NCBI GenBank assembly: GCA_003164785.1 | Contig: PLUE01000065.1 | Location: 30,003-94,002, forward strand | Direction of reading: 5' to 3' | From: Gammaproteobacteria bacterium | Lineage (GTDB): Bacteria; Pseudomonadota; Gammaproteobacteria; Steroidobacterales; Steroidobacteraceae | Length of the DNA stretch: 64,000 nt | Shown here: positions 1-64,000 of the stretch, in pieces | Layout: every line of letters starts with the position of its first letter | Position numbering within the stretch: position 1 is the first letter of the stretch | Notes under the pieces: model-generated | Database searches by the model: none | The model's input: the letters and a program-made list of their open reading frames with translations, nothing else | Told to the model about the DNA's origin: nothing | Position numbers and translations under genes: made by a program

Positions 1-1
1 C

Positions 2-685
2 AGCAACGGGGCCTTCGTCAACGGGCCCATATCGTTCAAGTCGGACAACATCTGGAGCTACGAGGTGGGCGAGAAACTGCGCCTCTTCGACAATCGCGTG
101 ACCGTGAATGGCTCCCTGTACTTCGAGAAATGGAGCGGTGTGCAGCAAACCAACTCACTCTCCCAATGCGGTTACGTCTATTCGGTGAACGCGGGCGATG
201 CACATGTGCGCGGTGGCGAGCTCGAGATTCAGGCCATCGTCGTGCCTGAACTCACGGTGTCGGGAAATGTAGGGTACACGCATGCGGCGCTGGTGAGTTC
301 CACCCTCATCGATGCGGGATTCAGCCCGGGAACGGCCATCCAGGACGTGCCGCAGTGGACCTCCGCCGTGTCGGCGGCCTATCGACATAGGCTGACGGAC
401 CAATTGGTGCTCACGGCACGCGCCGACAACACCTATACCGGGAGCCGTACCGACGAGACCTACTCGATCAATGAGCTGCCGTCCTACGACCTCACCAACG
501 TTCGTGCCGGTGTGGAAGCGGGACATTGGTCGGCTGTTCTCTTCATGAACAACGTGGGGGATAAGCGGGCGCTCCTCAACAACGTCACGCAAGCCGCCGA
601 GAATATTCCGACCTTCAACCGGGTCGCGGTGAGCCAGCCGCGCACCGCCGGCATCGACCTGAGCTATCGCTTCGGCGGAACGTGA
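2..685 (+). CDS. TonB-dependent receptor, C-terminal part (5' end outside window)
   Basis: The frame is open from base 2 (SNGAFVNGPISFKSDNIWSYEVGEK...). The barrel-type C-terminus ends ...TAGIDLSYRF, typical of TonB-dependent receptors. Confidence 0.8.
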   Translation, partial: SNGAFVNGPISFKSDNIWSYEVGEKLRLFDNRVTVNGSLYFEKWSGVQQTNSLSQCGYVYSVNAGDAHVRGGELEIQAIVVPELTVSGNVGYTHAALVSSTLIDAGFSPGTAIQDVPQWTSAVSAAYRHRLTDQLVLTARADNTYTGSRTDETYSINELPSYDLTNVRAGVEAGHWSAVLFMNNVGDKRALLNNVTQAAENIPTFNRVAVSQPRTAGIDLSYRFGGT

Positions 686-692
686 CCGGATC

Positions 693-720
693 GGGCCGCG
701 GCGGTCATCCGCCGCGGCCC
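693..720. terminator. GC-rich hairpin between convergent genes (putative bidirectional terminator)
   Basis: Perfect 12-bp stem GGGCCGCGGCGG / CCGCCGCGGCCC with 4-nt loop TCAT, followed by ATCTTTA. It lies between the stops at 685 (+) and 814 (-). Confidence 0.5.
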
Positions 721-813
721 ATCTTTACCCTTCCCGCTAGGGTACGCGGCGAGCGCACCGGACTCCGGCACGCCCCAGTCCGCGGCCGGCGATCCCGCGA
801 ATCCGATGCATCC

Positions 814-2238
814 TCACGGCGTACCGCCTTGCTTCGCAGGAACAGGCTCGGCCGCCGCGGCCTTCTCCACCCCGCGCAGCATCCGATCGAGCGCCGCGCG
901 GTCGAAGTAGCGTCCCGCGAGGACGACCCCGCGGATCTTTTGCGTGTTGGCGATATCCTCGAGCGGATTGGCATCGAGGAGCACGAGATCGGCGAGCTTG
1001 CCTTTCTCGACCGTGCCTAAATCCGCGGTTCGACCCATGAATTTCGCCGGATTGAGTGTCGCCGTCTGCAGGGCCTCCATCGGCGTCAGTCCCGCGCGTT
1101 GGAACAGCACGAGTTCCTGGTGCAGGCTGAAGCCCGGGAATATATGCACGCCCGCCGCCGTGTCGGTGCCGGCCATGAATGGGACCCCGGCGCGGAACAT
1201 GGCGAGCGTCATATCGAGCTCCATCTGCACGAACTTCTTGCGCACCGGCAGGGGGTCAGTATCCATATCCTTCTTGATATCGCTCACGAACATGGGCCAG
1301 GTGTGGTCCTTCCATGCGGACGGTGCATACTTGATGAGCGGATCGTGGCTCAAGTCGATGTCATCGACCAGCCATTGGCCGCGCTCCCACACCAGCGTCG
1401 GCACCTGCCAGGTTTGATTCTTCGCCATGAGCGCGATCAAGGCCTTGGCGCGGGCCGGGTCGAAGTTCTTGACATTGAGCCCGAGGCTTTTCGGACCCTT
1501 GATGAGCTGATCCTCGATGGGCGTGCTGCCTTCGAAGATGCCGGTGAAGTGCTCGATACTCTTCTGGCCCGCGTTGGACGCCTCCGAGGCCCGCACCGCG
1601 TCCGGTACGTGCCCCACGAACACGATTCCGAGCTTGTGCGCCTCGTCCGCCGCCGCGAAATACCCATCGCGCGGAATGAGCGACTGAATCTTGATGAAAT
1701 CGACGCCGCGCGCCTTGAGATCATCGACTATCCGGCGGGCGTCCGCTGCATTAGCCACCGGCGCAGAGCTCGGAAAGCGCGGCACCGGACCATCCAGCAT
1801 GGGTCCGGCGATGAACATGCGCGGCCCGAGCAGTCGTCCGGCGGCGATCGACGCGCGCCACTTCGTGAGCACGTCGAGATCGCCGCCCATGTCGCGCACG
1901 CCCGTGATACCGTTCGCGACGAAGAGCGGCAGCACCACCTTTTCGTCGCGCGGCAGCCAGTCCCCGAATACGGTATGCACGTGCATGTCCCAGAGCCCCG
2001 GGATCAGGTATTTGCCCGAGCCGTCCACGGTCTTCACATCGGGAGGCGCATGCACCACATCGCTCGTACCGAGCTCGGCGATGCGCCCATCGCGGACGAT
2101 GACGGTCATGTCTCGCTGCGGCGGCGCCCCGGTCGCATCGATGACCTCGATATGCGTGATCGCGAGCGTGTCGGCCGGTGCGGCCCCCGCGGTAAGGAAA
2201 CTCGCGAGCGCCAGGCACGCTGCAAAAAGTCGTCTCAT
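814..2238 (-). CDS. Secreted metal-dependent amidohydrolase family protein
   Basis: 474-aa ORF with signal peptide MRRLFAACLALASFLTAGAAPA. Motifs seen: LIPGLWDMHVHT (HxH metal site), FVGHVPD, and GTDT near the C-terminal third. Confidence 0.85.
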   Translation of the reverse strand: MRRLFAACLALASFLTAGAAPADTLAITHIEVIDATGAPPQRDMTVIVRDGRIAELGTSDVVHAPPDVKTVDGSGKYLIPGLWDMHVHTVFGDWLPRDEKVVLPLFVANGITGVRDMGGDLDVLTKWRASIAAGRLLGPRMFIAGPMLDGPVPRFPSSAPVANAADARRIVDDLKARGVDFIKIQSLIPRDGYFAAADEAHKLGIVFVGHVPDAVRASEASNAGQKSIEHFTGIFEGSTPIEDQLIKGPKSLGLNVKNFDPARAKALIALMAKNQTWQVPTLVWERGQWLVDDIDLSHDPLIKYAPSAWKDHTWPMFVSDIKKDMDTDPLPVRKKFVQMELDMTLAMFRAGVPFMAGTDTAAGVHIFPGFSLHQELVLFQRAGLTPMEALQTATLNPAKFMGRTADLGTVEKGKLADLVLLDANPLEDIANTQKIRGVVLAGRYFDRAALDRMLRGVEKAAAAEPVPAKQGGTP

Positions 2239-2346
2239 ATCTCAAGCCTCGGATTTGTCGTAGTAATGCCGCTTCCCCCAATCAGTATCTTATCCATAGC
2301 GTAGGGGTGGATCGTGACTGCACGCAAGGAGAACTCACGCCGCGTG

Positions 2347-2466
2347 CTACTCCGAGGCGTGTTTCAGCTCCTGGAGCCGCACGAGCAGCGCTGGTATGTC
2401 GGTCTCGATGATGCTCCAGACAGTATCGTTGTCGATGCCCAGATATCCGTGAATGAGCCGATTGCG
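2347..2466 (-). pseudogene. HepT/DUF86 (HEPN) toxin C-terminal remnant
   Basis: The minus-strand frame reads RNRLIHGYLGIDNDTVWSIIETDIPALLVRLQELKHASE*. It contains the Rx4HxY HEPN motif. Sequence upstream is disrupted by a G/C homopolymer-rich stretch, and no start codon or partner gene is present. Confidence 0.4.
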
Positions 2467-2571
2467 GGGGGCAGGGGGGCGGGGGCGACCATTCGTCCTC
2501 GGCCGGCAGATCAATACCGCAGGCGGCCCGCCGCCAGAGGTGATTGCGCGAGAGAGGCCTTCATAAAGCGA

Positions 2572-3669
2572 TCATTTCCCAGGGTTGTGACTGCTCGTGG
2601 ACGTTGCGGCAGTCCATCGCAGTTGATCCAGAAGCGCCCGGGCCGCCGGAGCGGAAGACGCGGGATTTTGACCGGTGATCAGCAGGCCGTCCGTGACCAC
2701 GTGCGCTTGCCAGTCTGCCTCCTTTGAGTAGGCCCCACCCTCTTCGATCAGCATGTCCTCGACCAGGAATGGCACGACGTCGCTGAGACCCGCGGCGCGC
2801 TCCTCGGTGTTGGAAAATCCTGTGACTGCTTTGCCCTTCACCAGGGGTTCGCCGGTCGCGGATTTGACACGTCGAAAGACGCCGGGTGCATGACATACCG
2901 CGGCAAGCGGCTTTGCCGCGGCGAAAGTTGCCTGAATCAACGCAATCGACTCAGGGTCCTCCGCCAAGTCCCACAGCGGACCGTGGCCGCCCGGATAGAA
3001 CACGGCATCGAAATCCGCCGCGACGATGTCGCGCAACCGCCGCGTGTTGGCGAGGGCCGTTTGAGCGGCAATATCCGACTTGAATCGGCGTGTGGCGTCG
3101 CTGGACGATTCCGGCCTATCGCTCGTCGGGTCGAGAGGCGGTTGACCGCCCTTGGGCGATGCCAAGGTCACCTTGGCGCCCGCGTCCGTGAAGACGTAGT
3201 ACGGCGAAGCCAGCTCCTCCAGCCAAAAGCCGGTCTTGCGTCCGGTGCTGCCGAGTTGGTCATGAGAGGTCAGGACCACGAGCACGTTGACCGCCATGCG
3301 GCGGTCGGTCCTCAACCAATGTAGCGCAGCGCCGTACTGATTGAAGGCGAAGCAGCGGATGTCGGCGGCGACGAATGGATCGGCGAGCGTCTCGGCTAGG
3401 TGGGCGATCGCGCTGTCGGTGACCAGGGCGATCCGTTCGATATGCCGTTGGTGGTCGCGGATGAAACGGACATGCGCGGCGAATCCGGCAAAGCTGTCCC
3501 AACCGGGGAATGACTGCGCCTCGATCAGCAGTCCGGCGAGAGTGCCGTTTTTGCCGAGATGCGCATCCGCAAAGCGGTTGAGCTCGGTAAAATCCTCGGC
3601 CGTCAATGCTCCCGACGGTTTCACGTGCAGGATGCCGCCCGGTTCGATCATCGTGAATTCCAACATCAT
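2572..3669 (-). CDS. STAS/SpoIIAA-like (DUF3478-type) domain fused to a DJ-1/PfpI (type-1 glutamine-amidotransferase-like) domain
   Basis: Start ATG at 3669, preceded by GGGAGA. The N-terminal ~115 aa (MIEPGGILHVKPSGALTAEDF...ERIALVTD...) look STAS/SpoIIAA-like. The C-terminal ~240 aa (NVLVVLTSHDQLGSTGRKTGFWLEELASPYY...AAVCHAPG...ITGQNPASS) are DJ-1/PfpI-like. There is no stop codon between the two parts. Confidence 0.75.
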   Translation of the reverse strand: MMLEFTMIEPGGILHVKPSGALTAEDFTELNRFADAHLGKNGTLAGLLIEAQSFPGWDSFAGFAAHVRFIRDHQRHIERIALVTDSAIAHLAETLADPFVAADIRCFAFNQYGAALHWLRTDRRMAVNVLVVLTSHDQLGSTGRKTGFWLEELASPYYVFTDAGAKVTLASPKGGQPPLDPTSDRPESSSDATRRFKSDIAAQTALANTRRLRDIVAADFDAVFYPGGHGPLWDLAEDPESIALIQATFAAAKPLAAVCHAPGVFRRVKSATGEPLVKGKAVTGFSNTEERAAGLSDVVPFLVEDMLIEEGGAYSKEADWQAHVVTDGLLITGQNPASSAPAARALLDQLRWTAATSTSSHNPGK

Positions 3670-4169
3670 GAGTCTCCCGAAGTGCCGCCGACCGTCTTCA
3701 ATGTGCAAGCAGCCTAGCGGGATTTGGCCGCCTACTCTGTCCGCTAGTGAACGGAACAAAATCGTCGGCGAAAATCAGAACAGAATCGAAAGAGCCCTGA
3801 TCGATCCATCTCAATCCCTTCATTGCAAAAGCGCAGCCCAATTCAGTATTTCTGTGCCACGCCAGAGTGCCGCAGCAGCGAAAATATCGTGAGCGGCGAC
3901 CGTCGATCTATTGACTGGAATGGCAGAGACGTTTACTTTCGGCTCAATTATACAGGGCGGCAAGAATCAATTCAGGGATGAAACGATCAGCTCTCTTCGC
4001 AAACCAGCGTTGCGCCAAGTCGTTCATGAGTCAACCCTCTTCGCAGACACCGCTCTTCGAGCGACACAGGGCGTCGATTCGGCCAACTTCTCGTTGGCCA
4101 ACGTAATCATTTCGCGGGGCGGCCGCTCCGGCTTGTTGGCAAACAGAAGAGAAGGGGGAGGAACCGAGG

Positions 4170-4544
4170 ATGGCAAACACGATACGATCGGGCGACAAAA
4201 GCAATCAAGATCTCACGCGCCGCGCGGACGCAGACGCAGCGGCGCCAGTCCAGACTGTGGACGTCGAGTTTGACTTGACGAGCACCCCAAAGCCACCAGG
4301 AATTGTGCGTCTGTATCTCTCCGGTACTCAACCGGGTAACGAGATTGCAACCTCCGCAAAGCCGCACGGTGTGCTTCACCAGCAAGTCGTTGGGTCGGAT
4401 CTCCAGCTCATCATGGATATCACGGGGAATAGCGGCGAGGGCGGTTCATTTTCCGTCAAGGCTGCTTTGCCCAGCCCCATTTCTCTTCACCTCGATGATG
4501 GGCCTTCAAAGAAGTCGATAAAGTACTTGCATGTAACGGGGTGA
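4170..4544 (+). CDS. Hypothetical protein (124 aa), first gene of an AT-richer two-gene cassette
   Basis: Strong RBS GGGGGAGGAACCGAGG immediately before the ATG. The stop lies 3 nt before the next start. No recognisable motif. Confidence 0.5.
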   Translation: MANTIRSGDKSNQDLTRRADADAAAPVQTVDVEFDLTSTPKPPGIVRLYLSGTQPGNEIATSAKPHGVLHQQVVGSDLQLIMDITGNSGEGGSFSVKAALPSPISLHLDDGPSKKSIKYLHVTG

Positions 4545-4547
4545 GAC

Positions 4548-5936
4548 ATGAAGGCAATCATTCTGATGCTGGCGGGATGCTTCGCTTGCATGGGCTTTAC
4601 GTCATCCTGCTTCGGGGCAGACGGCACTACGACCGAGTCGCAAAAAAGCGCAATCTTGGAGCCGCTATCGTCAGAAAACGCGCAATCTTCCACAGTTCCT
4701 TCATTCTCCAACGCCGCTTCAATCGAGGCCGGCACATCGGATACCAAAGGCAGCCTGATGTTCGCGGGGTTCGTGCCGCAGACGGCATTCGGCAACTACG
4801 TGCATTATGAACTCGGTGGTGATGCGCCCCTGGCGACCAAGGGATCGACGGATGAGGTGGACATCGGAACGGTATCGGGGCTGAGCGCCGGCGCTTCCGC
4901 GCATGGTTCGATCTCTGCCATGTGGTGGCCCCATCAGAGCGACTCCGCCTTGAAGGTTATGGGCGACATCTGTGCCAACGAACTTCCCAAGCTAATACCG
5001 GGATTTACAATTTCTGAAGTCTTTTGGCTTTCCGATGTTGACGGCGATTGCAGCCGATCCTTGTTCAAGAAGGACCTGTTGCAGAAGATCGTCGATGGTT
5101 TGAACGCTACAATCAATCAGTGCCGGAATCTCGCCATCAAGACTGAACAATTCGACCGCGACGCGGCGGATGCCGAGGAGGTGGCAAAAAAGGATCCCAC
5201 GAAGGGGAAAGCCATGCAGCCAAAGCAGCCGACGGCGACCGAAGATGTCACCGATAAACAGCGGCAGCTGCAGTGCGATGCCTTGATGAAGCATCCAGAG
5301 CTGACCACGACCTCCCACGGAAAACCTGTATTCGATCCCAAGGCCAAGGTGGTGCTGCAAAACGTCGACAACCCGGCAACACTGACCAGGATTCTTGCGG
5401 AAATAAATCAATCCGATCGCACCCTGAGTCATGTGACTCTGTTGACTGTCGGCACGACGGTCAACCGGCAAAAGGACGCCTATTTTAACAAGAGCGATCT
5501 CGCAACCCTGATCAGCGATCATACGACGGGGTACGGCGCGAACATTACTCTGTCGCAGATTCGAGGGAGCGCACTCTATGCGGGCGGATTCTCATATGAG
5601 AAGACATCCAAAAGCGCCACTCCCACGCAGGTCTGCTCGCCGGTCAAGGGTTCAACATCGCTGAATTGTCCCTCCGGTACCATCGGTCCCCCGCAGGAAA
5701 CTTTTTCCCGGATATTATTCGCCGAGACCCGTGTCCTCATCAAGACAGGCGTATTCGCAATCGCCCCGCGACTGGAGTACGACGTGACGGCATCGAAGCT
5801 CGCCGCGAAGCTGCCATTGTACTTCGCGCCTGACAAGAGCAAGGCCCTTACGGGAGGCATAGCCCTCGGTTACGTCACGCACGGAGCTGGGTTCGGTGCC
5901 TCGATATTCGTGAACAAAGCGTTCTCTTTCTATTGA
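4548..5936 (+). CDS. Hypothetical secreted protein (462 aa), beta-rich C-terminus ending in aromatic residues
   Basis: Signal peptide MKAIILMLAGCFACMGFTSSCFGA. The last ~80 aa have alternating hydrophobic residues (...GGIALGYVTHGAGFGASIFVNKAFSFY). I recognise no family. Confidence 0.65.
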   Translation: MKAIILMLAGCFACMGFTSSCFGADGTTTESQKSAILEPLSSENAQSSTVPSFSNAASIEAGTSDTKGSLMFAGFVPQTAFGNYVHYELGGDAPLATKGSTDEVDIGTVSGLSAGASAHGSISAMWWPHQSDSALKVMGDICANELPKLIPGFTISEVFWLSDVDGDCSRSLFKKDLLQKIVDGLNATINQCRNLAIKTEQFDRDAADAEEVAKKDPTKGKAMQPKQPTATEDVTDKQRQLQCDALMKHPELTTTSHGKPVFDPKAKVVLQNVDNPATLTRILAEINQSDRTLSHVTLLTVGTTVNRQKDAYFNKSDLATLISDHTTGYGANITLSQIRGSALYAGGFSYEKTSKSATPTQVCSPVKGSTSLNCPSGTIGPPQETFSRILFAETRVLIKTGVFAIAPRLEYDVTASKLAAKLPLYFAPDKSKALTGGIALGYVTHGAGFGASIFVNKAFSFY

Positions 5937-6168
5937 TCCACGTGGGGGGAGCCACGGGCGTCACGCGTACGGGGGGGGGTATGCGATCGTGCAGGGTTCG
6001 CCGTACCCTCAGGCACCGGCGCCCGCCGCCGCGGGCGCGACGATGACGGGCTCAGGCACCCAAAGCGCTGGCGATACTCGCCAGTATTTCTTAACAGCAA
6101 CTTAACGGGCCGCGGTCGCATCATCGTTCCCAGGGGGGGTGGCATAAAAATGCATTGGAGAACACACG

Positions 6169-8685
6169 ATGCTTCCCGCATGGATGGATTCGATATCGTT
6201 CCGCACCGAGCAGAACGGTGCTTGCAAAATACGCCTGATCGATGATCGGCCGCTGTATTCACCGCCGCAGTCGCTGAAGATTGCCAAACGATCAAGTGCT
6301 GCGGCCGCCGCTGCAGTCGCGATCGGAATTCTCGGCGGCTCCTTTGCTTTCAAGGTGATGGCCGAGACGGCGACCATGTCCGAGGACGCGGGCGCCGCTC
6401 TTGATGAGATCGTGGTAACGGCGCAAAAACGCGTATCGACGGTTCAGACGACGCCGATCAGCATCACTGCGGTCAGCGGCGCCGATTTGCTGGCTCGCGG
6501 CGTCTCCTCCTTGGCCTCTTTGGCGCAGGGCACGCCCGGCGTTTCGCTCAAGAGCGAAGGGCCCAGTCAGACGGAGATCGAGATGCGGGGCATGACCTCC
6601 AGCGGCGGCAACTCCGCCACGGTCGGCTTCTATCTCGACGACATTCCCTTGGCGGGGCCTGCAAGTGCCCAGAATGGGCACGTGGTGATCGACCCCGATC
6701 TCTACGACCTCAGTCGCGTCGAGATCCTGCGCGGGCCTCAAGGTACGCTGTTCGGGTCGGGTTCGATGGGCGGCACAGTCCGATTGATTAGCAACCAGCC
6801 GAACTTGACGGAGTTTCAAGCGACCACACAGAGTGTCTTGTCGGGCACCGACGGCGGCGGGTTCAATCACAAAGACAGTTTGATGGTCAACCTTCCTCTT
6901 ATCAACGACACCTTGGCATTGCGGGTGGCGGGAACGGAAGACTATACGAGCGGTTGGATCGACCGCATCGTAGTCAACTCCCTTCCAATAGCCGTTGGAA
7001 GTCCGGTCGGCACCGTGCGCGGCGACGTCCAGAACGCCCCCATCGAGAAGCAATATCCGGGCTCGAATGCCTATCAAACCTACGCAGTGCGCGCGAGTCT
7101 GCTGTGGAAGCCGATGGAAAACCTGTCGGTCACGCCGGCATTCTTCCACACGACCAGTACTCAAAACGGCATCAGTGCCTATGACAGCAATCCCGGTACC
7201 CTGGCGCACTACCAACCTTTTGACATCGCCGAACCGCTGACCGATTCGCTGACGGCCTACAGCCTCAATGTGAATTACAGTTTCCCGTGGTTCGATCTGA
7301 CATCGAGTACTGCGCGATGGACCCGAAACTCCTCTCAGGTAGAGGAGGCCAGCGAGGCCTTCAATAATCCGGCCGAAGGAATTACCTATGCCTCTAACAA
7401 CGGTCTTCCGAACCCTGGTTATTATGGCCCGACCGGGTCGGGTCCGCAGCACGGTATCGAAGACGATCCTTCCCATCAGTTCAGCGAGGAGCTGCGATTG
7501 GCTTCGACGGGGAACGGAAGAGCCAGCTGGGTTGGCGGGCTCTATTACAGCAATTACTACTCTTTGTGGGGCTTCCGGGGTACGACGCCCAATTACTCCT
7601 CGTATATGGATCTCGGCACGCTCGCGCCGGCAACCACACCCAACTGGTACGATGCCTACTCGCCTACCACGCTCTCGCAGTTTGCGGCCTTCGGCGACGC
7701 CACCTATGCTCTGACCGATGCGCTCAAGATCGATGTCGGCGCCCGCGTGAATCACTACGATTATCGCTTCTCTTCGTGCCTCAGCGGCTGGGGATCGGCT
7801 CACGGAGCCGCTACGCCCTCGTGTTCCGGTCTCATCGCGCTATCGAACAACAGTTTCAACCCCAAATTCAATCTAGCCTACACGTTCAGCCCGGACTTGA
7901 TGGCGTATGCAACCGTGTCGACCGGCTTCCGTCCCGGCGGGGGCAACGCGGTCTATCCGACCACGGGTGCCGCCTGGGGAGCGGCTTTCCAGCAGCAGGG
8001 TTATACGAGCGGCAAGTGGCCCTCGACGTACGCACCGGACTCTGTCTTGAGCTACGAGCTTGGCGAAAAGTCGCGATTCTTTGATCGCCGCCTGACGGTG
8101 AACACGAGTATCTATTATGAGGACTGGCGCCACCCCCAGCTCGAGGCGTATCCGAACGACTGGGCGCTCAACATCAACGGTGACTATGTCTCCATCTATG
8201 GCGCCGACATTGACATGCTCGCTGACCTGGGGGCGGGATTTCAGTTCGAAGTCGCGGCCGGCTACCTCTATGAATATCTGGATGGGGGCCCGCACTGGGT
8301 GATTACTCCGGTCCACAAGATGCCGGAGGTCTCGCCGGAGAGTGGGACCGTCGCTCTCAACTATTCCAAGCTGCTCGGTGCCTCCTACACGTTCACGGCT
8401 CGATTGGAAAGTTCCTACACCGGCCCGCGCTACTCGATCTACTTCTCGGACCCTTACGAGTTCACTGGTACGTACAGACAAATGCCCGGCTATGACCTGG
8501 TCAACGTCCGCGCGGGAATCAAGTTTCATGATAAGTGGAGCGCGACGGCATTCGTCAACAATCTCACCAACAAGCACGCCCAGCTGGAGAGCATGTTCAC
8601 GGAAAATGAGCCCCAACCGAGCTTCACCCGCATTGAAACCAACCAGCCGCTCACCGGGGGTGTCGACCTGACCTACCGTTTCTAG
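6169..8685 (+). CDS. TonB-dependent receptor
   Basis: Plug region DEIVVTAQKR...TPISITAV, barrel repeats, and terminal ...GGVDLTYRF. The start is uncertain: the signal-peptide-like segment AKRSSAAAAAAVAIGILGGSFAFKVMA begins 37 codons after the first ATG. Confidence 0.85.
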   Translation: MLPAWMDSISFRTEQNGACKIRLIDDRPLYSPPQSLKIAKRSSAAAAAAVAIGILGGSFAFKVMAETATMSEDAGAALDEIVVTAQKRVSTVQTTPISITAVSGADLLARGVSSLASLAQGTPGVSLKSEGPSQTEIEMRGMTSSGGNSATVGFYLDDIPLAGPASAQNGHVVIDPDLYDLSRVEILRGPQGTLFGSGSMGGTVRLISNQPNLTEFQATTQSVLSGTDGGGFNHKDSLMVNLPLINDTLALRVAGTEDYTSGWIDRIVVNSLPIAVGSPVGTVRGDVQNAPIEKQYPGSNAYQTYAVRASLLWKPMENLSVTPAFFHTTSTQNGISAYDSNPGTLAHYQPFDIAEPLTDSLTAYSLNVNYSFPWFDLTSSTARWTRNSSQVEEASEAFNNPAEGITYASNNGLPNPGYYGPTGSGPQHGIEDDPSHQFSEELRLASTGNGRASWVGGLYYSNYYSLWGFRGTTPNYSSYMDLGTLAPATTPNWYDAYSPTTLSQFAAFGDATYALTDALKIDVGARVNHYDYRFSSCLSGWGSAHGAATPSCSGLIALSNNSFNPKFNLAYTFSPDLMAYATVSTGFRPGGGNAVYPTTGAAWGAAFQQQGYTSGKWPSTYAPDSVLSYELGEKSRFFDRRLTVNTSIYYEDWRHPQLEAYPNDWALNINGDYVSIYGADIDMLADLGAGFQFEVAAGYLYEYLDGGPHWVITPVHKMPEVSPESGTVALNYSKLLGASYTFTARLESSYTGPRYSIYFSDPYEFTGTYRQMPGYDLVNVRAGIKFHDKWSATAFVNNLTNKHAQLESMFTENEPQPSFTRIETNQPLTGGVDLTYRF

Positions 8686-8699
8686 CAAGAAGGTTGCCT

Positions 8700-8728
8700 G
8701 CCGCGCGCATGAGATCCATGCGCGCGGC
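8700..8728 (+). terminator. GC-rich hairpin downstream of the TonB-dependent receptor
   Basis: Perfect 12-bp stem GCCGCGCGCATG / CATGCGCGCGGC with 5-nt loop AGATC, 15 nt after the stop. No clear T-tract. Confidence 0.5.
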
Positions 8729-8816
8729 GCGACGGCATGCGCGTTAGCCAACCAGAAGTGAAACGCAGGTGCGCGGCTGGTATAGTCGTTGTAACGTCGT
8801 TGTTGAGGTTTACACG

Positions 8817-9071
8817 ATGACACAGCCAGCGCCCCTGTCCACCGTCATTGTCGGGGGCCGGACGGTCAGAGAGAACCTCGAGCATGCCGTGATGAGCGGC
8901 GCCGTGCTGCAGCATCCAGACGGCAGATATGAACTGGCTGAATCCGCATCCGACAAGCCGCCGGTGCTGGATCTGTTCATGCGGCCCTTGTCGCGGGCGA
9001 CCTCCCTGCCGTGTGCGTTTCTAAACCGGTTCCTCCGTTGCCCCATCCCACCAAGAGTGGATCGGAAATAG
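8817..9071 (+). CDS. Hypothetical protein (84 aa)
   Basis: ATG preceded by GAGG. The first ~65 codons have G/C-rich third positions. The 3' end overlaps the next ORF by 61 nt in another frame. Confidence 0.4.
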   Translation: MTQPAPLSTVIVGGRTVRENLEHAVMSGAVLQHPDGRYELAESASDKPPVLDLFMRPLSRATSLPCAFLNRFLRCPIPPRVDRK

Positions 9072-9475
9072 ACAATCCCGAGAATCCGCATCCCTATGGC
9101 ACCTACCTTTATTTGAACGGTATCAATCAGGCACGCGAGGTCTATCGCACCCTGCGGAGACAGATCGACGGGCACGAACACCTGGGCCCCAACGTCCAAA
9201 TGCTGATCAAGCGCGGCTGCACCAATTACGAGCGCAAATGCGGCCCCTCGGACCGGTATAGCTTCGATCCGGCCCTGGGAGCGGTCGAAGCGGAATTGTC
9301 CGAGCGGTTCATCAAGCCCGTCCAGCCCATCCCTCCCAAGGTTCGAAACCCACTCAGGCTGATCGAGATCATCAAGATCGCGTATCGCAGCGGTGACGAG
9401 ACCTATAAAGATTTCACCCACGGCAGGAACCTGTTGCCGCCGACCATCGCCTATCCGCCCGAGCCCGGAAGCTAG
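9011..9475 (+). CDS. Hypothetical protein (154 aa from GTG), Pro-rich N-terminus, ends ...TIAYPPEPGS
   Basis: G/C-biased third codon positions in a locally AT-richer stretch. The stop lies 7 nt before the PqqD-like start. No recognisable motif. Confidence 0.45.
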   Translation: MCVSKPVPPLPHPTKSGSEIDNPENPHPYGTYLYLNGINQAREVYRTLRRQIDGHEHLGPNVQMLIKRGCTNYERKCGPSDRYSFDPALGAVEAELSERFIKPVQPIPPKVRNPLRLIEIIKIAYRSGDETYKDFTHGRNLLPPTIAYPPEPGS

Positions 9476-9482
9476 ACCCAAG

Positions 9483-9791
9483 ATGAACAGTACTCTGCGC
9501 TTCGAACTCGATACCCCGGTCAGATGGCATCCAGAGCACATCGCGGGCGAGGTCAACGGCCTGGTCGTGGTGCTGGGCATGTCCCAAGGCAAACATGTCG
9601 GCTTCGACGCGATGGCGACCCACGTCTGGCATCGCCTCGAATGGACGCAGACCGTGTCGGAACTATGCGACGGCCTCGCCAAGGACTTCGATGGCGATCT
9701 GGTCGTCATTCGGCAGGATGTCATCGACCTCTTGACTCAACTGCAGGAATTGAAGCTGGTCGAGATCGGGGTCGGCGATCTTTCGGCTTGA
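9483..9791 (+). CDS. PqqD-family protein (RiPP recognition element, lasso B1-like)
   Basis: 102 aa. The segment ...GLVVVLGMSQGKHVGFDAMATHVWHRLEWTQTVSELCDGLAKDFDGDLVVIRQDVIDLLTQLQELKLVEI matches the PqqD/RRE pattern: a beta strand, then ...LN.tA..iW..l....tv.el, then ...Dv..fl..L...gLv. Confidence 0.8.
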   Translation: MNSTLRFELDTPVRWHPEHIAGEVNGLVVVLGMSQGKHVGFDAMATHVWHRLEWTQTVSELCDGLAKDFDGDLVVIRQDVIDLLTQLQELKLVEIGVGDLSA

Positions 9792-9855
9792 CGCTGGCGC
9801 AGCCTCGCCCGACCGCATCCTCTATGGCTATCGCCTGCGCACGGATCTGCCGCTG

Positions 9856-10707
9856 GTGTCGTTGCCGCCGGCGGTTGGGGACGGCGCGCCCGAGATCGAA
9901 CTGCGCTGCAGCGACATTCCTCAGAGATTGGACGCGCCGGCTTGGAGCAGTCCGTTCATCGATATCGGAACGGACGGCAACGTGTTGATGCGCCTGGGTC
10001 AGCACACGCGCTTCCTCATCCGTGGAGGACGCGAGGTCATCGTGGACGAAGGCGCGGCGGCGCATATGCCGGATGTCGAAACCTTCCTGGTGGGGGCCGT
10101 GTCGGGCGTGCTGCTGCACCAGCGCAACGATTTGGCCCTGCATGCGAGTTGCGTTGCCATCGACGACCGAGCCGTTGCCTTCGTCGGCCCGTCGGGCCGG
10201 GGCAAATCGACCCTGGCCGCGTTTCTTGCCGCGCGTGGATTCGCGCTCTTGACCGACGACGTTTGCCGAATAGTGTTCCAACGTCAGCATGTGTGCGTCG
10301 TCCCGGGCTCCTGTCGCCTGAGATTGTGGCCGGACGCGGCGCGCGCGCTGGATCACGCCCCGGAAACGCTGCCGACGGGGCGGTCCGGCCATCCCAAGCG
10401 CGTTCTGGTCCTTCCTGTTGGAAGCGTCGATCCTGTTCCTTTGGCTGCGGTCATCCGATTGGCAATCGATACCCGCCTGAAGACCCCCAGTCTGAGCAGG
10501 TTATCCGGACCTGCCTCGGTCATGCCGGTGGAAGACCTGCTCTACCGGGCGCGCCTGGGTCGCCGCCTCGGGCGTCGGATCCCGCTGTTCCAGGGCCTCA
10601 CCCGTCTGGCGGGCCTGGTCCCCGTTTTCAGCCTGACGCGCACCGGGGATATGGCGGATTTGCCGGGCCTGGTCGGTCTGGTGGCATCGGTCATGACGGG
10701 CGGCTGA
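9856..10707 (+). CDS. HPr-kinase/phosphorylase-like P-loop kinase (RiPP-associated HprK-related type)
   Basis: P-loop FVGPSGRGKSTLAAFLAARGFALLTDD. Coordinates start at the first canonical start (GTG 9856). The family-typical N-terminal motif LYGYRLRTDLPL is encoded in-frame upstream at 9820-9855. Confidence 0.8.
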   Translation: MSLPPAVGDGAPEIELRCSDIPQRLDAPAWSSPFIDIGTDGNVLMRLGQHTRFLIRGGREVIVDEGAAAHMPDVETFLVGAVSGVLLHQRNDLALHASCVAIDDRAVAFVGPSGRGKSTLAAFLAARGFALLTDDVCRIVFQRQHVCVVPGSCRLRLWPDAARALDHAPETLPTGRSGHPKRVLVLPVGSVDPVPLAAVIRLAIDTRLKTPSLSRLSGPASVMPVEDLLYRARLGRRLGRRIPLFQGLTRLAGLVPVFSLTRTGDMADLPGLVGLVASVMTGG

Positions 10708-11552
10708 TGGCCGGGGTGCAGTTCGGCTGGCTGGTCTCTTATCCGAAATCCGGCAACACTTGGATGCGGATGATGCTCTCCAGCCTGATGTCGGGCGGTG
10801 GATCGGTCGATATCAACGCGATCGATAGCAGGATCGGCATCGCGACCTTCGCCGAGATGGACGAATTCCTGGGCGTCGAATCCTGCGAATTGACTCGCGA
10901 GGAGATTGCGATCGCACGCCCGGCCCTGCATGCCGCGATCGCCGCCGATCACGATGAGCCCCTGATCCTGCGCAAGGTCCATGACCGCTATTGGAGAACC
11001 CCCTCGGGCGGCGCCGCTTTCGTCCCAGACATCAGCCGGGGGGCCGTGTATCTCGTGCGCGATCCACGCGATATCGCCGTCTCTTATTCCCATCATCGCG
11101 GTAGCGAGATCGACCGCATGATCGGTCAAATGGCCGACGACGACGTCGCCCTGGCGAGCGCGACCTTGCGCGGGAAGGAACAGTTGCCTCAACCTCTTGG
11201 GTCGTGGAATGGACATGTTCTGTCGTGGTTGGATCAGACCGAGATCCCCACCCTGGCCATGCGCTATGAGGACATGCTCTCTGCCCCAACGGCCTGTCTG
11301 GCCAAGGTCGCGATGCATCTGGGCATCGACACCGCCGAGGCGCATCTACACGCGGCGGTCGTCGCCACCGGGTTCGACATCCTGAGCATCCAGGAAAATG
11401 CCTCCGGCTTTCGTGAACGGCAGACCTCGGCGATGGCAGCGTTTTTCCGGCAGGGCCGCTCCGGCGGCTGGCGCGAGCAGCTGTCGGCGGCCCAAGCGGA
11501 CCGCATCGTCGATCGTCACGGCGCAGTCATGGCTCGGTTCGGTTATCTGTGA
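10707..11552 (+). CDS. PAPS-dependent sulfotransferase family protein
   Basis: 5'-PSB loop YPKSGNTW and 3'-PB motif VRDPRDIAVS. The ATG overlaps the kinase TGA (TGATG). Confidence 0.85.
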   Translation: MAGVQFGWLVSYPKSGNTWMRMMLSSLMSGGGSVDINAIDSRIGIATFAEMDEFLGVESCELTREEIAIARPALHAAIAADHDEPLILRKVHDRYWRTPSGGAAFVPDISRGAVYLVRDPRDIAVSYSHHRGSEIDRMIGQMADDDVALASATLRGKEQLPQPLGSWNGHVLSWLDQTEIPTLAMRYEDMLSAPTACLAKVAMHLGIDTAEAHLHAAVVATGFDILSIQENASGFRERQTSAMAAFFRQGRSGGWREQLSAAQADRIVDRHGAVMARFGYL

Positions 11553-11564
11553 CCTGCGAACCGT

Positions 11565-12238
11565 TCAGTTGGTGCCCTCCGCCCAGGCGATGAAGGCGCC
11601 GACGCTCAATGCACCACTCAGAAGCGCACTGAACCCGGACCTCTGGCGTTCCGCCGCCACCGTATCGGCCGGCCAGTTGCCGATCATAGGGTCGAGACGA
11701 TCGAGGTCGAGCAGGCGCTGCGCGGTTGGCGACCGCCGCAGCCGCTCCATCAGGGCCGGCAGCGACGACCGAGCTTCAGACAGATGGGCGAACCATTCCG
11801 GATGCTGCCGCCCTCGCAACTTGTTCTCCGTAACGGCGCGGGGCACCCCCGCCGCGCGCAGCAGGCGGCGCGCAAGATAACGGTTCGTGCCGTTCTCGAG
11901 GAACTGTTCCTCCGGGATGGCGAGACAGAATTCGACGAGTCGCAGATCCGCGAGCGGCATCAAACTGTCCAGCCCGTGAATGCCCCGCAGGGCGTTGACG
12001 AGGTCCGGCCGCCGGCTCCGCCCGCGTTTCAGCGCCTGAATCCGCAACAGGCGGCTATCCGGCGACAAGACGAATCTGGTGTCATTGCCTCGTTGCCGCA
12101 TGCGTTCGCGAAGGCCGAGTTGAGCGAGCGACTCATCCGTCGCGACGCCAGACCCGGCTCGTCCGGCGGTGCAAGAGGACGGACCGGGAGAGCCTCCCCG
12201 CCGGACCCCAGCCATGCGGCCCCGACGAATGAACTCAT
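11565..12238 (-). pseudogene. Asparagine-synthetase-like lasso cyclase (C protein), internally deleted and frameshifted
   Basis: The N-terminus MSSFVGAAWLGSGGEAL... starts at ATG 12238 and resembles AsnB/lasso-cyclase starts. The C-terminal ~190 aa lie in another frame (...GLDSLMPLADLRLVEFCLAIPEEQFLENGTNRYLARRLLRAAGVPRAV...) and match an Asn synthetase C-terminus. Only 674 nt are available, against the ~1.5-1.9 kb expected. Confidence 0.55.
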
Positions 12239-12252
12239 GGCGAGTGCGGCCG

Positions 12253-12417
12253 CTAACTCGTGGAGCCACTTGCATGGTCACTATGTACGCCGATACTGCT
12301 GAGCGTTCCGCGCTCGACATCCAGAACCGACACTTTGGGCCGCTGCCACTGGTTCCGAACGACCGTAGGCCGCTCGTCCGCTCCGGCTTCCTCGTCTGCC
12401 TCTTCGTTCATTTCCAT
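12253..12417 (-). CDS. Candidate lasso-peptide precursor (54 aa), absent from the ORF track
   Basis: Sequence MEMNEEADEEAGADERPTVVRNQWQRPKVSVLDVERGTL|SSIGVHSDHASGSTS. Leader W-x-x-P-x-V motif, Thr at -2, Ser1...Asp8, C-terminal Ser. GGTGGGGA lies upstream of the ATG pair. The stop is 14 nt before the cyclase remnant. Confidence 0.55.
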   Translation of the reverse strand: MEMNEEADEEAGADERPTVVRNQWQRPKVSVLDVERGTLSSIGVHSDHASGSTS

Positions 12418-12591
12418 CGTTCCCCACCCGGTGATGCTGCCATTCTGCGCGCGACGTGCGGCCCTTTCCCTTGGAACTCACCATCGAGAATAGGATCGAA
12501 CTTCGGCGAATGCACGCTGCGATGCACGAGCGTAAACGCGGTGCGTTGACGAGCGGACGGTCCGGGCGGGGCGCAGGAAGCGGAGTGGATA

Positions 12592-13218
12592 TCAACGAGC
12601 CGTTGGCTCGAAGCGACTAACCTCGATTCCCGCGCCGACGGGCAACAGCACGCTCGTGATGCCGGGCTTTGCGCGGACGGCGCTGACGTAGCGCTTCACC
12701 GGCTCTCCGCCCGGGTACAGAATGTTGTCCGCAACGATGACTGCACCTGGATTGAGCAATGGATAGAATGCCTCGAGGCAGGGTACGTAGAGATCTTTCC
12801 AGAGATCGAGCAGTACGAAGTCGATGCCGCGCGGGAGGCTTCCAATCAACTGCACTGCGTCGCCGACCTTGAAGTCGACATGGTCGGCGAGGCCGGCCTT
12901 CGTGGCCATGTCGCGCGCATAGGCGGACTTGTAGTCTTTGAGTTCTAACGTCGTCAGGCGGCCGCCACTTGCCCGCGCGGCTTCCGCCAGCCAAATTCCC
13001 GAATACCCATAGGACGTCCCAATTTCCAGGATATTGGGCGTCTCGAGGCTGCGGGCGATGATGTTGATCAATCGTCCCGTCTCCGGTCCAACCGCAAGGA
13101 GCTGGCGGTCCCGCCAGTCTTCCGATCTATCGGCTGGCGCCGCGTTGTTTCGCAGTTCCCTTTCTGCGTGCATGCGCTCGTGGTACATGTCGAGAACCGC
13201 ATCGATTCGATCATCCAT
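12592..13218 (-). CDS. Class I SAM-dependent O-methyltransferase (family 3, caffeoyl-CoA-OMT-like)
   Basis: SAM motif I ILEIGTSYGYSGIWLA, then ...LTTLELKD..., DFVLLDLWKDLY, and GAVIVADNILYPG. Confidence 0.85.
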   Translation of the reverse strand: MDDRIDAVLDMYHERMHAERELRNNAAPADRSEDWRDRQLLAVGPETGRLINIIARSLETPNILEIGTSYGYSGIWLAEAARASGGRLTTLELKDYKSAYARDMATKAGLADHVDFKVGDAVQLIGSLPRGIDFVLLDLWKDLYVPCLEAFYPLLNPGAVIVADNILYPGGEPVKRYVSAVRAKPGITSVLLPVGAGIEVSRFEPTAR

Positions 13219-13375
13219 TGGATACTCCTGGGCGAATCACCGGGTTGCTTCGCGGGCCACCATTCGTTCGGCTCGCGATGGAGAGGCATCTTGCATCATT
13301 CAAGTAATCTCGCATAACTTGCGTCGCAAGCAAATGACTACGGGGGATTCGGAGTTCCGCCGACATCGGCGCGCA

Positions 13376-13616
13376 TTCGCACCGCCGCTGGAAGGACTGA
13401 TAATGGGCACCCGCAGCGGGGACATCGATTTGGCAATTGCGTCAACATAGGGAGGATGCCGACGTCGATCTTGCGGTGAATATGTTCGGTTATCGCGTCA
13501 AGAAGTACATTGGTGCTCATTTGGCCGCGCTTGGCGGCGCGGATGCCATCGTCTTCGGCGGCGGGATTGGCGAGAACGAGGGACTGATGATGGCCCATCA
13601 TGCCGCGCGCGCTTGA
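13376..13616 (+). pseudogene. ackA: Acetate kinase remnant (two out-of-frame fragments)
   Basis: [19 protein letters not shown] (frame 2, stop at 13448-13450) and [41 protein letters not shown] (frame 0). Both match conserved acetate kinase segments. About 80 of ~400 aa remain. Confidence 0.6.
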
Positions 13617-14538
13617 TCGCCCGGTAACGCGCGCGCAGGGCAAGGCTCGCGGCGGACCGCGACGACAATCATCGAGCGGCGCAGACGTCGCGTCCCCGCT
13701 TTCCGTCCCGTTCAAGGTCGCCGCGCGACCCGCCCATTCGCTGCACGATGCTGCCCTGAGCCTCGTCGACGGCGCGATCGATACCTTGAGGCGGCGTCAC
13801 GACGACCAGGCCATCCATGCGGCCCGCAAGGCCTGCAAACGCATCAGAGCCGCATTGCGCCTGTTACGTGGGTGCTTGGGGCCCGGTGTCTACCGGCGCG
13901 AGAATAGGAGGGTTCGGGACGCAAGCAAGCCCCTCACCGCGGTCAGGGATGCCTTTATTCTGCGAAAGACACTGGGCGCGCTCCCTCATCGTCCGGTCGC
14001 TTTCCAGCGCGGCCTGGATTCGGACTATCGAGCGGAACGACAGGTACTGGAGCGCCGAGGAGCGCGTCGCGCTCTCAATCTGCTCACGGAGACTCGCGCC
14101 AGGCTTCTCGACCTGCCGTCGGTCGGCTCGGAGGCGGCGTCAGCCATTGCCGGCGCCAGAAGCGTCTACAAGGCCGGACGCAAAGCCCTCAGAAACGCCC
14201 GGCACAGGGATGATGAAGCGCTGCACGAGTGGCGCAAGCAGACCCAATACTTGGTGAATCAACTCGAGCTTCTGAAGTCCGTATTCAATGCCAAGTTCGG
14301 CAAACTCCACCAGAGTGCGGAGAAGATAGCCGACGCATTGGGGGATGACCATGACTTGGGCGTCCTCATGAGCAAGCTGCAGGCCTACGAGGCACCCGAT
14401 GAATCCTTCATGAAGGTCATCAACAAGCGACGCGGCAAGCTGCAGGCGCGCGCGTTTCGCATGGGAAGGAAATTATACCGGCACCCGGAAAAGCACTTCG
14501 AAGCGATCGTGGCGGCGCGTTTGTCGAGACCCAAGTAG
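13600..14538 (+). CDS. CHAD domain-containing protein
   Basis: [20 protein letters not shown]...[17 protein letters not shown]...[11 protein letters not shown] pattern, typical of CHAD helical repeats. Confidence 0.75.
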
Positions 14539-14606
14539 CGGTATCAGGCGTGCGCCTTGCTTGCCGAGCGCCGTGCGGGTTGCCGGCGCCAGGGTGAGCG
14601 GCTACC

Positions 14607-15647
<1,041 letters not shown>

Positions 15648-15751
15648 TCAGCGTTGTTGGACCAATGGTAGCGCATGCGGAGCCGAACTGGCCCCGGATA
15701 GGGTGTCGAAATCGTGTACCGTAGGGCCGAGTCTACGTTCCGGTTGAAGTT

Positions 15752-17944
15752 ATGAGTCGTCTAGTATCGTCCCCGGTGGTCCAGTGGTTCGTAGTCGGGG
15801 TGTGGACCCTCGTGGCACTGATCGCGCTTCCCTTCGCGGCGGCGGTGAATGGCGAACTCGACGCGACGACGCGACTCGATGACAGCGAGTCCGGACGCGT
15901 CGAGACGGTTCTGCGCGAGCAGTTCAAATCGCCGTTCGCGCAGATCGCCCTGTTGCGGGTCGCCGGCGTGCCGCCAGCCACCACGGATCCCGGCAGGGCG
16001 GTACTCGAGCGTGTCGTCCAAGCGTTGCGGCGCAGCCCACCGGTTCAAGGCACCCTGTCCTACATGGACCGGGAGGATCGGTTGTTCGTCGGTCAGGACG
16101 GCAGCGCGCTCGTCATCGTCGGGCTGCGCGCCCCCCACGGTCCCAACGACGACTCGATGGCGTTGCTTCACGGTACCACGGAGGGATTGCAGCGGGATCT
16201 GGCGGGCCAATATCCGCAGCTCGCGTTCGGTTGGACGGGCGAGGCGGCCGTGAACGCCGACATGCGGCGGATCAGCTCGGAGCAGACCCGCACGGCCGAA
16301 TTGCGCGTGTTACCGCTCACCCTGCTGTTGCTGCTGATCGCATTTCGAAGCCTGCCGTCGGCGGTCCTGCCCGTGGTGTGCGGCGGATTGACGATCCTGG
16401 TGTCGCTCGGTGTCGTTGCCCTTCTCAATGCGTTCTGGCCGGCGTCGGTCATCGTGGTGAGCGTCATCAGCATGGTCGGGCTCGGCCTCAGCATCGACTA
16501 TGCGCTGCTCATCGTCAGCCGCTATCGAGACGCGCGGGACGAGGGCTCGTCGCATGCACAAGCCGTGCTGGTGGCGGTGCAGCGGGGCGCCCGAACGGTG
16601 GTTGTCTCGGGTACCGCGGTCGCGATCGGCTTCGCGGCGATGCTGCTCGTGCGGATCAGCGAAGTCAGGTCGATTGGAGCCGGGGGCTTGGTGGTGACGG
16701 GCGTGGCGGTCGCGGTGGCGTGTACGCTCCTGCCCATCCTGCTGTCGCGGATAGGACCCTGGCTCGATCGCGGCCGATTCCCGCGGGTCCGATCATCGGG
16801 TGGCCGGCCTTGGCTGAGGTCTTGGGCCACCTGGGTGACCCGGCACCCCTGGACCGTGCTGATCGTGGCGGGGGCGCCGCTGTTGCTCCTCGCCGCCCAG
16901 GCGGCGCACCTGCGCGGCGATCTGCCGCGCGGGCGCTGGTTGCCGGAAATTGCCGAGTCGGTCCGGGTGTTGCACGAAATCGAGGGCGTCAGTCGGGGGA
17001 ATTTCGGACAGATCATTCCCGTCATCCTCGAATTGCCGCCGGGCACCACGATATACGATGAGCGCGGCTGGCAGGCGGCGTCCAAGCTTGCCCGATCCTT
17101 CGCGCGCGATCCCCGAGTGCAGCACGTCTGGGCCGCCACCACGCTGAGCACCATGCCGCTCAGCGGCCCGGAGATCCTGGGCCGACTCCCGGAATCGGTG
17201 CGCCGCAGTTTCGTGAGCGGCGACGGCCGCGCGGCGCTCGTGCAGATATTGCCCAAGACCGGTCTGGCGACGACGGATGCGGTCACGTTCGTGCGCGAGA
17301 TTCGCTCTCGGGGGGAGGCGTCGACCGGAATCGACGGGGCGCATCTGATCGTGGGCGGTGTCCCGGCATTCAATGTCGATTATCAGGATGCCATCGGCGG
17401 AGCCTTCAACATCGTGGCCCTCAGCGTCATTGCGGCCACGCTGATCGTGCTGGCGCTGGCGTTTCGCAGCCTGCTCATTCCGATCAAGGCGGTGGCGCTG
17501 AATTTGTTGTCGGTGGCCGCGTCATTCGGTGCCGTGGTCCTGGTGTTTCAGGACGGGTACGGATCACGCCTCTTTGGTCTGCAAGGCCCGATGGACGGCG
17601 GATTTCCCATCGTTCCGATCCTCGTCTTTTGCATCGTCTTCGGCCTCAGCATGGACTATGAGGTCTTCATCGTGGCCCGCGTTGCCGATGGGCGGCGTTC
17701 CGGACTTTCCGAGGAGCAGTCGTTGATCGAGGGTCTCGTCACGAGCGGCCGCGTCGTGAGTTTCGCCGCCGCCATCATGGTGGTGGTCTTCGGGAGCTTC
17801 GTCATGGGCGAATTCATCTTGATCAAGATTCTGGGCTTCGCCCTGAGCGTGGCCGTGATCTTGGATGCGACCGTCGTGCGGCTGGCAGTGGGACCCGCGC
17901 TCATTCGGCTCGCAGGGCGCTGGAATTGGTGGCCGGGGCCATAG
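15752..17944 (+). CDS. MMPL family (RND superfamily) transporter
   Basis: 730 aa. Two ~6-TM blocks, each followed by LSIDYALLIVSRYR / LSMDYEVFIVARV motifs, with a large periplasmic loop after TM1. Confidence 0.85.
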   Translation: MSRLVSSPVVQWFVVGVWTLVALIALPFAAAVNGELDATTRLDDSESGRVETVLREQFKSPFAQIALLRVAGVPPATTDPGRAVLERVVQALRRSPPVQGTLSYMDREDRLFVGQDGSALVIVGLRAPHGPNDDSMALLHGTTEGLQRDLAGQYPQLAFGWTGEAAVNADMRRISSEQTRTAELRVLPLTLLLLLIAFRSLPSAVLPVVCGGLTILVSLGVVALLNAFWPASVIVVSVISMVGLGLSIDYALLIVSRYRDARDEGSSHAQAVLVAVQRGARTVVVSGTAVAIGFAAMLLVRISEVRSIGAGGLVVTGVAVAVACTLLPILLSRIGPWLDRGRFPRVRSSGGRPWLRSWATWVTRHPWTVLIVAGAPLLLLAAQAAHLRGDLPRGRWLPEIAESVRVLHEIEGVSRGNFGQIIPVILELPPGTTIYDERGWQAASKLARSFARDPRVQHVWAATTLSTMPLSGPEILGRLPESVRRSFVSGDGRAALVQILPKTGLATTDAVTFVREIRSRGEASTGIDGAHLIVGGVPAFNVDYQDAIGGAFNIVALSVIAATLIVLALAFRSLLIPIKAVALNLLSVAASFGAVVLVFQDGYGSRLFGLQGPMDGGFPIVPILVFCIVFGLSMDYEVFIVARVADGRRSGLSEEQSLIEGLVTSGRVVSFAAAIMVVVFGSFVMGEFILIKILGFALSVAVILDATVVRLAVGPALIRLAGRWNWWPGP

Positions 17945-18022
17945 CGCTCATCGATGCGTCGTCGCGACGCGCGCCTCATCGGAGGGGCGTCCACCGCGGC
18001 GTTCCCGCTGCCGCGCAACGGA

Positions 18023-18958
18023 TCAATACACTTCGGGCACCAGCATCTCCGCCGGCACCGACTGCCGGGAGTAGTGTTCATGACGTTCGCGCAGCGGCAG
18101 CACGATCGGCGTCTTCGGCAACTCGGCATAGGGAAATTGCTTCAACAGATGATCGATGCAGTTCAGGCGGGCGCGCTTCTTGTCGACCGCCTGCACCACC
18201 CACCATGGTGCCTCGGGGATGTGCGAACGTTCGAGCATGATCTCCTTCGCCTTGGTGTACTCCTCCCAGCGGCGTCGCGATTCAAGATCCATCGGGCTCA
18301 ATTTCCACTGCTTCAGCGGATCGTGAATCCGGCCTAGGAAGCGAATATATTGCTCGTGATCGGTGATCGAGAACCAGTATTTGATCAAGCGAATCCCCGA
18401 GCGCGCGAGCATGCGTTCGAATTCGGGCACGGAGCGGAAAAACTCTTCGTATTCCTCGGGCGTGCAGAATCCCATCACCTTTTCGACGCCGGCGCGGTTG
18501 TACCAGCTGCGGTCGAACAGCACCATCTCGCCGGCGGCCGGAAGGTGGGATACGTAGCGCTGAAAATACCACTGCGTCCGTTCGCGATCGTTCGGCGCCG
18601 GCAGGGCCGCGACACGGCACACGCGCGGATTCAGCTTCTGAGTGATTCGCTTGATGGCGCCGCCCTTGCCGGCGGCGTCACGCCCCTCGAACAGAATCAC
18701 GACCTTCTGCTGGGTCGCGACCACCCAATCCTGCAGCTTGACGAGTTCGGCCTGCAGGCGATACAGCTGCTGGAAGTAGCTTCGCCGAAACGTCCTTCCT
18801 TCGGCGGAGTCGGCCGGCTTGTCCTCTCCCGGGAGGGGATGGCGATCCTCGATCTCCATCTCCAGCTCTTCGTCGTAGCTGTCCTCGAGATCGCGCCGGA
18901 TGCCGCGAATGAGTTCTTCCTGATCGAGCGCTGGATTGGTGTTCGTATTCATAGGCAC
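18023..18958 (-). CDS. ppk2: Polyphosphate kinase 2
   Basis: VVILFEGRDAAGKGGAIKRI (Walker A), FDRSWYNRAGVEKVMGF, and a lid region typical of PPK2. Confidence 0.9.
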   Translation of the reverse strand: MPMNTNTNPALDQEELIRGIRRDLEDSYDEELEMEIEDRHPLPGEDKPADSAEGRTFRRSYFQQLYRLQAELVKLQDWVVATQQKVVILFEGRDAAGKGGAIKRITQKLNPRVCRVAALPAPNDRERTQWYFQRYVSHLPAAGEMVLFDRSWYNRAGVEKVMGFCTPEEYEEFFRSVPEFERMLARSGIRLIKYWFSITDHEQYIRFLGRIHDPLKQWKLSPMDLESRRRWEEYTKAKEIMLERSHIPEAPWWVVQAVDKKRARLNCIDHLLKQFPYAELPKTPIVLPLRERHEHYSRQSVPAEMLVPEVY

Positions 18959-19054
18959 TTGAGCGTGTACGTTGATTGTTACCGATTTGTGACGGCGAGC
19001 GGGAGGTCGCGTCCGCCGCTATAATCGATTGCGATCTCCCCCTCGAGGAGCCCC

Positions 19055-19162
19055 ATGCTCGATCACACGGGCATCAGGGCTCATTACCATCCCGATTATT
19101 ATGGTGCGTTCGTGCGGGATCCCGACGGCAACAACATCGAAGCGGTGTGCCACCACGGGTGA
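19055..19162 (+). pseudogene. VOC/glyoxalase-family C-terminal remnant (35 codons)
   Basis: GIRAHYHPDYYGAFVRDPDGNNIEAVCHHG* matches the conserved C-terminus of VOC proteins. An in-frame stop lies 11 codons upstream of the ATG, so about 90 N-terminal residues are missing. Confidence 0.45.
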
Positions 19163-21262
19163 CTACCAGATGCGACAGGGCTTCTCCTTCACCATGGGCT
19201 GACCCACCTTGCAGGAAAACGCCGTCGCGAATTCCGGCATGTTGACCACCAAGCCGTTGACCCGGTACCTGCCCGGGGAATGGGGGTTGGTAAGCGCGCG
19301 AACGCGCAACTCGTCCGGCCGCGTGCTCTCGCAGGCCCATTGCGCATAGCCGATGAAGAAGCGCTGCGGCGGTGTGAACCCGTCGCGCAGTCTCGCGGGG
19401 GGCGGTGCCTGGGCGATCTGCGCCTGCCAGGCCATCCAGGCGAGCACCAGTCCGCCGAGATCGGCGATATCCTCGCCTTCGGTGAGCTTGCTGTTGAGCT
19501 TGATGTCATCGACGATGGTGTACCCGGCATATTGATCCACCACGCATTGCGCGCGGGCGTCGAATTGCTGCGAGTCCTCCTTGGTCCACCAATCGCGAAG
19601 ATTCCCGTGGGCGTCGAACTGGCGTCCTTCGTCATCGAACCCGTGGGTCAGTTCATGGCCGATGGTGCCGCCGGTATCGCCGTAGTTCGGGGCGTCGTCC
19701 ATGGCCGGATCGTACAACGGCGGTTGCAGGACGCCCGCCGGGAAATTGATGTCGTTCATCTGCGGGTCGTAATAGGCATTGACAGTGGGCGGCGTCATCT
19801 GCCACTCGCGGCGATCCAGCGGCTTGCCGATCTTCGCCAGTTGGCGGCGCGACTCGAACTGCGTGGCGCTTTCCACGTTGCCGAGGAAATCGTTGCGCTC
19901 GATGTGCACGGGGCCGTAGTCGCGCCACCGATCCGGGTACCCGATCTTGTTGGTGATGCCGCGAAGCTTTTCGAGCGCGTTCGCCTTGGTGGCCGGACTC
20001 ATCCAGGTGAGCTGGTCGAGGTCCGTCCGCAGCGCCTCTTCGATCTGCCGAGTCATGAGCAGCGTTCGCTCCTTGAGTTCCGGGCCGAAGGTGCGCCGCA
20101 CGAACTCGAGTCCCAGCGCCTCACCCAATTGTTCGTCCACCAACCGGACGCAGCGTTTCCAGCGCGGCTTCGGTTCCGGTATGCCGCGCAGGGTCTTGCT
20201 GTAGAACTCGAAATTCTCCTGCACGAAGGCCGCCGTCAAGTACGGCGCGGTGGCGTGCGCTACGTGCCAGCGGAGGTACGTCTTGATGTCCGCGAGACTC
20301 GAGCCGCGCCACAGGTGGTCGAGCGCGCGGAAGAACCGGGGCTCGGTGACGTTGAAGCTGTCGAGGCTCTCCATGCCGGCATGGCGCAGATACGGGCTCC
20401 AGGCGAAATCGGGCGTGAGCGCGTCGAGGCCGCGCGCATTCACCTTGTGAAACAGCTTGTGCGGATCGCGCAGTTCGACGCGCGTGAGCGACGCCCCGGC
20501 CAGGGCCGTCTCCATGCGCAGTACGCTCGCCGCCTCGCGGGTCGCCTCGGCCGGGTCGACGCCCAGCAACCCGAGCATGCGCGCCACGTGCCGCGCGTAG
20601 CGACGGCGCAGGGTGACGGACTTGGCGTCCGTCTTGGTGTAGTAATCCCGATCAGGCAGACCCAGTCCGCCGGCCGCCGCGAAGGCGATCACCTGGGAGG
20701 AGTCCGCGAAATCCTGGTTGGACGTGAACTGGAAAAACAGGCCGCCGTCGGCGAGGCTGAGGTGCAGTTCACTGAGTACGGCCGGCAGATCGGCCTTCGA
20801 GGTCATGGCCTCGATCGGGTCGAGGTAGCGGCGCAGCGGCTGCGCGCCGCGTCGTTCCACCGCCGCCTCGTCCATGCAGGCGGCGAAATAGTCGCCGATC
20901 AGTTTCTGCGGGGCGCTGCGCCCGGGTGCGTTCGCGGCCAGGCCGTCGAGAATGCCCCAAAGAAAATGCTCGTTGTCGTCGGTGAGCTTGCCGTACACGC
21001 TCCAGCTCGCCTGGTCGCCAGGAATGGGATTCTGCGCGATCCAGCCGCCGCAGGCGTATTGATAAAAGTCCTCGCAGGCCTGCGCCTTGGTGTCCATGGC
21101 GCCGACGTCGAGCCCGGGCGTGTGCGGGAATGCAGTGAGCGGTCGGTCGGACCGCCCTGCCGGCGCCGCCAGCACGGGCGCCCCCGGCGCCGGCGCTTGT
21201 GCGCGTGCGGCGGCGGCGGCGGTCATGAAAGCGACGAGCAGGCAGCAAATCCATCGGTTCAT
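19163..21262 (-). CDS. M13 family metallopeptidase (PepO/endothelin-converting-enzyme-like)
   Basis: Signal peptide, HELTHGFDD (HExxH), EGEDIADLGG (ExxADxGG), and terminal ...CRIW. Confidence 0.9.
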   Translation of the reverse strand: MNRWICCLLVAFMTAAAAARAQAPAPGAPVLAAPAGRSDRPLTAFPHTPGLDVGAMDTKAQACEDFYQYACGGWIAQNPIPGDQASWSVYGKLTDDNEHFLWGILDGLAANAPGRSAPQKLIGDYFAACMDEAAVERRGAQPLRRYLDPIEAMTSKADLPAVLSELHLSLADGGLFFQFTSNQDFADSSQVIAFAAAGGLGLPDRDYYTKTDAKSVTLRRRYARHVARMLGLLGVDPAEATREAASVLRMETALAGASLTRVELRDPHKLFHKVNARGLDALTPDFAWSPYLRHAGMESLDSFNVTEPRFFRALDHLWRGSSLADIKTYLRWHVAHATAPYLTAAFVQENFEFYSKTLRGIPEPKPRWKRCVRLVDEQLGEALGLEFVRRTFGPELKERTLLMTRQIEEALRTDLDQLTWMSPATKANALEKLRGITNKIGYPDRWRDYGPVHIERNDFLGNVESATQFESRRQLAKIGKPLDRREWQMTPPTVNAYYDPQMNDINFPAGVLQPPLYDPAMDDAPNYGDTGGTIGHELTHGFDDEGRQFDAHGNLRDWWTKEDSQQFDARAQCVVDQYAGYTIVDDIKLNSKLTEGEDIADLGGLVLAWMAWQAQIAQAPPPARLRDGFTPPQRFFIGYAQWACESTRPDELRVRALTNPHSPGRYRVNGLVVNMPEFATAFSCKVGQPMVKEKPCRIW

Positions 21263-21308
21263 GGAGTCCGAGATTACACAATCACGACGGTTGCTGCTTG
21301 CGTGCGCG

Positions 21309-22123
21309 TCAGTCGACCGGCGAATGACGGCCCCAGTCGAAGCGGCGGCCCAGAATGGCCTTCACGATCAGATGATCGGTCGAGGCCGTGGCACCGATGC
21401 CGACGCCGATGTTGATTTCCCATAGGGGTGACACGTTGAGATCGGTTACAACGAACAGTTGCTGCTGCTGGTTGTGGATCGGAGACATGTTACCGATGGC
21501 GCCGTAGTCGGCATACATTCGAGCCCAGCGCTGACGACTCGCGTAATGTCGTAGCTGATTTTCGCACTAGGGGCAAATCCCAGTCCTTGATTGACGTCAG
21601 GTCCATGCAACGTCCGCTCAAGGGCCGGATTGACGGCGAAATACCAACGCCCAATGCTCTTGTCGATGATCGGCCGGATTTCCCACGTCCAGGTATCGGT
21701 CGAGTAGGCGGAGCGTTGAAAACCGATTTCGGTGGAGAGACTCAGCCCCACCGGCCACCCCCACGAATCAGGGACCCGGACACGCGGACGAATGTGATCG
21801 CCCACCCATTGCACACCGTGCCCATCCTGTTCGCTTGTAAAAATATAGAATCCAACCTCGGACCAGTCATTGAGGCCTTCGGTGAGCTCAATCGTCTCGT
21901 GCTCCTGATGATTCGTCGGATAAACACCGTCCATGAGGTACTTCTGGCCATCGACGGTGAAATTCGAGTGCAGTTCAACCATCAAGGTCCCAGGTGCGAC
22001 GGTCTCAGCCCCGTAGACTTGAATCTCGTAATTGGCTTGAGCGTGAGCAACCAGCGGCACGCAAGCGGGCGCGGCAACTGCGATAAAACATCGGCGCCAT
22101 AAGGGAGCAGATCGCTCAGGCAT
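21309..22123 (-). pseudogene. Outer-membrane beta-barrel protein downstream of the multicopper oxidase, single-base frameshift
   Basis: ORF A carries the signal peptide ...VPLVAHA and runs to ...AKISYDITRVVSAGLE. The sequence continues naturally in ORF B as YADYGAIGNMSPIH...AILGRRFDW. The junction at ~21519-21521 (CTCGA|ATGTAT) is one base short of in-frame. Confidence 0.6.
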
Positions 22124-23378
22124 AGTCGAAGAGCATCATGAAGCCCAAATCCATGTGGTTCTGTTGATGACAGTGAAAGAGCGAAGCGCCAGGATTGTTG
22201 GCCGTAAACTCGACTTCGGTACGCGTCTGCGAGTCAACCAGCACGACATCTTTGATGATGCCTCGAATATCGTCGGGTGCAATCCCTTGAGCGGCACCGA
22301 GCGATGCCCCCAAGCGTCGAAGCTCGAAGCTATGCCGATGTAGATGCAGCGGATGGTCATCGACGCTATTGTTGATGAACTGCAGGCGGTAGCGCCGTCC
22401 GTGGATGAGTGGCGCCACCCGGGCGTTCGGATAGGAGGCGCCATTGATGGTCCATTTCTCCATGGCACCGTGACCTTGGAACGTTGATTCGAACACCAGG
22501 GGAATAAGAATCGGCGACTCCGCCGAGGAATCGGGGGAGTGCGCGTGGGCGAACTGTTCGTAGTTCCAGGTTAAAGCGGTCGGCTGCTGCCACTCTGGGT
22601 TGCCCTTTTTTTTTTCGTACTCGACAGCGATCGCCATGCCGAGCGCCTGGACGTGTTTGCGCACCTCGCCCAACACCCAGACGCCGGGATTATCCATCTC
22701 CACCAGCGCGCACACCCGCTCAGCGGGCGCGAGGCGCAACATAGGTACCGTCCTTTGGGTGGGGACCGGGTTGCCATCGAGGGCCATCACGCGAAAGCTA
22801 TGGCCCGACAACGCAATCCAGTGCACCTCGGTCGGACTCGAGTTAAGCACGTGCAGCAAGATCCGCTGCCCCTGTTTGACCCGAAGCGCCTCGCCTGACC
22901 CCATGGCTTTGCCGTTAATGGTGGTCACGGCGTAGCCCGGGTTCATGGCGCCATCGTCACTGGCGAGCAAGTAGCCCTGCCAGTCATGCAGAGCGAGAAA
23001 GAACTCTTGATCGTAAGGCGCGGGATTCTGGCGCGGGTCGATCATCAAAAAACCGTGTTGGCCGCCGTATTGCGCCCGCGTGAAATCATTCATCGCCATG
23101 GTGTGGGTGTGATACCACCTAAAGCCCGAGGGACGCGGGGTAAGGGTGTAGCGGGCGCGCGATTTCGGCGCGATCGGCAGCGTGCCCTCTTCCATGGCGC
23201 CATCAACGTCGGGAGGGCTGAAGAGGCCGTGCCAGTGCACCACTTCAGGACGGTCGGTGCGATTGAACACGTCGATTGTGACCGGTTGATTTTCTTTGAA
23301 GCGTAATAGTGGGCCCGGGACCTGGCCGTTGTAGGCGGTGGTGGTCAGTTTATGTCGCGGTGATAAATCGATGGTCAC
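22116..23378 (-). CDS. Multicopper oxidase (three-domain, CopA/CueO-like)
   Basis: Copper ligand motifs VHWHGL, WYHTHT, HPLHLHRH and HCHQQNHMDLGFM. Coordinates start at the first canonical start (GTG 23378). A Tat-type signal (SRRDLLKVSALAGLAPTFSGFAQG) is encoded in-frame upstream, up to 23507. Confidence 0.85.
   Translation of the reverse strand: MTIDLSPRHKLTTTAYNGQVPGPLLRFKENQPVTIDVFNRTDRPEVVHWHGLFSPPDVDGAMEEGTLPIAPKSRARYTLTPRPSGFRWYHTHTMAMNDFTRAQYGGQHGFLMIDPRQNPAPYDQEFFLALHDWQGYLLASDDGAMNPGYAVTTINGKAMGSGEALRVKQGQRILLHVLNSSPTEVHWIALSGHSFRVMALDGNPVPTQRTVPMLRLAPAERVCALVEMDNPGVWVLGEVRKHVQALGMAIAVEYEKKKGNPEWQQPTALTWNYEQFAHAHSPDSSAESPILIPLVFESTFQGHGAMEKWTINGASYPNARVAPLIHGRRYRLQFINNSVDDHPLHLHRHSFELRRLGASLGAAQGIAPDDIRGIIKDVVLVDSQTRTEVEFTANNPGASLFHCHQQNHMDLGFMMLFDYA
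22606..22615 (-). repeat. A10 homopolymer inside the multicopper oxidase CDS
   Basis: Ten consecutive T on the plus strand, which is GAA AAA AAA AAG on the coding strand (EKKK). Unusual in this GC-rich context. Confidence 0.9.
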
Positions 23379-23632
23379 CGGCGCAATGTCGATGGTGTAA
23401 TCCGGCGCATCCGCCGTGTGAGGATTCAGACCTTGCGCGAACCCAGAGAATGTCGGCGCCAGTCCGGCGAGGGCGGAAACTTTTAGAAGATCGCGTCGCG
23501 AGATTATCGTTGGATGATAGCGAATCGCACGAGCGGCAGTGATGTTAAAAACGATGATTTAGGGATTGAATGAATTCCAGTGCCATCGATCAACGATTTT
23601 CAACAATGAATGATTCGTATTTCCATCCGTTA

Positions 23633-23971
23633 TCAAAACCGTCGACTCGGCGAACGTATGACGCCGAACTCCATCAGGCTGTTGGCGACAATGTTGCTGG
23701 GATGCTCGAGCAGAGCACCGCGCAGCATGGCAGCGACCTTATCGGCCATCCTCAGCGTTTCACGGGATGCATTAGTCAACGCGATGCTCGCAGCATCGAG
23801 CGCCGTGGGTTCTAGATATAGCGGCGCTGCTGGATCGCTGGGTTTCGGAGGATCCGGAAGCGCGCGAATCAAGAGCTGGGCCATTCTGTTGTCGGGTTTC
23901 AAGGGAACTGCGGCCCCGACGGACAGCGAGGCGTTGCCGTCCCGTTTCCGCGCGCGGGCCAGTGCTGCCAT
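23633..23971 (-). pseudogene. Possible Na/Pi-cotransporter-family remnant (post-TM linker and first PhoU-like segment)
   Basis: ...PLYLEPTALDAASIALTNASRETLRMADKVAAMLRGAL... resembles the segment after the TM domain of Na/Pi cotransporter II-related proteins. No TM domain lies upstream and the C-terminus is truncated. Confidence 0.3.
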
Positions 23972-24409
23972 TCCGTCGAGTTAGATTGCGACACGCCTGG
24001 CGCAGAGCAATCCTGCTCCCGCTGGAATCCACTGGCTGGTCAATTTCTATAAAAAATATACACGGGTTCCGGATTTCTTTACGTACGCTTGACGGCGCGA
24101 TCAGTAGGCTTGCCCGAAGCTCCACTGAAACTGTATGGAAGTCAGATCGTCGTGCTGGATTTATCGACCGGGCTTGGCACGGCCATGACGTAGGCACTGC
24201 AGCGACGCGCGCAACCGAACTTTATGCTCGCTGGGCCGGTTTTGCGAAGGGGCCGGGTTGCCCGTCTCGTTTGGAGTCGATCGTCGGGGAGCCGCGGCAC
24301 TGCGCGCGCTGAACAGGTAAAGCCACGGCGATGACGTCCTGGGGAGCCGCGATACACGAACGGCACGCGGTTCATCCTCTAATTGGCGACAAACATGGGA
24401 TTGGAAAAA

Positions 24410-26071
24410 ATGAGAGACGGGATCACAAAATATGGGCTTTGGATGCGGATCCTGCTCACCATGACTGCGTTGATGTCAGTCAACACGGTTGTGTTGGCGG
24501 ACAGCGGCCCGGTCGATGGTTGCTCCAAGGGATCGGACAGCGAGAGTTTCTGGAAGCGGCTGAGCGAGAGCTATCAAAAGCATCTGTTCCCCGGCGAGTC
24601 GGTCGCCGCGCCGGTCGATCCCAATGCACCGTTCGACGAGGAAGCCATGGGCTATCGCAAGGATATCGCCCCGCCGCCGGTATCGAATCCGCCGTGGCCC
24701 TATGCCGTCTACAATGAGGGGGGAACGGAGCTGATCGGCTATGAGAATATGTACAGCAGCGCGCTCATGGATGCGCTCTATTGCGGCTCCAATGGCAAGG
24801 CGCTGAAGGACAGCCGTTTCACCATCTATGGCTGGCTTGAGCCTGGCGGCAACATCAGTACGTCGAACACTAATTTCAACAAGCTCACAGGCACCGGCGG
24901 CAACTATCCAGCCGCTTACTCGTATCAGCCCGACACCATCCAACTGGACCAATTCGCGTTGTACTTCGAGCGGACGCCCGACGAGATCCAGCGCGATCAC
25001 ATCGACTGGGGGTTCCGAGTCGCGCTCTTGTACGGAACGGATTACAAGTATACGTTCTCCAACGGCATAATGAGCTACCAGTACACGGAGCAGGAAAGGC
25101 TTTATGGCTTCGATCCGGTCATGTATTACCTGGACTTTTACTTTCCCAAGTTCTTCGACGGTGAGAACGTGCGTATCGGCCGGTATATCTCCATCCCCGA
25201 CATCGAGGCGCAGCTCGCGCCGAACAACATGACTTACAGCCACTCTCTCCTATATACCTACGATCCCTACACGCAGAACGGTATCGTGTCGACCACCATG
25301 CTGAGCAACAACTGGAGAGTGCAACTGGAGGTTTCCGCGGGCAACGACATCTCCCCGACTGACAAGCATTTTCGGCAGTTGACCCCGGCGGCTTGCGTCA
25401 TCTACACCACCGACTCGGGCGCAGATGCGATCTATCCGTGCATGAACGGATTGAACAACCAGAACTTCGGCTGGAACAACATTCAACATGCCGTGACGAC
25501 GTGGTACCACAAGTTCAACGAGCATTGGCACATGGATACCGAAGCGTGGTACATGTGGCAAAACCACACGCCCGACGTGTCGAACCCGCAGGGCGCGGCC
25601 ATCCTGGCCGCCATGTTCCCCGCACCGGAATACAATATTGGGGCGCCGTCGGGAGCCCAGTGCAACAACACCGCGCTCGTGTACTGCGCCTCCCATGAAT
25701 GGGCGATGGTTAATTACCTCAATTATCAGTATGACCCGCATAACGTCTGGTCGTGGCGCACCGATTACATGAACGACAGCACGGGGCAGCGCACCGGTTT
25801 CAAAGGGGCGTTCGTCGAGCTGGATCTCGGCTACACGCACTGGGTCGGTGATGCCCTCGAATTGCGCCCGGAGGCACGTTGGGAGCGCCAAGTATCCGCC
25901 CCCAACGCCGCGGTCACTGGGTATGCGTACGACAACCCGTGCTATGCGGCGTACAACCCGGCGACCCCGATGTGTACGTTCAGCAGCGGCGGCCGGACCA
26001 ATTCGTTCGAGCAGAACGGCGGCAAGCGGTCCCAGGGCATGCTGGCGGTCGATGCGATATTCCATTTCTAA
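24410..26071 (+). CDS. Outer-membrane beta-barrel (porin-like) protein
   Basis: Signal peptide ...LLTMTALMSVNTVVLA, aromatic-rich alternating strands, and terminal ...LAVDAIFHF. The start was chosen at ATG 24410; the track ORF begins at TTG 24383. Confidence 0.7.
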   Translation: MRDGITKYGLWMRILLTMTALMSVNTVVLADSGPVDGCSKGSDSESFWKRLSESYQKHLFPGESVAAPVDPNAPFDEEAMGYRKDIAPPPVSNPPWPYAVYNEGGTELIGYENMYSSALMDALYCGSNGKALKDSRFTIYGWLEPGGNISTSNTNFNKLTGTGGNYPAAYSYQPDTIQLDQFALYFERTPDEIQRDHIDWGFRVALLYGTDYKYTFSNGIMSYQYTEQERLYGFDPVMYYLDFYFPKFFDGENVRIGRYISIPDIEAQLAPNNMTYSHSLLYTYDPYTQNGIVSTTMLSNNWRVQLEVSAGNDISPTDKHFRQLTPAACVIYTTDSGADAIYPCMNGLNNQNFGWNNIQHAVTTWYHKFNEHWHMDTEAWYMWQNHTPDVSNPQGAAILAAMFPAPEYNIGAPSGAQCNNTALVYCASHEWAMVNYLNYQYDPHNVWSWRTDYMNDSTGQRTGFKGAFVELDLGYTHWVGDALELRPEARWERQVSAPNAAVTGYAYDNPCYAAYNPATPMCTFSSGGRTNSFEQNGGKRSQGMLAVDAIFHF

Positions 26072-26119
26072 GGCACCGACTCGTGGTGCGCATTGCAATG
26101 CTTTTACACAGGAGGTCGT

Positions 26120-26428
26120 ATGGCGATTAGAGCGTCTGGATGGGCGGTTGCTGCTGCACTCGTGTTCGCGACGTGCGGGGCTGCGCGCGCCGATGAGCCC
26201 GCGACCCCGCCGCCAACAAAACTAAAGGGAGGCCTGTCGCCGACCGCACAACTTTTGCAGCTGATGGACACTGACAAGAATGGCAAGGTGTCCAAGGAGG
26301 AATTCATGCACTTCATGGAAGCCGAATTCGATTTCGCGGATACCGACAAGAATGGCGAACTGGACCCCAAGGAACTGCTGCGCTTCCAAAACCGCCTGTC
26401 CCATCCCCTGGGGGGGCCTGGTCGGTAG
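26120..26428 (+). CDS. Secreted EF-hand calcium-binding protein
   Basis: AGGAGG RBS, signal peptide, and two EF-hand loops: DTDKNGKVSKEEF and DTDKNGELDPKEL. Confidence 0.8.
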   Translation: MAIRASGWAVAAALVFATCGAARADEPATPPPTKLKGGLSPTAQLLQLMDTDKNGKVSKEEFMHFMEAEFDFADTDKNGELDPKELLRFQNRLSHPLGGPGR

Positions 26429-26544
26429 CCGCGACGCAGTCAATTACGAAAGGCTCCATCGATGGGCGCAACTTCAGCCGTTACCATCGAGGTCCGCAGG
26501 GAGAGAAGGCCTTCGTGACCTGCAACCGCGACGGGGCAGCGTAG

Positions 26545-26829
26545 CTAGGGAAGGGGCGCCTCCGCCGTGACGGGATCGATGATCTGGCTGATCTTGGAGA
26601 TCTTATTGGCTGGAAAGCCACCCTTTGCCGCGTGTTCGCGAATCACGTCTTCGTTGGGGGCAATGTAGACGCAATAGATCTTGTCGTCGGTCACGTAACT
26701 CTGCACCCATTGAATCGACGGGCCTAGTTCCCGCAAAACCCCGCAGGAGGTCGCGGAAATTCCTTGCAGTTCCGCGGATGATAAATGTCCCGCGCCCGGA
26801 ATTTCCCGCTCGATCAGATATTTCGGCAT
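26545..26829 (-). CDS. DUF4242 domain protein
   Basis: MPKYLIEREIPGAGHLS...IQWVQSYVTDDKIYCVYIAPNEDVIREHAAKGGFPA. GGAG lies 7 nt before the ATG. Confidence 0.7.
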   Translation of the reverse strand: MPKYLIEREIPGAGHLSSAELQGISATSCGVLRELGPSIQWVQSYVTDDKIYCVYIAPNEDVIREHAAKGGFPANKISKISQIIDPVTAEAPLP

Positions 26830-27337
26830 ACGTGCTCCATGACAAGTGTTGGAATCTATAGGCATTCCGATCCATTGGCAAATGGCGGCGCCGTTCCATC
26901 ATTGGCGAGCGCGCGACGGAACGTCGTCGGGGGATCGCCAACAGTCCACGTGTTATCGTCCTCAGCCGCTACCAAGGTGCCGTCCAATCCGTCGGCGCCC
27001 GCGAGCACGGCGGCGCCGAGCGGGGCGAGCGGCCGTTGAGTTCATCGTGGGGCGGATGCGCCGGCGATCGGTGCGCGCCCCGGTTCGGCGAGTCTGGTGG
27101 CCTCGACGTTCACGCAATAGTCATTGCGCCGACGAATGCTTTCGATAAACTCAGAGCACCCGAACCTATGGGAGCTTTTCCGTGAGCTTGCGCCTAGGGC
27201 GGCCATGTAACGGGCTGCGCCGTGGCGCTCGTGACGCATCAGTTGTTCTACGGCATCGTTTTGAACGGCGCCTACCAGGGCAAGGGCATGGCCCGTCGGG
27301 ACGATGTGAACGTCGAAACATTGAAGGAGAGTCCTCC

Positions 27338-27958
27338 ATGCAGTCATGGTGTGCGGCCGGGGTCATGGGAGCAGCACTGGTCGTCGGTGGTTCCTTCGCG
27401 AGCGGTGCCGAGCCCCCGCTCAAGCCGCCGTCCCGCCCTGGGGGATTGAAGCTCAGCAGCACCGACGTGCATGCCGGGAAGCGATTTCCCGAGCCGTTCG
27501 TCGCAAGCACCTTCGGGTGCACCGGTGGTAATCATTCGCCGGAACTGCAATGGAGCGGAGTTCCCGCAGGCACCAAGAGCTTCGCGATCACGATGTTCGA
27601 CCCGGACGAGCACGGCACGCCCTCGGGGTGGTGGCATTGGGTGGTGTACGACATCCCGGCAACCGCGGATCATCTGCTCCAGAATGCCGGCGTCGACAAG
27701 AGCACGACCTTACCGGCCGGTTCGTCGCAGGGCCGCAACGATGAGGGTAACATGGCCTACGCAGGACCGTGTCCCGACGCGGGCGATGCGCCTCACCGGT
27801 ACGTCGTGACCTTGTATGCGCTCAAGGTGGGCAAGCTGCCGGTGCCGGCGGGCGCCAGCGGCGCGAACGTCACGTTCACCGCGCACGATTACACGCTCGG
27901 CACGGCGAGGTTGATTGCCCGCCACGATCGGTCGCCCCCATCGCCGGGACATCCCTGA
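27338..27958 (+). CDS. YbhB/YbcL family Raf-kinase-inhibitor-like (PEBP) protein, secreted
   Basis: GAAGGAGA RBS, signal peptide, NHSPELQWSGVP, FAITMFDPDEHGTPSGWWHWVVYDIP, and GDAPHRYVVTLYAL. Confidence 0.85.
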   Translation: MQSWCAAGVMGAALVVGGSFASGAEPPLKPPSRPGGLKLSSTDVHAGKRFPEPFVASTFGCTGGNHSPELQWSGVPAGTKSFAITMFDPDEHGTPSGWWHWVVYDIPATADHLLQNAGVDKSTTLPAGSSQGRNDEGNMAYAGPCPDAGDAPHRYVVTLYALKVGKLPVPAGASGANVTFTAHDYTLGTARLIARHDRSPPSPGHP

Positions 27959-28033
27959 GTAAACCGTCATGGCCGCGCCACGAGTCGACACGTCGTGTGA
28001 TGCTGCCATCGGATTGCCGGGCCGCGGCGGCAA

Positions 28034-28312
28034 TTGCATCGCGAGGCGACGCTGCGATTGATTCCGGGTTCGCATCGCTGGGAGAAATGGGTCAAGCCCG
28101 TGCGCTGGCTCGACGATGGCAGCTTCTACGACCGTGGGGCCGGGGATCTCCCGGTGCCGGATCCCGAGCGCGACCATCTTCCCATCCTGGAGTGGGCCCT
28201 CGAACCGGGCGACGCCGTTGCCTTCGACTTCAGAACCGTACATGGCGCTCGGGGGAATGCCGCGGCGACTCGCCGCCGTTCTGGCGAGCGCAATGGCTTC
28301 GATGTAACCTGA
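28034..28312 (+). pseudogene. Phytanoyl-CoA dioxygenase (PhyH) family C-terminal remnant
   Basis: LRLIPGSHRW...GDAVAFDFRTVHGARGN matches the distal His/Arg region of PhyH-type Fe(II)/2OG oxygenases. The N-terminal two thirds are absent. Confidence 0.5.
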
Positions 28313-28358
28313 GCGATTGTTCATCAGTGACGAGGATTTCATGCGGGAAAAGCATTCG

Positions 28359-30131
28359 ATGATCGGCGTGGCATTGCGGCTTTTGCGGAACCCGTTGAGT
28401 GCCGGTTGTCTTGCCGCGGTCGCCGTGGGGGCCATGGCAGCGCAGTCGGCGCCCGAGTCGAGCGACGTGACGGTCTTCTTCGATGCCCACATCTATACCG
28501 CCGACCATGAGCGGCCCTATGCGGATGCATTGGCCATCGCCGGCGACAAGATCACGGCGGTCGGGGATCTGCAGTCCGTTCTGCGTGCGGCCGGGGCGTC
28601 GGCCAAACGCATCGATCTTCATGGCAAATTTCTCATGCCCGGCATGATCGATGCGCATTCGCACCCGATCGACGGCGGCTTGACGCTGATCCAGGCGCGG
28701 TACCCTGATACGACCGATTCCATCCCCGACCTGGTTCGATTCGTATCGGAGCAGTTGCAGCAGGGGTCGAGCCGTCTCGGGAATACCTTGGTGATCTACG
28801 ATCTGGATCTGGGCTTTTGGCCGCATGCCGCGGAGATCGATGCCGCGTTGAGCAGCGGCAGTTTCGCGAAGCAGCCCATCGTCCTCTTCGGATCCGATGG
28901 TCATACGGCGTGGGCCAATGAGGCGGCCCGCAGCCACGCGGGAATCACGCAGAAATATCTGCGGGGGTTGAAGCCGGCCGAGCGTCATTACTACGGCTTC
29001 GATGCGAGTTACAAGCCGACCGGCTTCGTGGTCGATGCCGGCAAGAGCAGGCTCGATCAAAGCCTGCCGCCGCCCGCCGCCGACACGATGTTGGCGGCGG
29101 GCAGGGAGGCGGTCCATTACATGAATTCGCTGGGCATCACCGGTTGGTTGGACGCGGCGGTGAGCGGCGTCGTCGGTGGATCGGTGCCCGCGAGCGTCAA
29201 GGATCCCGGTTTTCTGCCGGTGTATCGGGAATTGGGCAAGCGCGGTGAATTGACCGCTCACGTGACGGCCTATCCGGTCATCCAGCCGGACCTTGGATTC
29301 CAGCAGATCGACGTGGTCCAGGCTCTGCAGGCGCAGTACGGCGATATCCCGGACTTTCGCATTCCCGGTCTGAAGGTGTTCGCGGACGGCGTCGTGGAAA
29401 TTCCCTCGCAGACGGCGGCGCTCACCCGTCCGTACCTCAATTCGGGCCAATCGACGGCGGTGCTGTTCACGCCGTCGAAGTTCGACGCGCTGGTCACGGA
29501 AGCGGACCGGCGGGGCTTGATGGTGCACGTGCATGCCATCGGCGATCTGGCGGTGAAGGACACGTTGGATGCCTTCGAGGCCGCGCGCCAGGCGAATCCG
29601 TCGGGCGCGCTGCCCTTCACGCTGACTCACGCGCAGTTCGTCGATCCGGAAGACGTTCCGCGCTTTGCGCAGCTGCGGGTCGTGGCGGCGTTGCAGCTCC
29701 TGTGGGCGGTGGCCGACCCGAGCACGAACGAACAGGTGAAGCCGTTCATCGATCCGGCGATCTATCGGTCCATGTATCCGGCACGATCGCTGCTCGACAG
29801 CGGGGCGGTCATCGCGGGTGCGAGCGACTGGCCGGTCAGCACCGCGAATCCCTTCGCCGCCATATATCAGGCGGAGACGCGCAGCGGCCCGCAGGGGGTG
29901 TTGGATGCGGGACAACGCATGCCGCGGGAAGCGATGTTGTATGCCTATACGCATAATTCGGCGATCGTCCTGAATCAGCTCCATGACATCGGGTCGCTGG
30001 CGCCCGGCAAGCTCGCGGACCTCGTCCTGGTCGATCGGGATGTGCTCACCGTGCCGGCCGAAGAGCTCAAGGACTCGACGGTGGTTTGGACCATGTTCCG
30101 GGGGAAGATCGTCTACGGTCAGGCGCCGTGA
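28359..30131 (+). CDS. Amidohydrolase family 3 (YtcJ-like), secreted
   Basis: Signal peptide ...AAVAVGAMAAQSA, then LMPGMIDAHSHP, VHVHAIGD and GASDWPVS motifs. Confidence 0.85.
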   Translation: MIGVALRLLRNPLSAGCLAAVAVGAMAAQSAPESSDVTVFFDAHIYTADHERPYADALAIAGDKITAVGDLQSVLRAAGASAKRIDLHGKFLMPGMIDAHSHPIDGGLTLIQARYPDTTDSIPDLVRFVSEQLQQGSSRLGNTLVIYDLDLGFWPHAAEIDAALSSGSFAKQPIVLFGSDGHTAWANEAARSHAGITQKYLRGLKPAERHYYGFDASYKPTGFVVDAGKSRLDQSLPPPAADTMLAAGREAVHYMNSLGITGWLDAAVSGVVGGSVPASVKDPGFLPVYRELGKRGELTAHVTAYPVIQPDLGFQQIDVVQALQAQYGDIPDFRIPGLKVFADGVVEIPSQTAALTRPYLNSGQSTAVLFTPSKFDALVTEADRRGLMVHVHAIGDLAVKDTLDAFEAARQANPSGALPFTLTHAQFVDPEDVPRFAQLRVVAALQLLWAVADPSTNEQVKPFIDPAIYRSMYPARSLLDSGAVIAGASDWPVSTANPFAAIYQAETRSGPQGVLDAGQRMPREAMLYAYTHNSAIVLNQLHDIGSLAPGKLADLVLVDRDVLTVPAEELKDSTVVWTMFRGKIVYGQAP

Positions 30132-30187
30132 CGATTCGCGGCCGTCGCCCGACGTCGATGCGTTCACCTGCATCGTCGCCGGGATAA

Positions 30188-30201
30188 CTGACGCAGATCA
30201 G
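30188..30201 (+). promoter_or_regulatory. FNR/CRP-type half-palindrome (cTGAc-N4-ATCAg) upstream of the desaturase
   Basis: CTGACGCAGATCAG matches 7/10 positions of TTGAT-N4-ATCAA and keeps the TGA-N6-TCA core. It lies 43-69 nt upstream of the candidate desaturase starts. An FNR-type regulator is encoded directly downstream. Confidence 0.25.
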
Positions 30202-30243
30202 ATTTACGTCCGTGCAGCGGCGTTAGTCTGCACGTAACGGCGC

Positions 30244-31362
30244 ATGGCCGCCAGGCGGTGGCCCACGATGCATGCATTTCAGGAACTTGATGACCCCCCG
30301 CCGAGCGTGAGTGCCCGGGTCCCATCGGCCGTGTCGGTCACGGTGTTGCGGGCGGCGCTGGAGCCTTTCCGGCGCAAGCGCGATGCTTATGCTCTGCTGC
30401 TGCTGAGCGTCGACCTTTGCTTGCTGGGGCTGGGTCAATGGCTCGCGGTCGCGTGCAACGGCTTCTGGCCCATGAGCGCCGGCGTTCTGGTGACTTGGGT
30501 GGCGATCGTGCGCCTGTTCGTCATCGGTCATGATGCCTGCCATCAGGCATTGACCAGCAGCGCGCGGCTCAATCGCTGGATCGGTCGGATCGCGTTTTCG
30601 GTCTCCTTCACGCCCTTTTCGCTGTGGCGCGTGGGTCACAACATCGTTCATCATGGATTCAACAACCTGCGTGAGCGGGATTTCATCTGGGAGCCCATCA
30701 CGCCGGAGGCGTATCTGGCGATGTCGCGGTCGCGTCGCTGGTTGGAACGCGTGTATCGCGGCGCCCTCGGTCCCGGCGTGTATTACGTCGTCGAAATTTG
30801 GTGGAAGCGTCTGTTCTTTCCGAATCGCCGACTCATGCCGACCCGCCGCCCCGAGTTTCTCTGGGATTGCGTGCTGGGGGTGGTGGTGGGGCTCGGCTGG
30901 GTGGGGGCGGTTCTCGCCTACCGGCACCTGCACGCCCTGCCGCTGCTTCCCGGCCTGTTCGCGGCATGTCTCGTGCCCTTGTTTCTGTGGAATTGGACCA
31001 TGGGCCTGATCGTCTACCTGCACCACACGCATCCGCACGTGCGGTGGTACCGGGACCGGCGCGATTGGCAGAGCGGAGGTCCGCAATTGGCCGCAACCGT
31101 GCACCTCATCATGCCGGCCTTCTTCGACGGCCTGATGCATCACATCATGCAGCACCCGGCGCATCATCTGGATTCCACGGTGCCGCTCTATCATCTGGCG
31201 GCGGCGCAAAGGCACTTGAGCTTGCTGGGCGCCACCTATCTGCGCACGCCGTTCACGCTGTCGCACTGCCTGCGCTGCGTGCGCATCTGCAAGCTCTACG
31301 ACTACGCGAGGCAGTGCTGGATGCCGTTCCCCGGCGGCCGCGTCGCGACGGCCTCTCGGTAA
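30244..31362 (+). CDS. Membrane fatty-acid desaturase family protein
   Basis: Three His boxes (HDACHQ, HNIVHH, HPAHHLDSTVP) and several TM segments. Confidence 0.85.
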   Translation: MAARRWPTMHAFQELDDPPPSVSARVPSAVSVTVLRAALEPFRRKRDAYALLLLSVDLCLLGLGQWLAVACNGFWPMSAGVLVTWVAIVRLFVIGHDACHQALTSSARLNRWIGRIAFSVSFTPFSLWRVGHNIVHHGFNNLRERDFIWEPITPEAYLAMSRSRRWLERVYRGALGPGVYYVVEIWWKRLFFPNRRLMPTRRPEFLWDCVLGVVVGLGWVGAVLAYRHLHALPLLPGLFAACLVPLFLWNWTMGLIVYLHHTHPHVRWYRDRRDWQSGGPQLAATVHLIMPAFFDGLMHHIMQHPAHHLDSTVPLYHLAAAQRHLSLLGATYLRTPFTLSHCLRCVRICKLYDYARQCWMPFPGGRVATASR

Positions 31363-31406
31363 TCCCTGATGGTGGCCGCGGCCGGACAGACGTAGTCTTC
31401 GCCGCC

Positions 31407-32126
31407 ATGGATGACCGCCGCTTCGATGATTGCAGCGCCTGCGGACTCTACCGGCTGTGCTTGCCGGCGCGTTTGTCCGTCGCCCCGAGTCAGCGCATCG
31501 GCGACCTGCAGATCCGGCGATTGCGCCTCGCGCGGGGCCGGGTGCTTTATCGGTCGGGCGACGCCGTCGACTCGTTCTACATGATCCGCAGCGGCTGCAT
31601 CAAGGAGGTCGACGAGACGACGGGTCCCGCCGGCGTGGTGATTCATTTCGCGCTGCCGGGCGATCTGCTGAGCCTGCAGGCGCTCGGGGCTGCTTGCAGC
31701 GACACGACGGGCATCGCCCTCGAAACGTCGCACGTCTGCAGCGTCCCTTGGGCGAGATTCAACGCGCTGTGCGCGACGTCGCCTGCGGTCGCGACCGATT
31801 TCGTGCGTTTGATGGCGAGGACCGCGGGCGCGGTGCGTGATCTGTTGATGCTGATCCGCGACCGGGATGCCGTCGAGCGAGTCTCCGGATTTTTGCTGCA
31901 CTTGTCGAAGCGGTTTCAGGTTCGCGGCCTTCAAGGTGGGGAGTTCCGCTTGAGCATGAGCCGCGAGGACATCGCGAATTATCTGGGTCTGCGCAGCGAA
32001 ACGGTGAGTCGCTGCTTCAGCGATCTCGCGCAGCGCGGTGTCCTGCGGGTGCATGCCAAGCGGGTGCAGATTCTGCAGATGGCCGGTCTGCAGCAGCTGG
32101 CGTTCGGGGGTGGGGCGGAGGGGTGA
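31407..32126 (+). CDS. Crp/Fnr family transcriptional regulator with FNR-like N-terminal Cys cluster
   Basis: N-terminal C-x2-C-x5-C (CSACGLYRLC), a cNMP-like beta roll, and the C-terminal HTH REDIANYLGLRSETVSRCFSDL. Confidence 0.85.
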   Translation: MDDRRFDDCSACGLYRLCLPARLSVAPSQRIGDLQIRRLRLARGRVLYRSGDAVDSFYMIRSGCIKEVDETTGPAGVVIHFALPGDLLSLQALGAACSDTTGIALETSHVCSVPWARFNALCATSPAVATDFVRLMARTAGAVRDLLMLIRDRDAVERVSGFLLHLSKRFQVRGLQGGEFRLSMSREDIANYLGLRSETVSRCFSDLAQRGVLRVHAKRVQILQMAGLQQLAFGGGAEG

Positions 32127-32139
32127 GGTGGGGCATCCG

Positions 32140-32229
32140 CTTCGCTGGAAGCGCGTTGAACTTGATTGCCCGTTCGACCGCTTCGGCCATGTGCTCGAGG
32201 TAGTCCCCGACACGTTGCGGATGCGTCAT
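32140..32229 (-). pseudogene. HepT/DUF86 toxin N-terminal remnant
   Basis: MTHPQRVGDYLEHMAEAVERAIKF... resembles DUF86 N-termini. The ATG overlaps the upstream ORF stop (ATGA). Similarity is lost after ~25-30 aa, where the Crp/Fnr gene ends. Confidence 0.35.
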
Positions 32230-32489
32230 AATGGTTCGGCCTGATCCAGTACCTTGGCGCGGAATTTCGGTGATAAGAACCCGGGCGTCAGCACCGACAC
32301 ATGCACCCCCGTCAATTTCCGCGCATCGGCTTCCAATCCCGCCAGCGTAAAGAGCGTGGTCCCGCGCTGCGGCTCCAGGGGTGCGCCGATCAAGATTGGA
32401 GGTTCGGCGTGGGGGGATAGCAGGGGAGGGGGCTCGAGATCGCCGGCCAAAGGCCTTCGTAATGCGTATGACGGAGGCATCTTTCCCAT
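32226..32489 (-). pseudogene. MNT-type nucleotidyltransferase antitoxin remnant (degraded N-terminal half)
   Basis: The C-terminal half, ...TLFTLAGLEADARKLTGVHVSVLTPGFLSPKFRAKVLDQAEPL, fits the pattern sLfdl.gle..L..llg.kVDlvt...l.p..r..il.eA..l. The GSxxRG / DxD region is not intact in any single frame. Confidence 0.4.
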
Positions 32490-32634
32490 TTTCGAGAATT
32501 GGGGCGGACTTTAGGGCTGCGGCTTTTCTCGGAGATTTCGCCATCCCAGGATTCTAACATTCCCAATAAGGGCTCTTTATGGGAAAGATTGCTTACTGAA
32601 AAGGACTCAACGCGATCCCCATAACGCTGGGCCA

Positions 32635-32991
32635 TTAGTCTATTGGATATCCTTGCTCTTTCAATTGCCGACGCATCTCTTCTTTATCACGAAGTTGCAC
32701 CATCAATTTACCATTCGTCGTTGTGCCGTTCAGTCCCATGCACGTGATATACCCAGTGTCGTCGAGTTCCACTACCGGCCGACCATCGCGAATCATCGGT
32801 GTCAACTTTATCGTCCTGGTCGAGCCATCTGACATAGTTACTGTCTTGGTATAAGAATCCACAAACTGATCCCCGAATACAAAGTTTTGCTGGATCTCAT
32901 CCAGACAGACAATAAATTCCTTTGTTTTCACGGTTTGATCTCCCATTCGGCCGGACAATCTAGTCCAATTGACACGTTCGCTGAGGGACAA
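32635..32991 (-). CDS. Hypothetical protein (about 100-118 aa) in an AT-richer islet
   Basis: ORF in the ~45-50 % GC islet. The internal GTG (VKTKEFIV...) is preceded by GGAG at 8 nt. No recognisable motif. Confidence 0.45.
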   Translation of the reverse strand: MSLSERVNWTRLSGRMGDQTVKTKEFIVCLDEIQQNFVFGDQFVDSYTKTVTMSDGSTRTIKLTPMIRDGRPVVELDDTGYITCMGLNGTTTNGKLMVQLRDKEEMRRQLKEQGYPID

Positions 32992-33058
32992 AGATGGGAA
33001 AGCCTAATTCAATCCATTTCGATGCCGCCAGCGCGTCGATCCGCTTCACCCTTTCACA

Positions 33059-33319
33059 TTACCTCTGCTGAGCGGCGACGTATTTTTTGAGCGCTTCATC
33101 CATGCGCGTTTGCCAGCCTCGACCAGAGGCTCGAAAGTAGGTCAATACGTCGTTCGAGATTCGGACTGTCGTCTGGGTCTTCTTGGCCGTGCCAGCGGGA
33201 CGGCCACGGCGCACGAGCTTCTTGCCACGGTAGAGATCCGCGCTGGCGACCCATGCGTCATTGATTTCCGGCGCATCGTCCGGATCACGCGAGCTGCGGC
33301 GAGAGCTTTTTAATTTCAC
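33059..33319 (-). CDS. brnA: BrnA-family antitoxin
   Basis: ...RGRPAGTAKKTQTTVRISNDVLTYFRASGRGWQTRMDEALKKYV matches the BrnA (COG3514) pattern. It overlaps the 3' end of the brnT-like ORF. Confidence 0.75.
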   Translation of the reverse strand: MKLKSSRRSSRDPDDAPEINDAWVASADLYRGKKLVRRGRPAGTAKKTQTTVRISNDVLTYFRASGRGWQTRMDEALKKYVAAQQR

Positions 33320-33551
33320 GATGATTGGCCTTCCTCATGGAAATAACTCGCCGCGCGCGGCCGCGTGGCGTCCAAACTATGATCACGATCCGTCCCTCCA
33401 ATCTGCCCGCGGAAACGAAGCGCTCCTCGCTGTAATCGCGACGCTCGTCCGAACGCGTCAAATGCAGACCATCAAACACTTCTCTGGCTTGCCTAAAATC
33501 GAGTCCCCGCGTCGCCAGAGTTTTCTCTCGCTTAGCCGGATCGAAGGTGAT
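33285..33551 (-). CDS. brnT: BrnT-family (DUF497) toxin, no canonical start at the expected N-terminus
   Basis: In-frame ITFDPAKREKTLATRGLDFRQAREVFDG...EERFVSAGRLEGRIVIIVWTPRG..RRVISMRKANHREI is BrnT-like. The frame opens only 2 codons upstream (TAG AAG TGG ATC). The first canonical start is GTG 33479, which would remove 24 conserved residues. Confidence 0.6.
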   Translation of the reverse strand: MTFDPAKREKTLATRGLDFRQAREVFDGLHLTRSDERRDYSEERFVSAGRLEGRIVIIVWTPRGRARRVISMRKANHREIKKLSPQLA

Positions 33552-33649
33552 CCACTTCTAATTATTGTAGTTATGTTTATTGGGATGCGCAACCATACCG
33601 ATTTGGGTCATTTTTGCGAAAGATCGGCATGCCCGGCGAAGATTTGCTT

Positions 33650-34132
33650 CTACATTACCGGCGGATCCGGATCTTTCCCTGCATCAAGTAATTGCTCGCG
33701 GGAGACATTTTGCTCGTGCGACTGCTCAAGACAGAACGCCAGGTACTTCTGCGCCTGCGCCGCGTTCCACTTGATGGGATCCACGGATCTCAACAACCGG
33801 CTTCGATATTCGTACACCCTGCGTCGATCGGTAGCTGATACCCATTCCGGCGACCCTTCGGGCCAGACACGTTTGGCGATGGCAACACCGATCATTTCGG
33901 TGATTACGGTATCGCCATTCTCGAACGCATTGGCGACACCTCTGCAAGCTTCCCGAATGTCGTCCAGCCGCAGCAGATCGCCTTTGCAGGTCTGGGACAC
34001 CGGCGCGTACGCCGGAATCCCTATCGCCGCCACATTCTCGGTGCCAAAGCCGTTCTGAAGCCGGCGGCGGAGCGCGCTGCAACCAACGCTACCTCGTGAG
34101 GGAGCGCAACGTCGTGCGTGCGTCGGGATCAC
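33650..34132 (-). CDS. Hypothetical protein (160 aa or shorter)
   Basis: ORF at the edge of the AT-richer islet. No recognisable motif. The N-terminal ~25 aa are Arg-rich and may not be translated. Confidence 0.4.
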   Translation of the reverse strand: MIPTHARRCAPSRGSVGCSALRRRLQNGFGTENVAAIGIPAYAPVSQTCKGDLLRLDDIREACRGVANAFENGDTVITEMIGVAIAKRVWPEGSPEWVSATDRRRVYEYRSRLLRSVDPIKWNAAQAQKYLAFCLEQSHEQNVSREQLLDAGKDPDPPVM

Positions 34133-34206
34133 CTGTCATCGACCGGTCATTTGTCGGTCGCCATCGTGTGTGGCACCCTACGCGATCCATTCGCGAGTGA
34201 TGCTTC

Positions 34207-35571
34207 ATGAAATACGTTCCCGAGCCTGCCCGACACGTCGATGTGATTCTGGAAACCGATGTGCTGGTGGTCGGGAGTGGTCCCGGGGGGCTGGCGGCCG
34301 CGCTGGCGGCGGCGCGCGCGGGCGCGCGCACGACGCTGCTCGAGCGCAACGGCTGCTTCGGCGGCAACATCACGCAGGTCGGCGTCGAGGGTTTCGCGTG
34401 GTATCGGCACGAGAAGACGATCGATTGCGAAGGCATCGGCATCGAGTTCGAGGAGCGCGCCAAGGTCATGGGCGCCGCGATGCCCGAGCCTCAGTCGTTG
34501 AGCCATGCGCTGGACGCCGAGATGTTCAAGTATGTGGCCGACGTGCTCGTGCAGGAGGCCGGCGTGCAGCCGCTGCTGCACCGCATGTGCGTGGCGCCGA
34601 TCATCGAGAACGGCGCCATCCGGGGCGTGATCACCGAGAGCAAGTCGGGGCGCGAGGCCATCCTGGCGAAACGCGTGATCGACTCCACCGGAGATGCGGA
34701 TGTGGCGGCCCGCGCGGGTGCGCCGGTTCACAAGACGCCCAAAGAGGACATGATGGCGGCCTCGGTCATGTTCTCCATGACCGGCGTCAACAAGCAGCGT
34801 TTCATGGAGCAGATCAAGGCCGATCCGCAAACCTACAAGGACTGGACCGGCAATGGCGAGTGGGACATCAAGACCACCGGCAAGGAGGACGCGTTGTTCT
34901 CGCCGTTTCTGCGCAAGCCCTTCAAACAGGCGGTCGCGGCGGGCGTCATCCCGGCGAACCTGACCACGATCGCGGGAACCTGGGGAACGGTCACCGATCA
35001 GGGCGACCTCACGTATCTGAACCTCGTGGCCGTGCCCATGATCGACGGCACGGATGCGAACGATCTGACAATCGGTGAGATCGAAGGTCGCCGCCAGGCG
35101 ATCCATGCGGTGGCGGCGCTGAAGCGCTTCATGCCGGGCTGCGAAGACGCGAAGCTGCGCAATTTCGGCATGACGCTCGGCATCCGCGACACGCGCAAGA
35201 TAGACGCCCTCTACAACCTGACCGCGGCCGACGTGAGCGAGCAGGGCCGCTTCGAGGACTCCATCGGCATCTTTCCTGAATTCATCGACGGCTACGGCAT
35301 TCTGATTCTGCCCACGACCGGGCGGTACTTTCATGTTCCCTACCGATCCCTGGTGCCGAAGAACATCGGACACCTGTTGGTTGCCGGCCGTTCGATCGGC
35401 GGCGACAGAACCTCGCATGCCGCCGTTCGCAACATGATGTGCTGCGCGGTGAGCGGCCAGGGCGCCGGCGTCGCGGCGGCCATATCGCTGCGGTCCGGCG
35501 AGGGCTTCGAGAGCGTGGACATCGCCGCGGTGCAGCGGGAACTGTTGAGGCAGGGCGCCAGGATTCAGTGA
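34207..35571 (+). CDS. FAD-dependent oxidoreductase (FAD_oxidored-like)
   Basis: Dinucleotide fold DVLVVGSGPGGLAAALAAARAG..LLER, then GGNITQ and DSTGDADVAARAG. Confidence 0.85.
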   Translation: MKYVPEPARHVDVILETDVLVVGSGPGGLAAALAAARAGARTTLLERNGCFGGNITQVGVEGFAWYRHEKTIDCEGIGIEFEERAKVMGAAMPEPQSLSHALDAEMFKYVADVLVQEAGVQPLLHRMCVAPIIENGAIRGVITESKSGREAILAKRVIDSTGDADVAARAGAPVHKTPKEDMMAASVMFSMTGVNKQRFMEQIKADPQTYKDWTGNGEWDIKTTGKEDALFSPFLRKPFKQAVAAGVIPANLTTIAGTWGTVTDQGDLTYLNLVAVPMIDGTDANDLTIGEIEGRRQAIHAVAALKRFMPGCEDAKLRNFGMTLGIRDTRKIDALYNLTAADVSEQGRFEDSIGIFPEFIDGYGILILPTTGRYFHVPYRSLVPKNIGHLLVAGRSIGGDRTSHAAVRNMMCCAVSGQGAGVAAAISLRSGEGFESVDIAAVQRELLRQGARIQ

Positions 35572-36583
35572 GTCAAGCCGCCACCGTTGGTGCGGGCGGC
35601 GGCCACGGCGACTCGGCGCTCCGTTGGTGGGTGCTGCTGCTGGCGGCGATCGCGGTCTCGAGCAGCTACTACGAAGCGGACGCGATCGGGCCGATCGCCG
35701 ATTTGCTGCACCGGCAACGGGGATTTTCGCAGTCTCAGCTCGGCACGTTGAACGGCATCATCAGCGTGCCGAGCGTGGTGCTCGCCCTGGTCAACGGTCT
35801 GTTGATCGATCGCTACGGGCCGGCGCGTATGGCGCTTTGGTCCGCCGTCGTCGGGGTGGTGGGCGCCCTCGTGACGGCGGGCGCCGGCTCCTACGAGGTA
35901 ATGGTCGCCGGCCGCTTCATCTTCGGCGCCAGCGAAGGGGCGATTTTCATTGCGCTCGTCGCCGCCCTGGCGCGCTGGTTTTCGCCCAGCGGCATCGCCC
36001 TCGCCACCGCGCTCTATTTAAGTCTCGCCCGTGTCGGCTCCTATGCGGCCGACACGTCACCGACGTGGGCGCGGGCACTTTACGACAGCGGCTGGCGCGC
36101 GCCGCTGTGGCTGGGGGCGGCGCTCACCGCGGCGGGTTTCATCGCGGCGCTGGTGCTGTACGCGTTGGACCGCAAGCACCTGCCGCCCCCGAGGCGGGCG
36201 GTGGGGGTGACCGAGGAGCCGGTCCGATGGGCCTGAGCTTCTCCTTGGTGCCGGCCATCATTTGGCCGGCGACGACGTTGCTCGTGGCGCCGCGCAGGCT
36301 CGGTACGGCGCTCGGGCTCATCACGGTGGTCCAGGCGCTCGGCATCTTCAGCTCGAACCGCATCGCCGGCGCGCTCAGCGACCGGGCGGGCGCCGGCGCG
36401 GATAACCCGGGCGGATATTCCGTCATGTTGTGGTTCTTCGGCCTCTTGAGTCTCGTTGCGTTGACCTCCGCCGTGCTGCTGTGGCGGCGCGAATTGGGCG
36501 CGGAGGGTCATGGGCTCGAGGCCGCGAGCTATCGAGTCAGCGAGACGCCATCCGGCGCGGCGCGGTCGAGCGTGACGCCGTGA
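35568..36583 (+). pseudogene. MFS transporter split by an internal deletion and frameshift
   Basis: GTG 35568 overlaps the upstream TGA. Six TMs are followed by a stop at 36234-36236. The last ~3 TMs (MGLSFSLVPAIIWPATT...VMLWFFGLLSLVALTSAVLLW) continue in another frame from 36227. About 3 TMs are missing. Confidence 0.6.
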
Positions 36584-37890
36584 ACCGTGACAGCGCGCGG
36601 CGTTGGTACATCCTCGTGCTGCTGACGCTGGTGTATGTCTCGAACATTGCCGACCGCTATGTGATCTCCACGCTGATCGAGCCGATCAAGGCGGAGCTGC
36701 GACTGTCCGATTCCGCCATCGGTTTTTTGACCGGCACCGCACTCGCGCTTTTTTATACGGGTTTCGGCTTGATCCTGGGTGCGATGGCCGACCGTACGCC
36801 GCGGCGCGTCCGCATGCTCGCCCTGTGTACGGCGATCTGGTCGGTCATGACGGCGGCATGCGGGCTCGCGGGCTCCTTTGGTCAGCTGCTGCTGGCGCGG
36901 ATCGGAGTCGGCATCGGCGAGGCGGGCGGCACACCGGCGTCGCAGTCGCTCATGGCCGATCTGTTTCCACGCCCACAACGGGTGCTGGCCTCGGCCATTT
37001 TCGCGATCGGGGCCGCAGCCGGTTCGATGATGGGCTCGAGCGTGGGTGGCCGGCTCAGCGACCTGTATGGCTGGCGAAGCGCGTTCTTTTGTCTGTCGGT
37101 CCCCGGCATCGTGGTGGCCGCCGTCGTGGCGCTCACCGTGCGCGAGCCGGCGCGGGTGGGCGCCGATGCCACGCTGCGCGTGGTGCCCTCGATGGGGGAG
37201 GCATTGCGCTTCATCCGGCGCCGACGCGCGTTGTTCCATGCCGTGGTGGGCAGCACGGTTTGTACATTCTGGACGTGGGGTTTGTTGTGGTGGACGCCGG
37301 CGTTCCTGGCCCGCAGCTATCACTTGTCCGTCGGCGAGGCGGGCTCGTTGCTGGGCTATGTGAACGGCATCGGCGGGACCATCGCCGTCATCGTCGGGGG
37401 CAGCTTGCTGCACCGTGTCGGCCGGCGCGACCCGCGCTGGGAGTGTTGGGCGATGGCGGCGATCACCGTGCTCGGCACCGTGGCCTCGCTGATCGCCTAT
37501 TCGACGTCCGACCAGCGTCTGACCACGGCGATGCTGTGGCTCTTCGCGCCGATCGGGTATCTCTACCTGGTGCCCGCCTTCAGCTGGATTCAAAATCTGG
37601 CGCAGCCGCGCATGCGCGGTATCGTATGCGCCGTGTTCCTGTTCGGGTCGAACGTGGCCAATCTTGCGCTCGCCCCGCAGTTGATCGGCATCGCCAGTGA
37701 TATCGTGGCGGCGCACACGATGCTGGGCGCCGAGTCGCTGCGCCACGTGCTGGTCGTCGGCGCGTTGACAGGGTTTTGGGCGGCGTACCACTTTTGGGCC
37801 GCGGGGGCGTCGATGGCCGCGGATGTCCAGCACGCCGGCGACCCGTCCGGCCGGTCGGCGGCAGCGCCGCGCTTTATCGAGGGAAGTTGA
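36580..37890 (+). CDS. MFS transporter
   Basis: GTG 36580 overlaps the upstream TGA. 12-TM pattern with the MFS loop motif GAMADRTPRR. Confidence 0.85.
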   Translation: MNRDSARRWYILVLLTLVYVSNIADRYVISTLIEPIKAELRLSDSAIGFLTGTALALFYTGFGLILGAMADRTPRRVRMLALCTAIWSVMTAACGLAGSFGQLLLARIGVGIGEAGGTPASQSLMADLFPRPQRVLASAIFAIGAAAGSMMGSSVGGRLSDLYGWRSAFFCLSVPGIVVAAVVALTVREPARVGADATLRVVPSMGEALRFIRRRRALFHAVVGSTVCTFWTWGLLWWTPAFLARSYHLSVGEAGSLLGYVNGIGGTIAVIVGGSLLHRVGRRDPRWECWAMAAITVLGTVASLIAYSTSDQRLTTAMLWLFAPIGYLYLVPAFSWIQNLAQPRMRGIVCAVFLFGSNVANLALAPQLIGIASDIVAAHTMLGAESLRHVLVVGALTGFWAAYHFWAAGASMAADVQHAGDPSGRSAAAPRFIEGS

Positions 37891-37993
37891 ATCCGATCGG
37901 GCTCTCCGTGCGAACTGGGAAGTGCGACCGTGCCGATCGCGTCGGGCGCGCCTCGGGCGGCGAACGTGGACAAGTCAGAGCAAGGAGAAGACG

Positions 37994-38209
37994 ATGTCGT
38001 TTGTTGGGAGGCAGCCGAATGGTCGCGCTCGGATTGGTCATGGGGATCGTGGCTTTTGCGACAGGGTGTACGACGATGAAGACGCCCCTCAAGACGGTGT
38101 CGCACGTCGATCTTCCCCGGTAGATGTGGCCGACTGGTGGTCATTAGTCCCGTCCTTGGTCCCCGTGGCGCACACGATGCAGCATGCTTTGAGCGTGCCG
38201 GTACACTAG
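37994..38209 (+). pseudogene. Possible Blc-like lipocalin lipoprotein remnant (frameshifted, truncated)
   Basis: AAGGAG lies 6 nt before ATG 37994. The lipobox segment MVALGLVMGIVAFATGC TTMKTPLKTVSHVDLPR* is in another frame (38019-38123). ...VADWWSLVPSLVP..., in the first frame, resembles the lipocalin GxWYxIA motif. The remnant is cut off by the next gene. Confidence 0.3.
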
Positions 38210-38213
38210 GCGG

Positions 38214-40550
38214 ATGAGTGCCAAAATTTTCTCCGTCGGCTCGGTGTTCGAGAAGGTGTTGCGTGAATTCGAAGCCGGTGGCTTTACCTACACGGATGTT
38301 CTTTTCCATTTGAGGCGACTGCTGGACAGCGGCGAGTCGCCGGACGCACCGTCGGAACTGCTGGAGGTCGTCCAGCGCCGTGAGCGGGTGGAGCCGCTAC
38401 CGGAATACGCGCATATCAAAATCCTCGGCCTCATCAATGAGGAGATCGCTCGGCGGGCTGTCGAAGCGGACGCCTCCGCAGCGGCGGACCCAACGGCGGA
38501 CTCCGTTACGGGCGCCGCAGCCGCGCCGCGCTCGGAATCGGCGTCCGGCACCGCGGCAGCCGCGGATCGAACACCGAAGGCGGAGTCCGACTCCCAATCC
38601 GCGGCGTCGGCCGCGAAGTCGCTGGCGGAGCGACTGGCCTGGCAGAATGCTGCTTATGAGGCGTTGACACGTTCCCATGAACGCAGCAAGGACGCCGAGT
38701 CGTCGGCGGTGCGGTGGGCGACCGCGCTCGCGACGGAGCTTGCGGATGCCGGCGCGGCCCTCGCCGAGACCCGCACCGCCCTCGCGTCGGCGCGGGGAAA
38801 GGCGCGGGACTATGCCGAAGCGCTGGCCGAGAGAACCGAGGCGGCCGAGGCGGCGCGGGGCCGCCTTGAAAGCACGCGTCACGAAGCCGATAGTCATCAG
38901 GCTGAGGCCCGCAAATTACGCGATCTGCTCACGGCGCGAGACGCCACCCTCGTCGACGCGCTGCACTCGCTCGGCGAACGTGATGCGCAGCTGGTGGCGC
39001 TGCAACAAGAGCAGGCGAGAATCGTCCCGACCCTCGAAGCGCGGGCGACGGGCAGCGAGCAATTGGAGGCCGAATTGCGCGCCGCGCTTACCCGCACCGA
39101 GGCGCTTGAGGCCGAACTCCTGGCCGTGCGGACGGCACTCGAGTCGGCGCGCGGCATGGCGCAGGAATTGGACGAGTCATTGGCCGAGAGCTACGCGGCG
39201 GCCGACGCGGCGCGCACGCGCACCGACGCGCTGCAGCAGGAATCGGCACGTCATCAGGCAGATGTGCGCGAGGCACGTGCACACGCCGACGCGCTGGCAT
39301 TGCAGCGGACATCTGAACAAGAAATAGCGGCCGCTCGCGAGGCCCGTCTGCAGCGCGCCGAGTCCAATCTGATCGCCGTCCAGGAGGAATTGGAGGCCGT
39401 CAGGGCGCAGTCGAATGCCTATCGGGCGGCTTTGCAAACTCGCCAGATCGACGCGCAGGTCGTCGGGGCCGAGGCGGTCGAACCCGAGGCGGTCAGGGCC
39501 GAGGCGATCGAGGTCGACCCCGTGGAGCCCGTAAAACCTGGGGCCGCGTTCACGCCGCCCGCGGGGAGCGGCAGACGCACCCCGGCCGGGCCGATCGGTC
39601 GAGCGGTCTGGTTGAGAGTCGCGGTGCTGCTGCTCACGGCGGTCGGCTGGATTTTTCTCTCCCACCATTCGACCCGCGCGACGCCCGTGCCGGCGACCGC
39701 TCCGGTTCCAAGCCCCGACGCGGTGGGCGCGGTGATTCGCGACTGCCCGACCTGTCCCGCCATGACGGTGCTGCCTGCCGGCAAATTCAAGCAAGGCGCG
39801 TCACGAGCCGAGGGCGCGGTGTCGTTCGAGACTCCCCTGCATTGGGTGATCATCGGCCGACCCTTTGCCATGTCGACGAACACCGTCACCGTGGATCAAT
39901 TCGACCAATTCATCGCCGCGACCGGGCGGGACATGAAAGGCTGCGATACCTATGACGGCGAATGGAAGACCCGGCCCGAGTCCAGCTGGAGGAACCCAGG
40001 TTTCGATCAGACCGGGGGTCATCCCGTGACCTGCGTTTCCTGGGACGATGCCAAGGCCTATGCCGACTGGTTGTCGAGCAAGACCGGCCATCGGTATCGA
40101 CTGCCTAGCGCATCGGAGTGGGAGTTTGCCGCGCGTGCCGGCGGTGCGGACGTTCAGCCCTGGAGCGCGGATGGAGCCGGCGCTTGCGCCGACGCCAACG
40201 TCGCGGACGCGAGCGCCGCGCGGCGCTATCCGGGGCTGACGGCGTTCGCGTGCGACGATCGCTTCGTGCACACGGCGCCGGTCGGCTCGTTCAAGGCCAG
40301 CGCATTCGGGCTCAACGACATGCTCGGCAATGTCTTTCAGTGGACCGAGGATTGCTGGCACGCGGATTACGTCGGTGCACCGATCGACGGCTCCGCGCGC
40401 ATCGACGGAGATTGCTCGAAACATGAACTGCGCGGTGGCTCCTGGTTCAGCGCGCCGGAGCACGTGCGCGCCAATTACCGAAATGCCTTCGCCGCCAATC
40501 ATCGCACCAGCAGCGCCGGCATTCGATTGGTCAGAGACCTTCAGCAATGA
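38214..40550 (+). CDS. Coiled-coil / single-TM / FGE-sulfatase (SUMF1-like) domain protein
   Basis: 778 aa. An ~80-aa N-terminal domain is followed by ~350 aa of Ala/Glu/Arg-rich heptad-like sequence with an internal duplication. TM segment VWLRVAVLLLTAVGWIFLS. The C-terminal FGE domain shows HPVTCVSWDDAKAYADWLS, YRLPSASEWEFAAR, GNVFQWTEDCW and RGGSWF. Confidence 0.8.
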   Translation: MSAKIFSVGSVFEKVLREFEAGGFTYTDVLFHLRRLLDSGESPDAPSELLEVVQRRERVEPLPEYAHIKILGLINEEIARRAVEADASAAADPTADSVTGAAAAPRSESASGTAAAADRTPKAESDSQSAASAAKSLAERLAWQNAAYEALTRSHERSKDAESSAVRWATALATELADAGAALAETRTALASARGKARDYAEALAERTEAAEAARGRLESTRHEADSHQAEARKLRDLLTARDATLVDALHSLGERDAQLVALQQEQARIVPTLEARATGSEQLEAELRAALTRTEALEAELLAVRTALESARGMAQELDESLAESYAAADAARTRTDALQQESARHQADVREARAHADALALQRTSEQEIAAAREARLQRAESNLIAVQEELEAVRAQSNAYRAALQTRQIDAQVVGAEAVEPEAVRAEAIEVDPVEPVKPGAAFTPPAGSGRRTPAGPIGRAVWLRVAVLLLTAVGWIFLSHHSTRATPVPATAPVPSPDAVGAVIRDCPTCPAMTVLPAGKFKQGASRAEGAVSFETPLHWVIIGRPFAMSTNTVTVDQFDQFIAATGRDMKGCDTYDGEWKTRPESSWRNPGFDQTGGHPVTCVSWDDAKAYADWLSSKTGHRYRLPSASEWEFAARAGGADVQPWSADGAGACADANVADASAARRYPGLTAFACDDRFVHTAPVGSFKASAFGLNDMLGNVFQWTEDCWHADYVGAPIDGSARIDGDCSKHELRGGSWFSAPEHVRANYRNAFAANHRTSSAGIRLVRDLQQ

Positions 40551-41023
40551 CGCTCCACACCTCCCGCGGGCGCGACCGCTGCAAAATGACGGTCGTCACG
40601 TCCTGGGTTGTGGCGCTGCCGCTCCTGCTGCTGTCCACGGCAACGTGGTCGCAGCAGCCGGCTGCCGGGGCCGGCCGTCCCGCCCCGGCGGTCGTCAAGC
40701 GCGATTCCGTCCGCTGCAGCACGCGCGCGGATGTGGATGCGTGCTACGACGCGATTCGCTGGAGCCCCGATGATCCGAAGTTGCTGGTGGCTCTCGGGGA
40801 TGCGCTGATGCGGGCGCAGCGGCCGGCGGACGCGGTACGCAACTATCGCCGCGCCGCCGCGCTCGAGCCGGGCACGCGCGGCATCAGCGCCAAACTCAAT
40901 GCGGCGGAAGCCAAGCTGGCCGGAGGGCCCGCGTCGGCCAAGCGTGCGGTGGACCGGACCCCGGCCAGCAGCGTGCCGGCCAAACGCTATTCGAATGCGG
41001 CGCCGGAACCGGAATCGCACTGA
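40547..41023 (+). CDS. Secreted TPR-like protein
   Basis: The ATG overlaps the upstream stop (ATGA). Signal peptide ...VVALPLLLLSTATWSQQ. One or two TPR-like helices: ALGDALMRAQRPADAVRNYRRAAALEP. Confidence 0.55.
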   Translation: MTLHTSRGRDRCKMTVVTSWVVALPLLLLSTATWSQQPAAGAGRPAPAVVKRDSVRCSTRADVDACYDAIRWSPDDPKLLVALGDALMRAQRPADAVRNYRRAAALEPGTRGISAKLNAAEAKLAGGPASAKRAVDRTPASSVPAKRYSNAAPEPESH

Positions 41024-41057
41024 GATACTGCCGATCTAGGCCCCGCGGGCATGCTCA

Positions 41058-42656
41058 TCAGCGGCCCGCGCTCTCCACCGCCAACACCGCGGGCGTCGAC
41101 CATCCGCTGTACACGCCCCAGCGATAGAACAACAGCGCGGCGGCCGCCACGCAGGCTTGATCCCAGCCGTAGCCAATGTAGCCGTGACCTTCGAACTCCG
41201 TGCTGCCGGCCCAGGAGAGGGCGCACATCGCGACGAGATAGCCCGCCAACCACCACGCACCGCGCAGGTTCGCCGCGAAATCCAGCCAGCCGCCCTTGCC
41301 CTGGTAGTAGAGGTAGAACGGGATGGGCAGCACCAACAGGAGCATGATCTGCGCCGTGTGCGGCCAACGCGCCCAGTAGAGCATCAATGTTGCCAGGACG
41401 AAGGCAATGGGCGACAAGATCTGCAGACCGGGGACACGCAACGGCCGATGCAGGTGCGGCGCCGTGCGGCGCAGGACCATGACGCTGATGGGCACGACGA
41501 GGTAGGTGATGATCGTCGCCACCGAGATCACCGCCGCCAGCTTGCCCCAGCCTCGAAAGAAGAACAGGAACATGAACGAGACCAGCAGGTTGAACCACAT
41601 GGCGGGTCGCGGAATGCCGTAGCGGGGATGGACCCGTCCGAAGACCTTCGGAATCGTGGCGCTGCGCTCCATCGCGTAGATCATTCGCGCCGTGGTGGCC
41701 GTGTAGGTCGTGCCGGTGCCGCTCGGGCTGACGAACGCGTCCGCATACAGCAGCAGCGCGAGCCAGTTGAGGTTCAAGGCCAGTGCCAATTGGGCGAAAG
41801 GCGAACTGTATTCCAGCGCGGCCCACCCGTCCTGCAGATGATCGGGCGCGACCGCGCCGAGAAAGGCCACCTGCAGCAGGAGATACACCACGGTGCTCAG
41901 CAGGATGGAGCCGAAGATGGCGATGGGAACGCTGCGGCCCGGGTTGCGCGCTTCGCCCGCGAGATTGACGGGGCTTTGAAAGCCGTTGTAACTGAAGACG
42001 ATGCCGCTGGTGGCCACGGCGGTGAGGATCGACGCCAGATTGCCGACGTGCTGGCCACCATGGATGCCGACCTGAAAATTCTCCCAATGGAAGCCGGTGC
42101 ACATGAGCGCGATCGCGGTGGCGGCGGGCACGATCAGCTTGAAGAAGGTAATCGCACTGTTGGTGCTGGCGAACACCTTCACGCTCCAGAAGTTCAGCAG
42201 AAAGTAGATGATGACCAGCACGGCGGCGATCAACAAACCGGGGACGGTCAGTTCGCCCTGGCCGTTGGCGGCGTGCACGTACAGTCCGTGTGCCCAGGGC
42301 CACGGCCAGGAACTCATGTATTGCACCGACGCCTCGGCCTCCACCGGAATCACCGAGACGATGGCAATCCACGCCGCCCATCCGGCAACGAACCCGACCA
42401 GCGACCCGTGAGAATAATGCCCGTAACGGGCGGCGCCCCCCGATTCGGGAAACATGGCGCCCAATTCCGCGTAGGTCAACGCCACGAAGAGAATGACCAC
42501 GGCGCCGATGATCCAGGCGTAGATCGCGCCGGGTCCGGCGAGTTGCGCCGCCCGCCAGGCACCGAACAGCCAGCCCGAACCGATGATCGAACCCAAGCCG
42601 GTGAACATCAACGCCACCGTACCGACCTCGCGGCGAATCGCGCTTTCATTGGCCAT
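41058..42656 (-). CDS. APC-family amino acid permease
   Basis: 12-TM pattern with GSIIGSGWLFGA near the N-terminus. ATG 42656 has AGGGA 8 nt upstream. The track ORF starts at 42689 without an RBS. Confidence 0.85.
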   Translation of the reverse strand: MANESAIRREVGTVALMFTGLGSIIGSGWLFGAWRAAQLAGPGAIYAWIIGAVVILFVALTYAELGAMFPESGGAARYGHYSHGSLVGFVAGWAAWIAIVSVIPVEAEASVQYMSSWPWPWAHGLYVHAANGQGELTVPGLLIAAVLVIIYFLLNFWSVKVFASTNSAITFFKLIVPAATAIALMCTGFHWENFQVGIHGGQHVGNLASILTAVATSGIVFSYNGFQSPVNLAGEARNPGRSVPIAIFGSILLSTVVYLLLQVAFLGAVAPDHLQDGWAALEYSSPFAQLALALNLNWLALLLYADAFVSPSGTGTTYTATTARMIYAMERSATIPKVFGRVHPRYGIPRPAMWFNLLVSFMFLFFFRGWGKLAAVISVATIITYLVVPISVMVLRRTAPHLHRPLRVPGLQILSPIAFVLATLMLYWARWPHTAQIMLLLVLPIPFYLYYQGKGGWLDFAANLRGAWWLAGYLVAMCALSWAGSTEFEGHGYIGYGWDQACVAAAALLFYRWGVYSGWSTPAVLAVESAGR

Positions 42657-42769
42657 GCAGTCATCCCTAAAAGTGAGAGCGCGGTTCATGATCGATGCGC
42701 GAGTACCGATTATTGACGTATTCTGCGTTTGTTGTCACTGAATCACCCGTTGTACGAGAGGACGCACTC

Positions 42770-43060
42770 ATGGCGAAGGCCTACTGGATCAGCTTCTATC
42801 GAGAGATTTCCGACACCGCGAAGCTCGCCGCCTATGCGAAGCTCGGGGGTCCCGCCATCGAGGCGGCCGGCGGCCGGTTCCTGGCGCGCGCCACGGCGGC
42901 CAAGGCATACGAAGCGGGTCTCACGGAGCGCACGGTCGTGGTCGAGTTCGAGTCGGTGGACCAGGCGATCGCGGCGCATGATAGCCCGGCCTACCAGGCC
43001 GCCCTCGCCGCCCTGGACGGGGGGGCCGTACGGGATCTGCGGATCGTACCCGGCGTGTGA
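42770..43060 (+). CDS. DUF1330 domain protein
   Basis: MAKAYWISFYREISD...GGRFLARA...ERTVVVEFESVDQAIAAHDSPAYQAA is typical of DUF1330. Confidence 0.8.
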   Translation: MAKAYWISFYREISDTAKLAAYAKLGGPAIEAAGGRFLARATAAKAYEAGLTERTVVVEFESVDQAIAAHDSPAYQAALAALDGGAVRDLRIVPGV

Positions 43061-44928
43061 GGGAGCTCGCGGCTCGATGGGCCATCAGCTTCGTGGCCAT
43101 CTACGTCACGGGCCTGCTTTGCTTCGTCTTGCCGGGATCGATTCCCCACATCTCGCTGCCGTTCTTCGCGGCGGGGATCGCGGTGGCGGCGGCGAACCGC
43201 TGGGGACGGTCGCAGGGGATCCCGATATTCGCCTCGGCCGCGGCTGTCAATCTGACCATGCACGAGCCGCTGCTGGCTGCCATCGGCGGGGGCGCCGGAT
43301 TCGGTTGCGGTGCCCTGCTCTCGGCCTGGGTGCTGGAGCGCTACGGGTTCGAAGCCAGCTTCGGTCGCGCCAGAGACGTCGTGCTGTTCCTGATCGCGGT
43401 GCCGCTCGGCATGATGGTCGTGCCCACCATCGGCATCGTCGGATTCTCGCTGGCCGGCATCCCGGCCAGGTCCTCGGAAGTCGTCCGTTGGTTTCGTTGG
43501 TGGAGCGACAGCGCCGCCGGCGCGCTGCTGGTGTCGCCCCCGCTCATCGCGCTCAGTCGCCAGCGGCTGAGGCGATTCGCGGATCATTGGTTGGTCGGCG
43601 TCTGTTGGATATTGGCCATGCTGACATGCTGCGACGGGATCATCTTCAGGTCCGATCCCGCGGCGCGCCCGATCGTGGTCATGGTCGGCTTTTTGCTCAT
43701 CGTCGCGGGCGCGGTTCGCTTCGGCGTCGTAGTCGCGTCCGCGGGCGCCATCGTGATTTCGTCCACCATGGCGTTCAGCCTGGCGTTCGGCTTCGGCATG
43801 TTCGGTCAGATCGACGAATTCTCCGGCCGGGTGACTCTCCTCGCATTCAGCGCGACGCTCGTGATGGCCAGTCTCATCGTCAGCGCGTTGCTGGCGGAAC
43901 GCGACGCGGCCGCGGTCGATCGGCGTCGCGCGGAGCGCCATTATGCGCAGATTTTCAACGGCAGTCCGCAGGCCATCTGGGTGCACGATCCCATCGATCA
44001 GAATTTCCTCTTGGTCAATCCGGCGGCGCAGCGGCAGTACGGCTGGACGTTGAGCGAATTCCTGGCGCGTGATGTCTCCGTGCTGGCTCCGCCGGGCGAG
44101 CCGCTCATCTTGCCTGCTCAAAGCCTTGCGGGCGGCGCTGACCACACGCTGCCCATCGAGACACGCCACGTGACCCGCGAGGGGCGGATCCTGGAGGTGG
44201 AAGTGTGGATGCGCTCGATCGATCTGGGCGGCCGCCCGGCGCAGTTGGTGTTCGCCGTGGATGTGTCGGAGCGTCGGGCTCTCGGCAAGGCGTTGATCGA
44301 CGGACTGGCCAGCGAGCAGCGCAGAATCGCGGGGGAGATCCATGACGGTCTCGGTCAGGAGTTGACGGGGTTGGCGCTCTCGCTGCGTGCGCTGGCGACC
44401 CGTGCGGCGCGTCTCCAGCAACCCGATGCGGCGGACCTCGACGACCTTGCAAAATTAGCGGCCCACTGCATCCAGGGATCGAAAAAAATCGTCCAGGGCC
44501 TGTCGCCTTTGGACGATGCCGGCGGCAACCTGCACTCCGCACTCCAGTCCCTGGCGCGGCGCGCCTCGATGAGCGGCACGCCGGTCAGGTTCAGGGCGCT
44601 CGGTGAGGCACCCTCGTCGGTGAGGACGGATACGTTGGACCACTTCTACCGCATCGCCCAGGAAGCCGTGCAAAACGCCCTGAAGCACGCGGCGGCCGCC
44701 GCGATCGACATCGAGCTGCGGGCGAGCAAGTCGGATCTGCGGCTGTCGATCGTCGACGATGGTCGAGGACTGCCCGCGGACCTGACCGCGCGCCAGGGCC
44801 TGGGGATGAAAACCATGCAGTTCAGGGCGGTCGCGATCGGCGGCAGTCTGGTGATCGAGACCGTCCTCGGCGGAGGCACGGCGGTACGATGCTCCGCGCC
44901 GTTGACGGCCGCGTTGGAGCGGGTTTAA
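43057..44928 (+). CDS. Sensor histidine kinase (MASE1 - PAS - HisKA_3 - HATPase)
   Basis: The GTG overlaps the DUF1330 stop. The first ~280 aa form a multi-TM MASE1-like region. PAS segment: IFNGSPQAIWVHD...NPAAQRQYGW. H-box: EQRRIAGEIHDGLGQELTGL. ATPase motifs: DDGRGL and GLGMKTM. Confidence 0.85.
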   Translation: MRELAARWAISFVAIYVTGLLCFVLPGSIPHISLPFFAAGIAVAAANRWGRSQGIPIFASAAAVNLTMHEPLLAAIGGGAGFGCGALLSAWVLERYGFEASFGRARDVVLFLIAVPLGMMVVPTIGIVGFSLAGIPARSSEVVRWFRWWSDSAAGALLVSPPLIALSRQRLRRFADHWLVGVCWILAMLTCCDGIIFRSDPAARPIVVMVGFLLIVAGAVRFGVVVASAGAIVISSTMAFSLAFGFGMFGQIDEFSGRVTLLAFSATLVMASLIVSALLAERDAAAVDRRRAERHYAQIFNGSPQAIWVHDPIDQNFLLVNPAAQRQYGWTLSEFLARDVSVLAPPGEPLILPAQSLAGGADHTLPIETRHVTREGRILEVEVWMRSIDLGGRPAQLVFAVDVSERRALGKALIDGLASEQRRIAGEIHDGLGQELTGLALSLRALATRAARLQQPDAADLDDLAKLAAHCIQGSKKIVQGLSPLDDAGGNLHSALQSLARRASMSGTPVRFRALGEAPSSVRTDTLDHFYRIAQEAVQNALKHAAAAAIDIELRASKSDLRLSIVDDGRGLPADLTARQGLGMKTMQFRAVAIGGSLVIETVLGGGTAVRCSAPLTAALERV

Positions 44929-46412
44929 CCCGGCCGACCGGTCCCGCCCACCTTCGATGCTTGCAGTTCCTTCATCGGTACCCACCAGCCGTGAACTTGC
45001 GGGCGCAGCCGCACGGGCAGCAGCACCTTCGCGATCGGTCCCGCCGCGACGGCGGACGCTTCGATGACCCACAGTTCCGAGCGGTAGGTATCGCCGTGAC
45101 GTTCATCGATCGTCGCGAGCAGCCACCCGTCTCCCGCGGTGCCCGCGGCCGCGGGTACGTGCACCGGCTCGTTGATCGCCATGCCGGGCGGCATCGTCAG
45201 CGTATCGATCGCGCCGGTTTCCGGTTCGATCCGCAACAGGCAATTGAAGGCTGCACCGACGGGGCCGCCGGGCAGCGGCGGGCCGGCCTTGGGGTCGATC
45301 GATAGATACCAGCTCGATGCGTAGGGCCGGCCCTGGTCACGGTCGCGCACGCGCGGCAGATCGCCCGGCGGTCCGAGCGGGCGGGCCTGGATCGTGTCCT
45401 CGGCGGCGTTCATATCGAGGGTCCAACGAATGAAGCCGCCGCCGATTTCCCATTGCTCGCGCGCGATCTTCGAATCCGTCCGGATGAACGGAAACGCGTT
45501 GGTCTCGGACAGGCATAGATCGAGATGAATCTTGCCGTCGACGTCGAACGCGTTCATCACGTGATAGGCGGACACGCCGGCGGGTCCGCGGAACCAGCGC
45601 ATCTCCTTGACGTCGCCATCGCGCGGCATGACGCCCACCCAGGAATCGAGATCCTGCCGATGTTGCCAATGAGCGCCGCCGCCGCGCAGCGTCTCCAGGT
45701 CGGTGACCGTCGGAAAGATCGGAAACAGCGCGTAACGCTCGGTGATGGCGAAGTCATGCGTCATGGCGCAGTACGGGCCTTCGAACCATTGCTCGGAGCG
45801 CAGCACGCCATCGCGGTCCGCGATGCAGTAGGCGATGTCGCGGGTGCACAGGCCGCCCGCCTCGTAGCCGAAGAAGAACATCTCCTGGCTCTGCGGGTCG
45901 ATGCGCACATGCGCCGTCATGGTTTGCGAACGTAGCTTGCCGTCGAAGTCGAACGGCCCCACGGTCTCGAGCGTGTGCGGATTGATTTCGTAGGGTCGCC
46001 CGTCCTCCTTCGTCATGAGCAGCCTGCCGGCGTGCCAGACGGGGGTGGTGTTCGCGACGGTACGATCGGTCTGTGCGACCGAAGGATCGTCCGTGAAAGG
46101 GTTGCGGTAGCGGCCGAATAGCGAGTGGCGCGCGGCGCGCTCGGCCAGGAAACGCTTCGTGTGGACGTAGCGGATCGCGCAATCGACGTGTCCGTCCTCG
46201 AACAAGAAGCGGCTGATCATGCCGTCGCCGGACAGCACCACGTCGTCCTCGTGCAGCGGTGGATACACCGGGTCGGGAACCGCGCGAAAGAAGGCGCCGG
46301 AAATGTCGCGGGGAATCTCTCCTTCCACGGACAGCTCGCGGATGTCGTATTCCATGCGGACCGGCGTGTTGAGTCCGGTGAAGTGCCCGGTGTCGGGAAA
46401 GCGCAGCGTCAT
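44925..46412 (-). CDS. Carotenoid oxygenase family protein (carotenoid/stilbene cleavage dioxygenase-like)
   Basis: 495 aa with conserved His-containing blades (TAHVRID, AMTHDFAIT, SAYHVMNAF, FHGWW...-type VHGWWVP). No signal peptide. Confidence 0.9.
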   Translation of the reverse strand: MTLRFPDTGHFTGLNTPVRMEYDIRELSVEGEIPRDISGAFFRAVPDPVYPPLHEDDVVLSGDGMISRFLFEDGHVDCAIRYVHTKRFLAERAARHSLFGRYRNPFTDDPSVAQTDRTVANTTPVWHAGRLLMTKEDGRPYEINPHTLETVGPFDFDGKLRSQTMTAHVRIDPQSQEMFFFGYEAGGLCTRDIAYCIADRDGVLRSEQWFEGPYCAMTHDFAITERYALFPIFPTVTDLETLRGGGAHWQHRQDLDSWVGVMPRDGDVKEMRWFRGPAGVSAYHVMNAFDVDGKIHLDLCLSETNAFPFIRTDSKIAREQWEIGGGFIRWTLDMNAAEDTIQARPLGPPGDLPRVRDRDQGRPYASSWYLSIDPKAGPPLPGGPVGAAFNCLLRIEPETGAIDTLTMPPGMAINEPVHVPAAAGTAGDGWLLATIDERHGDTYRSELWVIEASAVAAGPIAKVLLPVRLRPQVHGWWVPMKELQASKVGGTGRPG

Positions 46413-46446
46413 GATGGTCGTCCCTTCGTCATTCGATACATGGATG

Positions 46447-47907
46447 TCATTCGTCAGGTGAATGCGGCTGGCGTTCCGGGCTTGGGCGCATCGGAGCCGT
46501 GCCGCCGGCGGTCGGATTGGGCCTGGGCATCGGCTTTCCGGTCACCGGGTTCGGGTAGTGATACGGTTCCACGTAGAAGCTCGGGTACGTCAGCAACACC
46601 ACGGTCGGGGGCAGATCCGGCGGCGGCAGAAAACTGTCGGGCCGGGTCTCAGGGATCGCAGAGGTCTCCCAGCCCTCCTTGTACAACGCATACATGTTGA
46701 AGGGCGCATGCAGCTTCGCCATTTTCCAGATGCCCCCTTGCTTGACGTACTGATTCTCGTACGTCACGTCGCCCCACACGCCGGTACCCATGACGAGGGC
46801 GGTCCATCGTCCCCTGGCGGTGGCGCCGTCCGGCGCGATATCCACGATGCCCTGGAATTGCTGATGATTGATGACCTGGCCCTTCTGCGGGCCGATGGGC
46901 CCCAGGCCGGTCACCAGATAGTCGAGTACGCGCTGCTGCCCGACGAACACGCCGCGACCGCCGATTTCCAACGTGCCGTTCTGCGCGAAGAGATTGCTGA
47001 TCTCCGGCCACATCGCCTTGTCGACGTAGTAGCCGTAGGCGCGCTGCAGCTTCTCGACGGCGGCGCGATCCTCGAGACGCCCGACGGCGACGCCGAGGGC
47101 ATTCAAGTCGCTGACCGCGCGCTTCAGGTCTGCGGACGCCTGCGCCGGAGCCTGGATCTGCGGTGCGGCCTCGATCGGCGTTCCTTCGCTGACCGGATTC
47201 TTGTAGTGGTAGGCCGGAAGGTACACCTCCGGCAGCGATTGATAGACCTCGCTCGGCGCACGATCCGGCGGCGCGGCCGCGCTCGGGCCGTCGAGCGGGA
47301 GGGGGGCATCCTTCCAGCCGCCGTCGTAATCGGCGAGGAAGGTGATATAGAAATGCAGCTTGCTGATCTTCCAAACGCCGCGCTCGTTCACGTATTCGTT
47401 TTCGTATTCGCCCTCGCTCCAATAACCGTTGCCCGCATCGGCAAGTTCCACGTCGCTGCGCCAGCGTGCCTTCGCGCTTCGGTTGTCGTCCGCGACGTCG
47501 ATGATGGGCTGCAGCATCATGTAATTGTTGAGCTGGCCCCGACGCAATCCCTCGGGGCCGAACAGGGCGATCGCCTTGTGAATGTGGTCGCGCCCGATGT
47601 AGACGCCGTGCTGTCCGAATTCGTAGCTTGCGCTGGCCGAGAACAAGTTGGACGCCTGTGTCCACAGACCCTTGTCGATGTAGTAGCCGTAAGCCGCCTG
47701 CAGGTTCTCGATCGCGTCGCGCGATTCCAGGCGCGCGACCTTATTTTCCTGCGCGGCGAGACGCGCCTCGAGGTCGGTGAGATCCGTGCGCGCCGCCGTG
47801 GCCGCCGTGGCCGCGGTCTCGGTCGCGGGTGTGTTCGCGGCATGGACCAGGGCAAGTGCCGCGGCGAGGCGGAGTGCGAGTCGAGGGCGAAGTGCGAGTC
47901 GAGTCAT
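46447..47907 (-). CDS. Secreted protein with two tandem SnoaL_4/NTF2-like modules
   Basis: Signal peptide MTRLALRPRLALRLAAALALVHA. Two copies of the pattern [coiled leader - AIE(N/K)LQ(A/R)AYGYY(I/V)DK..W...SNLF ... YENEYV...G.WKI.KLH ... (Y/P)YHY.NPV(S/T)]. ATG 47907 overlaps the upstream stop. Confidence 0.75.
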   Translation of the reverse strand: MTRLALRPRLALRLAAALALVHAANTPATETAATAATAARTDLTDLEARLAAQENKVARLESRDAIENLQAAYGYYIDKGLWTQASNLFSASASYEFGQHGVYIGRDHIHKAIALFGPEGLRRGQLNNYMMLQPIIDVADDNRSAKARWRSDVELADAGNGYWSEGEYENEYVNERGVWKISKLHFYITFLADYDGGWKDAPLPLDGPSAAAPPDRAPSEVYQSLPEVYLPAYHYKNPVSEGTPIEAAPQIQAPAQASADLKRAVSDLNALGVAVGRLEDRAAVEKLQRAYGYYVDKAMWPEISNLFAQNGTLEIGGRGVFVGQQRVLDYLVTGLGPIGPQKGQVINHQQFQGIVDIAPDGATARGRWTALVMGTGVWGDVTYENQYVKQGGIWKMAKLHAPFNMYALYKEGWETSAIPETRPDSFLPPPDLPPTVVLLTYPSFYVEPYHYPNPVTGKPMPRPNPTAGGTAPMRPSPERQPHSPDE

Positions 47908-49565
47908 TTGCCGGTGACCGGATTCGTGTAGTGAAAGGGCGGGGTGTAGGGCGCGGGAAACGGCTGGTAGCGCACCGTCGGCGGGCGATCCGGAGGAAAG
48001 GCCTTGGCGGTCGCCGACGTCCAGTCGCCGTCGGCCGGCTGCAGCGCGGCCCAGCCGCCTTTGTAGGGCGCGACGAAGTTCGGAAAATAATGCAGCCTGG
48101 CGATTTTCCAGACGCCGGTCTGCTTGACGTACTCGTTCTCGTAGATGCCGTCGCCCCATGCCGCGGATTGCTTGTATCGGCCCAACAGGGCGAACTCGCG
48201 CCAACGGGCTCGAGCCGTCATCCCGTCGGCGGATACGTGCACCACGGGCTGCAACTGCATATGGTGATTGAGCTGGCCGTAAGGCAGGCCGGGACCCGGA
48301 TTGCCGCCGCCTTCGCGCATCAGGTATTCGCCGATCCTGGCCTTGCCCACGTAGACGCCGTCGACACCGGCCTCCAGCGAGGCGTCCTGGGCGAACAGGT
48401 CGGCCGCCTCCTGCCAGTATCCCTTGTCGAGATAGTAGCCGTACGCGCGCTGCAGCTTTTTGATCTGATTTGCGTCATCGAGGCGGGCGACCCGGGCGGT
48501 CAGGGCGGTAATTTTCGCGGTGAGCGCGGTGACGTGCGGATCCGCCGGCTGGTCCTTCATGTCGACCGCATAGACCTTGAAGCGGCCGGGGTCCTGCCCC
48601 TTGAGCTTCGGATCGATCAGATAGCCGATCCTTCCCTCGAGCGCGTAGGCAGTGCTGCCCACCAGGGTCACCGCCGGCGGCGACACCAACCCCTCCTTCA
48701 GGACGTTGATCTGCGCCCGGTCCCCGTCGATGGTCACTTCATCGATCCGGCCGGCGTTGCCCTCGGCCAGGAGGAATCGATTGCCGCCGATCAGTCGAAA
48801 GCCATCGGGCGCCGCGAGGGGCGCCGACGTTGTTAGTGTCGTGATGGCGCCGACGCTGCCGTCGTCATTCATCCCGATGCGCAGCAACAGCCCCTTGGTC
48901 ACGATGTTGGCGTACAGCGTTCCATCGCCGCCGAACACGATGCCGTCGATGAATTTCAGCCGCGGGTCGTCGGCGAAGGTCGTCAGCATCTTGGCGCCCC
49001 GCGACAACGAAAAGATTCGGCCGTTGGGCGTGTCCGATGCGTAGGCGGTGCCATCCTTGGCGATCGTGATGTCGTTGCACATGGAGGCGAGTGCGGGAAA
49101 CGGGTAGACGCCTTTCTGCGAGCCCGTCTTCAAGTCGAATGCCATCAACGCGGAGATGCCGGTGACCGGCGGATTGCGCAGCGGCGTGGGTGCGGAACAG
49201 ATCCAGAGCGTGTTGGACGGTGCGTCGACGAGGACGCCGAGAATCGACAGGATGCCGTTGTCCGAGGTCGGCCTGATCCAAGCGGTCGCGGTGGTGCTGC
49301 CCGGTGCCGCACGAAAGACGATGCCCTTCATGCTGCCGATGTACAGCGTGCCGTCGGCGGCCGCGCTCATGCTTTCCGGATAAACGTCGGTATCGTCGAT
49401 GATGATGTCCGGTCGCGGTGCGGCGCCGGCGGCGTTCATCACGCAGGCGGCAACCAGTCCCGGCAAGAGCGAGCGCCGCCCCCAGCCTGGATCCCTTCGG
49501 CGTGGGTCCCGCGCGATCCGCGGCCGGTGCGACTCGTTCCGGTGGTTGACGGCGGATGCGTCCAT
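47904..49565 (-). CDS. Secreted beta-propeller (SMP-30/SGL-like) fused to a third SnoaL_4/NTF2-like module
   Basis: Arg-rich N-terminus with a hydrophobic segment. Repeats of the DGTLY.. / DGTAYASD / GDGTLYAN propeller type. The C-terminal module IKKLQRAYGYYLDKGYW...YENEYVKQTGVWKIARLH...PFHYTNPVTGK. Confidence 0.7.
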   Translation of the reverse strand: MDASAVNHRNESHRPRIARDPRRRDPGWGRRSLLPGLVAACVMNAAGAAPRPDIIIDDTDVYPESMSAAADGTLYIGSMKGIVFRAAPGSTTATAWIRPTSDNGILSILGVLVDAPSNTLWICSAPTPLRNPPVTGISALMAFDLKTGSQKGVYPFPALASMCNDITIAKDGTAYASDTPNGRIFSLSRGAKMLTTFADDPRLKFIDGIVFGGDGTLYANIVTKGLLLRIGMNDDGSVGAITTLTTSAPLAAPDGFRLIGGNRFLLAEGNAGRIDEVTIDGDRAQINVLKEGLVSPPAVTLVGSTAYALEGRIGYLIDPKLKGQDPGRFKVYAVDMKDQPADPHVTALTAKITALTARVARLDDANQIKKLQRAYGYYLDKGYWQEAADLFAQDASLEAGVDGVYVGKARIGEYLMREGGGNPGPGLPYGQLNHHMQLQPVVHVSADGMTARARWREFALLGRYKQSAAWGDGIYENEYVKQTGVWKIARLHYFPNFVAPYKGGWAALQPADGDWTSATAKAFPPDRPPTVRYQPFPAPYTPPFHYTNPVTGK

Positions 49566-49742
49566 GCAAGGTCCTCGATAGCTTGGTGCAATAGTGGCGG
49601 CGCCGTCGCGGCGGTGCTTGCTCGTGTTGGCGGAACCGCTTGCCTGCGATGGCGAGGATCGTGCTTTCGACGTGACTTCGCAGAAGCCCCTGCGTAACTT
49701 AGGCCCGGTCGCGCGATCCGCGCCATGTCGTGAATATTGACC

Positions 49743-51635
49743 ATGTATGCAGACACCGTGTCCCGATGCCGGCGGCTGGCGCTCGCCGGGTTCGCCTTGT
49801 TGTCGGCCGCGGATCCCTTCCGGGCGGCGCACGCCCAGGCGCCGGGTGAACCCAGCGCGGTCATCGCGCGGGATTGCGATCGGGAGTGTCTGATCGGGAT
49901 CGCACGGCGATACATGGATGCGCTGGCGCACAAGGATCCTTCGCGAGCGCCGCTGTCCCGGCAGGTGCGCTTCACCGAGAACGACGTGGAAATGCCGATC
50001 GGCGATGGCCTGTGGGGTTCGATCAGCGGCGTTGCCGCCACCGGACTCGAGGTGGCCGATGCCACCACGGGAAATGCGGCATGGTTCGGGACCGTCGAGG
50101 AGCATGGCCAACCGGCGTACTATGCGATGCGAATCCGGGTCCGGGATGGACAGATCATCGACGTGGAAACCGTGGTCGACCGAAATACGGGATTGCCTGC
50201 ACCGTTCGGCGATCCCGCGCAGCTGGTGCACGATCCGGCCTTCGGCGAGGTGCTTCCGGAGCCGCGGCAACGCGCCCGCGAGCGGCTGATCGCCGTGGCA
50301 AACGGCTACTTCAGCACCGTCGAGTTGAATGACGGCCAGCTCTTCACGGAGTTCGATCCGGACTGTCAACGCACCGAGAACGGCGTCAGCACCACCCGCG
50401 GTTCCGCCGGGGCCGCGGCGCTCGCGCAGGGATGCGAGGCACAATTCAAGCTCGGCTTTTACCGCATCAACAAGCGCGTGCGGGAGCGTCGTTATCCGCT
50501 GGTGGACACCGAACGCGGCGTGGTCGTGGCCACGGGCTTCTTCGATCATGCCAACACGTTCGATACCTACACGACCACGGACGGCAAGGAACACAAGACC
50601 TTCCTCAAGTGGCCGAACTCATTGTCGCTCATGGAGGCCTTCAAGATCCGCGACGGCAAGATCTACCGCGTCGAGGCGGTGTTCACGTACGTGCCGTACT
50701 TCCTGCATTCACCGTGGAACGACATGCCGGTCGACCCGCGCCTGCTGCCTGCCGTGTCGCCGGCGCAGCGCGCGGGGCAGGCCGCGCCCTGCGATCGCGA
50801 CTGTCTGATCGGCTTTGCCGATCGATACATGACTGCACTGCTGGCGAAGGATGAGGGGCGGGCCCCGTGGGGGAAGGTCGTCAAGTTCACGGAGAACGGT
50901 GTCCCGATGATGATCGGCGACGGTCTGTGGGGCACCATCAGCGCGAAGTCCCCGATGCCCGAGTATGCGGCGGATCCGACGACGGGGAATGTCTCGTGGT
51001 TCGGCATCGTGGAGGAGCATGGCGCGCCGGCCTACTACGGTATGCGCTTGAAGGTGGTCGATGGACGCATCACCGAGAGCGAAACCCTGGTCGACCGGAA
51101 GGGTAATCCCGGCGTGTTCGGCGATCCCGCGGCGTACGCGCCGGATGCAGCCGAGCCGCCGCTGCCGGCTGCGCAGCGCGTGTCGCGGGCGGCCATGGTC
51201 AAGCTGGTGGATGGCTATTTTGCGTCCTTGCAGGCGAACGACGGTCATGTGCTGACCCGGCTCGATCCCGAGTGCGTGACCCTGGAAAATGGCGTGTCGA
51301 CGACGCAGGGTACGGCGGGCGCGGCGGCCATCGCTGCCGGGTGCGAAGCGCAGCTGAAACTGGGTATCTTCAAGCCCGACGACCGGGTGCGCGACCGTCG
51401 CTATGCCCTCGTGGATCCGGAACGCGGCATCGTCGTGGCGACGGCGTTCATCGATCGCGCGGCACGCAACGACTCCTATGCCACGACCGACGGTGCGATG
51501 CGGCCCACGTCCACGAAGTATCCGTATTCGATCGGGCTCATCGCACGGTTCAAGATCCGCGACGGCAGGATCTACCGGATCGAGTCCGTCACCGCGTTCC
51601 TGCCCTATTTTCTGCGCTCCTCGTGGGGACCGTGA
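49743..51635 (+). CDS. Secreted protein of unknown function with an internal ~300-aa tandem duplication
   Basis: Signal peptide ...FALLSAADPFRAAHAQA. Both halves share CDR(E/D)CLIG.A.RYM.AL.AKD..RAP....V.FTEN.V.M.IGDGLWG.IS ... W(F)G.VEEHG.PAYY.MR..V.DG.I ... C....ENGVSTT.G.AGAAA.A.GCEAQ.KLG ... F.IRDG.IYR.E.V....PYFL.S.W. Confidence 0.7.
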   Translation: MYADTVSRCRRLALAGFALLSAADPFRAAHAQAPGEPSAVIARDCDRECLIGIARRYMDALAHKDPSRAPLSRQVRFTENDVEMPIGDGLWGSISGVAATGLEVADATTGNAAWFGTVEEHGQPAYYAMRIRVRDGQIIDVETVVDRNTGLPAPFGDPAQLVHDPAFGEVLPEPRQRARERLIAVANGYFSTVELNDGQLFTEFDPDCQRTENGVSTTRGSAGAAALAQGCEAQFKLGFYRINKRVRERRYPLVDTERGVVVATGFFDHANTFDTYTTTDGKEHKTFLKWPNSLSLMEAFKIRDGKIYRVEAVFTYVPYFLHSPWNDMPVDPRLLPAVSPAQRAGQAAPCDRDCLIGFADRYMTALLAKDEGRAPWGKVVKFTENGVPMMIGDGLWGTISAKSPMPEYAADPTTGNVSWFGIVEEHGAPAYYGMRLKVVDGRITESETLVDRKGNPGVFGDPAAYAPDAAEPPLPAAQRVSRAAMVKLVDGYFASLQANDGHVLTRLDPECVTLENGVSTTQGTAGAAAIAAGCEAQLKLGIFKPDDRVRDRRYALVDPERGIVVATAFIDRAARNDSYATTDGAMRPTSTKYPYSIGLIARFKIRDGRIYRIESVTAFLPYFLRSSWGP

Positions 51636-53716
51636 CGCCGTGGGCGCGCCGCGGCCGCGCGGCGAGCGGTGCCGCGTGGCTGCTGGTCGCGCTGGCCGGC
51701 GCGGGCGCGGGCGGGGCACGGGCGGCGCCGGCTTCCGCAGCGGCTCCCGGCGATTGGACCATGGATGGACGGACCAGCGATGGCCAGCGCTACAGTCCGC
51801 TCGACCGCATCAACGAGCACAACGTCGGCCGGCTGGGGCTGGCGTGGTCGGCGGAGTTGAACACCTTTCGCGGTGTCGAGGCGACCCCGCTGGTGATCGA
51901 CGGCGTCCTGTACGACATCAGCGCGTGGGACATCACGACGGCCTTCGATGCGCGGTCCGGCAAGGTGCTGTGGACGTATGACCCGAAGGTGCCGACCGAG
52001 TGGGGCCGTTACGCCTGCTGCGAGCCGGTGAGTCGTGGGCTTGCCTGGTACCAGGGCAAGGCCATCATCGCGACGCTGGACGGACGGCTGATCGCGCTCG
52101 ACGGCAAGACCGGCGCGCCGGTCTGGACGGTGCAAACTTTCGACAAGAGCGCGCCGTACTCGATCACGGGAGCACCGCGGGTGTTCGACGGCAAGGTGAT
52201 CGTGGGCAACGGCGGGGCGGACTTCGGGGCGCGCGGCTTCGTCGCGGCGTATGACGCCGCGAGCGGCAACTTTCTGTGGCGCTTCTTTCTCGTTCCGGGC
52301 GACCCCGCGAAGGGGTTCGAGAATGCGGCCATGAAACGCGCCGCCGATACCTGGAATGGGGACTGGTGGTCGCTCGGCGGTGGCGGCGGCGCGTGGGATT
52401 CCTTCGTCTATGACCCGAAGCTGAAGCTGATCTATGTCGGCACCGGCAACGGCACGCCGCTCGCCCAGCACTATCGCAGCCCGCAGGGGGGCGATAACCT
52501 GTTCCTCTGCTCCATCGTTGCCCTCGATGCACAGACCGGCGAGTACCGTTGGCATTACCAGGAGGTGCCGGGCGAGGAGTGGGACTACGACTGCACCGAG
52601 TCGATCGTTCTCTCGGATCTGACCGTCAACGGCAGGAAACGGCAGGTATTGATGCAGGCGCCGAAGGATGGCTTCTTCTATGTGCTCGATCGCCGCACCG
52701 GCGAACTGCTGTCGGCCAACAACTACGTGCCGGTGACGTGGGCCAGCGGCATCGACATCAAGTCGGGCAGACCGCAGATCAATCCCGCGGCGCGTTACGG
52801 CCTGGATCCGGTGTTGCTGACGCCCGGTCCCGGCGGCGGGCACAACTGGTTCCCCATGGCCTTCAATCCGAAAACCGGCCTGGCCTACTTTCCGGCCTAC
52901 GAGCAATGGTTCGTGTACGCGCGCGCACCCGAGTTCGCACCCAAGAAATTCCGCTCGAACAGCGGCTGGGGCGGTTTCAGCGGCGCTGCCTTGGAAAAGC
53001 GCAAGGCGCTGCAAAAGGAAGGCGACGCCCACGAGAAGGCCTTTCTCCTGGCGTGGGATCCGGTGCGGCAGGCCGCGGCCTGGAAGATTCCCCTGCCGCG
53101 GCACGGCAACGGGGGCGTGCTCACGACCGCCGGCAACCTGGTCGTCGAGGGCACGACCAAGCAGACGCTGTCGATCTATCGCGCCACGGACGGCAAGCTG
53201 CTGTGGGAAATGCCGGTGCAGAGCGCGCCGGTGGCCGGGGCGGGCACGTTCTTGGTCGATGGCGAGCAATATATCGCCGTCAACGCCGGGTGGGGCGGCG
53301 GTGCTGCCCAGGTCGAGCGTGGCAGCGGCATCGCGCAGAATCGTGCATCGGCGCGACTACTGGTGTTCAAGCTGGGCGGCGCGGCAACGCTGCCGCCGCT
53401 GGTGGATGCTCCTCCCATCGCCGAACCGCCGCCGTTGGTCGCCGACGAAGAGACGGTGCTCAAGGGTGCCCGCCTGTTCGGCGAGACCTGTGCCGTGTGC
53501 CACGGCCAGATGGCGCAAGGCGGCGTCAAGGACCTGCGGCACATGGATGCCGCGACCCATGCCAGCTTCAATGACATCGTCCTCAAAGGAATCCGGGCGG
53601 ACCGGGGCATGGCGAGCTTTGCCGGGCTGCTGACGCCGGCCGATGTCGAGGCCATCCATGCCTACGTGATCTCCAGGGCCAATGAGGATTGGGGGCATCG
53701 AAACGAGCACGAATGA
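51632..53716 (+). CDS. Quinohemoprotein PQQ-dependent alcohol/aldehyde dehydrogenase (type II ADH-like)
   Basis: The GTG overlaps the upstream TGA. Signal peptide present. PQQ propeller motifs (QRYSPL, EATPLVIDGVLY, vicinal Cys YACCEP, GGADFGARGFV). C-terminal cytochrome c site CAVCHG. Confidence 0.9.
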   Translation: MTPWARRGRAASGAAWLLVALAGAGAGGARAAPASAAAPGDWTMDGRTSDGQRYSPLDRINEHNVGRLGLAWSAELNTFRGVEATPLVIDGVLYDISAWDITTAFDARSGKVLWTYDPKVPTEWGRYACCEPVSRGLAWYQGKAIIATLDGRLIALDGKTGAPVWTVQTFDKSAPYSITGAPRVFDGKVIVGNGGADFGARGFVAAYDAASGNFLWRFFLVPGDPAKGFENAAMKRAADTWNGDWWSLGGGGGAWDSFVYDPKLKLIYVGTGNGTPLAQHYRSPQGGDNLFLCSIVALDAQTGEYRWHYQEVPGEEWDYDCTESIVLSDLTVNGRKRQVLMQAPKDGFFYVLDRRTGELLSANNYVPVTWASGIDIKSGRPQINPAARYGLDPVLLTPGPGGGHNWFPMAFNPKTGLAYFPAYEQWFVYARAPEFAPKKFRSNSGWGGFSGAALEKRKALQKEGDAHEKAFLLAWDPVRQAAAWKIPLPRHGNGGVLTTAGNLVVEGTTKQTLSIYRATDGKLLWEMPVQSAPVAGAGTFLVDGEQYIAVNAGWGGGAAQVERGSGIAQNRASARLLVFKLGGAATLPPLVDAPPIAEPPPLVADEETVLKGARLFGETCAVCHGQMAQGGVKDLRHMDAATHASFNDIVLKGIRADRGMASFAGLLTPADVEAIHAYVISRANEDWGHRNEHE

Positions 53717-53739
53717 CCCGGCGCGTGCGGGCGCCATGC

Positions 53740-54711
53740 CTAATGTGCGGTGCCGGTTCCCCGGGAACGCCAGTCACGCGGCGTGAGGTGGTAGCGGCGC
53801 TTGAACGCCCGGGTGAAATGCGCGGCATCGGCGAAGCCTGTCGCGAAGGCAATTTCCGAGACGGACTTTGCCGAGAATTTGGGGTCCCGCAGATCGCTCG
53901 CCGCCTGTGTGAGCCGGCGAAGCCAAACCTGAGCGGTCAACGACGTGCCCACGGTCTGCACCATGATCTCATCGAGGCGCCGACGGCTGATTCCCTGGGC
54001 GCTGGAGATGCGGCTGGCAGTGAGTTCGTGCTCGCCGAGCTTCGCATCGATGAAGGCCAGCGCGGCACGAGCACGCCAGCCGATTTCGGCGAGCTCGCCG
54101 GAACCGCGCGCCCTCGGCAGGCCGAGCAACTGGATCACCGCCGCCAGCGCGGTGGCGCGCTGCTCACTCTCGAGCAGCGGTGCGGAATCCAGGATGCTCA
54201 ACAGGATTTGACGCAGCAGCGTGGCGCCGGATTCATCCGGGTCGAAGGCTTCGGCGGTGTGCCTTTCCAGGTAGGGATGACGGCCGAGGACCGCGTCGCG
54301 CGGCAGCTGTAGCAGCATGAACCGTGAACAGACGCTGGTGACCTCGAGGCGGAAGGGGAGGCGGCCGTCGATCACGCAGCAATCGCCCGGCTTCAACAGG
54401 GATACACGGCGGCTTTGGCTCGCCACGGTGGATTCGCTCAACTGCATCATCACCGAGATCTGCTGCGTCTGCTCGTCGGCGTTCGTGTCGGGGTCATAAC
54501 AGGCGAGCAGCGGCGGCGACAGGACGGTCCACAAGCGGCCGGCGCCGAATTGCATGCCGTTCATGGCGCCCACCGTCGGATTGATGCGCAGGTCGCGCAC
54601 CGACAAGCCGGGAAAATAAGTCTTGGCGGTTTTCGACCACAGCGCCGCCCGCTGAGGCTCATCGATGGCCTTCAGGTCGAGCAAGGAAGGCATGGTGGTT
54701 GCCGTGTTCAT
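53740..54711 (-). CDS. AraC family transcriptional regulator
   Basis: GGGGGAA RBS before ATG 54711. C-terminal double HTH: ...LTASRISSAQGISRRRLDEIM...VSEIAFATGFADAAHFTRAFKRRYHLTPRDWR. Confidence 0.85.
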   Translation of the reverse strand: MNTATTMPSLLDLKAIDEPQRAALWSKTAKTYFPGLSVRDLRINPTVGAMNGMQFGAGRLWTVLSPPLLACYDPDTNADEQTQQISVMMQLSESTVASQSRRVSLLKPGDCCVIDGRLPFRLEVTSVCSRFMLLQLPRDAVLGRHPYLERHTAEAFDPDESGATLLRQILLSILDSAPLLESEQRATALAAVIQLLGLPRARGSGELAEIGWRARAALAFIDAKLGEHELTASRISSAQGISRRRLDEIMVQTVGTSLTAQVWLRRLTQAASDLRDPKFSAKSVSEIAFATGFADAAHFTRAFKRRYHLTPRDWRSRGTGTAH

Positions 54712-54867
54712 GTCGCGATTCCCCCGAACCGCCGGGTCACCCGCGTCGTTATGCGCGGGCCTGCATAGCGTATCGTGACGAGCGGGGAAGTGCAAAGATC
54801 GGGGCGCTCGCGGGGATGCTGTGATCGCCATCCCTGCGCACAGCGGATATAGTCAAATGCGTGGGTC

Positions 54868-55605
54868 ATGAAAAATAGCCGGGCGCCGCGCTGCGCCGTC
54901 GCTGCGGCGGCCGTCATGCTGTTCTTCGGCATGCCGGTGCACGGCGCAGATTTCTTTTATATGGACCACGACTTGTTGACGACCCGGTACCGCGGCGGGG
55001 ACGGACCATTGGTGATTTCCGGCGACATCGAGGCGGGCGACTACGCGCACCTGCTCGAGAAGATCGGCGCCGACCGGAATCGGTTCATGACGCACAACGA
55101 GATCATCCTTGCCTCGACCGATGGCGATGTCGGCGAAGCGCTGAAGATCGCCCGTCTGCTGCGATCCCTGTTCACGTTGGTGAGCGTCGGCCCGCAGACG
55201 GGGCGGTGCGTGGACGCGTGCTTCTTGATTTACGGCGCGGCGGCGGAGCGCGTGACCGGCGGCGATCATCTCCTCGGCATGCGTTCATCGCCGCCGGCCC
55301 GCGCAGCGCTGCTGTCGGACGAGGCGCCGAGCGAGTTGCAGGCGACGATGTCCCGCCTGACGGCGGCCGATGTGTACTGGCTGTCCACACGCGACGAGCA
55401 AGCACTCGGCACCCGGGCTCCCTTCTTCCGCCGCCATCTGGTCACCCGATGTGGGTGGGACGAGGCCCTGGAGCGCGACGTCAATTCCGGCAGGAGGCCG
55501 TTCAGCGATGCGACGAAGCAGGTGGCCTGTCGAACGCGCATGACGCGGGCCGCCGCGTACCAGGCGCTGGATCTCGCGTCGAAGGCACGGCCGACGTCCC
55601 GCTAG
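54868..55605 (+). CDS. Hypothetical secreted protein (possibly COG3904-like periplasmic protein)
   Basis: Signal peptide ...AAAVMLFFGMPVHGA. The pattern ISGDIEAGDYAHLLEKI....IILASTDGDVGEALKIARLLR....CVDACFLIYGAAAER resembles ClpP-fold periplasmic COG3904 proteins. Weak call. Confidence 0.5.
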   Translation: MKNSRAPRCAVAAAAVMLFFGMPVHGADFFYMDHDLLTTRYRGGDGPLVISGDIEAGDYAHLLEKIGADRNRFMTHNEIILASTDGDVGEALKIARLLRSLFTLVSVGPQTGRCVDACFLIYGAAAERVTGGDHLLGMRSSPPARAALLSDEAPSELQATMSRLTAADVYWLSTRDEQALGTRAPFFRRHLVTRCGWDEALERDVNSGRRPFSDATKQVACRTRMTRAAAYQALDLASKARPTSR

Positions 55606-56552
55606 CCGCTGCTCGCCGCGTCGAGACTGTCGATGGCGTCACGATCCAATGACAGTTGCGCGCCCTTGATGAGATCGGTCAATTGCACGACGCTGGTGGC
55701 GCTGGCGATCGGTGCGGTCACGCTCGGCCGTGCGATCAGCCAGGCCAGCGAGACCTGCGCGGGAGTCGCGTTCAATCGGGCGGACACGGCATCGAGCGCC
55801 GCCAGTATGCGCAGCCCGCGCGGATTGAGCCGGTCGGCCATGCGCGCGCCGCGCGCGCTTTTCTTGAAATCCTCCGGCGAGCGATATTTGCCCGTCAGAA
55901 ACCCGCTGGCGAGCGAAAAATACGGGATGACGCCGACACCTTCCGCGACACACACCGGCTCCATATCCGTCTCGTAATTGGCACGGTCGACCAAGTTGTA
56001 ATTCGGCTGCAAGCTTTCGTAGCGCGGCCAGCCATGGCTGTCGCTGGCGCGCAGCGCTTCGGTCAGGCGCGCTCCCGTGTAGTTCGATGCGCCGATCACG
56101 CGCACTTTACCGGCGGCGATGAGCCGCGAATAGCCCTCCAGCGTTTCGTCGAGCGGGGTGGTCGCATCGTCGATGTGCGACTGATACAGATCGATATGGT
56201 CGGTCCGAAGGCGCTTCAGCGACGCTTCGACGGCGCGCGTCATGTACCCGCTCGACAGCCCCTTCATGTCCGGCCCCATCTCGGAGCCCATCTTGGTCGC
56301 GATGATCACCTGGTCGCGATTGCCGCGCGCGTGCAGCCAGTTGCCGATGATCGTCTCCGATTCGCCGCCCTGGTTGCCGGGTATCCAGCGGGAGTACGAA
56401 TCCGCGGTGTCGATGCAATTGAATCCCGCCGCGACGAAGGCGTCGAGCAGCGCAAATGACGTGGGTTCGTCGGCCGTCCAGCCGAAGACATTCCCCCCGA
56501 AAACCAAGGGCGCGATCCTCAGCTCCGATCTTCCCAGCCTGCGTTTCTGCAT
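55602..56552 (-). CDS. Aldo/keto reductase
   Basis: MQKRRLGRSELRIAPLVFGGNVFGW..., IDTADSYS and IDLYQSHIDD. The start at ATG 56552 was chosen on family length; the track ORF extends to 56834. Confidence 0.9.
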   Translation of the reverse strand: MQKRRLGRSELRIAPLVFGGNVFGWTADEPTSFALLDAFVAAGFNCIDTADSYSRWIPGNQGGESETIIGNWLHARGNRDQVIIATKMGSEMGPDMKGLSSGYMTRAVEASLKRLRTDHIDLYQSHIDDATTPLDETLEGYSRLIAAGKVRVIGASNYTGARLTEALRASDSHGWPRYESLQPNYNLVDRANYETDMEPVCVAEGVGVIPYFSLASGFLTGKYRSPEDFKKSARGARMADRLNPRGLRILAALDAVSARLNATPAQVSLAWLIARPSVTAPIASATSVVQLTDLIKGAQLSLDRDAIDSLDAASSG

Positions 56553-56603
56553 GTCGAACCTCGTGCGGTATTCGCACCCATAGTACGGTATCGTTGTGCA
56601 TCC

Positions 56604-57320
56604 ATGAAGCCCCAAAAGAACCGCCACGTGCTGGCCGTCGACGTCGGCGGCAGCCACGTAAAATTTCGAGTCTCGAGCCGGCCTGACGTGCGGCAGTTCG
56701 TCTCCGGTCCCGATCTCACGGCGGCCCGGATGGTCGCCAATGTTCACAAGATGACCGGCGACTGGACCTTCGGCGCGGTGTCCATCGGTTATCCCGGCAT
56801 CGTCATTCACGGCAAGATCGTGGTCGAACCGCACAATCTGGGCCGCGGATGGGTGGGCTTCGACTTCCGCAAGGCGTTCGCGCGTCCGACGCGGGTCATC
56901 AACGACTCCGCGATGCAGGCAATCGGCAGCTACGAAGGCGGCCGGATGTTGTTCCTCGGGCTGGGCACGGGCTTAGGCTCGGCGCTCATCGTCGATGGCG
57001 TCGTCGAGTCGATGGAACTGGCTCATTTGGCCTTCAAGAAAGGCAAGACCTACGAGGACTACGTCGGCGACGCCGGTCGGCGACGCTTGGGCCCGAAGAA
57101 ATGGCGGCGTGCGGTCGAGGCGGTCGTCGACCAATTACGGACCGCGCTCGAAGCCGACTACGTGGTGTTGGGCGGCGGCAATGCGCGCAAGCTGAAGAAA
57201 TTGCCGGAAGGCGCGATTCTGGGCAACAACGACTTCGCGTTCGTCGGCGGCTTTCGCATGTGGCGCGCGGGCGGCATCGGCGCGGGCGGCGCGCGTGCCG
57301 GGGCTAAGAGACGCGGCTGA
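56604..57320 (+). CDS. ROK family kinase (polyphosphate/ATP glucokinase-like)
   Basis: LAVDVGGSHVKF (phosphate-1 motif), VINDSAMQAIG, and LGLGTGLGSALIVDG. Confidence 0.8.
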   Translation: MKPQKNRHVLAVDVGGSHVKFRVSSRPDVRQFVSGPDLTAARMVANVHKMTGDWTFGAVSIGYPGIVIHGKIVVEPHNLGRGWVGFDFRKAFARPTRVINDSAMQAIGSYEGGRMLFLGLGTGLGSALIVDGVVESMELAHLAFKKGKTYEDYVGDAGRRRLGPKKWRRAVEAVVDQLRTALEADYVVLGGGNARKLKKLPEGAILGNNDFAFVGGFRMWRAGGIGAGGARAGAKRRG

Positions 57321-57322
57321 AG

Positions 57323-58111
57323 CTATTTGTCGCACCCTGCCAGTTGGCGAACGGCATTCACCACCACGCCGGGCTGATCGCGCTGGATGTAGTGACCGCT
57401 GTCCTCGACGTATAAGTGCTGCGCACCGGGGAAGTCGGCGGCGATTTCGTTCTGCTGCGTGACGGCGTCGGCGCGCTGCTCGGCCGTTTCGCTGGCCGTC
57501 AGGCGCGTGCTCGACAGTACGATGGTCGGCAGGCCGCGGATCGCCGGGCTGGCATTGACTTGGGCACCGGCGGCCGCGCTATCGCTCAATTCGTGCCGCA
57601 TGATGAGCGGTATGTACAACGTTACCGCAGTGCGGGCCTGATAGGGCGTATTCGCGGTGGCGTCGAGCTTCATTCCCTGCTTCCAATGGGTCGAATCGAT
57701 CAGCAGCAGGCCGGACACCTCCGTCGAAAAATTCCGCGCGAAATATTGCATGTAGAGGCCACCCAAGGAATGTCCGACCAGCACGTAGGGCGGGGGAACG
57801 TTGTGGCGGCGCAGTTCGTCGCGAAGCTCGCCCACGATGGCGGCGGCGTCCCGCACCGCGGCGGGCGGATCGCTGCCCACATAGCCGGCCCGGGTGTACG
57901 AAAAAGTTCGGGTGCAATGGTCGGCCACCCGCGATTGGATGCTTTGCCAGACGTCGAGCGTGTCGCCGAAGCCGGACTCGAACACCACCGTTCGGGCGCC
58001 GGCGCCCTCGATCACCACGCGATGCTGGAGCAGTTCGCCGGCCGCGGCCGCGCCGGTGGCAGCTGAATCCGCCAACAGTGCGAAGAACGCGGCGCGGCGC
58101 AAGATGCTCAT
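57323..58111 (-). CDS. Secreted alpha/beta hydrolase
   Basis: Signal peptide MSILRRAAFFALLADSAATGAAAA and nucleophile elbow VGHSLGG. The ATG overlaps the upstream MFS stop (ATGA). Confidence 0.8.
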   Translation of the reverse strand: MSILRRAAFFALLADSAATGAAAAGELLQHRVVIEGAGARTVVFESGFGDTLDVWQSIQSRVADHCTRTFSYTRAGYVGSDPPAAVRDAAAIVGELRDELRRHNVPPPYVLVGHSLGGLYMQYFARNFSTEVSGLLLIDSTHWKQGMKLDATANTPYQARTAVTLYIPLIMRHELSDSAAAGAQVNASPAIRGLPTIVLSSTRLTASETAEQRADAVTQQNEIAADFPGAQHLYVEDSGHYIQRDQPGVVVNAVRQLAGCDK

Positions 58112-59442
58112 GTCGGCGGCACCGGGGCTGGATCCGCTGACCCAGGCGATGTCTCGCCGTCCGTCGCCGGCGGCGGTGCGGGCTCGCGATGATAGGGCAG
58201 CCAGCCATAGATCTCGGGCGATGTTTGCGGATAGGCGAGGAACTCCTCGCGCTCCTGAGCCGCCTTGCCGATCTTGCGCCGGTACAGACGCCAGATGGTG
58301 AACAGCGTGAACGACAGGGTGAGCGCGATCACGTAGACGAAGAACGCGCGCGGCGTGGTGAGCTGAATGGCAAACGTGCCGGTCGTCGGACCGATGGCTG
58401 CTCCCAATGCCCACACGAACAGCAAGGTCGACGACAGGGCCACGTAGTCTGACACCACCGCTCGATCGTTTGCGTGGGCGACGCCGACCGCATACAGGCT
58501 TTCGGCCAGACCGCCGAAGATGGCGAACATCAGGGCAAACACCAGAAACGGCGTCCGGCCATTGGCGATGACGAGCACAGTGGCGACGGTCAGGACGCCG
58601 CTGCCGAGTCCGATCAACGTGTAGCGCCGGTCGACCTTGTCGGACAGATAGCCGATCGGCCATTGCAGGAACAAGCCGCCGAGCGACGTGCATGCCATCA
58701 GCAGGACGATATGGCGTTGATCGAACCCGATGCGCTCGCTGAACAAAGGCCCCACGGTGGTGAAGGCGGTCAAGATCAGGCCGTTCAGCAGGCACGCGAG
58801 AACGCTGACCGGGGAGGTCCGGAACGCCTTGAGGATCTCGAGTTTCACCGCGTGCGGCAGGACCGGCGCCCTCACGTCGATCGCCACCATCGGAACGAGC
58901 GCGAGCGTGGTCGCGATGCCGGCGATGAACAGAAGTTCGGGACCGAGAACGTTGAGATTCTGACCCAGCAGCTGGCCGATGCCGAAGAACAGCCCATACG
59001 TGAGGACGTACATGGTCAGCACGCGGCCGCGCTGCTCGTTGGGCGCGAGCGCGTTGAGCCAGCTTTCGACGACGATGGCGAGGCCCGCGGCGTTCAAGCC
59101 AATGAGAAACCTCAGCGGAGCGATCGTCGCCACGCCGCCGGCAAAGTGCAACCCCAGGATGGCGACCGCCTTCATGCCGGCAAAGGTCGCGTAGGCTCTC
59201 TCCAAGCCCACCGGGGCGATGATCTTGTGCGCATACAGACAACCGACCAGGAAGCCCAGCGCCTCGGCGGTGGCCAACAGGCCGATCACACCCGGCGAAT
59301 AGCCCATGGCGGAAAAGCGCAGCGGCAGCAGCGAACCCAAGACGCCGGCGCCGACCATGATCAGGGCGGTGCTGGCGAGCGGCGGCAGGACACGCCAGGG
59401 AATGGCGGTTGCACGGGGCGCGGAAACCTTCGTGGCAGTCAT
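58108..59442 (-). CDS. MFS transporter
   Basis: 444 aa with a 12-TM pattern. Confidence 0.85.
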   Translation of the reverse strand: MTATKVSAPRATAIPWRVLPPLASTALIMVGAGVLGSLLPLRFSAMGYSPGVIGLLATAEALGFLVGCLYAHKIIAPVGLERAYATFAGMKAVAILGLHFAGGVATIAPLRFLIGLNAAGLAIVVESWLNALAPNEQRGRVLTMYVLTYGLFFGIGQLLGQNLNVLGPELLFIAGIATTLALVPMVAIDVRAPVLPHAVKLEILKAFRTSPVSVLACLLNGLILTAFTTVGPLFSERIGFDQRHIVLLMACTSLGGLFLQWPIGYLSDKVDRRYTLIGLGSGVLTVATVLVIANGRTPFLVFALMFAIFGGLAESLYAVGVAHANDRAVVSDYVALSSTLLFVWALGAAIGPTTGTFAIQLTTPRAFFVYVIALTLSFTLFTIWRLYRRKIGKAAQEREEFLAYPQTSPEIYGWLPYHREPAPPPATDGETSPGSADPAPVPPT

Positions 59443-59512
59443 GCCGATTACGATACCAGCGATCGGCTTCCGATTGCGGCGTCCTCGGCGGGACCGCGAC
59501 GCAGCAGCCCGA

Positions 59513-60868
59513 TCAGCCCGGATGGAGACTCTTTGCGCGCGGCAGAAGATCGGCGTTACGGGTGAGGTACTCGCGCACCGCGCCCACGAATCCCTTCGTG
59601 TCGGCTTCCTTCATCGGCAGCGACAGGTTGATCATGCCGCGCTGCGCGACGAAATACCCGCGCTCGATCATCTCGAGTTGGAACAGCCGGCGCAGCGGCG
59701 ACGTGGGCGACTCCACCATCGAGGGTTCGGTGATTATGGCATCGTGCCAATGAGTGTTGAGCACCCCGCCGAGGCCGGTTGCCTGGAAGCCGATTCCGAG
59801 CGACCTGCCGAGCGCGTTCAATTGCAGACGCAGGCTATCGCCGAGCGAGTTGAGCCTGAGGCAGGCTTCCGGCGTGTACACGTCGCGTGCGCCCACCAAC
59901 CCCGCGCTCATGGCGACGACGTTGTTGTTGAACGTGCCTCCCTGGGAGAGCACGCCGCCGGCCGTCGAGTCGAGGTGGCGCATGAAATCACGCGCGCCGC
60001 CAAAGGCGCCGAACGCGAAGCCGCCGCCCCAAAACTTGCCGAGCGTGGTCATGTCGGGCGAGATGCCGCGCAGCCCCTGCACGCCACCCGGCGCCAAGCG
60101 GGAGCTCATGACCTCATCAAAAATCAAGACGATGCCCGCGCGACGCGTCTCCTCGCGCAGCATGTTGAGGAACTCGGTCGTCGCGGGGATGGCGCCCCCC
60201 GCGCCCATGATGGGTTCGACCAGCACCGCCGCGATATCGGGGGCGTTCGCCCGCAGCACCGCCCGTGTGCCCGCGACCTCGTTGTAAGTCGCCTTGATCA
60301 GGGGGAACGAGATGCTCAGCGGCGGGTCGACGGGCCCGTACGTCATGAACCCGCCGTGGTAGCACCCGTTGAACACCAACAGCTTCGGCCGGTTCGTGGC
60401 GTGGCGCGCCACCTGGGCTGCGAACAACACCGCTTCGGAGCCCGAGTTGCAGAATCGGATCTGTTCCATGGAGGGGATGCGCTGCGCGATGAGCTCCGCG
60501 AGTTCCACTTCCTTGGTGTTCAAGCTACTCAAGGAAACGCCGCCCTGCATGGTCTCGCGAACGGCCTCCTGGATCGGTGCGCAGGTGTGTCCGTACACGC
60601 CCGCGGCGTAATCGCCCACCATGTTCAAATAATCGTGACCGTCGAGATCGGTGATGCGCGCATCACGCCCGCCGGCGATCGTGAGCGGAAACGGCGAATA
60701 GAAGAGCGTCTGGCGCGAATGGCCGCCCGGCATCACGCGGGATGCGCGCTCGTGACGTGCGCGGCTCTGCGGATTGGCGGCGCCATACGCTTGTTCGGCA
60801 CGAAGGATGGCCGACTGGATAGCCGGCGTGGTCTCCAGTCTGATGGCGGGATTCATGTTGAAGCTCAT
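59513..60868 (-). CDS. Class III (aspartate aminotransferase fold type I) aminotransferase, GSA-aminomutase-like
   Basis: FCNSGSEAV, LIFDEVMSSR, and a GK..GGG region typical of omega-aminotransferases. Confidence 0.9.
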   Translation of the reverse strand: MSFNMNPAIRLETTPAIQSAILRAEQAYGAANPQSRARHERASRVMPGGHSRQTLFYSPFPLTIAGGRDARITDLDGHDYLNMVGDYAAGVYGHTCAPIQEAVRETMQGGVSLSSLNTKEVELAELIAQRIPSMEQIRFCNSGSEAVLFAAQVARHATNRPKLLVFNGCYHGGFMTYGPVDPPLSISFPLIKATYNEVAGTRAVLRANAPDIAAVLVEPIMGAGGAIPATTEFLNMLREETRRAGIVLIFDEVMSSRLAPGGVQGLRGISPDMTTLGKFWGGGFAFGAFGGARDFMRHLDSTAGGVLSQGGTFNNNVVAMSAGLVGARDVYTPEACLRLNSLGDSLRLQLNALGRSLGIGFQATGLGGVLNTHWHDAIITEPSMVESPTSPLRRLFQLEMIERGYFVAQRGMINLSLPMKEADTKGFVGAVREYLTRNADLLPRAKSLHPG

Positions 60869-60966
60869 TGCAAAGAGTCGTTAAGGAGTGTCGCCGGCCA
60901 ACATGAGGCCTTGAATGTCGCGATCACATCACGCGGCCGTCGATCACGTCAAGCCACGTGCGGCAG

Positions 60967-61911
60967 CTACGCGTCGAGCCACGCGAGGATGTTGGTCACC
61001 GTGTCGCCATAGAAGCGGCGGTAGAGGCCCCGGGAGACGTAGCCGATGTGCGGCGTGGCCAACAGATTGTCGAGGGACCGGTAGGGATGGTCCGCGCGAA
61101 GCGGCTCCGTATCGAAGACATCCACGGCCGCGCCGGCAATTTTGCGATCGTTCAACGCCGAAATCAGGGCGGTTTCGTCGACGATCGGACCGCGCGAGGT
61201 ATTGACGAGCCGCGCCGTGGGCTTCATGAGCGCGAACTCGGCGGGGCCCATGAGGCCCTTCGTGCGTGCGCTCAGCACCAAATGGATGGATACCACGTCC
61301 GACTCGCGCAGCAATTGCTCCTTCGACACCAGGCGCGCGCCGGCTGCCTCGGCCACCGCGGCGGTCAGGTTCTGGCTCCACGCGATGACCTTCATGCCGA
61401 ATGCCAGCGCCACCTTGGCCACCCGCGATCCCACGCTGCCGAGCCCGATGATTCCCAGTGTCATATCCGCCATGTCGTCGCCGACGGTGAGCTGCCAGCC
61501 GCCGCTGCGCAACGAAGCGCTTTCCGTCGTCAGGTGGCGGGCGCTCGCCAGAATCAATGCCCAGGTATGCTCGACGGTGGGCGTCGATGTATAGCTGGTA
61601 TTTGCCACACGAATGCCGCGCTCGCCGGCCGCGTCCAGATCGATCGATGCGTTGCGGCCGCCGGTGGAGCAGATCAACTTGAGCCGCGGCAGCCGCTGTA
61701 GGACATCCTTGCGCAACGGCGTGCGTTCCCGCATGACGCACACGACGTCATAGGGGAGCAGGCGCTGCACCACGGCATCCGCATCGGCCAGGTGATCGTT
61801 GAATATGTCGACCCTCGCCCGCGCCTGCACCGGCGACCAGTCGGCCATTTCCAGTGCGACGTCCTGATAATCGTCCAGAACGGCAATGTTGACCGGCTTC
61901 GTGGCATCCAT
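60967..61911 (-). CDS. D-isomer-specific 2-hydroxyacid dehydrogenase
   Basis: NAD fold LGIIGLGSVGSRVA, catalytic-region NTSRGPIVDE, and ATPHIGYVS. Confidence 0.85.
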   Translation of the reverse strand: MDATKPVNIAVLDDYQDVALEMADWSPVQARARVDIFNDHLADADAVVQRLLPYDVVCVMRERTPLRKDVLQRLPRLKLICSTGGRNASIDLDAAGERGIRVANTSYTSTPTVEHTWALILASARHLTTESASLRSGGWQLTVGDDMADMTLGIIGLGSVGSRVAKVALAFGMKVIAWSQNLTAAVAEAAGARLVSKEQLLRESDVVSIHLVLSARTKGLMGPAEFALMKPTARLVNTSRGPIVDETALISALNDRKIAGAAVDVFDTEPLRADHPYRSLDNLLATPHIGYVSRGLYRRFYGDTVTNILAWLDA

Positions 61912-62013
61912 GGGGTTCCTTGGGTCTCGGGTGAAAACGATTCTCGACGCGCGGTAGATCATAACGGCTTCGCGCGGCTCGTATCGGACGGCGGCATCAC
62001 CGCCGTCTGCCGA

Positions 62014-62790
62014 TCAGACGGCGGTGATGCCGCCGTCCACCGCGAAGACCTGGCCCGTGATGTGGCGCGCCGCGGCGCCGGCCAGCAATACCACGATGCC
62101 CTTCATGTCGTCGTCGGTGCCGAGCTGGTGGAGCGGCGTGGCAGCGGCCACGGACTCCCCGATACGTTCCAACAGCGTGCGGCTCATCTTGGACGGAATG
62201 AAGCCTGGGCAGATGGCATTGACCGCGATGCCGTGGGCGCCCCATTCCCCCGCGAGCGTCTTCGTCAGGCTGACGAGCCCGCCCTTGCTCGCGCTGTAGG
62301 CCACCGCCTTGAAATCGTCGGTCGATCCTTGCAGGGCGGCGATCGAGGCGATATTGACGATGCGTCCGTAGCGGCGCGGGATCATGCACGAGGAGGCGAC
62401 CTGCCGGGTGAGTTCCCATGTCCTGGTGAGGTTCACGCCGATCACCTTCTGCCACGCATCCAATGGATAGTCCTCGGCCCGCGCACCCCAAGTCGTTCCG
62501 GCGTTGTTGACGAGGATGTCGATCGCGCCGAGTGCCGCGACGACGGTGTCCACCAGCGCCTTCGCCGTGCTCGGCTGGCCGAGATCATGGACGAAGGTCT
62601 CCACCCCATGGCCTTGGGCTTCGAGAAGCGCCTTCGCGTCGGCGAGTTCGTCGGCCTTGCGGGCGGTGATCGCAACGCGCGCGCCCATCTCGGCCAGCGC
62701 CGATGCCATGGCCAACCCCAGCCCGCGCGAACCGCCCGTGACCAATGCCACGCGCCCCGACAAGTCGAACAGCTCGCTGACTTTCATCAC
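62014..62790 (-). CDS. SDR family oxidoreductase
   Basis: TGGSRGLG (TGxxxGxG), NNAG, and YSASKGG (YxxxK). Confidence 0.9.
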   Translation of the reverse strand: MMKVSELFDLSGRVALVTGGSRGLGLAMASALAEMGARVAITARKADELADAKALLEAQGHGVETFVHDLGQPSTAKALVDTVVAALGAIDILVNNAGTTWGARAEDYPLDAWQKVIGVNLTRTWELTRQVASSCMIPRRYGRIVNIASIAALQGSTDDFKAVAYSASKGGLVSLTKTLAGEWGAHGIAVNAICPGFIPSKMSRTLLERIGESVAAATPLHQLGTDDDMKGIVVLLAGAAARHITGQVFAVDGGITAV

Positions 62791-63122
62791 CGTCTCCCCG
62801 CTTGCGCGACGCTCACGTTCCAGCCGTGATCGTACACTCGATCACCCGGGTCGCGGGCGCGGTGGTGGGCATCCGCAGGCCGCGGGCGAGTCGATTGAAT
62901 GGCCACGGTGAATCGATGCTCAGAGCCACCCGCGGCCCGCGGTGCCCTGTCGCTACATTACGCTTTGGCGTGACGGATTCAAGCGCCGGTTCGATATAAA
63001 CGCAGACGCTGTCGACATAAGGATATGCGGACGCGGAAGCGGCTGGGCATTCCGCTGCGTGACCGCCTGTCGAACTTCCGGCGTGTTAGATTACCGGCTC
63101 TTTTTCCAAGGCGGGAGCGGCG

Positions 63123-63818
63123 ATGACCAATATACATTTGATCGGTGGAGAGAAGGGCGGCGTCGGCAAGTCCTTGGTATCGCGTCTGCTCGCGCAGTAC
63201 ATGATCGACAACAACATTCCTTTCCTCGGCTTCGACTCGGACCGGTCGCACGGCGCGCTGCTGCGCTTCTATGCGGGCTATGCGTCGCCGGTGTTGATCG
63301 ACAGCTACGAGAGTCTCGATGCGATCGTGGAAGCGGCCGCGGCGGTGCCGGAGCGGCGGATCCTGGTCGACCTCGCGGCGCAGACGCAGGAGCGACTCAC
63401 GCAGTGGATGGAGGATTCACAATTGCTGGAGGTCGCAGCGGAGCTGAACCTCAACATCCGTTATTGGCACGTGATGGATGCGGGCAAGGACTCGGTGGAT
63501 CTGCTCAAGCGACTGCTCGATCGTCACGGCGACCGGTTGAAGTACGTGTTGGTGCTGAACGAAATCCGCGGCGATGATTTTCGCATCCTGGACAAATCCG
63601 GCGAGAAGGAGCGCGCTCTGGCTCTGGGCGCGGTGATCATTCACGTGAAGCGCCTGCACGAAGTGTCGATGATCAAAATCGACGCCGCCAGCGTGAGCTT
63701 CTGGGCGGTGGCGAACAAGAGCGATGCCGATACCAGCGGACTGGGACTCCTCGAACGACAACGCGTCAAGGTGTGGCTCAAGAGCGCGTTTGCCGAGATT
63801 GCAAAACCGGGGGTTTGA
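63123..63818 (+). CDS. TraL/MobD-like P-loop ATPase (conjugative/mobilisation accessory protein)
   Basis: MTNIHLIGGEKGGVGKSLVSRLLAQYMID...FDSD... and the C-terminal ...LLERQRVKVWL resemble IncP TraL-type proteins as I recall them (IH.V.QGKGGVGKS ... RQRLK). Confidence 0.55.
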   Translation: MTNIHLIGGEKGGVGKSLVSRLLAQYMIDNNIPFLGFDSDRSHGALLRFYAGYASPVLIDSYESLDAIVEAAAAVPERRILVDLAAQTQERLTQWMEDSQLLEVAAELNLNIRYWHVMDAGKDSVDLLKRLLDRHGDRLKYVLVLNEIRGDDFRILDKSGEKERALALGAVIIHVKRLHEVSMIKIDAASVSFWAVANKSDADTSGLGLLERQRVKVWLKSAFAEIAKPGV

Positions 63819-63841
63819 TCCAGATTCACGTGCACGCCGTG

Positions 63842-63866
63842 CGTGCCGGCCGTGCGCGCCGGCACG
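63842..63866 (+). terminator. Hairpin downstream of the TraL-like gene
   Basis: 9-bp stem CGTGCCGGC / GCCGGCACG with 7-nt loop, 24 nt after the stop. No T-tract, so it could instead be a protein-binding inverted repeat. Confidence 0.35.
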
Positions 63867-63987
63867 TCGCGCCGTATCTGCGCAAATTCACCAGTTAGCG
63901 GCGTTTCGATTTTTTCGCGCGACTCTCAGACTGCGTTCAAGCGGATGTTTCTTCATCCGCGAACCACCTCAGTCAAAGGAGTCGTCA

Positions 63988-64000
63988 TGAATAGTTTCAC
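63988..64000 (+). CDS. Start of an unidentified CDS running off the window
   Basis: ATG preceded by AAGGAG at 6 nt. Only 4 codons are visible. Confidence 0.3.

Follow-up and report, generated by a model that had tools for sequence, protein, structure and literature searches.

Lasso-peptide clusters that carry a kinase gene are described in Firmicutes (paeninodin, with PadeK; ThcoK; pseudomycoidin, with PsmK) and, among the Proteobacteria, in Sphingobium yanoikuyae (SyanK). PadeK, ThcoK and SyanK phosphorylate the C-terminal Ser of the linear precursor, the kinases have an H-K-D-D motif, and sulfotransferase and nucleotidyltransferase genes have been noted in kinase-type clusters (PMC8498205, PMC9266682). 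We have analyzed a stretch of 64 kb, the window, in which a locus resembles these clusters in several ways. An HprK-like P-loop kinase (His/Lys/Asp/Asp) adjoins a PqqD RRE and an Asn-synthase-like cyclase, there are accessory transferase genes in the cluster, and the precursor ends in Ser, the residue phosphorylated by those kinases. Kinase-type loci of Bacillus and Novosphingobium were recovered as distant homologues, at 25-34% identity. The locus represents an uncharacterised variant among kinase-type (paeninodin/SyanK-like) lasso clusters, and it is very probably a copy, pseudogenised recently, of a cluster of this kind that is conserved in alphaproteobacteria. The first-pass annotation had proposed a RiPP locus of the lasso type whose cyclase is gutted, and this was borne out by the domain matches and by intact syntenic relatives. 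Every gene that it had listed was found in place. The features are the following (UNK is a conserved Cys-rich protein; L007 is an intact relative):

8758..8786, plus strand: sigma-70-like promoter match (GTGAAA, 17 nt, TATAGT, with TG; consensus match only)
8817..9034, plus strand: UNK 5' fragment, the real part of an 84-aa ORF, equivalent to L007 UNK residues ~12-84
9035..9036, plus strand: UNK deletion junction, frameshifting, 115 nt gone (L007 9122-9236 missing)
9036..9475, plus strand: UNK 3' fragment in the other frame, the real part of a 154-aa ORF, equivalent to L007 residues 115-266
9483..9791, plus strand: RiPP recognition element of the PqqD family (lasso B1), with an intact ORF of 102 aa
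9789..9855, plus strand: damaged kinase 5' end, from DNA and protein comparison with L007, L008 and L009
9856..10707, plus strand: ORF of an HprK-like P-loop kinase (lasso 'K' type), starting at GTG 9856 and 283 aa long
10707..11552, plus strand: intact sulfotransferase gene of the PAPS type (Sulfotransfer_1, 281 aa), whose start overlaps with the stop of the kinase in TGATG
11565..12119, minus strand: cyclase 3' remnant (Asn-synthase-like C protein), last ~185 codons and stop, without the PP-loop
12108..12119, minus strand: cyclase deletion junction, a ~1.22-kb frameshifting deletion at GGCCGA(G/A) microhomology
12120..12238, minus strand: cyclase 5' remnant, ATG at 12238 and ~40 codons
12253..12417, minus strand: lasso precursor gene, 54 aa, MEMNEEADEEAGADERPTVVRNQWQRPKVSVLDVERGTL followed by SSIGVHSDHASGSTS
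12592..13218, minus strand: cation-dependent family-3 (catechol-OMT-like) O-methyltransferase, an adjacent gene

The intact relatives share a conserved block made of UNK, the PqqD RRE, the HprK-like kinase (72-82% identical to that of the window) and the sulfotransferase, with a 632-aa cyclase and a 54-aa precursor in convergent orientation. RRE, kinase, sulfotransferase and cyclase are therein co-localised, and full-length cyclase and precursor are present in syntenic relatives such as L007, L008 and L092. By blastn, window 8806-9034 corresponds to L007 8892-9120, 9036-12119 to 9237-12336 and 12108-12417 to 13550-13886. The homology to the relatives' clusters starts at ~8799-8806 and stops at 12417, and the promoter match precedes the plus-strand operon, ~30 nt ahead of its first gene. 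The spacings counted in the annotation were exact: a 7-nt gap at 9476-9482, the TGATG overlap at 10705-10709 and 12 nt (11553-11564) between the two arms. The L007 locus has a second Asn-synthase-like gene at its edge.

Compared with L007, three lesions are found in the window copy: a 115-nt deletion in UNK, the damaged 5' end of the kinase and a deletion of ~1.22 kb in the cyclase. The annotation had described the RRE-kinase-sulfotransferase arm as intact, and this does not hold: a frameshifting deletion divides UNK, and the kinase has lost its start and the N-terminal DRxxYGYRLRT. It had also considered the upstream ORFs of 84 aa (8817-9071) and 154 aa (9011-9475) as unknown proteins and candidate substrates. 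Both ORFs exist, but by tblastn they map onto a single 266-aa protein of L007, and they are actually fragments of one conserved gene of the cluster, UNK, ~255 aa in the relatives and matching no Pfam or NCBIfam family. The 5' fragment has 79% identity to L007 UNK aa 4-84 and the 3' fragment 84% identity to L007; in no relative examined were the halves found as separate conserved genes. The sequence at the junction reads AACCGGTTCCTC followed directly by CGTTGCCCC. Some 38 codons were removed, including the CxxC (CAACYKVKVV) that is invariant in the family alignment, and with it two of the four invariant cysteines of UNK were lost.

The PqqD RRE (9483-9791) was confirmed, with a PF05402 score of 40.6 bits against a gathering score of 23.4, and it is 70% identical to the PqqD of L007. 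In NCBIfam the lasso PqqD models scored best, below threshold. The HprK-like assignment also stands: the ORF at 9856-10707 has a P-loop and matches PF07475 with an E value of 3e-5, though below the gathering score, and the family profile of the kinase matches solved HPr kinases (E 4e-5). By tblastn the kinase is 82% identical to that of L007 over aa 11-308. The ancestral TGATG overlap between the PqqD stop and the kinase start is now TGACG, the kinase ATG having changed to ACG at 9791-9793. Ahead of the DRILYGYRLRT codons (9811-9855) the stretch is 10 nt short of its length in L007, which leaves these codons without an in-frame start; upstream of 9811 the ancestral start codon and reading frame are gone. 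The N-terminal DRxxYGYRLRT motif is conserved in the kinase alignments, and the 283-aa ORF is ~22-25 ancestral residues short at that end. The kinase of the window has probably been inactivated, although all its catalytic residues (the His, the GKS P-loop and the DD residues) are kept and some kinase calls in the database are about as short. The 'HPr-rel-A system' of TIGRFAM named in the annotation turned out to be a poor fit. TIGR04352 is the best NCBIfam match of the kinase and a PqqD-family partner is also present, but the match covers the P-loop region only and reaches 40 bits against a cut-off of 200, indicating that the kinase is not a member.

The sulfotransferase (10707-11552) was likewise verified (Sulfotransfer_1, 75 bits). 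It has the PKSGNTW and RDPRD motifs and is 77% identical to its L007 homologue. Among solved structures it is closest to aryl sulfotransferases and to Teg12, Teg14 and StaL, which are sulfotransferases of glycopeptides.

On the minus strand, the precursor candidate (54 aa, 12253-12417) was found conserved in the relatives and shares 61-63% identity with those of L007 and L008. The leader has the conserved WxxPxV...LDVERGT, and the core, SSIGVHSDHASGSTS, has Asp at position 8 (position 7 if cleavage is one residue later) and a C-terminal Ser. The same pattern appears in L092, L095 and Rhodospirillum rubrum. The cyclase remnant has the 674 nt previously reported (11565-12238). Its PF00733 fragment matches profile positions 205-343 of 354 only, and by tblastn the 3' remnant is 78% identical to aa 444-632 of the L007 cyclase, while the 5' remnant matches aa 1-58 of the cyclases of L007 and L008 and now runs into a 69-aa junk ORF (12029-12238). 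Residues ~44-443 have been removed, including the SGGLDS PP-loop (aa 260 of L007), in what the repeat at the junction marks as a microhomology-mediated deletion. The 178-aa C-terminal fragment does not occur as a separate conserved gene in any relative examined, and there is no second cyclase in the 64 kb window. With the cyclase PP-loop deleted, UNK frameshifted and the start and frame of the kinase gone, the window locus alone is predicted to make no lasso peptide.

We also confirmed that neither a B2 protease nor an ABC exporter is found in the window: over 64 kb the best match of the B2 HMM had an E value of 1.9, and the exporter gave no match. This is not a consequence of decay, since the closest intact relatives (L007, L008, L092, L009, L014 and L019) also lack both within 10 kb on either side; the absence of B2 is typical of the convergent sub-clade. 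The O-methyltransferase that had been placed in the minus-strand arm is a real Methyltransf_3 gene (12592-13218). As a cluster member we rejected it, for it lies beyond the end of homology at 12417 and no homologue is found beside the cluster of any relative. Lassomycin-type C-terminal O-methylation offers a likeness, an O-methyltransferase gene upstream of the precursor on the same strand. However, lassomycin-type methyltransferases are protein-isoaspartate-methyltransferase-like, whereas the window enzyme is cation-dependent, catechol-OMT-like family-3, and falls outside the homologous block.

Of the three readings proposed in the annotation, a decaying locus is the one favoured by the deletions mapped against the relatives. 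The fragments of UNK and of the cyclase have no further stops or indels, and their dN/dS values on the window branch (0.35 and 0.14 for UNK, 0.24 for the cyclase) match those of the open genes (0.26 for the kinase, 0.21 for the sulfotransferase), indicating that the lesions are recent. The value for PqqD was 0.85, in a small gene and therefore noisy. As the open genes do not fall below the dead fragments in dN/dS, they show no extra constraint, and a selective retention of the tailoring arm is unsupported. PqqD, sulfotransferase and precursor are open frames simply not yet hit. Clusters of this type have decayed more than once, for in L015/L094 cyclase and precursor were lost independently.

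It is unlikely that the PqqD-kinase-sulfotransferase module was kept after the loss of the cyclase for another job. It might then phosphorylate or sulfate a linear peptide, be it the window precursor or the product of another locus, or else a non-peptide substrate, for instance a component of an exopolysaccharide. PqqD, sulfotransferase and precursor are indeed still open, and in L015/L094, with the precursor gone and 17 codons of cyclase left, UNK-B2-2OG-PqqD-K-ST is intact. L093 has only an intact K-ST pair, beside Wzy_C, MurJ and PAP2 genes, and more distant clusters containing UNK are found inside EPS loci. A kinase-sulfotransferase pair without cyclase in two lineages (L015/L094 and L093) could mean a use of its own. 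However, the cyclase is the largest target, ~35% of the cluster, so that two to three independent losses are not statistically remarkable. Besides, the window kinase has neither start nor frame, the first gene of the operon is broken, and the dN/dS values above, with PqqD at the highest, speak against it. Still less credible is a pathway that runs in trans, with the precursor processed by a full-length cyclase and a leader peptidase from other parts of the genome. The precursor gene is intact and conserved, the B2-less sub-clade must use a trans-acting or host protease, pseudomycoidin needed neither B1 nor B2 in vivo (PMC6993621), and the second Asn-synthase-like gene of L007 would fit. Against this, lasso cyclases are normally specific for their cognate precursor and RRE, UNK, kept by every close relative, is also dead, and the 64 kb of the genome searched for a second cluster, a trans-acting cyclase or a protease held no second cyclase, B2 or ABC exporter. 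Neither another substrate nor a maturation core encoded elsewhere finds positive support in the window. An origin of the truncations in faulty assembly or sequencing of a metagenomic contig is effectively refuted, even with an apparently metagenomic source and no isolate genome found, by an identical kinase in the same layout with the same lesions (178-aa cyclase call, 84- and 154-aa calls, 283-aa kinase) on at least 24 contigs from independent metagenomes, assembled independently from ENA, Logan, JGI and NCBI samples, and by a 99%-identical variant of the 154-aa fragment.

If the locus is a recently pseudogenised copy, its intact ancestor would have been arranged as L007, L008 and L092, with a plus-strand operon of UNK, PqqD RRE, HprK-like kinase and sulfotransferase and a convergent unit of 54-aa precursor and 632-aa cyclase on the minus strand. 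The family has no characterised product, and so the chemical steps can be proposed only by analogy. The RRE would bind the conserved leader (W-x-x-P-x-V...LDVERGT), as in characterised homologous systems, and the kinase, like PadeK, ThcoK and SyanK, would phosphorylate the side chain of the invariant C-terminal Ser on the still-linear precursor. The PAPS-dependent sulfotransferase may sulfate the conserved S-G-S/D-T-S tail at one of its hydroxyls or, as a further possibility, the phosphate. The leader would be removed by an enzyme encoded outside the cluster in the B2-less sub-clade, after which the cyclase would adenylate Asp8 (or Asp7) and close the macrolactam ring on the new N-terminus.

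The window copy alone is an ordinary decaying locus, and what deserves attention is the intact family, with its B2-less clusters, the UNK protein and the recurrent loss of the cyclase. Compared with the PadeK, ThcoK, PsmK and SyanK clusters, the window type differs in a kinase translationally coupled to a Sulfotransfer_1 gene, in the extra conserved Cys-rich 255-aa UNK and in the convergent layout, with neither B2 protease nor ABC exporter in the closest relatives; the window copy is moreover non-functional and belongs to a subfamily without a characterised product. Another related system is the colinear cluster of the R. rubrum type (UNK-B2-2OG-PqqD-K-ST-A-C), found also in Novispirillum itersonii, Niveispirillum, Elstera litoralis and Ferrovibrio. 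It differs in having a Transglut_core3 B2 and a 2OG-Fe(II) oxygenase, all on one strand, whereas the window type is convergent and without B2. The families of UNK, PqqD, kinase (~50% identity), sulfotransferase (~57%) and cyclase are the same, and the precursors agree in the LDVExGT end of the leader, in Asp8 and in the ...STS C-terminus.

The window locus is best understood by comparison with its relatives, which indicates that it is an ordinary and recent pseudogenisation of an uncharacterised type of lasso peptide cluster. The ORF map and the HMM scans recovered each of the genes that had been listed in the first-pass annotation, and the spacings reported there are exact (a gap of 7 nt, a TGATG overlap, 12 nt between the two convergent arms and a cyclase remnant of 674 nt).

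Genes and gene remnants of the window locus
8817-9071, plus strand: 84-aa ORF from the ORF map, no family
9011-9475, plus strand: 154-aa ORF from the ORF map, no family
9483-9791, plus strand: PqqD-family protein (PF05402, 40.6 bits, gathering score 23.4)
9856-10707, plus strand: P-loop protein with HPr-kinase-related models as best matches (PF07475, E 3e-5; TIGR04352, 40 bits; both sub-threshold)
10707-11552, plus strand: Sulfotransfer_1 protein (PF00685, 75.2 bits, gathering score 22)
11565-12238, minus strand: Asn_synthase fragment, the 674-nt cyclase remnant (HMM profile positions 205-343 of 354 only)
12253-12417, minus strand: 54-aa ORF from the ORF map, the precursor, with a counterpart in relatives
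12592-13218, minus strand: Methyltransf_3 O-methyltransferase (HMM scan)

Among the NCBIfam models, the top match of the PqqD protein is lasso_PqqD_Bac, with a score of 33 bits that stays below the cut-off of 80. The catalytic residues of the kinase, namely the His of LHASCV, GRGKST and LLTDD, are invariant or nearly so across 33 homologues, and the kinase-family profile matches solved HPr kinases with an E value of 4e-5. Judged by these motifs and the HPr-kinase profile, the protein appears to carry the His-Lys-Asp-Asp set of kinase-type lasso clusters. The sulfotransferase contains both the 5'-PSB motif (PKSGNTW, for PKSGxTW) and the 3'-PB motif (RDPRD), and among solved structures it comes closest to aryl and glycopeptide sulfotransferases. 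As to the precursor, the leader ends in ...LDVERGT-L and the core begins with SSIGVHSD..., which places Thr at -2, Ser at position 1 and Asp at position 8; were it cleaved one residue later, the core would have Ser1 and Asp7. This is the lasso precursor pattern of a penultimate leader Thr, a small first core residue and Asp/Glu at 7-9, and it is kept in the related loci L007, L008, L092 and L095 and in Rhodospirillum rubrum. The core ends in Ser (...SGSTS), and all relatives end in (S/D/T)TS. In independent metagenomes, 24 or more contigs show the same layout around an identical kinase, so the structure of the locus is real and an assembly artefact is ruled out.

A protein search with the kinase gave 434 homologues, and the contigs of the closest ones were retrieved. 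Besides, we scanned one genome per species with a 19-sequence kinase alignment and obtained 80 further loci, which were annotated by tblastn and with an HMM for B2, the transglutaminase-like leader protease. The GTDB representative set holds no kinase more than 63% identical to that of the window, and the closest relatives that have a name are Telmatospirillum, Rhizomicrobium, Azospirillaceae and Rhodospirillales MAGs. The closest loci, L007, L008 and L092, have kinases 72-82% identical to the window kinase. They share a block made of a conserved Cys-rich protein that we call UNK (254-279 aa), PqqD, the kinase (296-308 aa) and the sulfotransferase, and convergent to it a 632-aa Asn-synthase-like cyclase and a 54-aa precursor. 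Since the three of them have the same convergent block, this layout is ancestral rather than a rearrangement. There is a second, colinear cluster type (UNK-B2-2OG-Fe(II) oxygenase-PqqD-kinase-sulfotransferase-precursor-cyclase), seen in R. rubrum, Novispirillum itersonii, Niveispirillum, Elstera and Ferrovibrio. The cyclases of the relatives have 592-632 aa and score 196 bits on NF033535.

Features of the related loci
L007:8870-9670, L008:8808-9647, L092:1589-2353 and L010:7635-8408: UNK gene (broken copy at window 8817-9475)
L007:14455-17505, L008:13986-17035, L015:3570-5834 and L096:12654-15183: trio of phage-tail-collar genes
L015:2953-3600 and L094:7493-11824: independent cluster decay, with AT-rich unrelated DNA in the gap
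L093:8608-10406: lone kinase-sulfotransferase pair, 63-67% identical to that of the window, without PqqD, UNK, precursor or lasso cyclase

UNK occurs, in every locus inspected, within a lasso-type cluster that has the kinase and the sulfotransferase, and it usually opens the operon. The family is about 255 aa long and has four invariant cysteines (C65, C86, C89 and C172 in the member P0133). Full-length UNK proteins matched no family in Pfam or NCBIfam scans. The AlphaFold model is confident (pLDDT 90.7), and a Foldseek search of it against the PDB returned no significant fold match, only uninformative ferredoxin-like sub-domain resemblances with E values of 0.03 or higher. The more distant UNK clusters L096 and L097 contain NTP_transf_5, a second sulfotransferase-like gene, an Asp/Arg hydroxylase and B2, and lie within exopolysaccharide loci (Wzz, Wzy_C, Poly_export, glycosyltransferases). 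Three tandem genes with phage-tail-collar domains lie beside lasso-type clusters in four genomic settings that have little else in common, accompanied by DUF6916 in three of them (L007, L008, L096) and by a GNAT acetyltransferase in three (L007, L015, L096); the GNAT gene of L007 overlaps the precursor gene.

Against this background, the decay that had been one of the first readings of the locus resolves into three lesions, in UNK, in the cyclase and at the kinase start. By tblastn, the 84-aa ORF corresponds to UNK residues 4-84 and the 154-aa ORF to residues 115-266 in another frame; they are two pieces of one broken gene, which rules them out as separate genes and disposes of the idea that they were substrates of the downstream enzymes. 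The deletion, of 115 nt at window 9035 (blastn), removed a CxxC that 40 UNK homologues all share. In the cyclase, the first ~43 codons (12238-12120) now run straight into the last 185 (12119-11565) in a different frame, leaving residues ~1-43 and 444-632, with ~1.22 kb gone. A GGCCGA(G/A) repeat marks the junction, and L007 has it at either end of the lost segment (blastn and junction sequences). No full-length cyclase remains, and the deleted part includes the SGGLDS PP-loop (aa 260 in L007), so that neither adenylation nor ring closure is possible. In L007 and L008 the PqqD stop and the kinase ATG share the sequence TGATG; at this place the window has TGACG, and the stretch that follows is 10 nt shorter, which leaves the codons of the conserved DRILYGYRLRT segment (9811-9855) without an in-frame start. 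The first usable start is the GTG at 9856, skipping this segment. Inactivation of the kinase is thus probable but not proven, given that the catalytic His, the GKS P-loop and the DD are all still there and that the database has other kinases called this short.

DNA homology to L007/L008 stops at 8806 and 12417, so neither the TonB-dependent receptor to the left nor the O-methyltransferase to the right belongs to the block. The co-localisation of the genes, put to the synteny comparison, held for the block, which recurs in relatives, but not for the O-methyltransferase, which the first-pass annotation had included in the minus-strand arm. This protein is a Methyltransf_3 member, cation-dependent and catechol-OMT-like, and none of the related loci has a homologue beside its cluster; for these reasons it was rejected as a tailoring enzyme of the precursor. 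The complete TonB-dependent receptor (6169-8685, plus strand) adjoins the cluster, and a partial one at the start of the window (26-673, plus strand) is 31% identical to its C-terminal third. To the right there are a CHAD-domain protein (13600-14538, plus strand) and, a few kb apart, a PPK2 polyphosphate kinase (~18023-18952, minus strand), separated by genes for an MMPL transporter and an aldo-keto reductase; this stretch probably has to do with polyphosphate and not with the lasso cluster. Further on, 38214-40550 (plus strand) codes for a 778-aa protein with a C-terminal FGE-sulfatase (formylglycine-generating enzyme-like) domain and a 500-aa N-terminal part without assignment. The window contains no tRNA gene marking an integration site, and a terminator scan of it did no better than on shuffled sequence.

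The lack of core genes had been a puzzle from the beginning. The cyclase is indeed gutted and both B2 and the exporter are absent from the window, but the lack of B2 does not stem from decay. Six B2 proteins of related clusters were used to build an HMM, which found no B2 (PF13471-type) in the 64-kb window (best E 1.9) nor within 10 kb on either side of L007, L008, L009, L014 and L019, and there was none among the tblastn and Pfam gene calls of L092. The clusters without Transglut_core3 (L007, L008, L092, L009/L013, L014 and L019) are convergent and intact, so its absence belongs to the sub-clade. B2 was found in the colinear R. rubrum-type clusters with the HMM, and in L094 and L095 by tblastn and Pfam gene calls. 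As for the ABC exporter, the window gave no tblastn match to that of L008, and no ABC_tran among the called genes and sampled ORFs; an ABC transporter or an isopeptidase is common in lasso clusters, although not universal. Neither a nucleotidyltransferase nor a second cyclase was found in the window. A cyclase located elsewhere in the genome, outside these 64 kb, might serve the window precursor in trans, a reading that we consider improbable.

We estimated dN/dS by Nei-Gojobori, partitioned onto the window branch with L007 and L008. The dead fragments gave 0.35 and 0.14 (UNK pieces) and 0.24 (3' part of the cyclase), and the open genes 0.26 (kinase), 0.21 (sulfotransferase), 0.85 (PqqD) and 0.41 (precursor), which gives no sign of stronger constraint on the open genes along this branch, most of the divergence being older than the deletions so that these ratios do not tell "retained" from "not yet hit". 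The dead fragments carry no additional stops or indels, and the lesions are therefore young relative to the split from L007/L008. The arm described as intact has a split UNK and a kinase deprived of its start, and its open genes have dN/dS values no lower than those of the dead fragments; it is best read as not yet hit.

The main competitor of this reading is that the PqqD-kinase-sulfotransferase module keeps a residual function after the loss of the cyclase, which we rate as unlikely. L015 and L094, which represent one species of uncultured Rhodospirillales (kinases 99% and sulfotransferases 100% identical), keep UNK-B2-2OG-PqqD-kinase-sulfotransferase open, with the cyclase reduced to its last 17 codons and the precursor gone, and L093 holds the kinase-sulfotransferase pair alone beside EPS genes. 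The neighbours of this pair are PAP2, Wzy_C, radical SAM/SPASM, MurJ and an EPS-type Asn synthase. On the other hand, no gene of the cluster offers a larger target than the cyclase, and the window copies of the kinase and UNK are damaged themselves. It is also conceivable, although we consider it a long shot, that UNK is a lasso maturation factor of a new kind in the convergent B2-less clusters, acting for example as leader peptidase or as scaffold, and that the module has a function apart from ring formation, the making of linear peptides that carry phospho or sulfo groups; the second part would explain its survival after repeated independent cyclase loss (window, L015/L094, L093). Recent decay of the whole cluster is the reading that we prefer.

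For the intact system we propose a scheme modelled on characterised kinase-type lasso systems (PMC8498205, PMC9266682). The RRE would bind the conserved leader and the kinase would phosphorylate the C-terminal Ser of the linear precursor; the sulfotransferase, translationally coupled to the kinase, would sulfate a tail hydroxyl or the phosphate itself. Removal of the leader would follow, and finally the cyclase would join residue 1 to Asp8 (or Asp7). There is a precedent for a route without B2 in pseudomycoidin, for which B1 (the PqqD RRE) and B2 are dispensable in vivo (PMC6993621).

The dead cluster of the window has little weight by itself, other than as a clean example of early BGC decay via short-homology deletions. 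Its value is that it points to a fairly widespread, uncharacterised alphaproteobacterial variant of phosphorylated lasso peptides, the chemistry of which is better sought in the intact relatives (L007, L008, L092 and the culturable R. rubrum and N. itersonii). The literature searched contained no report of a sulfated lasso peptide and nothing specific on a lasso peptide of R. rubrum. When compared with known systems, the window locus belongs in functional terms among the kinase-type lasso clusters (paeninodin, ThcoK, PsmK, SyanK), but two of the features that define a lasso cluster, a full-length cyclase and B2, are missing from it. The "HPr-rel-A system" named at first does not fit, as the trusted cut-off of TIGR04352 is 200 and both the window kinase (40 bits) and the intact one of L007 (37.6) miss it. 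Nor does the window O-methyltransferase qualify as a lassomycin-type C-terminal methyltransferase of the precursor, as it is not conserved within the cluster. As far as the searchable literature shows, the source family is an undescribed variant, set apart from these systems by its combination of a sulfotransferase coupled to the kinase, an UNK that is constant in close relatives and a convergent sub-clade without B2 or any other recognisable leader peptidase.

Follow-up and report, generated by a model that had tools for sequence, protein, structure and literature searches.

A candidate peptide sulfotransferase beside a kinase homologue in a decayed paeninodin-type lasso peptide cassette

Results

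Gene content of the locus

The interval 9483-11552 of the 64-kb stretch of DNA that we analysed (hereafter, the window) carries genes for a PqqD-family protein, an HPr-kinase-like protein and a sulfotransferase (ST), all on the plus strand (Table 1). Homology identifies the interval as the tailoring half (B1/RRE, kinase and ST) of a lasso peptide cassette. The cassette spans about 8772-12417 in the window, or 3.6 kb, compared with ~5 kb for intact homologous lasso cassettes. These relatives, which we label with L-numbers (such as L001 and L087), have the order X266, PqqD, kinase and ST, followed by the cyclase and the precursor gene on the opposite strand, with a cyclase of 632 aa and a precursor of 54-56 aa. 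X266 is our label for a conserved accessory protein that belongs to no named family. Two neighbouring genes, for an O-methyltransferase (12592-13218, minus strand) and a TonB-dependent receptor (6169-8685, plus strand), were considered as cluster members and rejected because the homology to related cassettes ends at about 8772 and 12417, and L001, L087 and L002 have other neighbours there.

Table 1. Features of the cassette in the window (positions in nucleotides)
Feature	Position	Strand	Remarks
X266 pseudogene	8817..9475	+	two frames: 8817-9071 and about 9036-9475
PqqD-family leader-binding protein (lasso B1 / RRE)	9483..9791	+	102 aa, intact
HPr-kinase-like peptide kinase	9790..10707	+	first canonical start GTG 9856, giving 283 aa
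PAPS-dependent cytosolic-type sulfotransferase (ST)	10707..11552	+	281 aa, intact
Lasso cyclase remnant (Asn-synthetase-like)	11565..12238	-	out-of-frame pieces
Lasso precursor peptide	12253..12417	-	54 aa; homologues lie beside intact cyclases in L001, L087 and L084

The PqqD protein matches the Pfam PqqD family (E=1.7e-10, 41.5 bits against a cut-off of 23.4) and, below that model's cut-off, NCBIfam lasso_PqqD_Bac (E=2.3e-8), and its gene occupies the same position as its counterparts in L001, L087 and L088. The kinase and ST genes share one nucleotide in the sequence TGATG, where the kinase stop codon (10705-10707) runs into the ATG of the ST (10707-10709). A sequence-only reading of this DNA had described this overlap, and its gene identities and coordinates agree with the Pfam and NCBIfam matches and the motif positions reported below.

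The sulfotransferase and the kinase

The ST belongs to Pfam Sulfotransfer_1 (PF00685; E=7e-21, 75.2 bits against a cut-off of 22). Its 5'-phosphosulfate loop (YPKSGNTW, nt 10740-10763), 3'-phosphate motif (RDPRDIAVS, of which RDPRD lies at 11058-11072) and C-terminal RxGxxGxW motif (FFRQGRSGGW, 11442-11471) are all present and align with the motifs of SULT1A3 and SULT1A1. Residues K91 and H93 in KVHDR (10974-10988) are invariant among 29 family members, and the motif together with the predicted fold suggests that they are the counterparts of SULT1A1 K106 and H108. The family as a whole keeps the PSB, 3'PB, KxH and RxGxxGxW motifs. The PAPS-binding motifs had been called intact from the sequence alone, and this holds for every cofactor and catalytic motif. 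The AF2 model (pLDDT 92) adopts the fold of SULT, Teg12 and StaL, with a Foldseek probability of 1.00 and TM values of 0.60-0.67 against SULT1A1, Teg12 and StaL at 16-21% identity, and the ST profile matched PDB entries with E values of about 1e-21 to 1e-26. Between relatives, the ST shows a dN/dS of 0.13-0.22. The search returned 2431 homologues. The closest named ones come from Azospirillaceae, Rhizomicrobium, Telmatospirillum and Niveispirillum.

In the kinase open reading frame (9856-10707, plus strand), the Walker A motif GPSGRGKS (nt 10186-10209), already recognized as an intact P-loop in the sequence-only reading, is accompanied by intact DD and HQR..LHAS motifs, and every invariant column of the kinase alignment is retained; Walker A and DD are kept throughout the family. 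Matches to Hpr_kinase_C and HprK_rel_A stayed under the cut-off, and the nearest solved relatives are HPrK/P (E=3e-7). The beginning of the gene is damaged. The frame is open from 9754 and homology to the relatives' kinases starts at about 9811, but no ATG, GTG or TTG is found at the conserved N-terminus. The ancestral ATG, which overlapped the PqqD stop codon, reads ACG in the window next to a 1-nt deletion, the ATG that starts the L087 kinase aligns with ATC (9817), and starting at GTG 9856 drops the conserved YGxRxR..PL motif.

HPr-kinase-like P-loop proteins encoded beside PqqD-family genes also occur in the system of HprK-related kinase A (TIGR04352) and as ScmC (PF27840). The window kinase scored 40 bits against the TIGR04352 cut-off of 200, with the P-loop region alone matching, and is therefore not a member of that equivalog. 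In precomputed annotations, the relatives' kinases carry a weak or faint tag of ScmC, which we take to be Haft's SynChlorMet cassette protein; a literature search on ScmC returned nothing relevant.

Pairing of kinase and sulfotransferase in related loci

We examined 86 loci carrying the ST family, the contig scan having taken 80 of at least 566 confirmed loci, and searched them with a kinase HMM made from trimmed kinase domains. Of the 86 loci, 84 have a kinase no more than 5 kb from the ST. In 76 (by a strict gap criterion) to 80 of the 86, across many phyla, the kinase gene immediately precedes the ST gene on its strand. Within 10 kb of the ST, PqqD was present in 70 loci, a cyclase in 67 and B2 in 45. 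In two loci, L072 and L082, kinase and ST are fused into one open reading frame; neither has a cyclase, PqqD or B2 within 10 kb, and in L082 a precursor-like ORF lies directly upstream of the fusion. L008 is another kinase-ST locus that lacks a cyclase. Judged by gene order, the coupling of kinase and ST is not a matter of chance, and ST, kinase and PqqD can be placed in a widespread lasso cluster type that others had noticed before.

The precursor peptide

The minus-strand precursor, MEMNEEADEEAGADERPTVVRNQWQRPKVSVLDVERGTLSSIGVHSDHASGSTS, has a leader with the motif WQRPKVSVL and Thr at position -2. The predicted core, SSIGVHSDHASGSTS, begins with Ser1, has Asp8 as the putative ring acceptor and ends in Ser (...GSTS), which fits the rules for lasso peptides: Thr at -2, a core that opens with a small residue, and Asp or Glu at one of core positions 7-9. 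The ORF lies 701 nt past the ST stop codon and is the Ser/Thr-rich core that had been placed 700 nt away on sequence alone. Across the loci, the precursors share only the leader motif, the acidic ring acceptor and, in 72 of 85 distinct candidates (85%), a C-terminal Ser. The window core contains no Tyr, the classic site of peptide sulfation.

Decay of the cluster in the window

The pathway in the window is broken. A deletion of ~1.2 kb at a GGCCGA microhomology (junction 12108-12119) has fused about 40 N-terminal codons of the cyclase gene (12238 to about 12120) out of frame to its C-terminal ~180 codons (12119-11565). The remnant matches only positions 205-343 of 354 in the Pfam Asn_synthase profile and 489-583 of 668 in the NCBIfam lasso cyclase model. 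Blastn comparisons gave identical breakpoints against L001, L087 and L088, in which the cyclase has 632 aa or extends past the breakpoint, and the 64-kb window holds remnants only and no full-length lasso cyclase. X266 has a frameshifting deletion of ~116 nt at about 9034/9036; aligned by blastn with the intact L001 and L087, window segments 8806-9034 and 9036-12119 flank the missing 116 nt. Intact homologues of X266 have 254-266 aa, and the protein itself would have about 255 aa when intact.

An HMM made from the B2 of L084 (Pfam PF13471, Transglut_core3, E=2e-27) and its relatives, which matches 45 of the 86 loci, found no B2 leader peptidase in the 64-kb window. The closest intact relatives, L001, L087 and L002, also have no recognisable B2 within 10 kb, so the cassette as defined here may be incomplete. 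X266 was considered as a substitute for B2 but is not supported in that role: it has no peptidase-like match, and a true B2 co-occurs in L084. X266 matched no Pfam or NCBIfam family, and its confident AF2 model found no significant match in the PDB (best E=0.016, TMq 0.27).

The same layout recurs in seven contigs that we retrieved, each from a different sample (Logan runs and a JGI metagenome), with 99.98-100% identity over the aligned interval of up to 8.7 kb. They are part of a set of at least 24 independently assembled contigs for which the index lists the same truncated X266 protein. For all cassette genes, remnants included, dN/dS lies between 0.07 and 0.55, mostly 0.1-0.3. Because the remnants give the same values as the intact genes, the decay is too recent to reveal relaxed selection, and the near-identity of the seven lesion-bearing contigs means that polymorphism arising after the deletions gives nothing to measure.

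With the cyclase deleted, X266 frameshifted, the kinase start lost and no B2 seen, the window locus alone cannot make a lasso peptide. The ST, PqqD protein and precursor, although intact, are thus most likely recent relics rather than a working sulfation pathway. The surviving genes may still work with a cyclase and a B2 from elsewhere in the genome.

Discussion

The cassette in the window can be assigned by homology to the paeninodin-type lasso clusters, in which, as established for relatives, an HPr-kinase homologue adds phosphate to the C-terminal Ser while the precursor is still linear (PMC8498205). The best reading of the comparison between loci is that the ST would act on a peptide together with the kinase, since the loci that carry it are lasso clusters and Ser is the final residue of most of their precursors. 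We give a probability of roughly 0.6 to the overall interpretation that the interval represents the tailoring half of a cassette of the paeninodin type, that kinase and ST jointly decorate the peptide tail in intact relatives, and that the window holds a decayed relic of this system.

In intact relatives, PqqD would bind the precursor leader. The kinase (with ATP) and the ST (with PAPS) would work jointly on the C-terminal tail while the precursor is linear and its tail exposed; removal of the leader and formation of the ring would follow. The tail would end up with both phosphate and sulfate. Our best guess at the sulfate acceptor is a hydroxyl group among the final few residues, from Ser or Thr or, in cores that contain it, Tyr, and the main alternative would be the phosphate installed by the kinase. 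The sequence-only reading had proposed O-sulfation of the peptide. The peptide-directed role gains support from the pairing with the kinase, the fusions and the Ser-ending precursors; the specificity for Ser/Thr oxygens gains none.

An unlikely variant for the intact relatives is that the ST forms a phosphosulfate by transferring sulfate onto the phosphate that the kinase has placed on the C-terminal Ser. Such a reaction would account for the ST not being met apart from the kinase, and it accords with the strict kinase-then-ST order, the fusions and the C-terminal Ser as the only near-universal feature of the cores. Against these points, we know of no PF00685 enzyme that uses a phosphate oxygen as acceptor, no family-specific group of basic residues that might form a pocket for a phosphorylated acceptor stands out among the invariant columns of the ST, and the proposal is purely inferential. 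In its favour, the nucleotidyltransferase of pseudomycoidin is a known case of another enzyme that modifies the phosphate (PMC8498205). As a more general and rather speculative idea, the pair might place a mixed phospho/sulfo group on the C-terminal Ser, of which the most novel form would be a phosphosulfate anhydride. To our knowledge, such an anhydride does not occur elsewhere as a peptide modification. On this idea, the bulky, negatively charged group could act as the lower steric plug of the lasso where the core is rich in Gly and Ser, as it is in the window.

We consider it quite improbable that the window locus itself is a working, co-expressed set of kinase, ST and RRE that turns the nearby precursor into a lasso peptide with both phosphate and O-linked sulfate. 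The genes for ST, PqqD and precursor are intact, and this, the retained catalytic motifs of the kinase and the overlap of stop and start codons speak for it; the sequence-only reading had taken the kinase-ST pair as functional and co-expressed. That claim is contradicted by the out-of-frame cyclase remnants, the frameshift in X266, the loss of the ancestral kinase start and the absence of B2 from the 64 kb, as well as by the recurrence of the same lesions in all seven fetched contigs and of the truncated X266 on at least 24.

Little credence is also given to the idea that the precursor, PqqD, kinase and ST genes left after the cyclase was lost make a linear phospho- or sulfo-peptide, as L072, L082 and L008 might. 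Four of the six cassette genes are still open, and the fusion loci do without a cyclase, PqqD or B2 within 10 kb, L082 with its precursor-like ORF upstream. However, the kinase has lost its start codon, neither a leader peptidase nor an exporter is evident, and there is no post-deletion divergence on which selection could be tested. As a corollary of the speculative idea of a mixed phospho/sulfo group on the C-terminal Ser, loci that pair kinase and ST but lack a cyclase, perhaps including the lineage of the window, would perhaps make linear sulfo- or phospho-peptides.

It is very unlikely that the substrate of the ST is a small molecule, a glycan or a lipid and that the enzyme is encoded beside the kinase incidentally or for regulatory reasons. 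The fold and sequence of the ST are equidistant from the small-molecule SULTs and the peptide-antibiotic STs, and JGI names homologues 'aryl sulfotransferase'; yet the adjacency of the kinase in 76-80 of the 86 loci, which span many phyla, two kinase-ST fusions and the co-occurrence of PqqD, cyclases and precursors with the ST argue against such a substrate. That misassembly created the deletions in a cluster that is really intact is scarcely credible: metagenome assemblies can collapse at short repeats, and the cyclase junction has a 6-8-nt microhomology, but the layout is shared at 99.98-100% identity by seven contigs from seven samples, the truncated X266 is found on at least 24 contigs, and two independent lesions are joined by point changes at the kinase start.

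In hundreds of genomes, a dedicated ST clade is firmly tied to the lasso kinase. Peptide sulfation by the ST, if it occurs, would be a new tailoring reaction for RiPPs. Because the masses of phosphate (HPO3, 79.9663) and sulfate (SO3, 79.9568) differ by only 9.5 mDa, past assignments of +80 Da to phosphate could then include mixed phosphate/sulfate products. The constant order of kinase and ST, the existence of fusions between them and the Ser at the C-terminus of the precursors make this a testable hypothesis, and intact clusters exist in cultured strains. Among these are Niveispirillum sp. KHB5.9 (L084), whose cluster includes B2, X266 and a 2OG oxygenase, Novispirillum itersonii DSM 11590 (L011), Ancylobacter dichloromethanicus VKM B-2484 (L077), Sphingomonas caeni LB-2 (L058), Sphingomonas sp. 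MMS24-J45 (L063), Acidovorax sacchari HC-19 (L071) and Sporomusa silvacetica DSM 10669 (L034). The window locus would be a poor template for reconstitution and serves as a cautionary case of a decayed cluster.

Comparison with known systems

The co-occurrence of an HPr kinase and a sulfotransferase in lasso clusters had been pointed out before (Letzel 2014), and, according to a 2021 review (PMC8498205), some kinase-type lasso clusters carry a 'putative sulfotransferase-encoding gene' (Zhu et al. 2016). Our literature search found no experimental report of lasso peptide sulfation, and sulfation is absent from a 2023 list of demonstrated lasso-peptide modifications. The novelty seen in the sequence-only reading is to be moderated, the gene association having been noted in 2014 and 2016.

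Paeninodin itself has a precursor with a W-x-x-P leader motif, which the leader of the window precursor resembles. The clusters of paeninodin (Paenibacillus dendritiformis) and Sphingobium yanoikuyae share with the window a split B1 (PqqD), an HPr-kinase homologue and a core ending in Ser, as described in PMC8498205. The window differs from the paeninodin type by the additional conserved X266, by a B2 that was not seen and by the deleted cyclase. Its ST is translationally coupled to the kinase, in contrast to the clusters of Firmicutes, where the ST stands at the start (PMC8498205).

Among sulfotransferases, StaL, Teg12 and Teg14 from glycopeptide-antibiotic pathways are among the top sequence and fold matches of the window ST. 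They too are bacterial PF00685 enzymes of about 270-290 aa, and they sulfate a peptide natural product. However, their identity to the window ST is only about 20%, their substrates are phenolic hydroxyls of non-ribosomal glycopeptide aglycones, and they have no kinase or RRE partner. RaxST, which acts on RaxX in Xanthomonas, is a bacterial PAPS-dependent sulfotransferase with a ribosomally made peptide substrate. It is TPST-like, from a different family, and operates without a lasso fold, kinase or PqqD; it sulfates tyrosine, whereas the window core has none.

The best precedent for a two-enzyme decoration of the C-terminus is pseudomycoidin from Bacillus pseudomycoides, in which a second enzyme adds a hexose to the kinase-installed phosphate on the C-terminal Ser (PMC8498205). 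There, as in the kinase-ST loci, a second tailoring enzyme partners the lasso kinase, although that partner is a nucleotidyltransferase with a different chemistry from that of the PAPS-dependent sulfotransferase encoded here.

Organization of the kinase-sulfotransferase cassette

Three genes on one strand occupy 9483-11552 of the window, as the sequence-only reading had recognized; Pfam, profile matches and coordinates confirmed a PqqD-family protein, a kinase closest among solved structures to HPrK/P (E=3e-7), and a sulfotransferase (ST). The ST start codon does overlap the kinase stop, by one base (TGATG, 10705-10709), and the PAPS-binding motifs YPKSGNTW and RDPRD(IAVS) and the kinase P-loop were found intact as described; ST also contains KVHDR and FFRQGRSGGW. 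The Ser/Thr-rich core placed 700 nt away corresponds to a minus-strand precursor. The TonB-dependent receptor, O-methyltransferase, CHAD-domain and MMPL transporter genes showed no synteny with the cassette in relatives and are thus probably unrelated to it.

Features of the window and of related loci (L numbers)
Feature	Locus	Position	Strand	Remarks
TonB-dependent receptor	window	6169-8685	+	
X266, broken	window	8817-9475	+	two frames
PqqD-family protein	window	9483-9791	+	Pfam E=1.7e-10
HPr-kinase-like P-loop protein	window	end 10707	+	Walker A GPSGRGKS at 10186-10209
Sulfotransferase (ST)	window	10707-11552	+	PF00685, E=7e-21
Precursor, 54-aa ORF	window	12253-12417	-	701 nt past ST stop; MEMNEEADEEAGADERPTVVRNQWQRPKVSVLDVERGTLSSIGVHSDHASGSTS
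Class-I O-methyltransferase (Methyltransf_3/24)	window	12592-13218	-	
Acetate kinase gene fragments	window	~13385-13616	+	two reading frames; Pfam profile positions 230-247 and 292-338 of 392
CHAD-domain protein	window	13600-14538	+	
MMPL transporter	window	15752-17944	+	
X266, intact	L001	7944-8744		
X266, intact	L087	1589-2353		
X266, intact	L084	6815-7588		
Kinase-ST fusion	L072	~8700-11100		
Kinase-ST fusion	L082	~8900-10900		
Precursor-like ORF	L082	end 8115		just 5' of fusion

Coupling of kinase and ST across lasso loci

A profile from 29 ST homologues provided 80 of at least 566 confirmed species-level genome loci, which together with contigs from protein look-ups gave 86 non-redundant loci, analyzed with HMMs from trimmed domains. 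The kinase-then-ST order was near-obligate: an HPrK-like kinase lay within 5 kb of ST in 84 of the 86 loci, and immediately 5' on the same strand in 76 (strict gap criterion) to 80. PqqD, the cyclase and the leader peptidase (B2) were present within 10 kb of ST in 70, 67 and 45 loci, respectively. The order PqqD-kinase-ST, to which the window belongs, occurred in 19 loci, kinase-ST-PqqD-B2 in 20, kinase-ST-PqqD in 10, and kinase-ST without adjacent same-strand PqqD or B2 in 29. In two MAGs (L072 and L082) the two enzymes form a single ORF, with the kinase N-terminal, ST C-terminal and a repetitive or low-complexity linker between them; cyclase, PqqD and B2 were absent within 10 kb of both fusions. 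The loci span Alpha-, Beta- and Gammaproteobacteria, Acidobacteria, Bacteroidales, Chloroflexi, Verrucomicrobia, Actinobacteria and Negativicutes.

The long contigs of L001, L002 and L087 encode X266 (~255 aa), PqqD, kinase and ST in this order on one strand, convergent with genes for an Asn-synthetase-like lasso cyclase (632 aa) and a precursor (54-56 aa). L084 (Niveispirillum sp. KHB5.9) has the same cassette genes and additionally encodes a B2 peptidase (Transglut_core3) and a 2OG oxygenase. Precursors carry the leader motif W-x-x-P-x-(I/V/L), with Thr at -2 in the sub-clade of the window, and their cores have an acidic residue at position 7-9 and a C-terminal Ser. These features match the kinase-containing, paeninodin-type cluster class, in which the linear precursor receives a phosphate on its C-terminal Ser from an HPr-kinase homologue (PMC8498205). 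A small-ORF HMM search returned 85 distinct candidate precursors from 55 loci, 72 of them ending in Ser; many Gammaproteobacterial and Bacteroidales cores have a Tyr 3-6 residues before the end, and none of the precursors in the sub-clade of the window does.

In seven loci (L018, L031, L046, L053, L008, L012, L037), 3-7 paralogous precursor genes lie in an array; their cores are hypervariable, and the conserved C-terminal Ser often follows a Tyr or a Cys-rich tail (e.g., ...NYRPHS, ...CICNPSS). Downstream of the precursor, L001 and L002 share three tandem 'Collar' genes (phage tail collar domain, PF07484) and a DUF6916 gene, a neighborhood recurring in these two relatives.

X266, our label for the conserved ~255-aa family encoded directly 5' of PqqD in the sub-clade of the window, had no match in Pfam or NCBIfam, and all 159 homologues are annotated 'hypothetical'. 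Its invariant Cys residues sit in VPxGCxxCYKVKV and IKRGCTNYExxCGPSD. The confident AF2 model (pLDDT 93) had no significant match among PDB folds.

Decay of the cassette in the window

The locus in the window is a pseudogenised lasso cluster. Breakpoints from blastn against L001, L087 and L088 were identical in each comparison. X266 lacks 116 nt between blocks 8806-9034 and 9036-12119 and is split over two frames (8817-9071 and ~9036-9475). The cyclase gene lacks ~1,213 nt, flanked by 12119 and 12108, with microhomology GGCCGA(G/A) at the junction; ~40 N-terminal codons are joined out of frame with the final ~180, and Pfam and NCBIfam matches to Asn synthase/lasso cyclase cover only the C-terminal third. 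Cyclase homology in L088, the closest relative (ST 82% identical), runs 434 nt beyond this breakpoint, which places the deletion in the lineage of the window alone. L001 and L088 have an ATG overlapping the PqqD stop; the window has ACG there, plus a 1-nt deletion, and it has ATC (9817) where the L087 kinase has its ATG. The first canonical kinase start, GTG 9856, cuts off the N-terminal YGxRxR..PL kept in 12/12 kinases compared. HMM searches found no other cyclase and no B2 in the 64-kb window. Acetate kinase fragments between the O-methyltransferase and CHAD genes are a second pseudogene remnant, indicating more gene decay beside the cassette.

Pairwise dN/dS against relatives (0.07-0.55, mostly 0.1-0.3) was alike for intact genes and remnants, which argues that the decay is recent. 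Most likely, the cluster in this genome was inactivated recently and its ST, PqqD and precursor are still intact by inertia, although the surviving genes may keep a residual function, yielding a linear modified peptide or acting by trans-complementation. Assembly error was ruled out: seven fetched contigs from seven different samples share both deletions and are 99.98-100% identical to the window (six at 100%) over whatever part of 6001-14700 each covers, up to 8.7 kb. Indexed contigs that carry the truncated X266 product (154 aa) number at least 24, so either the strain or lineage is widespread or it has been sampled many times.

Discussion

Order, fusions and lasso context uphold the proposed tie between ST and a peptide kinase, whereas the cyclase deletion, the split X266 and the lost kinase start speak against a working pair here. 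The window is a decayed instance of a previously noted cluster type and a poor exemplar of it. That kinase-type lasso clusters can contain sulfotransferase genes was pointed out, with no function assigned, by Letzel et al. (2014) and, as related in a 2021 review (PMC8498205), by Zhu et al. (2016). The novelty claimed for lasso sulfation thus holds within the literature searched, where full-text searches returned no experimental case and sulfation is absent from a 2023 list of lasso modifications, but the gene association was already known. Our analysis adds the near-obligate gene order, the fusions, the precursor statistics, the unnamed X266 family and the pseudogenised state of this locus. 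The biochemistry poses a genuine question that can now be tested sharply, yet one that the literature had already flagged.

Such kinases phosphorylate the linear precursor, at its C-terminal Ser, rather than the folded lasso; Proteobacterial ones polyphosphorylate that Ser, and in pseudomycoidin a second enzyme decorates the kinase-installed phosphate (PMC8498205). PqqD would present the precursor, whose C-terminal tail kinase and ST would then modify jointly, ahead of cleavage and cyclisation. We estimate a probability of about 0.65 that ST modifies the peptide; if so, the acceptor is more probably a hydroxyl close to the C-terminus than the phosphate.

The ST family retains all cofactor and catalytic motifs under purifying selection (dN/dS), and its sequence profile and predicted fold (AF2, pLDDT 92) identify it as a SULT-type enzyme. 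A non-peptide substrate seems very improbable. Mammalian small-molecule SULTs and the bacterial sulfotransferases of peptide antibiotics (Teg12, Teg14 and StaL) are at about the same distance from ST (16-21% identity, TM 0.60-0.67). ST therefore lies outside any characterized non-peptide clade; placement inside such a clade is what the sequence-only reading had named as refuting its proposal.

Follow-up and report, generated by a model that had tools for sequence, protein, structure and literature searches.

The stretch of DNA analysed here (the window, 64 kb in full) contains a minus-strand ORF of 54 codons, precursor gene A, that lies between an O-methyltransferase gene and an Asn_synthase fragment (Table 1). 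These three minus-strand genes converge on a series of plus-strand genes running from a TonB-dependent receptor to a sulfotransferase (ST), and the latter series includes genes for a PqqD-family protein (B1), an HPr-kinase-like kinase (K) and a protein referred to here as unk. An earlier note, made from the sequence of the window, had presented A as an unannotated ORF with the features of a lasso-peptide precursor. The ORF exists, but it is not unannotated: on 39 or more contigs it is listed as a hypothetical protein by JGI, ENA, Logan or NCBI gene calling. Other gene-calling pipelines give it in a 52-aa form (P0001). A Shine-Dalgarno-like run, GGGGA, is situated 3 nt ahead of the first ATG and 9 nt ahead of the second, and based on this spacing and the 52-aa calls we consider 12411 to be the likelier start of A.

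Table 1. Features of the locus in the window, in order of position.
Feature	Position	Strand	Extent or basis
TonB-dependent receptor	6169-8685	+	Pfam/NCBIfam scans, public contig gene calls
unk, 5' part (residues 1-72)	8817..9035	+	tblastn/blastn against L020
unk, 3' part (residues 103-254), 154-aa ORF	9011..9475	+	tblastn with L020 unk, 82% identity
PqqD-family leader-recognition protein (B1, RRE), 102 aa, intact	9483..9791	+	Pfam PqqD, E = 3e-10
HPr-kinase-like peptide kinase (K), 283 aa, intact	9856..10707	+	Pfam Hpr_kinase_C
Sulfotransferase (ST), 281 aa, intact	10707..11552	+	Pfam Sulfotransfer_1, E = 7e-21
Cyclase C, 3' remnant	11565..12134	-	residues 444-632 of 632
Cyclase C, deletion junction	12108..12120	-	pairwise DNA alignments, blastn of L020 against the window
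Cyclase C, 5' remnant	12121..12238	-	original start codon and about 40 codons
Precursor gene A (small ORF)	12253..12417	-	54 codons; 52 from the likelier start at 12411
O-methyltransferase	12592-13218	-	Pfam Methyltransf_3/24 type

Translation of the minus strand from 12417 to 12253 produces MEMNEEADEEAGADERPTVVRNQWQRPKVSVLDVERGTLSSIGVHSDHASGSTS followed by the stop codon TAG (12255-12253). The features that the earlier note had claimed for this peptide can be read directly in it: the motif W24-x-x-P27-x-V29, T38 two residues ahead of the proposed cleavage site after L39, a core that begins with S40 and has D47 at its eighth position, and a Ser at the C-terminus, with a gap of 14 nt between the stop of A and the ATG at 12238 of the AsnB-like ORF. 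With L32 in addition, A has the residues expected of a lasso leader (W24, P27, L32 and T38) and of a lasso core (a small residue, S40, at position 1 and D47 at position 8). The predicted leader ends ...WQRPKVSVLDVERGTL and the predicted core is SSIGVHSDHASGSTS, which would have an S1-D8 ring and a C-terminal Ser. The length of A alone is uninformative, as 20 kb of window DNA, at 63% GC, already contains 162 ORFs with 40 codons or more. We also assessed how often a composite lasso-like motif, [YWF]xxPx[LVI]...Tx[GASC]x6-8[DE]...S-stop, would arise by chance: a single instance is present across all six frames of the window, against an expectation of 0.015 per 64 kb in first-order-Markov sequence (3 of 200 simulations positive). 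Scans of the DNA near A identified no promoter-like or terminator-like site, and tRNA and Rfam scans returned nothing relevant.

A word-based homologue search with the A peptide alone recovered only A itself. A phmmer search of 1.84 billion proteins identified P0014 (52 aa, E = 4.8e-5) and P0016 (54 aa, E = 7.5e-4), and further homologues were reached by searching for relatives of the neighbouring proteins and then reading the small ORFs beside them; a metagenome scan with the precursor alignment added a single locus, L019, which is a near-duplicate of L018, and a genome scan with the kinase recovered two MAGs. Homologues of A of 51-54 aa adjoin the same genes in eight other loci (L020, L022, L017, L018/L019, L011, L023 and those of P0014 and P0016), with the A of L020 matching the window at E = 3e-17 by tblastn. 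All nine family peptides have W, P, Thr(-2), Leu(-1), Asp8 and a Ser at the C-terminus, and in the six closest-aligned peptides (alignment A2) L-x-V-E-x-G-T-L, Gly4 and the penultimate Thr are likewise invariant. Core position 1 is occupied by S, G, A or T across the family; Thr at this position, as in three of the relatives, is unusual for a lasso core. In a 16-codon leader block, pS between the window and each relative is 0.32-0.90 and pN is 0.06-0.33, and with pS so far above pN we conclude that A is a translated, selected reading frame. For the window's own copy, dN/dS against L020 is 0.65 over only 54 codons, a value from which selection on that copy cannot be shown. The earlier note had proposed that the absence of the ORF, or of its reading frame, in relatives with the same flanking genes would speak against it; A is in frame beside those genes in the relatives. 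The leader with its recognition motif, Thr(-2), Asp8, the C-terminal Ser and the conserved family together uphold the claim of a lasso-type precursor, and the small ORF is evidently a real, conserved precursor gene of predicted lasso type.

The same set of genes surrounds A in its relatives, as expected if A belongs with the PqqD, HprK-like kinase, sulfotransferase and AsnB-like cyclase genes, which the earlier note had also claimed. The conserved set consists of A, an Asn-synthetase-type cyclase (C) of 632-635 aa, PqqD, the HprK-like kinase, the sulfotransferase and unk (~255 aa), and many family loci also have a 2OG-Fe(II) oxygenase. The full-length relative cyclases have GATase_7 and complete Asn_synthase domains. 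In the closest relative, L020, whose neighbour proteins are 66-82% identical to those of the window, A is directly upstream of a full-length 632-aa C and convergent with unk-PqqD-K-ST, which is the layout of the window. The same gene set with a C of 632 or 635 aa is present in L022, L017 (a Candidatus Sulfopaludibacter sp. SbA3 MAG), L018 (an Acidobacteria bacterium MAG) and L019, and in L021 it is present on a contig that ends inside C; C is intact in L020, L022, L017, L018/L019 and also in two distant relatives, L023 and L024. These distant relatives encode an NTP_transf_5 nucleotidyltransferase as well as a B2 with the PF13471 domain (E = 4.5e-24 and 2.8e-22, respectively). The L023 precursor, ...NTL/AQGNAQSD...SSS (the slash marks the predicted cleavage), has the same plan (T-2, D8, C-terminal Ser) and is accompanied by the same accessory genes, and it is this precursor, together with the canonical B2 of L023 and L024, that ties the whole family to lasso biosynthesis. 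From these sequences, the family appears to be one of kinase- and sulfotransferase-associated lasso-type peptides of soil Acidobacteria and other bacteria. The predicted tails after the ring have 6-9 residues (6-7 in the closer relatives), most of these tails consist only of G, S, T, N, A or H, and as such short, Gly/Ser/Thr-rich tails have no obvious plug, a threaded topology is not assured.

The O-methyltransferase is a bystander and not a conserved member of the cluster, since it has no counterpart adjoining A in either L020 or L022. It is also of the Methyltransf_3 type, and not of the PIMT type to which the lassomycin-type methyltransferases belong, and no dedicated cluster methyltransferase of the lassomycin kind was found. 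PqqD, K and ST, the three intact plus-strand genes of the cluster, have kept their motifs. ST is 78.6% identical to its L020 homologue and contains the sequences PKSGNTW and RDPRD, which we take to be PAPS-binding motifs. The PqqD protein matches the Pfam PqqD profile above its cut-off, consistent with a role as B1; its best NCBIfam match is lasso_PqqD_Bac, with a score of 33 bits, which is below the cut-off of 80, and it is 66% identical to its L020 homologue. K also matches ScmC (precomputed) and the NCBIfam family HprK_rel_A, and it has the motif H96-x14-G-x2-G-x-G-K-S-x15-D-D (H96, G111, G114, G116, K117, S118, D134, D135), whose spacing is the same as that of the catalytic motif of the lasso kinase BsfK (H148-G163-G166-G168-K169-S170-D186-D187; PMC10368454). 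The locus combines, as paeninodin-type clusters do, an HprK-like kinase that has its catalytic His, Lys and Asp-Asp with a precursor that ends in Ser. HprK-like lasso kinases phosphorylate the C-terminal Ser of linear precursors, often repeatedly (PMC8498205, PMC9266682), and they act ahead of leader removal and cyclisation (PMC8498205).

The cyclase gene of the window is broken, and the earlier note was correct to call the AsnB-like gene a remnant, as only the terminal parts of the cyclase are left. The ATG at 12238 is the original cyclase start and the next 40-58 codons align with the N-terminus of the L020 C (residues 1-58 to 12238-12059, 52% identity). Past the junction this frame is nonsense and reaches a stop at 12029, forming an ORF of 69 aa. 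The C-terminal part, L020 residues 444-632, maps to 12134-11568 with 79% identity by tblastn, in a frame that differs from that of the 5' remnant, and residues 435-620 of the L017 C match the same remnant (tblastn). Relative to L020, C has lost ~1,225 nt internally, which is not a multiple of 3, and as a consequence of this out-of-frame loss the original frame ends as the 69-aa nonsense product. The stretch at the junction, ACTCGGCCTTCG (12-13 nt), resembles both ends of the segment deleted relative to L020, and so represents an imperfect microhomology. The missing ~400 residues comprise nearly all of the GATase-like domain and the N-terminal part of the Asn_synthase domain, presumably its ATP-binding part, and the Pfam Asn_synthase match in the 3' remnant is limited to profile positions 205-343 of 354. 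No other match to cyclase residues 59-443 was found by tblastn anywhere in the 64-kb window, which has no intact macrolactam synthetase of the Asn-synthetase type.

Gene-calling pipelines call a 178-aa Asn_synthase ORF in the 3' remnant from an internal ATG at 12101, and we considered whether this could be a conserved, stand-alone short protein, as all nine of its nine database matches were only 98-274 aa. We rejected this possibility because the short relatives look partial or split. For instance, P0003 starts 6 nt from a contig end, P0004 (which starts 20 nt from one) and P0005, P0007 and P0010 (which are without a Met start) also look like partial calls, and P0006 belongs to L011, in which the cyclase gene is divided between two frames. 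Full-length cyclase genes of 632-635 aa exist in L017, L019, L020 and L022.

The gene for unk is broken as well. This protein has no Pfam family and 63 homologues, typically of 252-269 aa. Its two parts in the window are in different frames, with about 115 nt missing between them, a loss that is again out of frame; residues 103-254 of the L020 unk align to 9011-9466. Reading the L020 sequence against alignment A3, we found that the lost residues, 73-102, include C86 and C89, both of them among the family's four invariant Cys residues. The AlphaFold model of unk has a pLDDT of 91, and a Foldseek comparison of this model with the PDB returned no match better than E = 0.02, with only generic ferredoxin-like folds. 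We considered unk as a replacement for B2 and rejected it, as it has no invariant His and no PDB match and co-occurs with B2 in L023 and L024. B2 itself was searched for by tblastn with two B2 proteins, and there was no match at E<=0.01 in the 64-kb window or in L011 and L017-L022, for which about 7-21 kb of DNA around each of these seven closer relatives was covered. PF13471 is absent from the called genes within 10 kb of the locus and there is no exporter near the window cluster.

The same broken structure is present in 13 independently assembled metagenome contigs from different samples and pipelines (99.97-100% DNA identity), which means that the deletions are not an assembly artefact; with this degree of identity the contigs represent one clone, and the variation among them is uninformative on selection. 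The dN/dS values of the remnants relative to L020 are low, at 0.115 for the 3' and 0.19 for the 5' remnant of the cyclase and 0.10 and 0.21 for the two pieces of unk; those of the intact genes are 0.20 (kinase), 0.22 (sulfotransferase) and 0.26 (PqqD). Such values are expected if the remnants were under purifying selection for nearly all of the divergence time, and this suggests that the deletions in C and unk are recent. Their recency is enough to account for A, B1, K and ST being still intact, and the intactness of these genes does not show that they are of use at present.

The overall reading of the earlier note is upheld with regard to the kind of gene, a lasso-type precursor, but not with regard to its state, as the local cluster appears to be decayed and not functional. 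With the deletion in C out of frame, unk broken and no B2 within 64 kb, the local genes would be unable to make a lasso. We consider it probable, with a likelihood of roughly three in four, that A is the orphan precursor of a recently inactivated cluster and that the local genes no longer convert it into a lasso. Recent inactivation fits with A, B1, K and ST being intact and with the signature of purifying selection that the remnants carry; among the points that count against it are the absence of B2 also from the DNA of about 7-21 kb covered around each of the closer relatives, the dN/dS of 0.65 for A, the plugless tails and the NCBIfam precursor and RRE matches that stay below their cut-offs. 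We observed directly the homology and synteny, the deletions and the intactness of the catalytic motifs; the biochemical steps, all of them, as well as the cleavage site and the ring belong to a pathway model that we infer from the relatives and the characterised paeninodin-type systems. According to this model, the PqqD protein would bind the leader motif W-x-x-P ... L-D-V-E-x-G-T-L, and the HprK-like kinase would phosphorylate the invariant C-terminal Ser on the linear precursor. The sulfotransferase, unk and, in many loci, the 2OG oxygenase may further tailor the Ser/Thr-rich core, after which the leader would be cleaved following Thr(-2)-Leu(-1) and the Asn-synthetase-type cyclase would join residue 1 to Asp8 to form an 8-residue ring. 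In the window the cyclisation step would be impossible with the local genes, and the peptidase is missing.

It is conceivable, although we think it unlikely, that A is matured in trans, with an unseen, intact second lasso cluster supplying the cyclase and B2 while the local B1, kinase and ST tailor the precursor, so that a functional lasso is made. This would be in keeping with the intact state and preserved motifs of A, PqqD, K and ST and with the fact that several such cluster types can occur in one genome. A complete cluster with two AsnB-like genes (L024) is indeed present in the same sample, but its GC content (68.8% vs about 63%) and an unk only 56% identical to that of the window identify it as belonging to another organism. 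Within the 64-kb window neither a second cyclase nor a B2 was detected by tblastn, a lasso cyclase or peptidase usually accepts only the leader and core of its own system, and the simultaneous loss of two cluster genes resembles relaxed selection on the whole pathway.

Alternatively, the surviving A/B1/K/ST module might persist here as the maker of a functional linear phospho- or sulfo-peptide, in which case the loss of the cyclase would be adaptive and not decay. We regard this as a little less likely again. Lasso kinases do modify the precursor while it is linear, ahead of leader removal and cyclisation (PMC8498205), but the locus has neither an exporter nor a leader peptidase. All four genes of the module are intact, but the recent deletions, as judged by the low remnant dN/dS, suffice to explain this, and while the locus is fixed in 13 of the 13 contigs compared, fixation carries no information when all are one clone.

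It is highly doubtful that the sub-clade without B2 represents another RiPP class, which would reuse a PqqD protein, a kinase and an AsnB-like enzyme for, e.g., side-chain amidation or the formation of a non-threaded macrolactam. L023, which has a canonical B2, has the same precursor type and accessory genes, and Thr(-2) and the placing of the invariant Asp8 in the core are typical of lasso precursors; for us these points outweigh the lack of B2 in the DNA of about 7-21 kb around each of the seven relatives and a conserved unk fold that is confidently predicted yet has no PDB match. The tiny tails without a plug are a further point in favour of another class, but wild-type pseudomycoidin is also plugless and is made by lasso enzymes (PMC6993621). 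Lastly, the view that A arose by chance as an open frame in GC-rich intergenic DNA, for which the abundance of ORFs and the lack of promoter-like or terminator-like sites could be cited, is already refuted by the comparative data, as the peptide is kept in eight other loci, in each case next to the same neighbours, with key residues invariant despite saturated synonymous divergence, and the motif expectation is far below one per window.

The probable status of A as the remainder of a recently inactivated cluster has practical consequences, as cloning the window locus as is would be expected to yield no lasso peptide, and the intact relatives L020, L022 and L017 are the worthwhile expression targets. 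The locus draws attention to a sub-family of lasso-type clusters with a kinase that is as yet uncharacterised and known mostly from metagenomes, and it demonstrates that leader and core hallmarks recognised by eye can reveal a real RiPP precursor that is under the usual ORF cut-offs. More speculatively, and with little expectation on our part that all of it will hold, the acidobacterial sub-clade (A, C, B1, kinase, sulfotransferase and unk, with or without the 2OG oxygenase) that has neither B2 nor exporter nearby may produce very small lasso or branched-cyclic peptides of 14-15 aa in which an anionic phospho- and/or sulfo-group on the Ser/Thr-rich tail is the only plug and the leader is removed by a non-canonical peptidase.

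Among known systems, those nearest to the family are of the paeninodin type. Zhu et al. reportedly described, in 2016, lasso peptides phosphorylated at the C-terminal Ser, with PadeA/PadeK, ThcoK and SyanA/SyanK as the examples. Clusters of this type (PadeA/PadeK of Paenibacillus dendritiformis, ThcoK, and SyanA/SyanK of Sphingobium yanoikuyae) have a split B1 (PqqD), as here (PMC8498205, PMC9266682). They also have in common with the window an HprK-like kinase with the motif His...GxxGxGKS...DD, a precursor ending in Ser, Thr at -2 and an Asp ring acceptor. The leader block (K/R)P-x-x-x-VLDV is common to both, and it yields the only NCBIfam match of A, to NF033524 (paeninodin family), with 12.5 bits and E = 0.09 against a cut-off of 27; at E<=1 this model matches two of the nine family members. 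The likeness to paeninodin to which the earlier note had drawn attention is consequently real, but it remains below the cut-off of the curated model. Relative to the paeninodin type, the core is far shorter here (14-17 aa), Gly/Ser/Thr-rich and predicted to have an 8-membered ring, the clusters add unk and often the 2OG oxygenase, no B2 or ABC exporter was found in the DNA of about 7-21 kb around each of the closer relatives, and the cyclase of the window is broken. In size the predicted peptides are similar to sungsanpin and chaxapeptin, which have 15-16 aa, an 8-residue ring closed on Asp8 and a tail of ~7 residues. Those peptides differ in being actinobacterial, in having bulky aromatic tail plugs and in not being known to undergo kinase or sulfotransferase tailoring.

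Putative sulfotransferase genes have been noted in some kinase-containing lasso clusters (PMC8498205), and our literature search for a sulfated lasso peptide found mention of such putative genes only and, among the papers covered, no sulfated lasso peptide that has been characterised. Pseudomycoidin, from the psm cluster of Bacillus pseudomycoides, has a C-terminal Ser that is (poly)phosphorylated by an HprK-like kinase, an enzyme also present here (PMC6993621). Its tail is without a bulky plug, and when unmodified the peptide unthreads to a branched cycle, from which its authors suggest that bulky C-terminal modifications keep the lasso threaded (PMC6993621). The idea of a charged or bulky C-terminal group as a steric lock, which the earlier note had raised, is not new as it was proposed for pseudomycoidin (PMC6993621). 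The psm cluster includes a nucleotidyltransferase-type gene, psmN (PMC6993621), comparable to the NTP_transf_5 genes of L023 and L024. It differs from the clusters here in that it is from a Firmicute and has a longer core, an A1-D9 ring, and B2 and an exporter, and in that it is without the sulfotransferase, 2OG oxygenase and unk that are present in this family (PMC6993621).

The BsfA/BsfK system of Bradymonas sediminis is a Gram-negative kinase-containing lasso cluster whose kinase has a motif spacing identical to that of K, and in this system B1 stimulates phosphorylation (PMC10368454). BsfK phosphorylates Ser3 of the ring, whereas the site predicted here is the C-terminal Ser, and the leaders in the BsfA paper have Ile or Val at -2 where the present family has an invariant Thr (PMC10368454). 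Lasso precursors of Acidobacteriaceae and Sphingomonadales had already been recognised in silico in that work (PMC10368454). Although it falls outside the curated paeninodin precursor family, the present family would, by sequence, be a relative of the paeninodin, ThcoA and SyanA kind.

The cluster gene unk encodes a conserved protein of ~255 aa with 63 homologues in the database, including two assigned by name to Pseudolabrys and Alphaproteobacteria MAGs, and the protein has no Pfam or NCBIfam family. Four cysteines (C65, C86, C89, and C172) are invariant in the alignment of the unk relatives, and the usual neighbor of the gene is one for a 2OG-Fe(II) oxygenase. The AlphaFold model of unk is confident (pLDDT 91), and no PDB neighbor of this model was better than E = 0.02.

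Positions 2253-22411 of the window match 13 contigs (L001-L010 and L014-L016) in various public metagenomes of JGI, ENA, and Logan, with 99.97-100% identity over up to 20 kb, and the index of the sequence collection places the locus in 32-40 of its blocks. The 13 matching contigs are one clone, either very widely sampled or sampled repeatedly from related samples.

A split cyclase gene was also found in L011, a closer relative on a 283-kb metagenome contig, where two reading frames share the single gene over 8893-10810. The cyclase is whole (635 aa) in L018 and L019, the close relatives of L011, and the split in L011 is due either to an indel in sequencing or to the same gene having decayed independently a second time.

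Features of the window and of the relative loci L011 and L024
Feature	Locus	Position	Strand	Remark
Two ORFs (124 aa and 462 aa)	window	4170-5936 (entry span)	+	upstream of TonB-dependent receptor
TonB-dependent receptor	window	6169-8685	+	abuts cluster
unk	window	8817-9475	+	conserved cluster protein; relatives P0019-P0079, alignment A3
Methyltransf_3/24 O-methyltransferase	window	12592-13218	-	174 nt upstream of lasso-type precursor gene, same strand
59-aa ORF	window	13437-13616	+	Acetate_kinase match
CHAD-domain gene	window	13600-14538
PPK2 polyphosphate kinase gene	window	18023-18958	-	near 59-aa ORF
Cyclase, N-terminal part	L011	8893-10281
Cyclase, C-terminal part	L011	9980-10810
Small ORF	L024	8903-9190	-	upstream of a cyclase; C-terminal end ...KPWTAPKVIVSNAMSAANVDNKGPFHIPDRKSSSTSTS

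As no counterpart of the O-methyltransferase was found adjoining the precursor gene in L020 (the closest relative) or L022, by gene order this enzyme probably lies outside the cluster. Similarly, a link between the TonB-dependent receptor and the peptide is not indicated, because the receptor has no counterpart in the compared DNA upstream of the L020 cluster. Neither of the two ORFs ahead of the receptor has a Pfam family.

On the other side, the 59-aa ORF, whose Acetate_kinase match is a precomputed Pfam assignment, extends into the beginning of the CHAD-domain gene and looks like another gene fragment. Positions 22000-64000 hold ordinary metabolic and regulatory genes (e.g., an RPE65-type oxygenase, PQQ dehydrogenase, SnoaL_4 proteins, an FGE-sulfatase-domain protein, MFS transporters, and a MASE1 histidine kinase), with no tRNA, Rfam match, or further RiPP gene.

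No B2 leader peptidase (PF13471), ABC exporter, or nucleotidyltransferase was found in the compared DNA around the closer relatives (L011 and L017-L022). Both B2 and NTP_transf_5 are present in the distant relatives L023 and L024, and the L024 locus additionally has genes for an ABC transporter, a TP_methylase, and a second AsnB-like protein. The small ORF of L024 differs from the window's precursor in the junction region, which is without the G-T-L motif, but the two are alike in their W-x-x-P start and S-T-S end.
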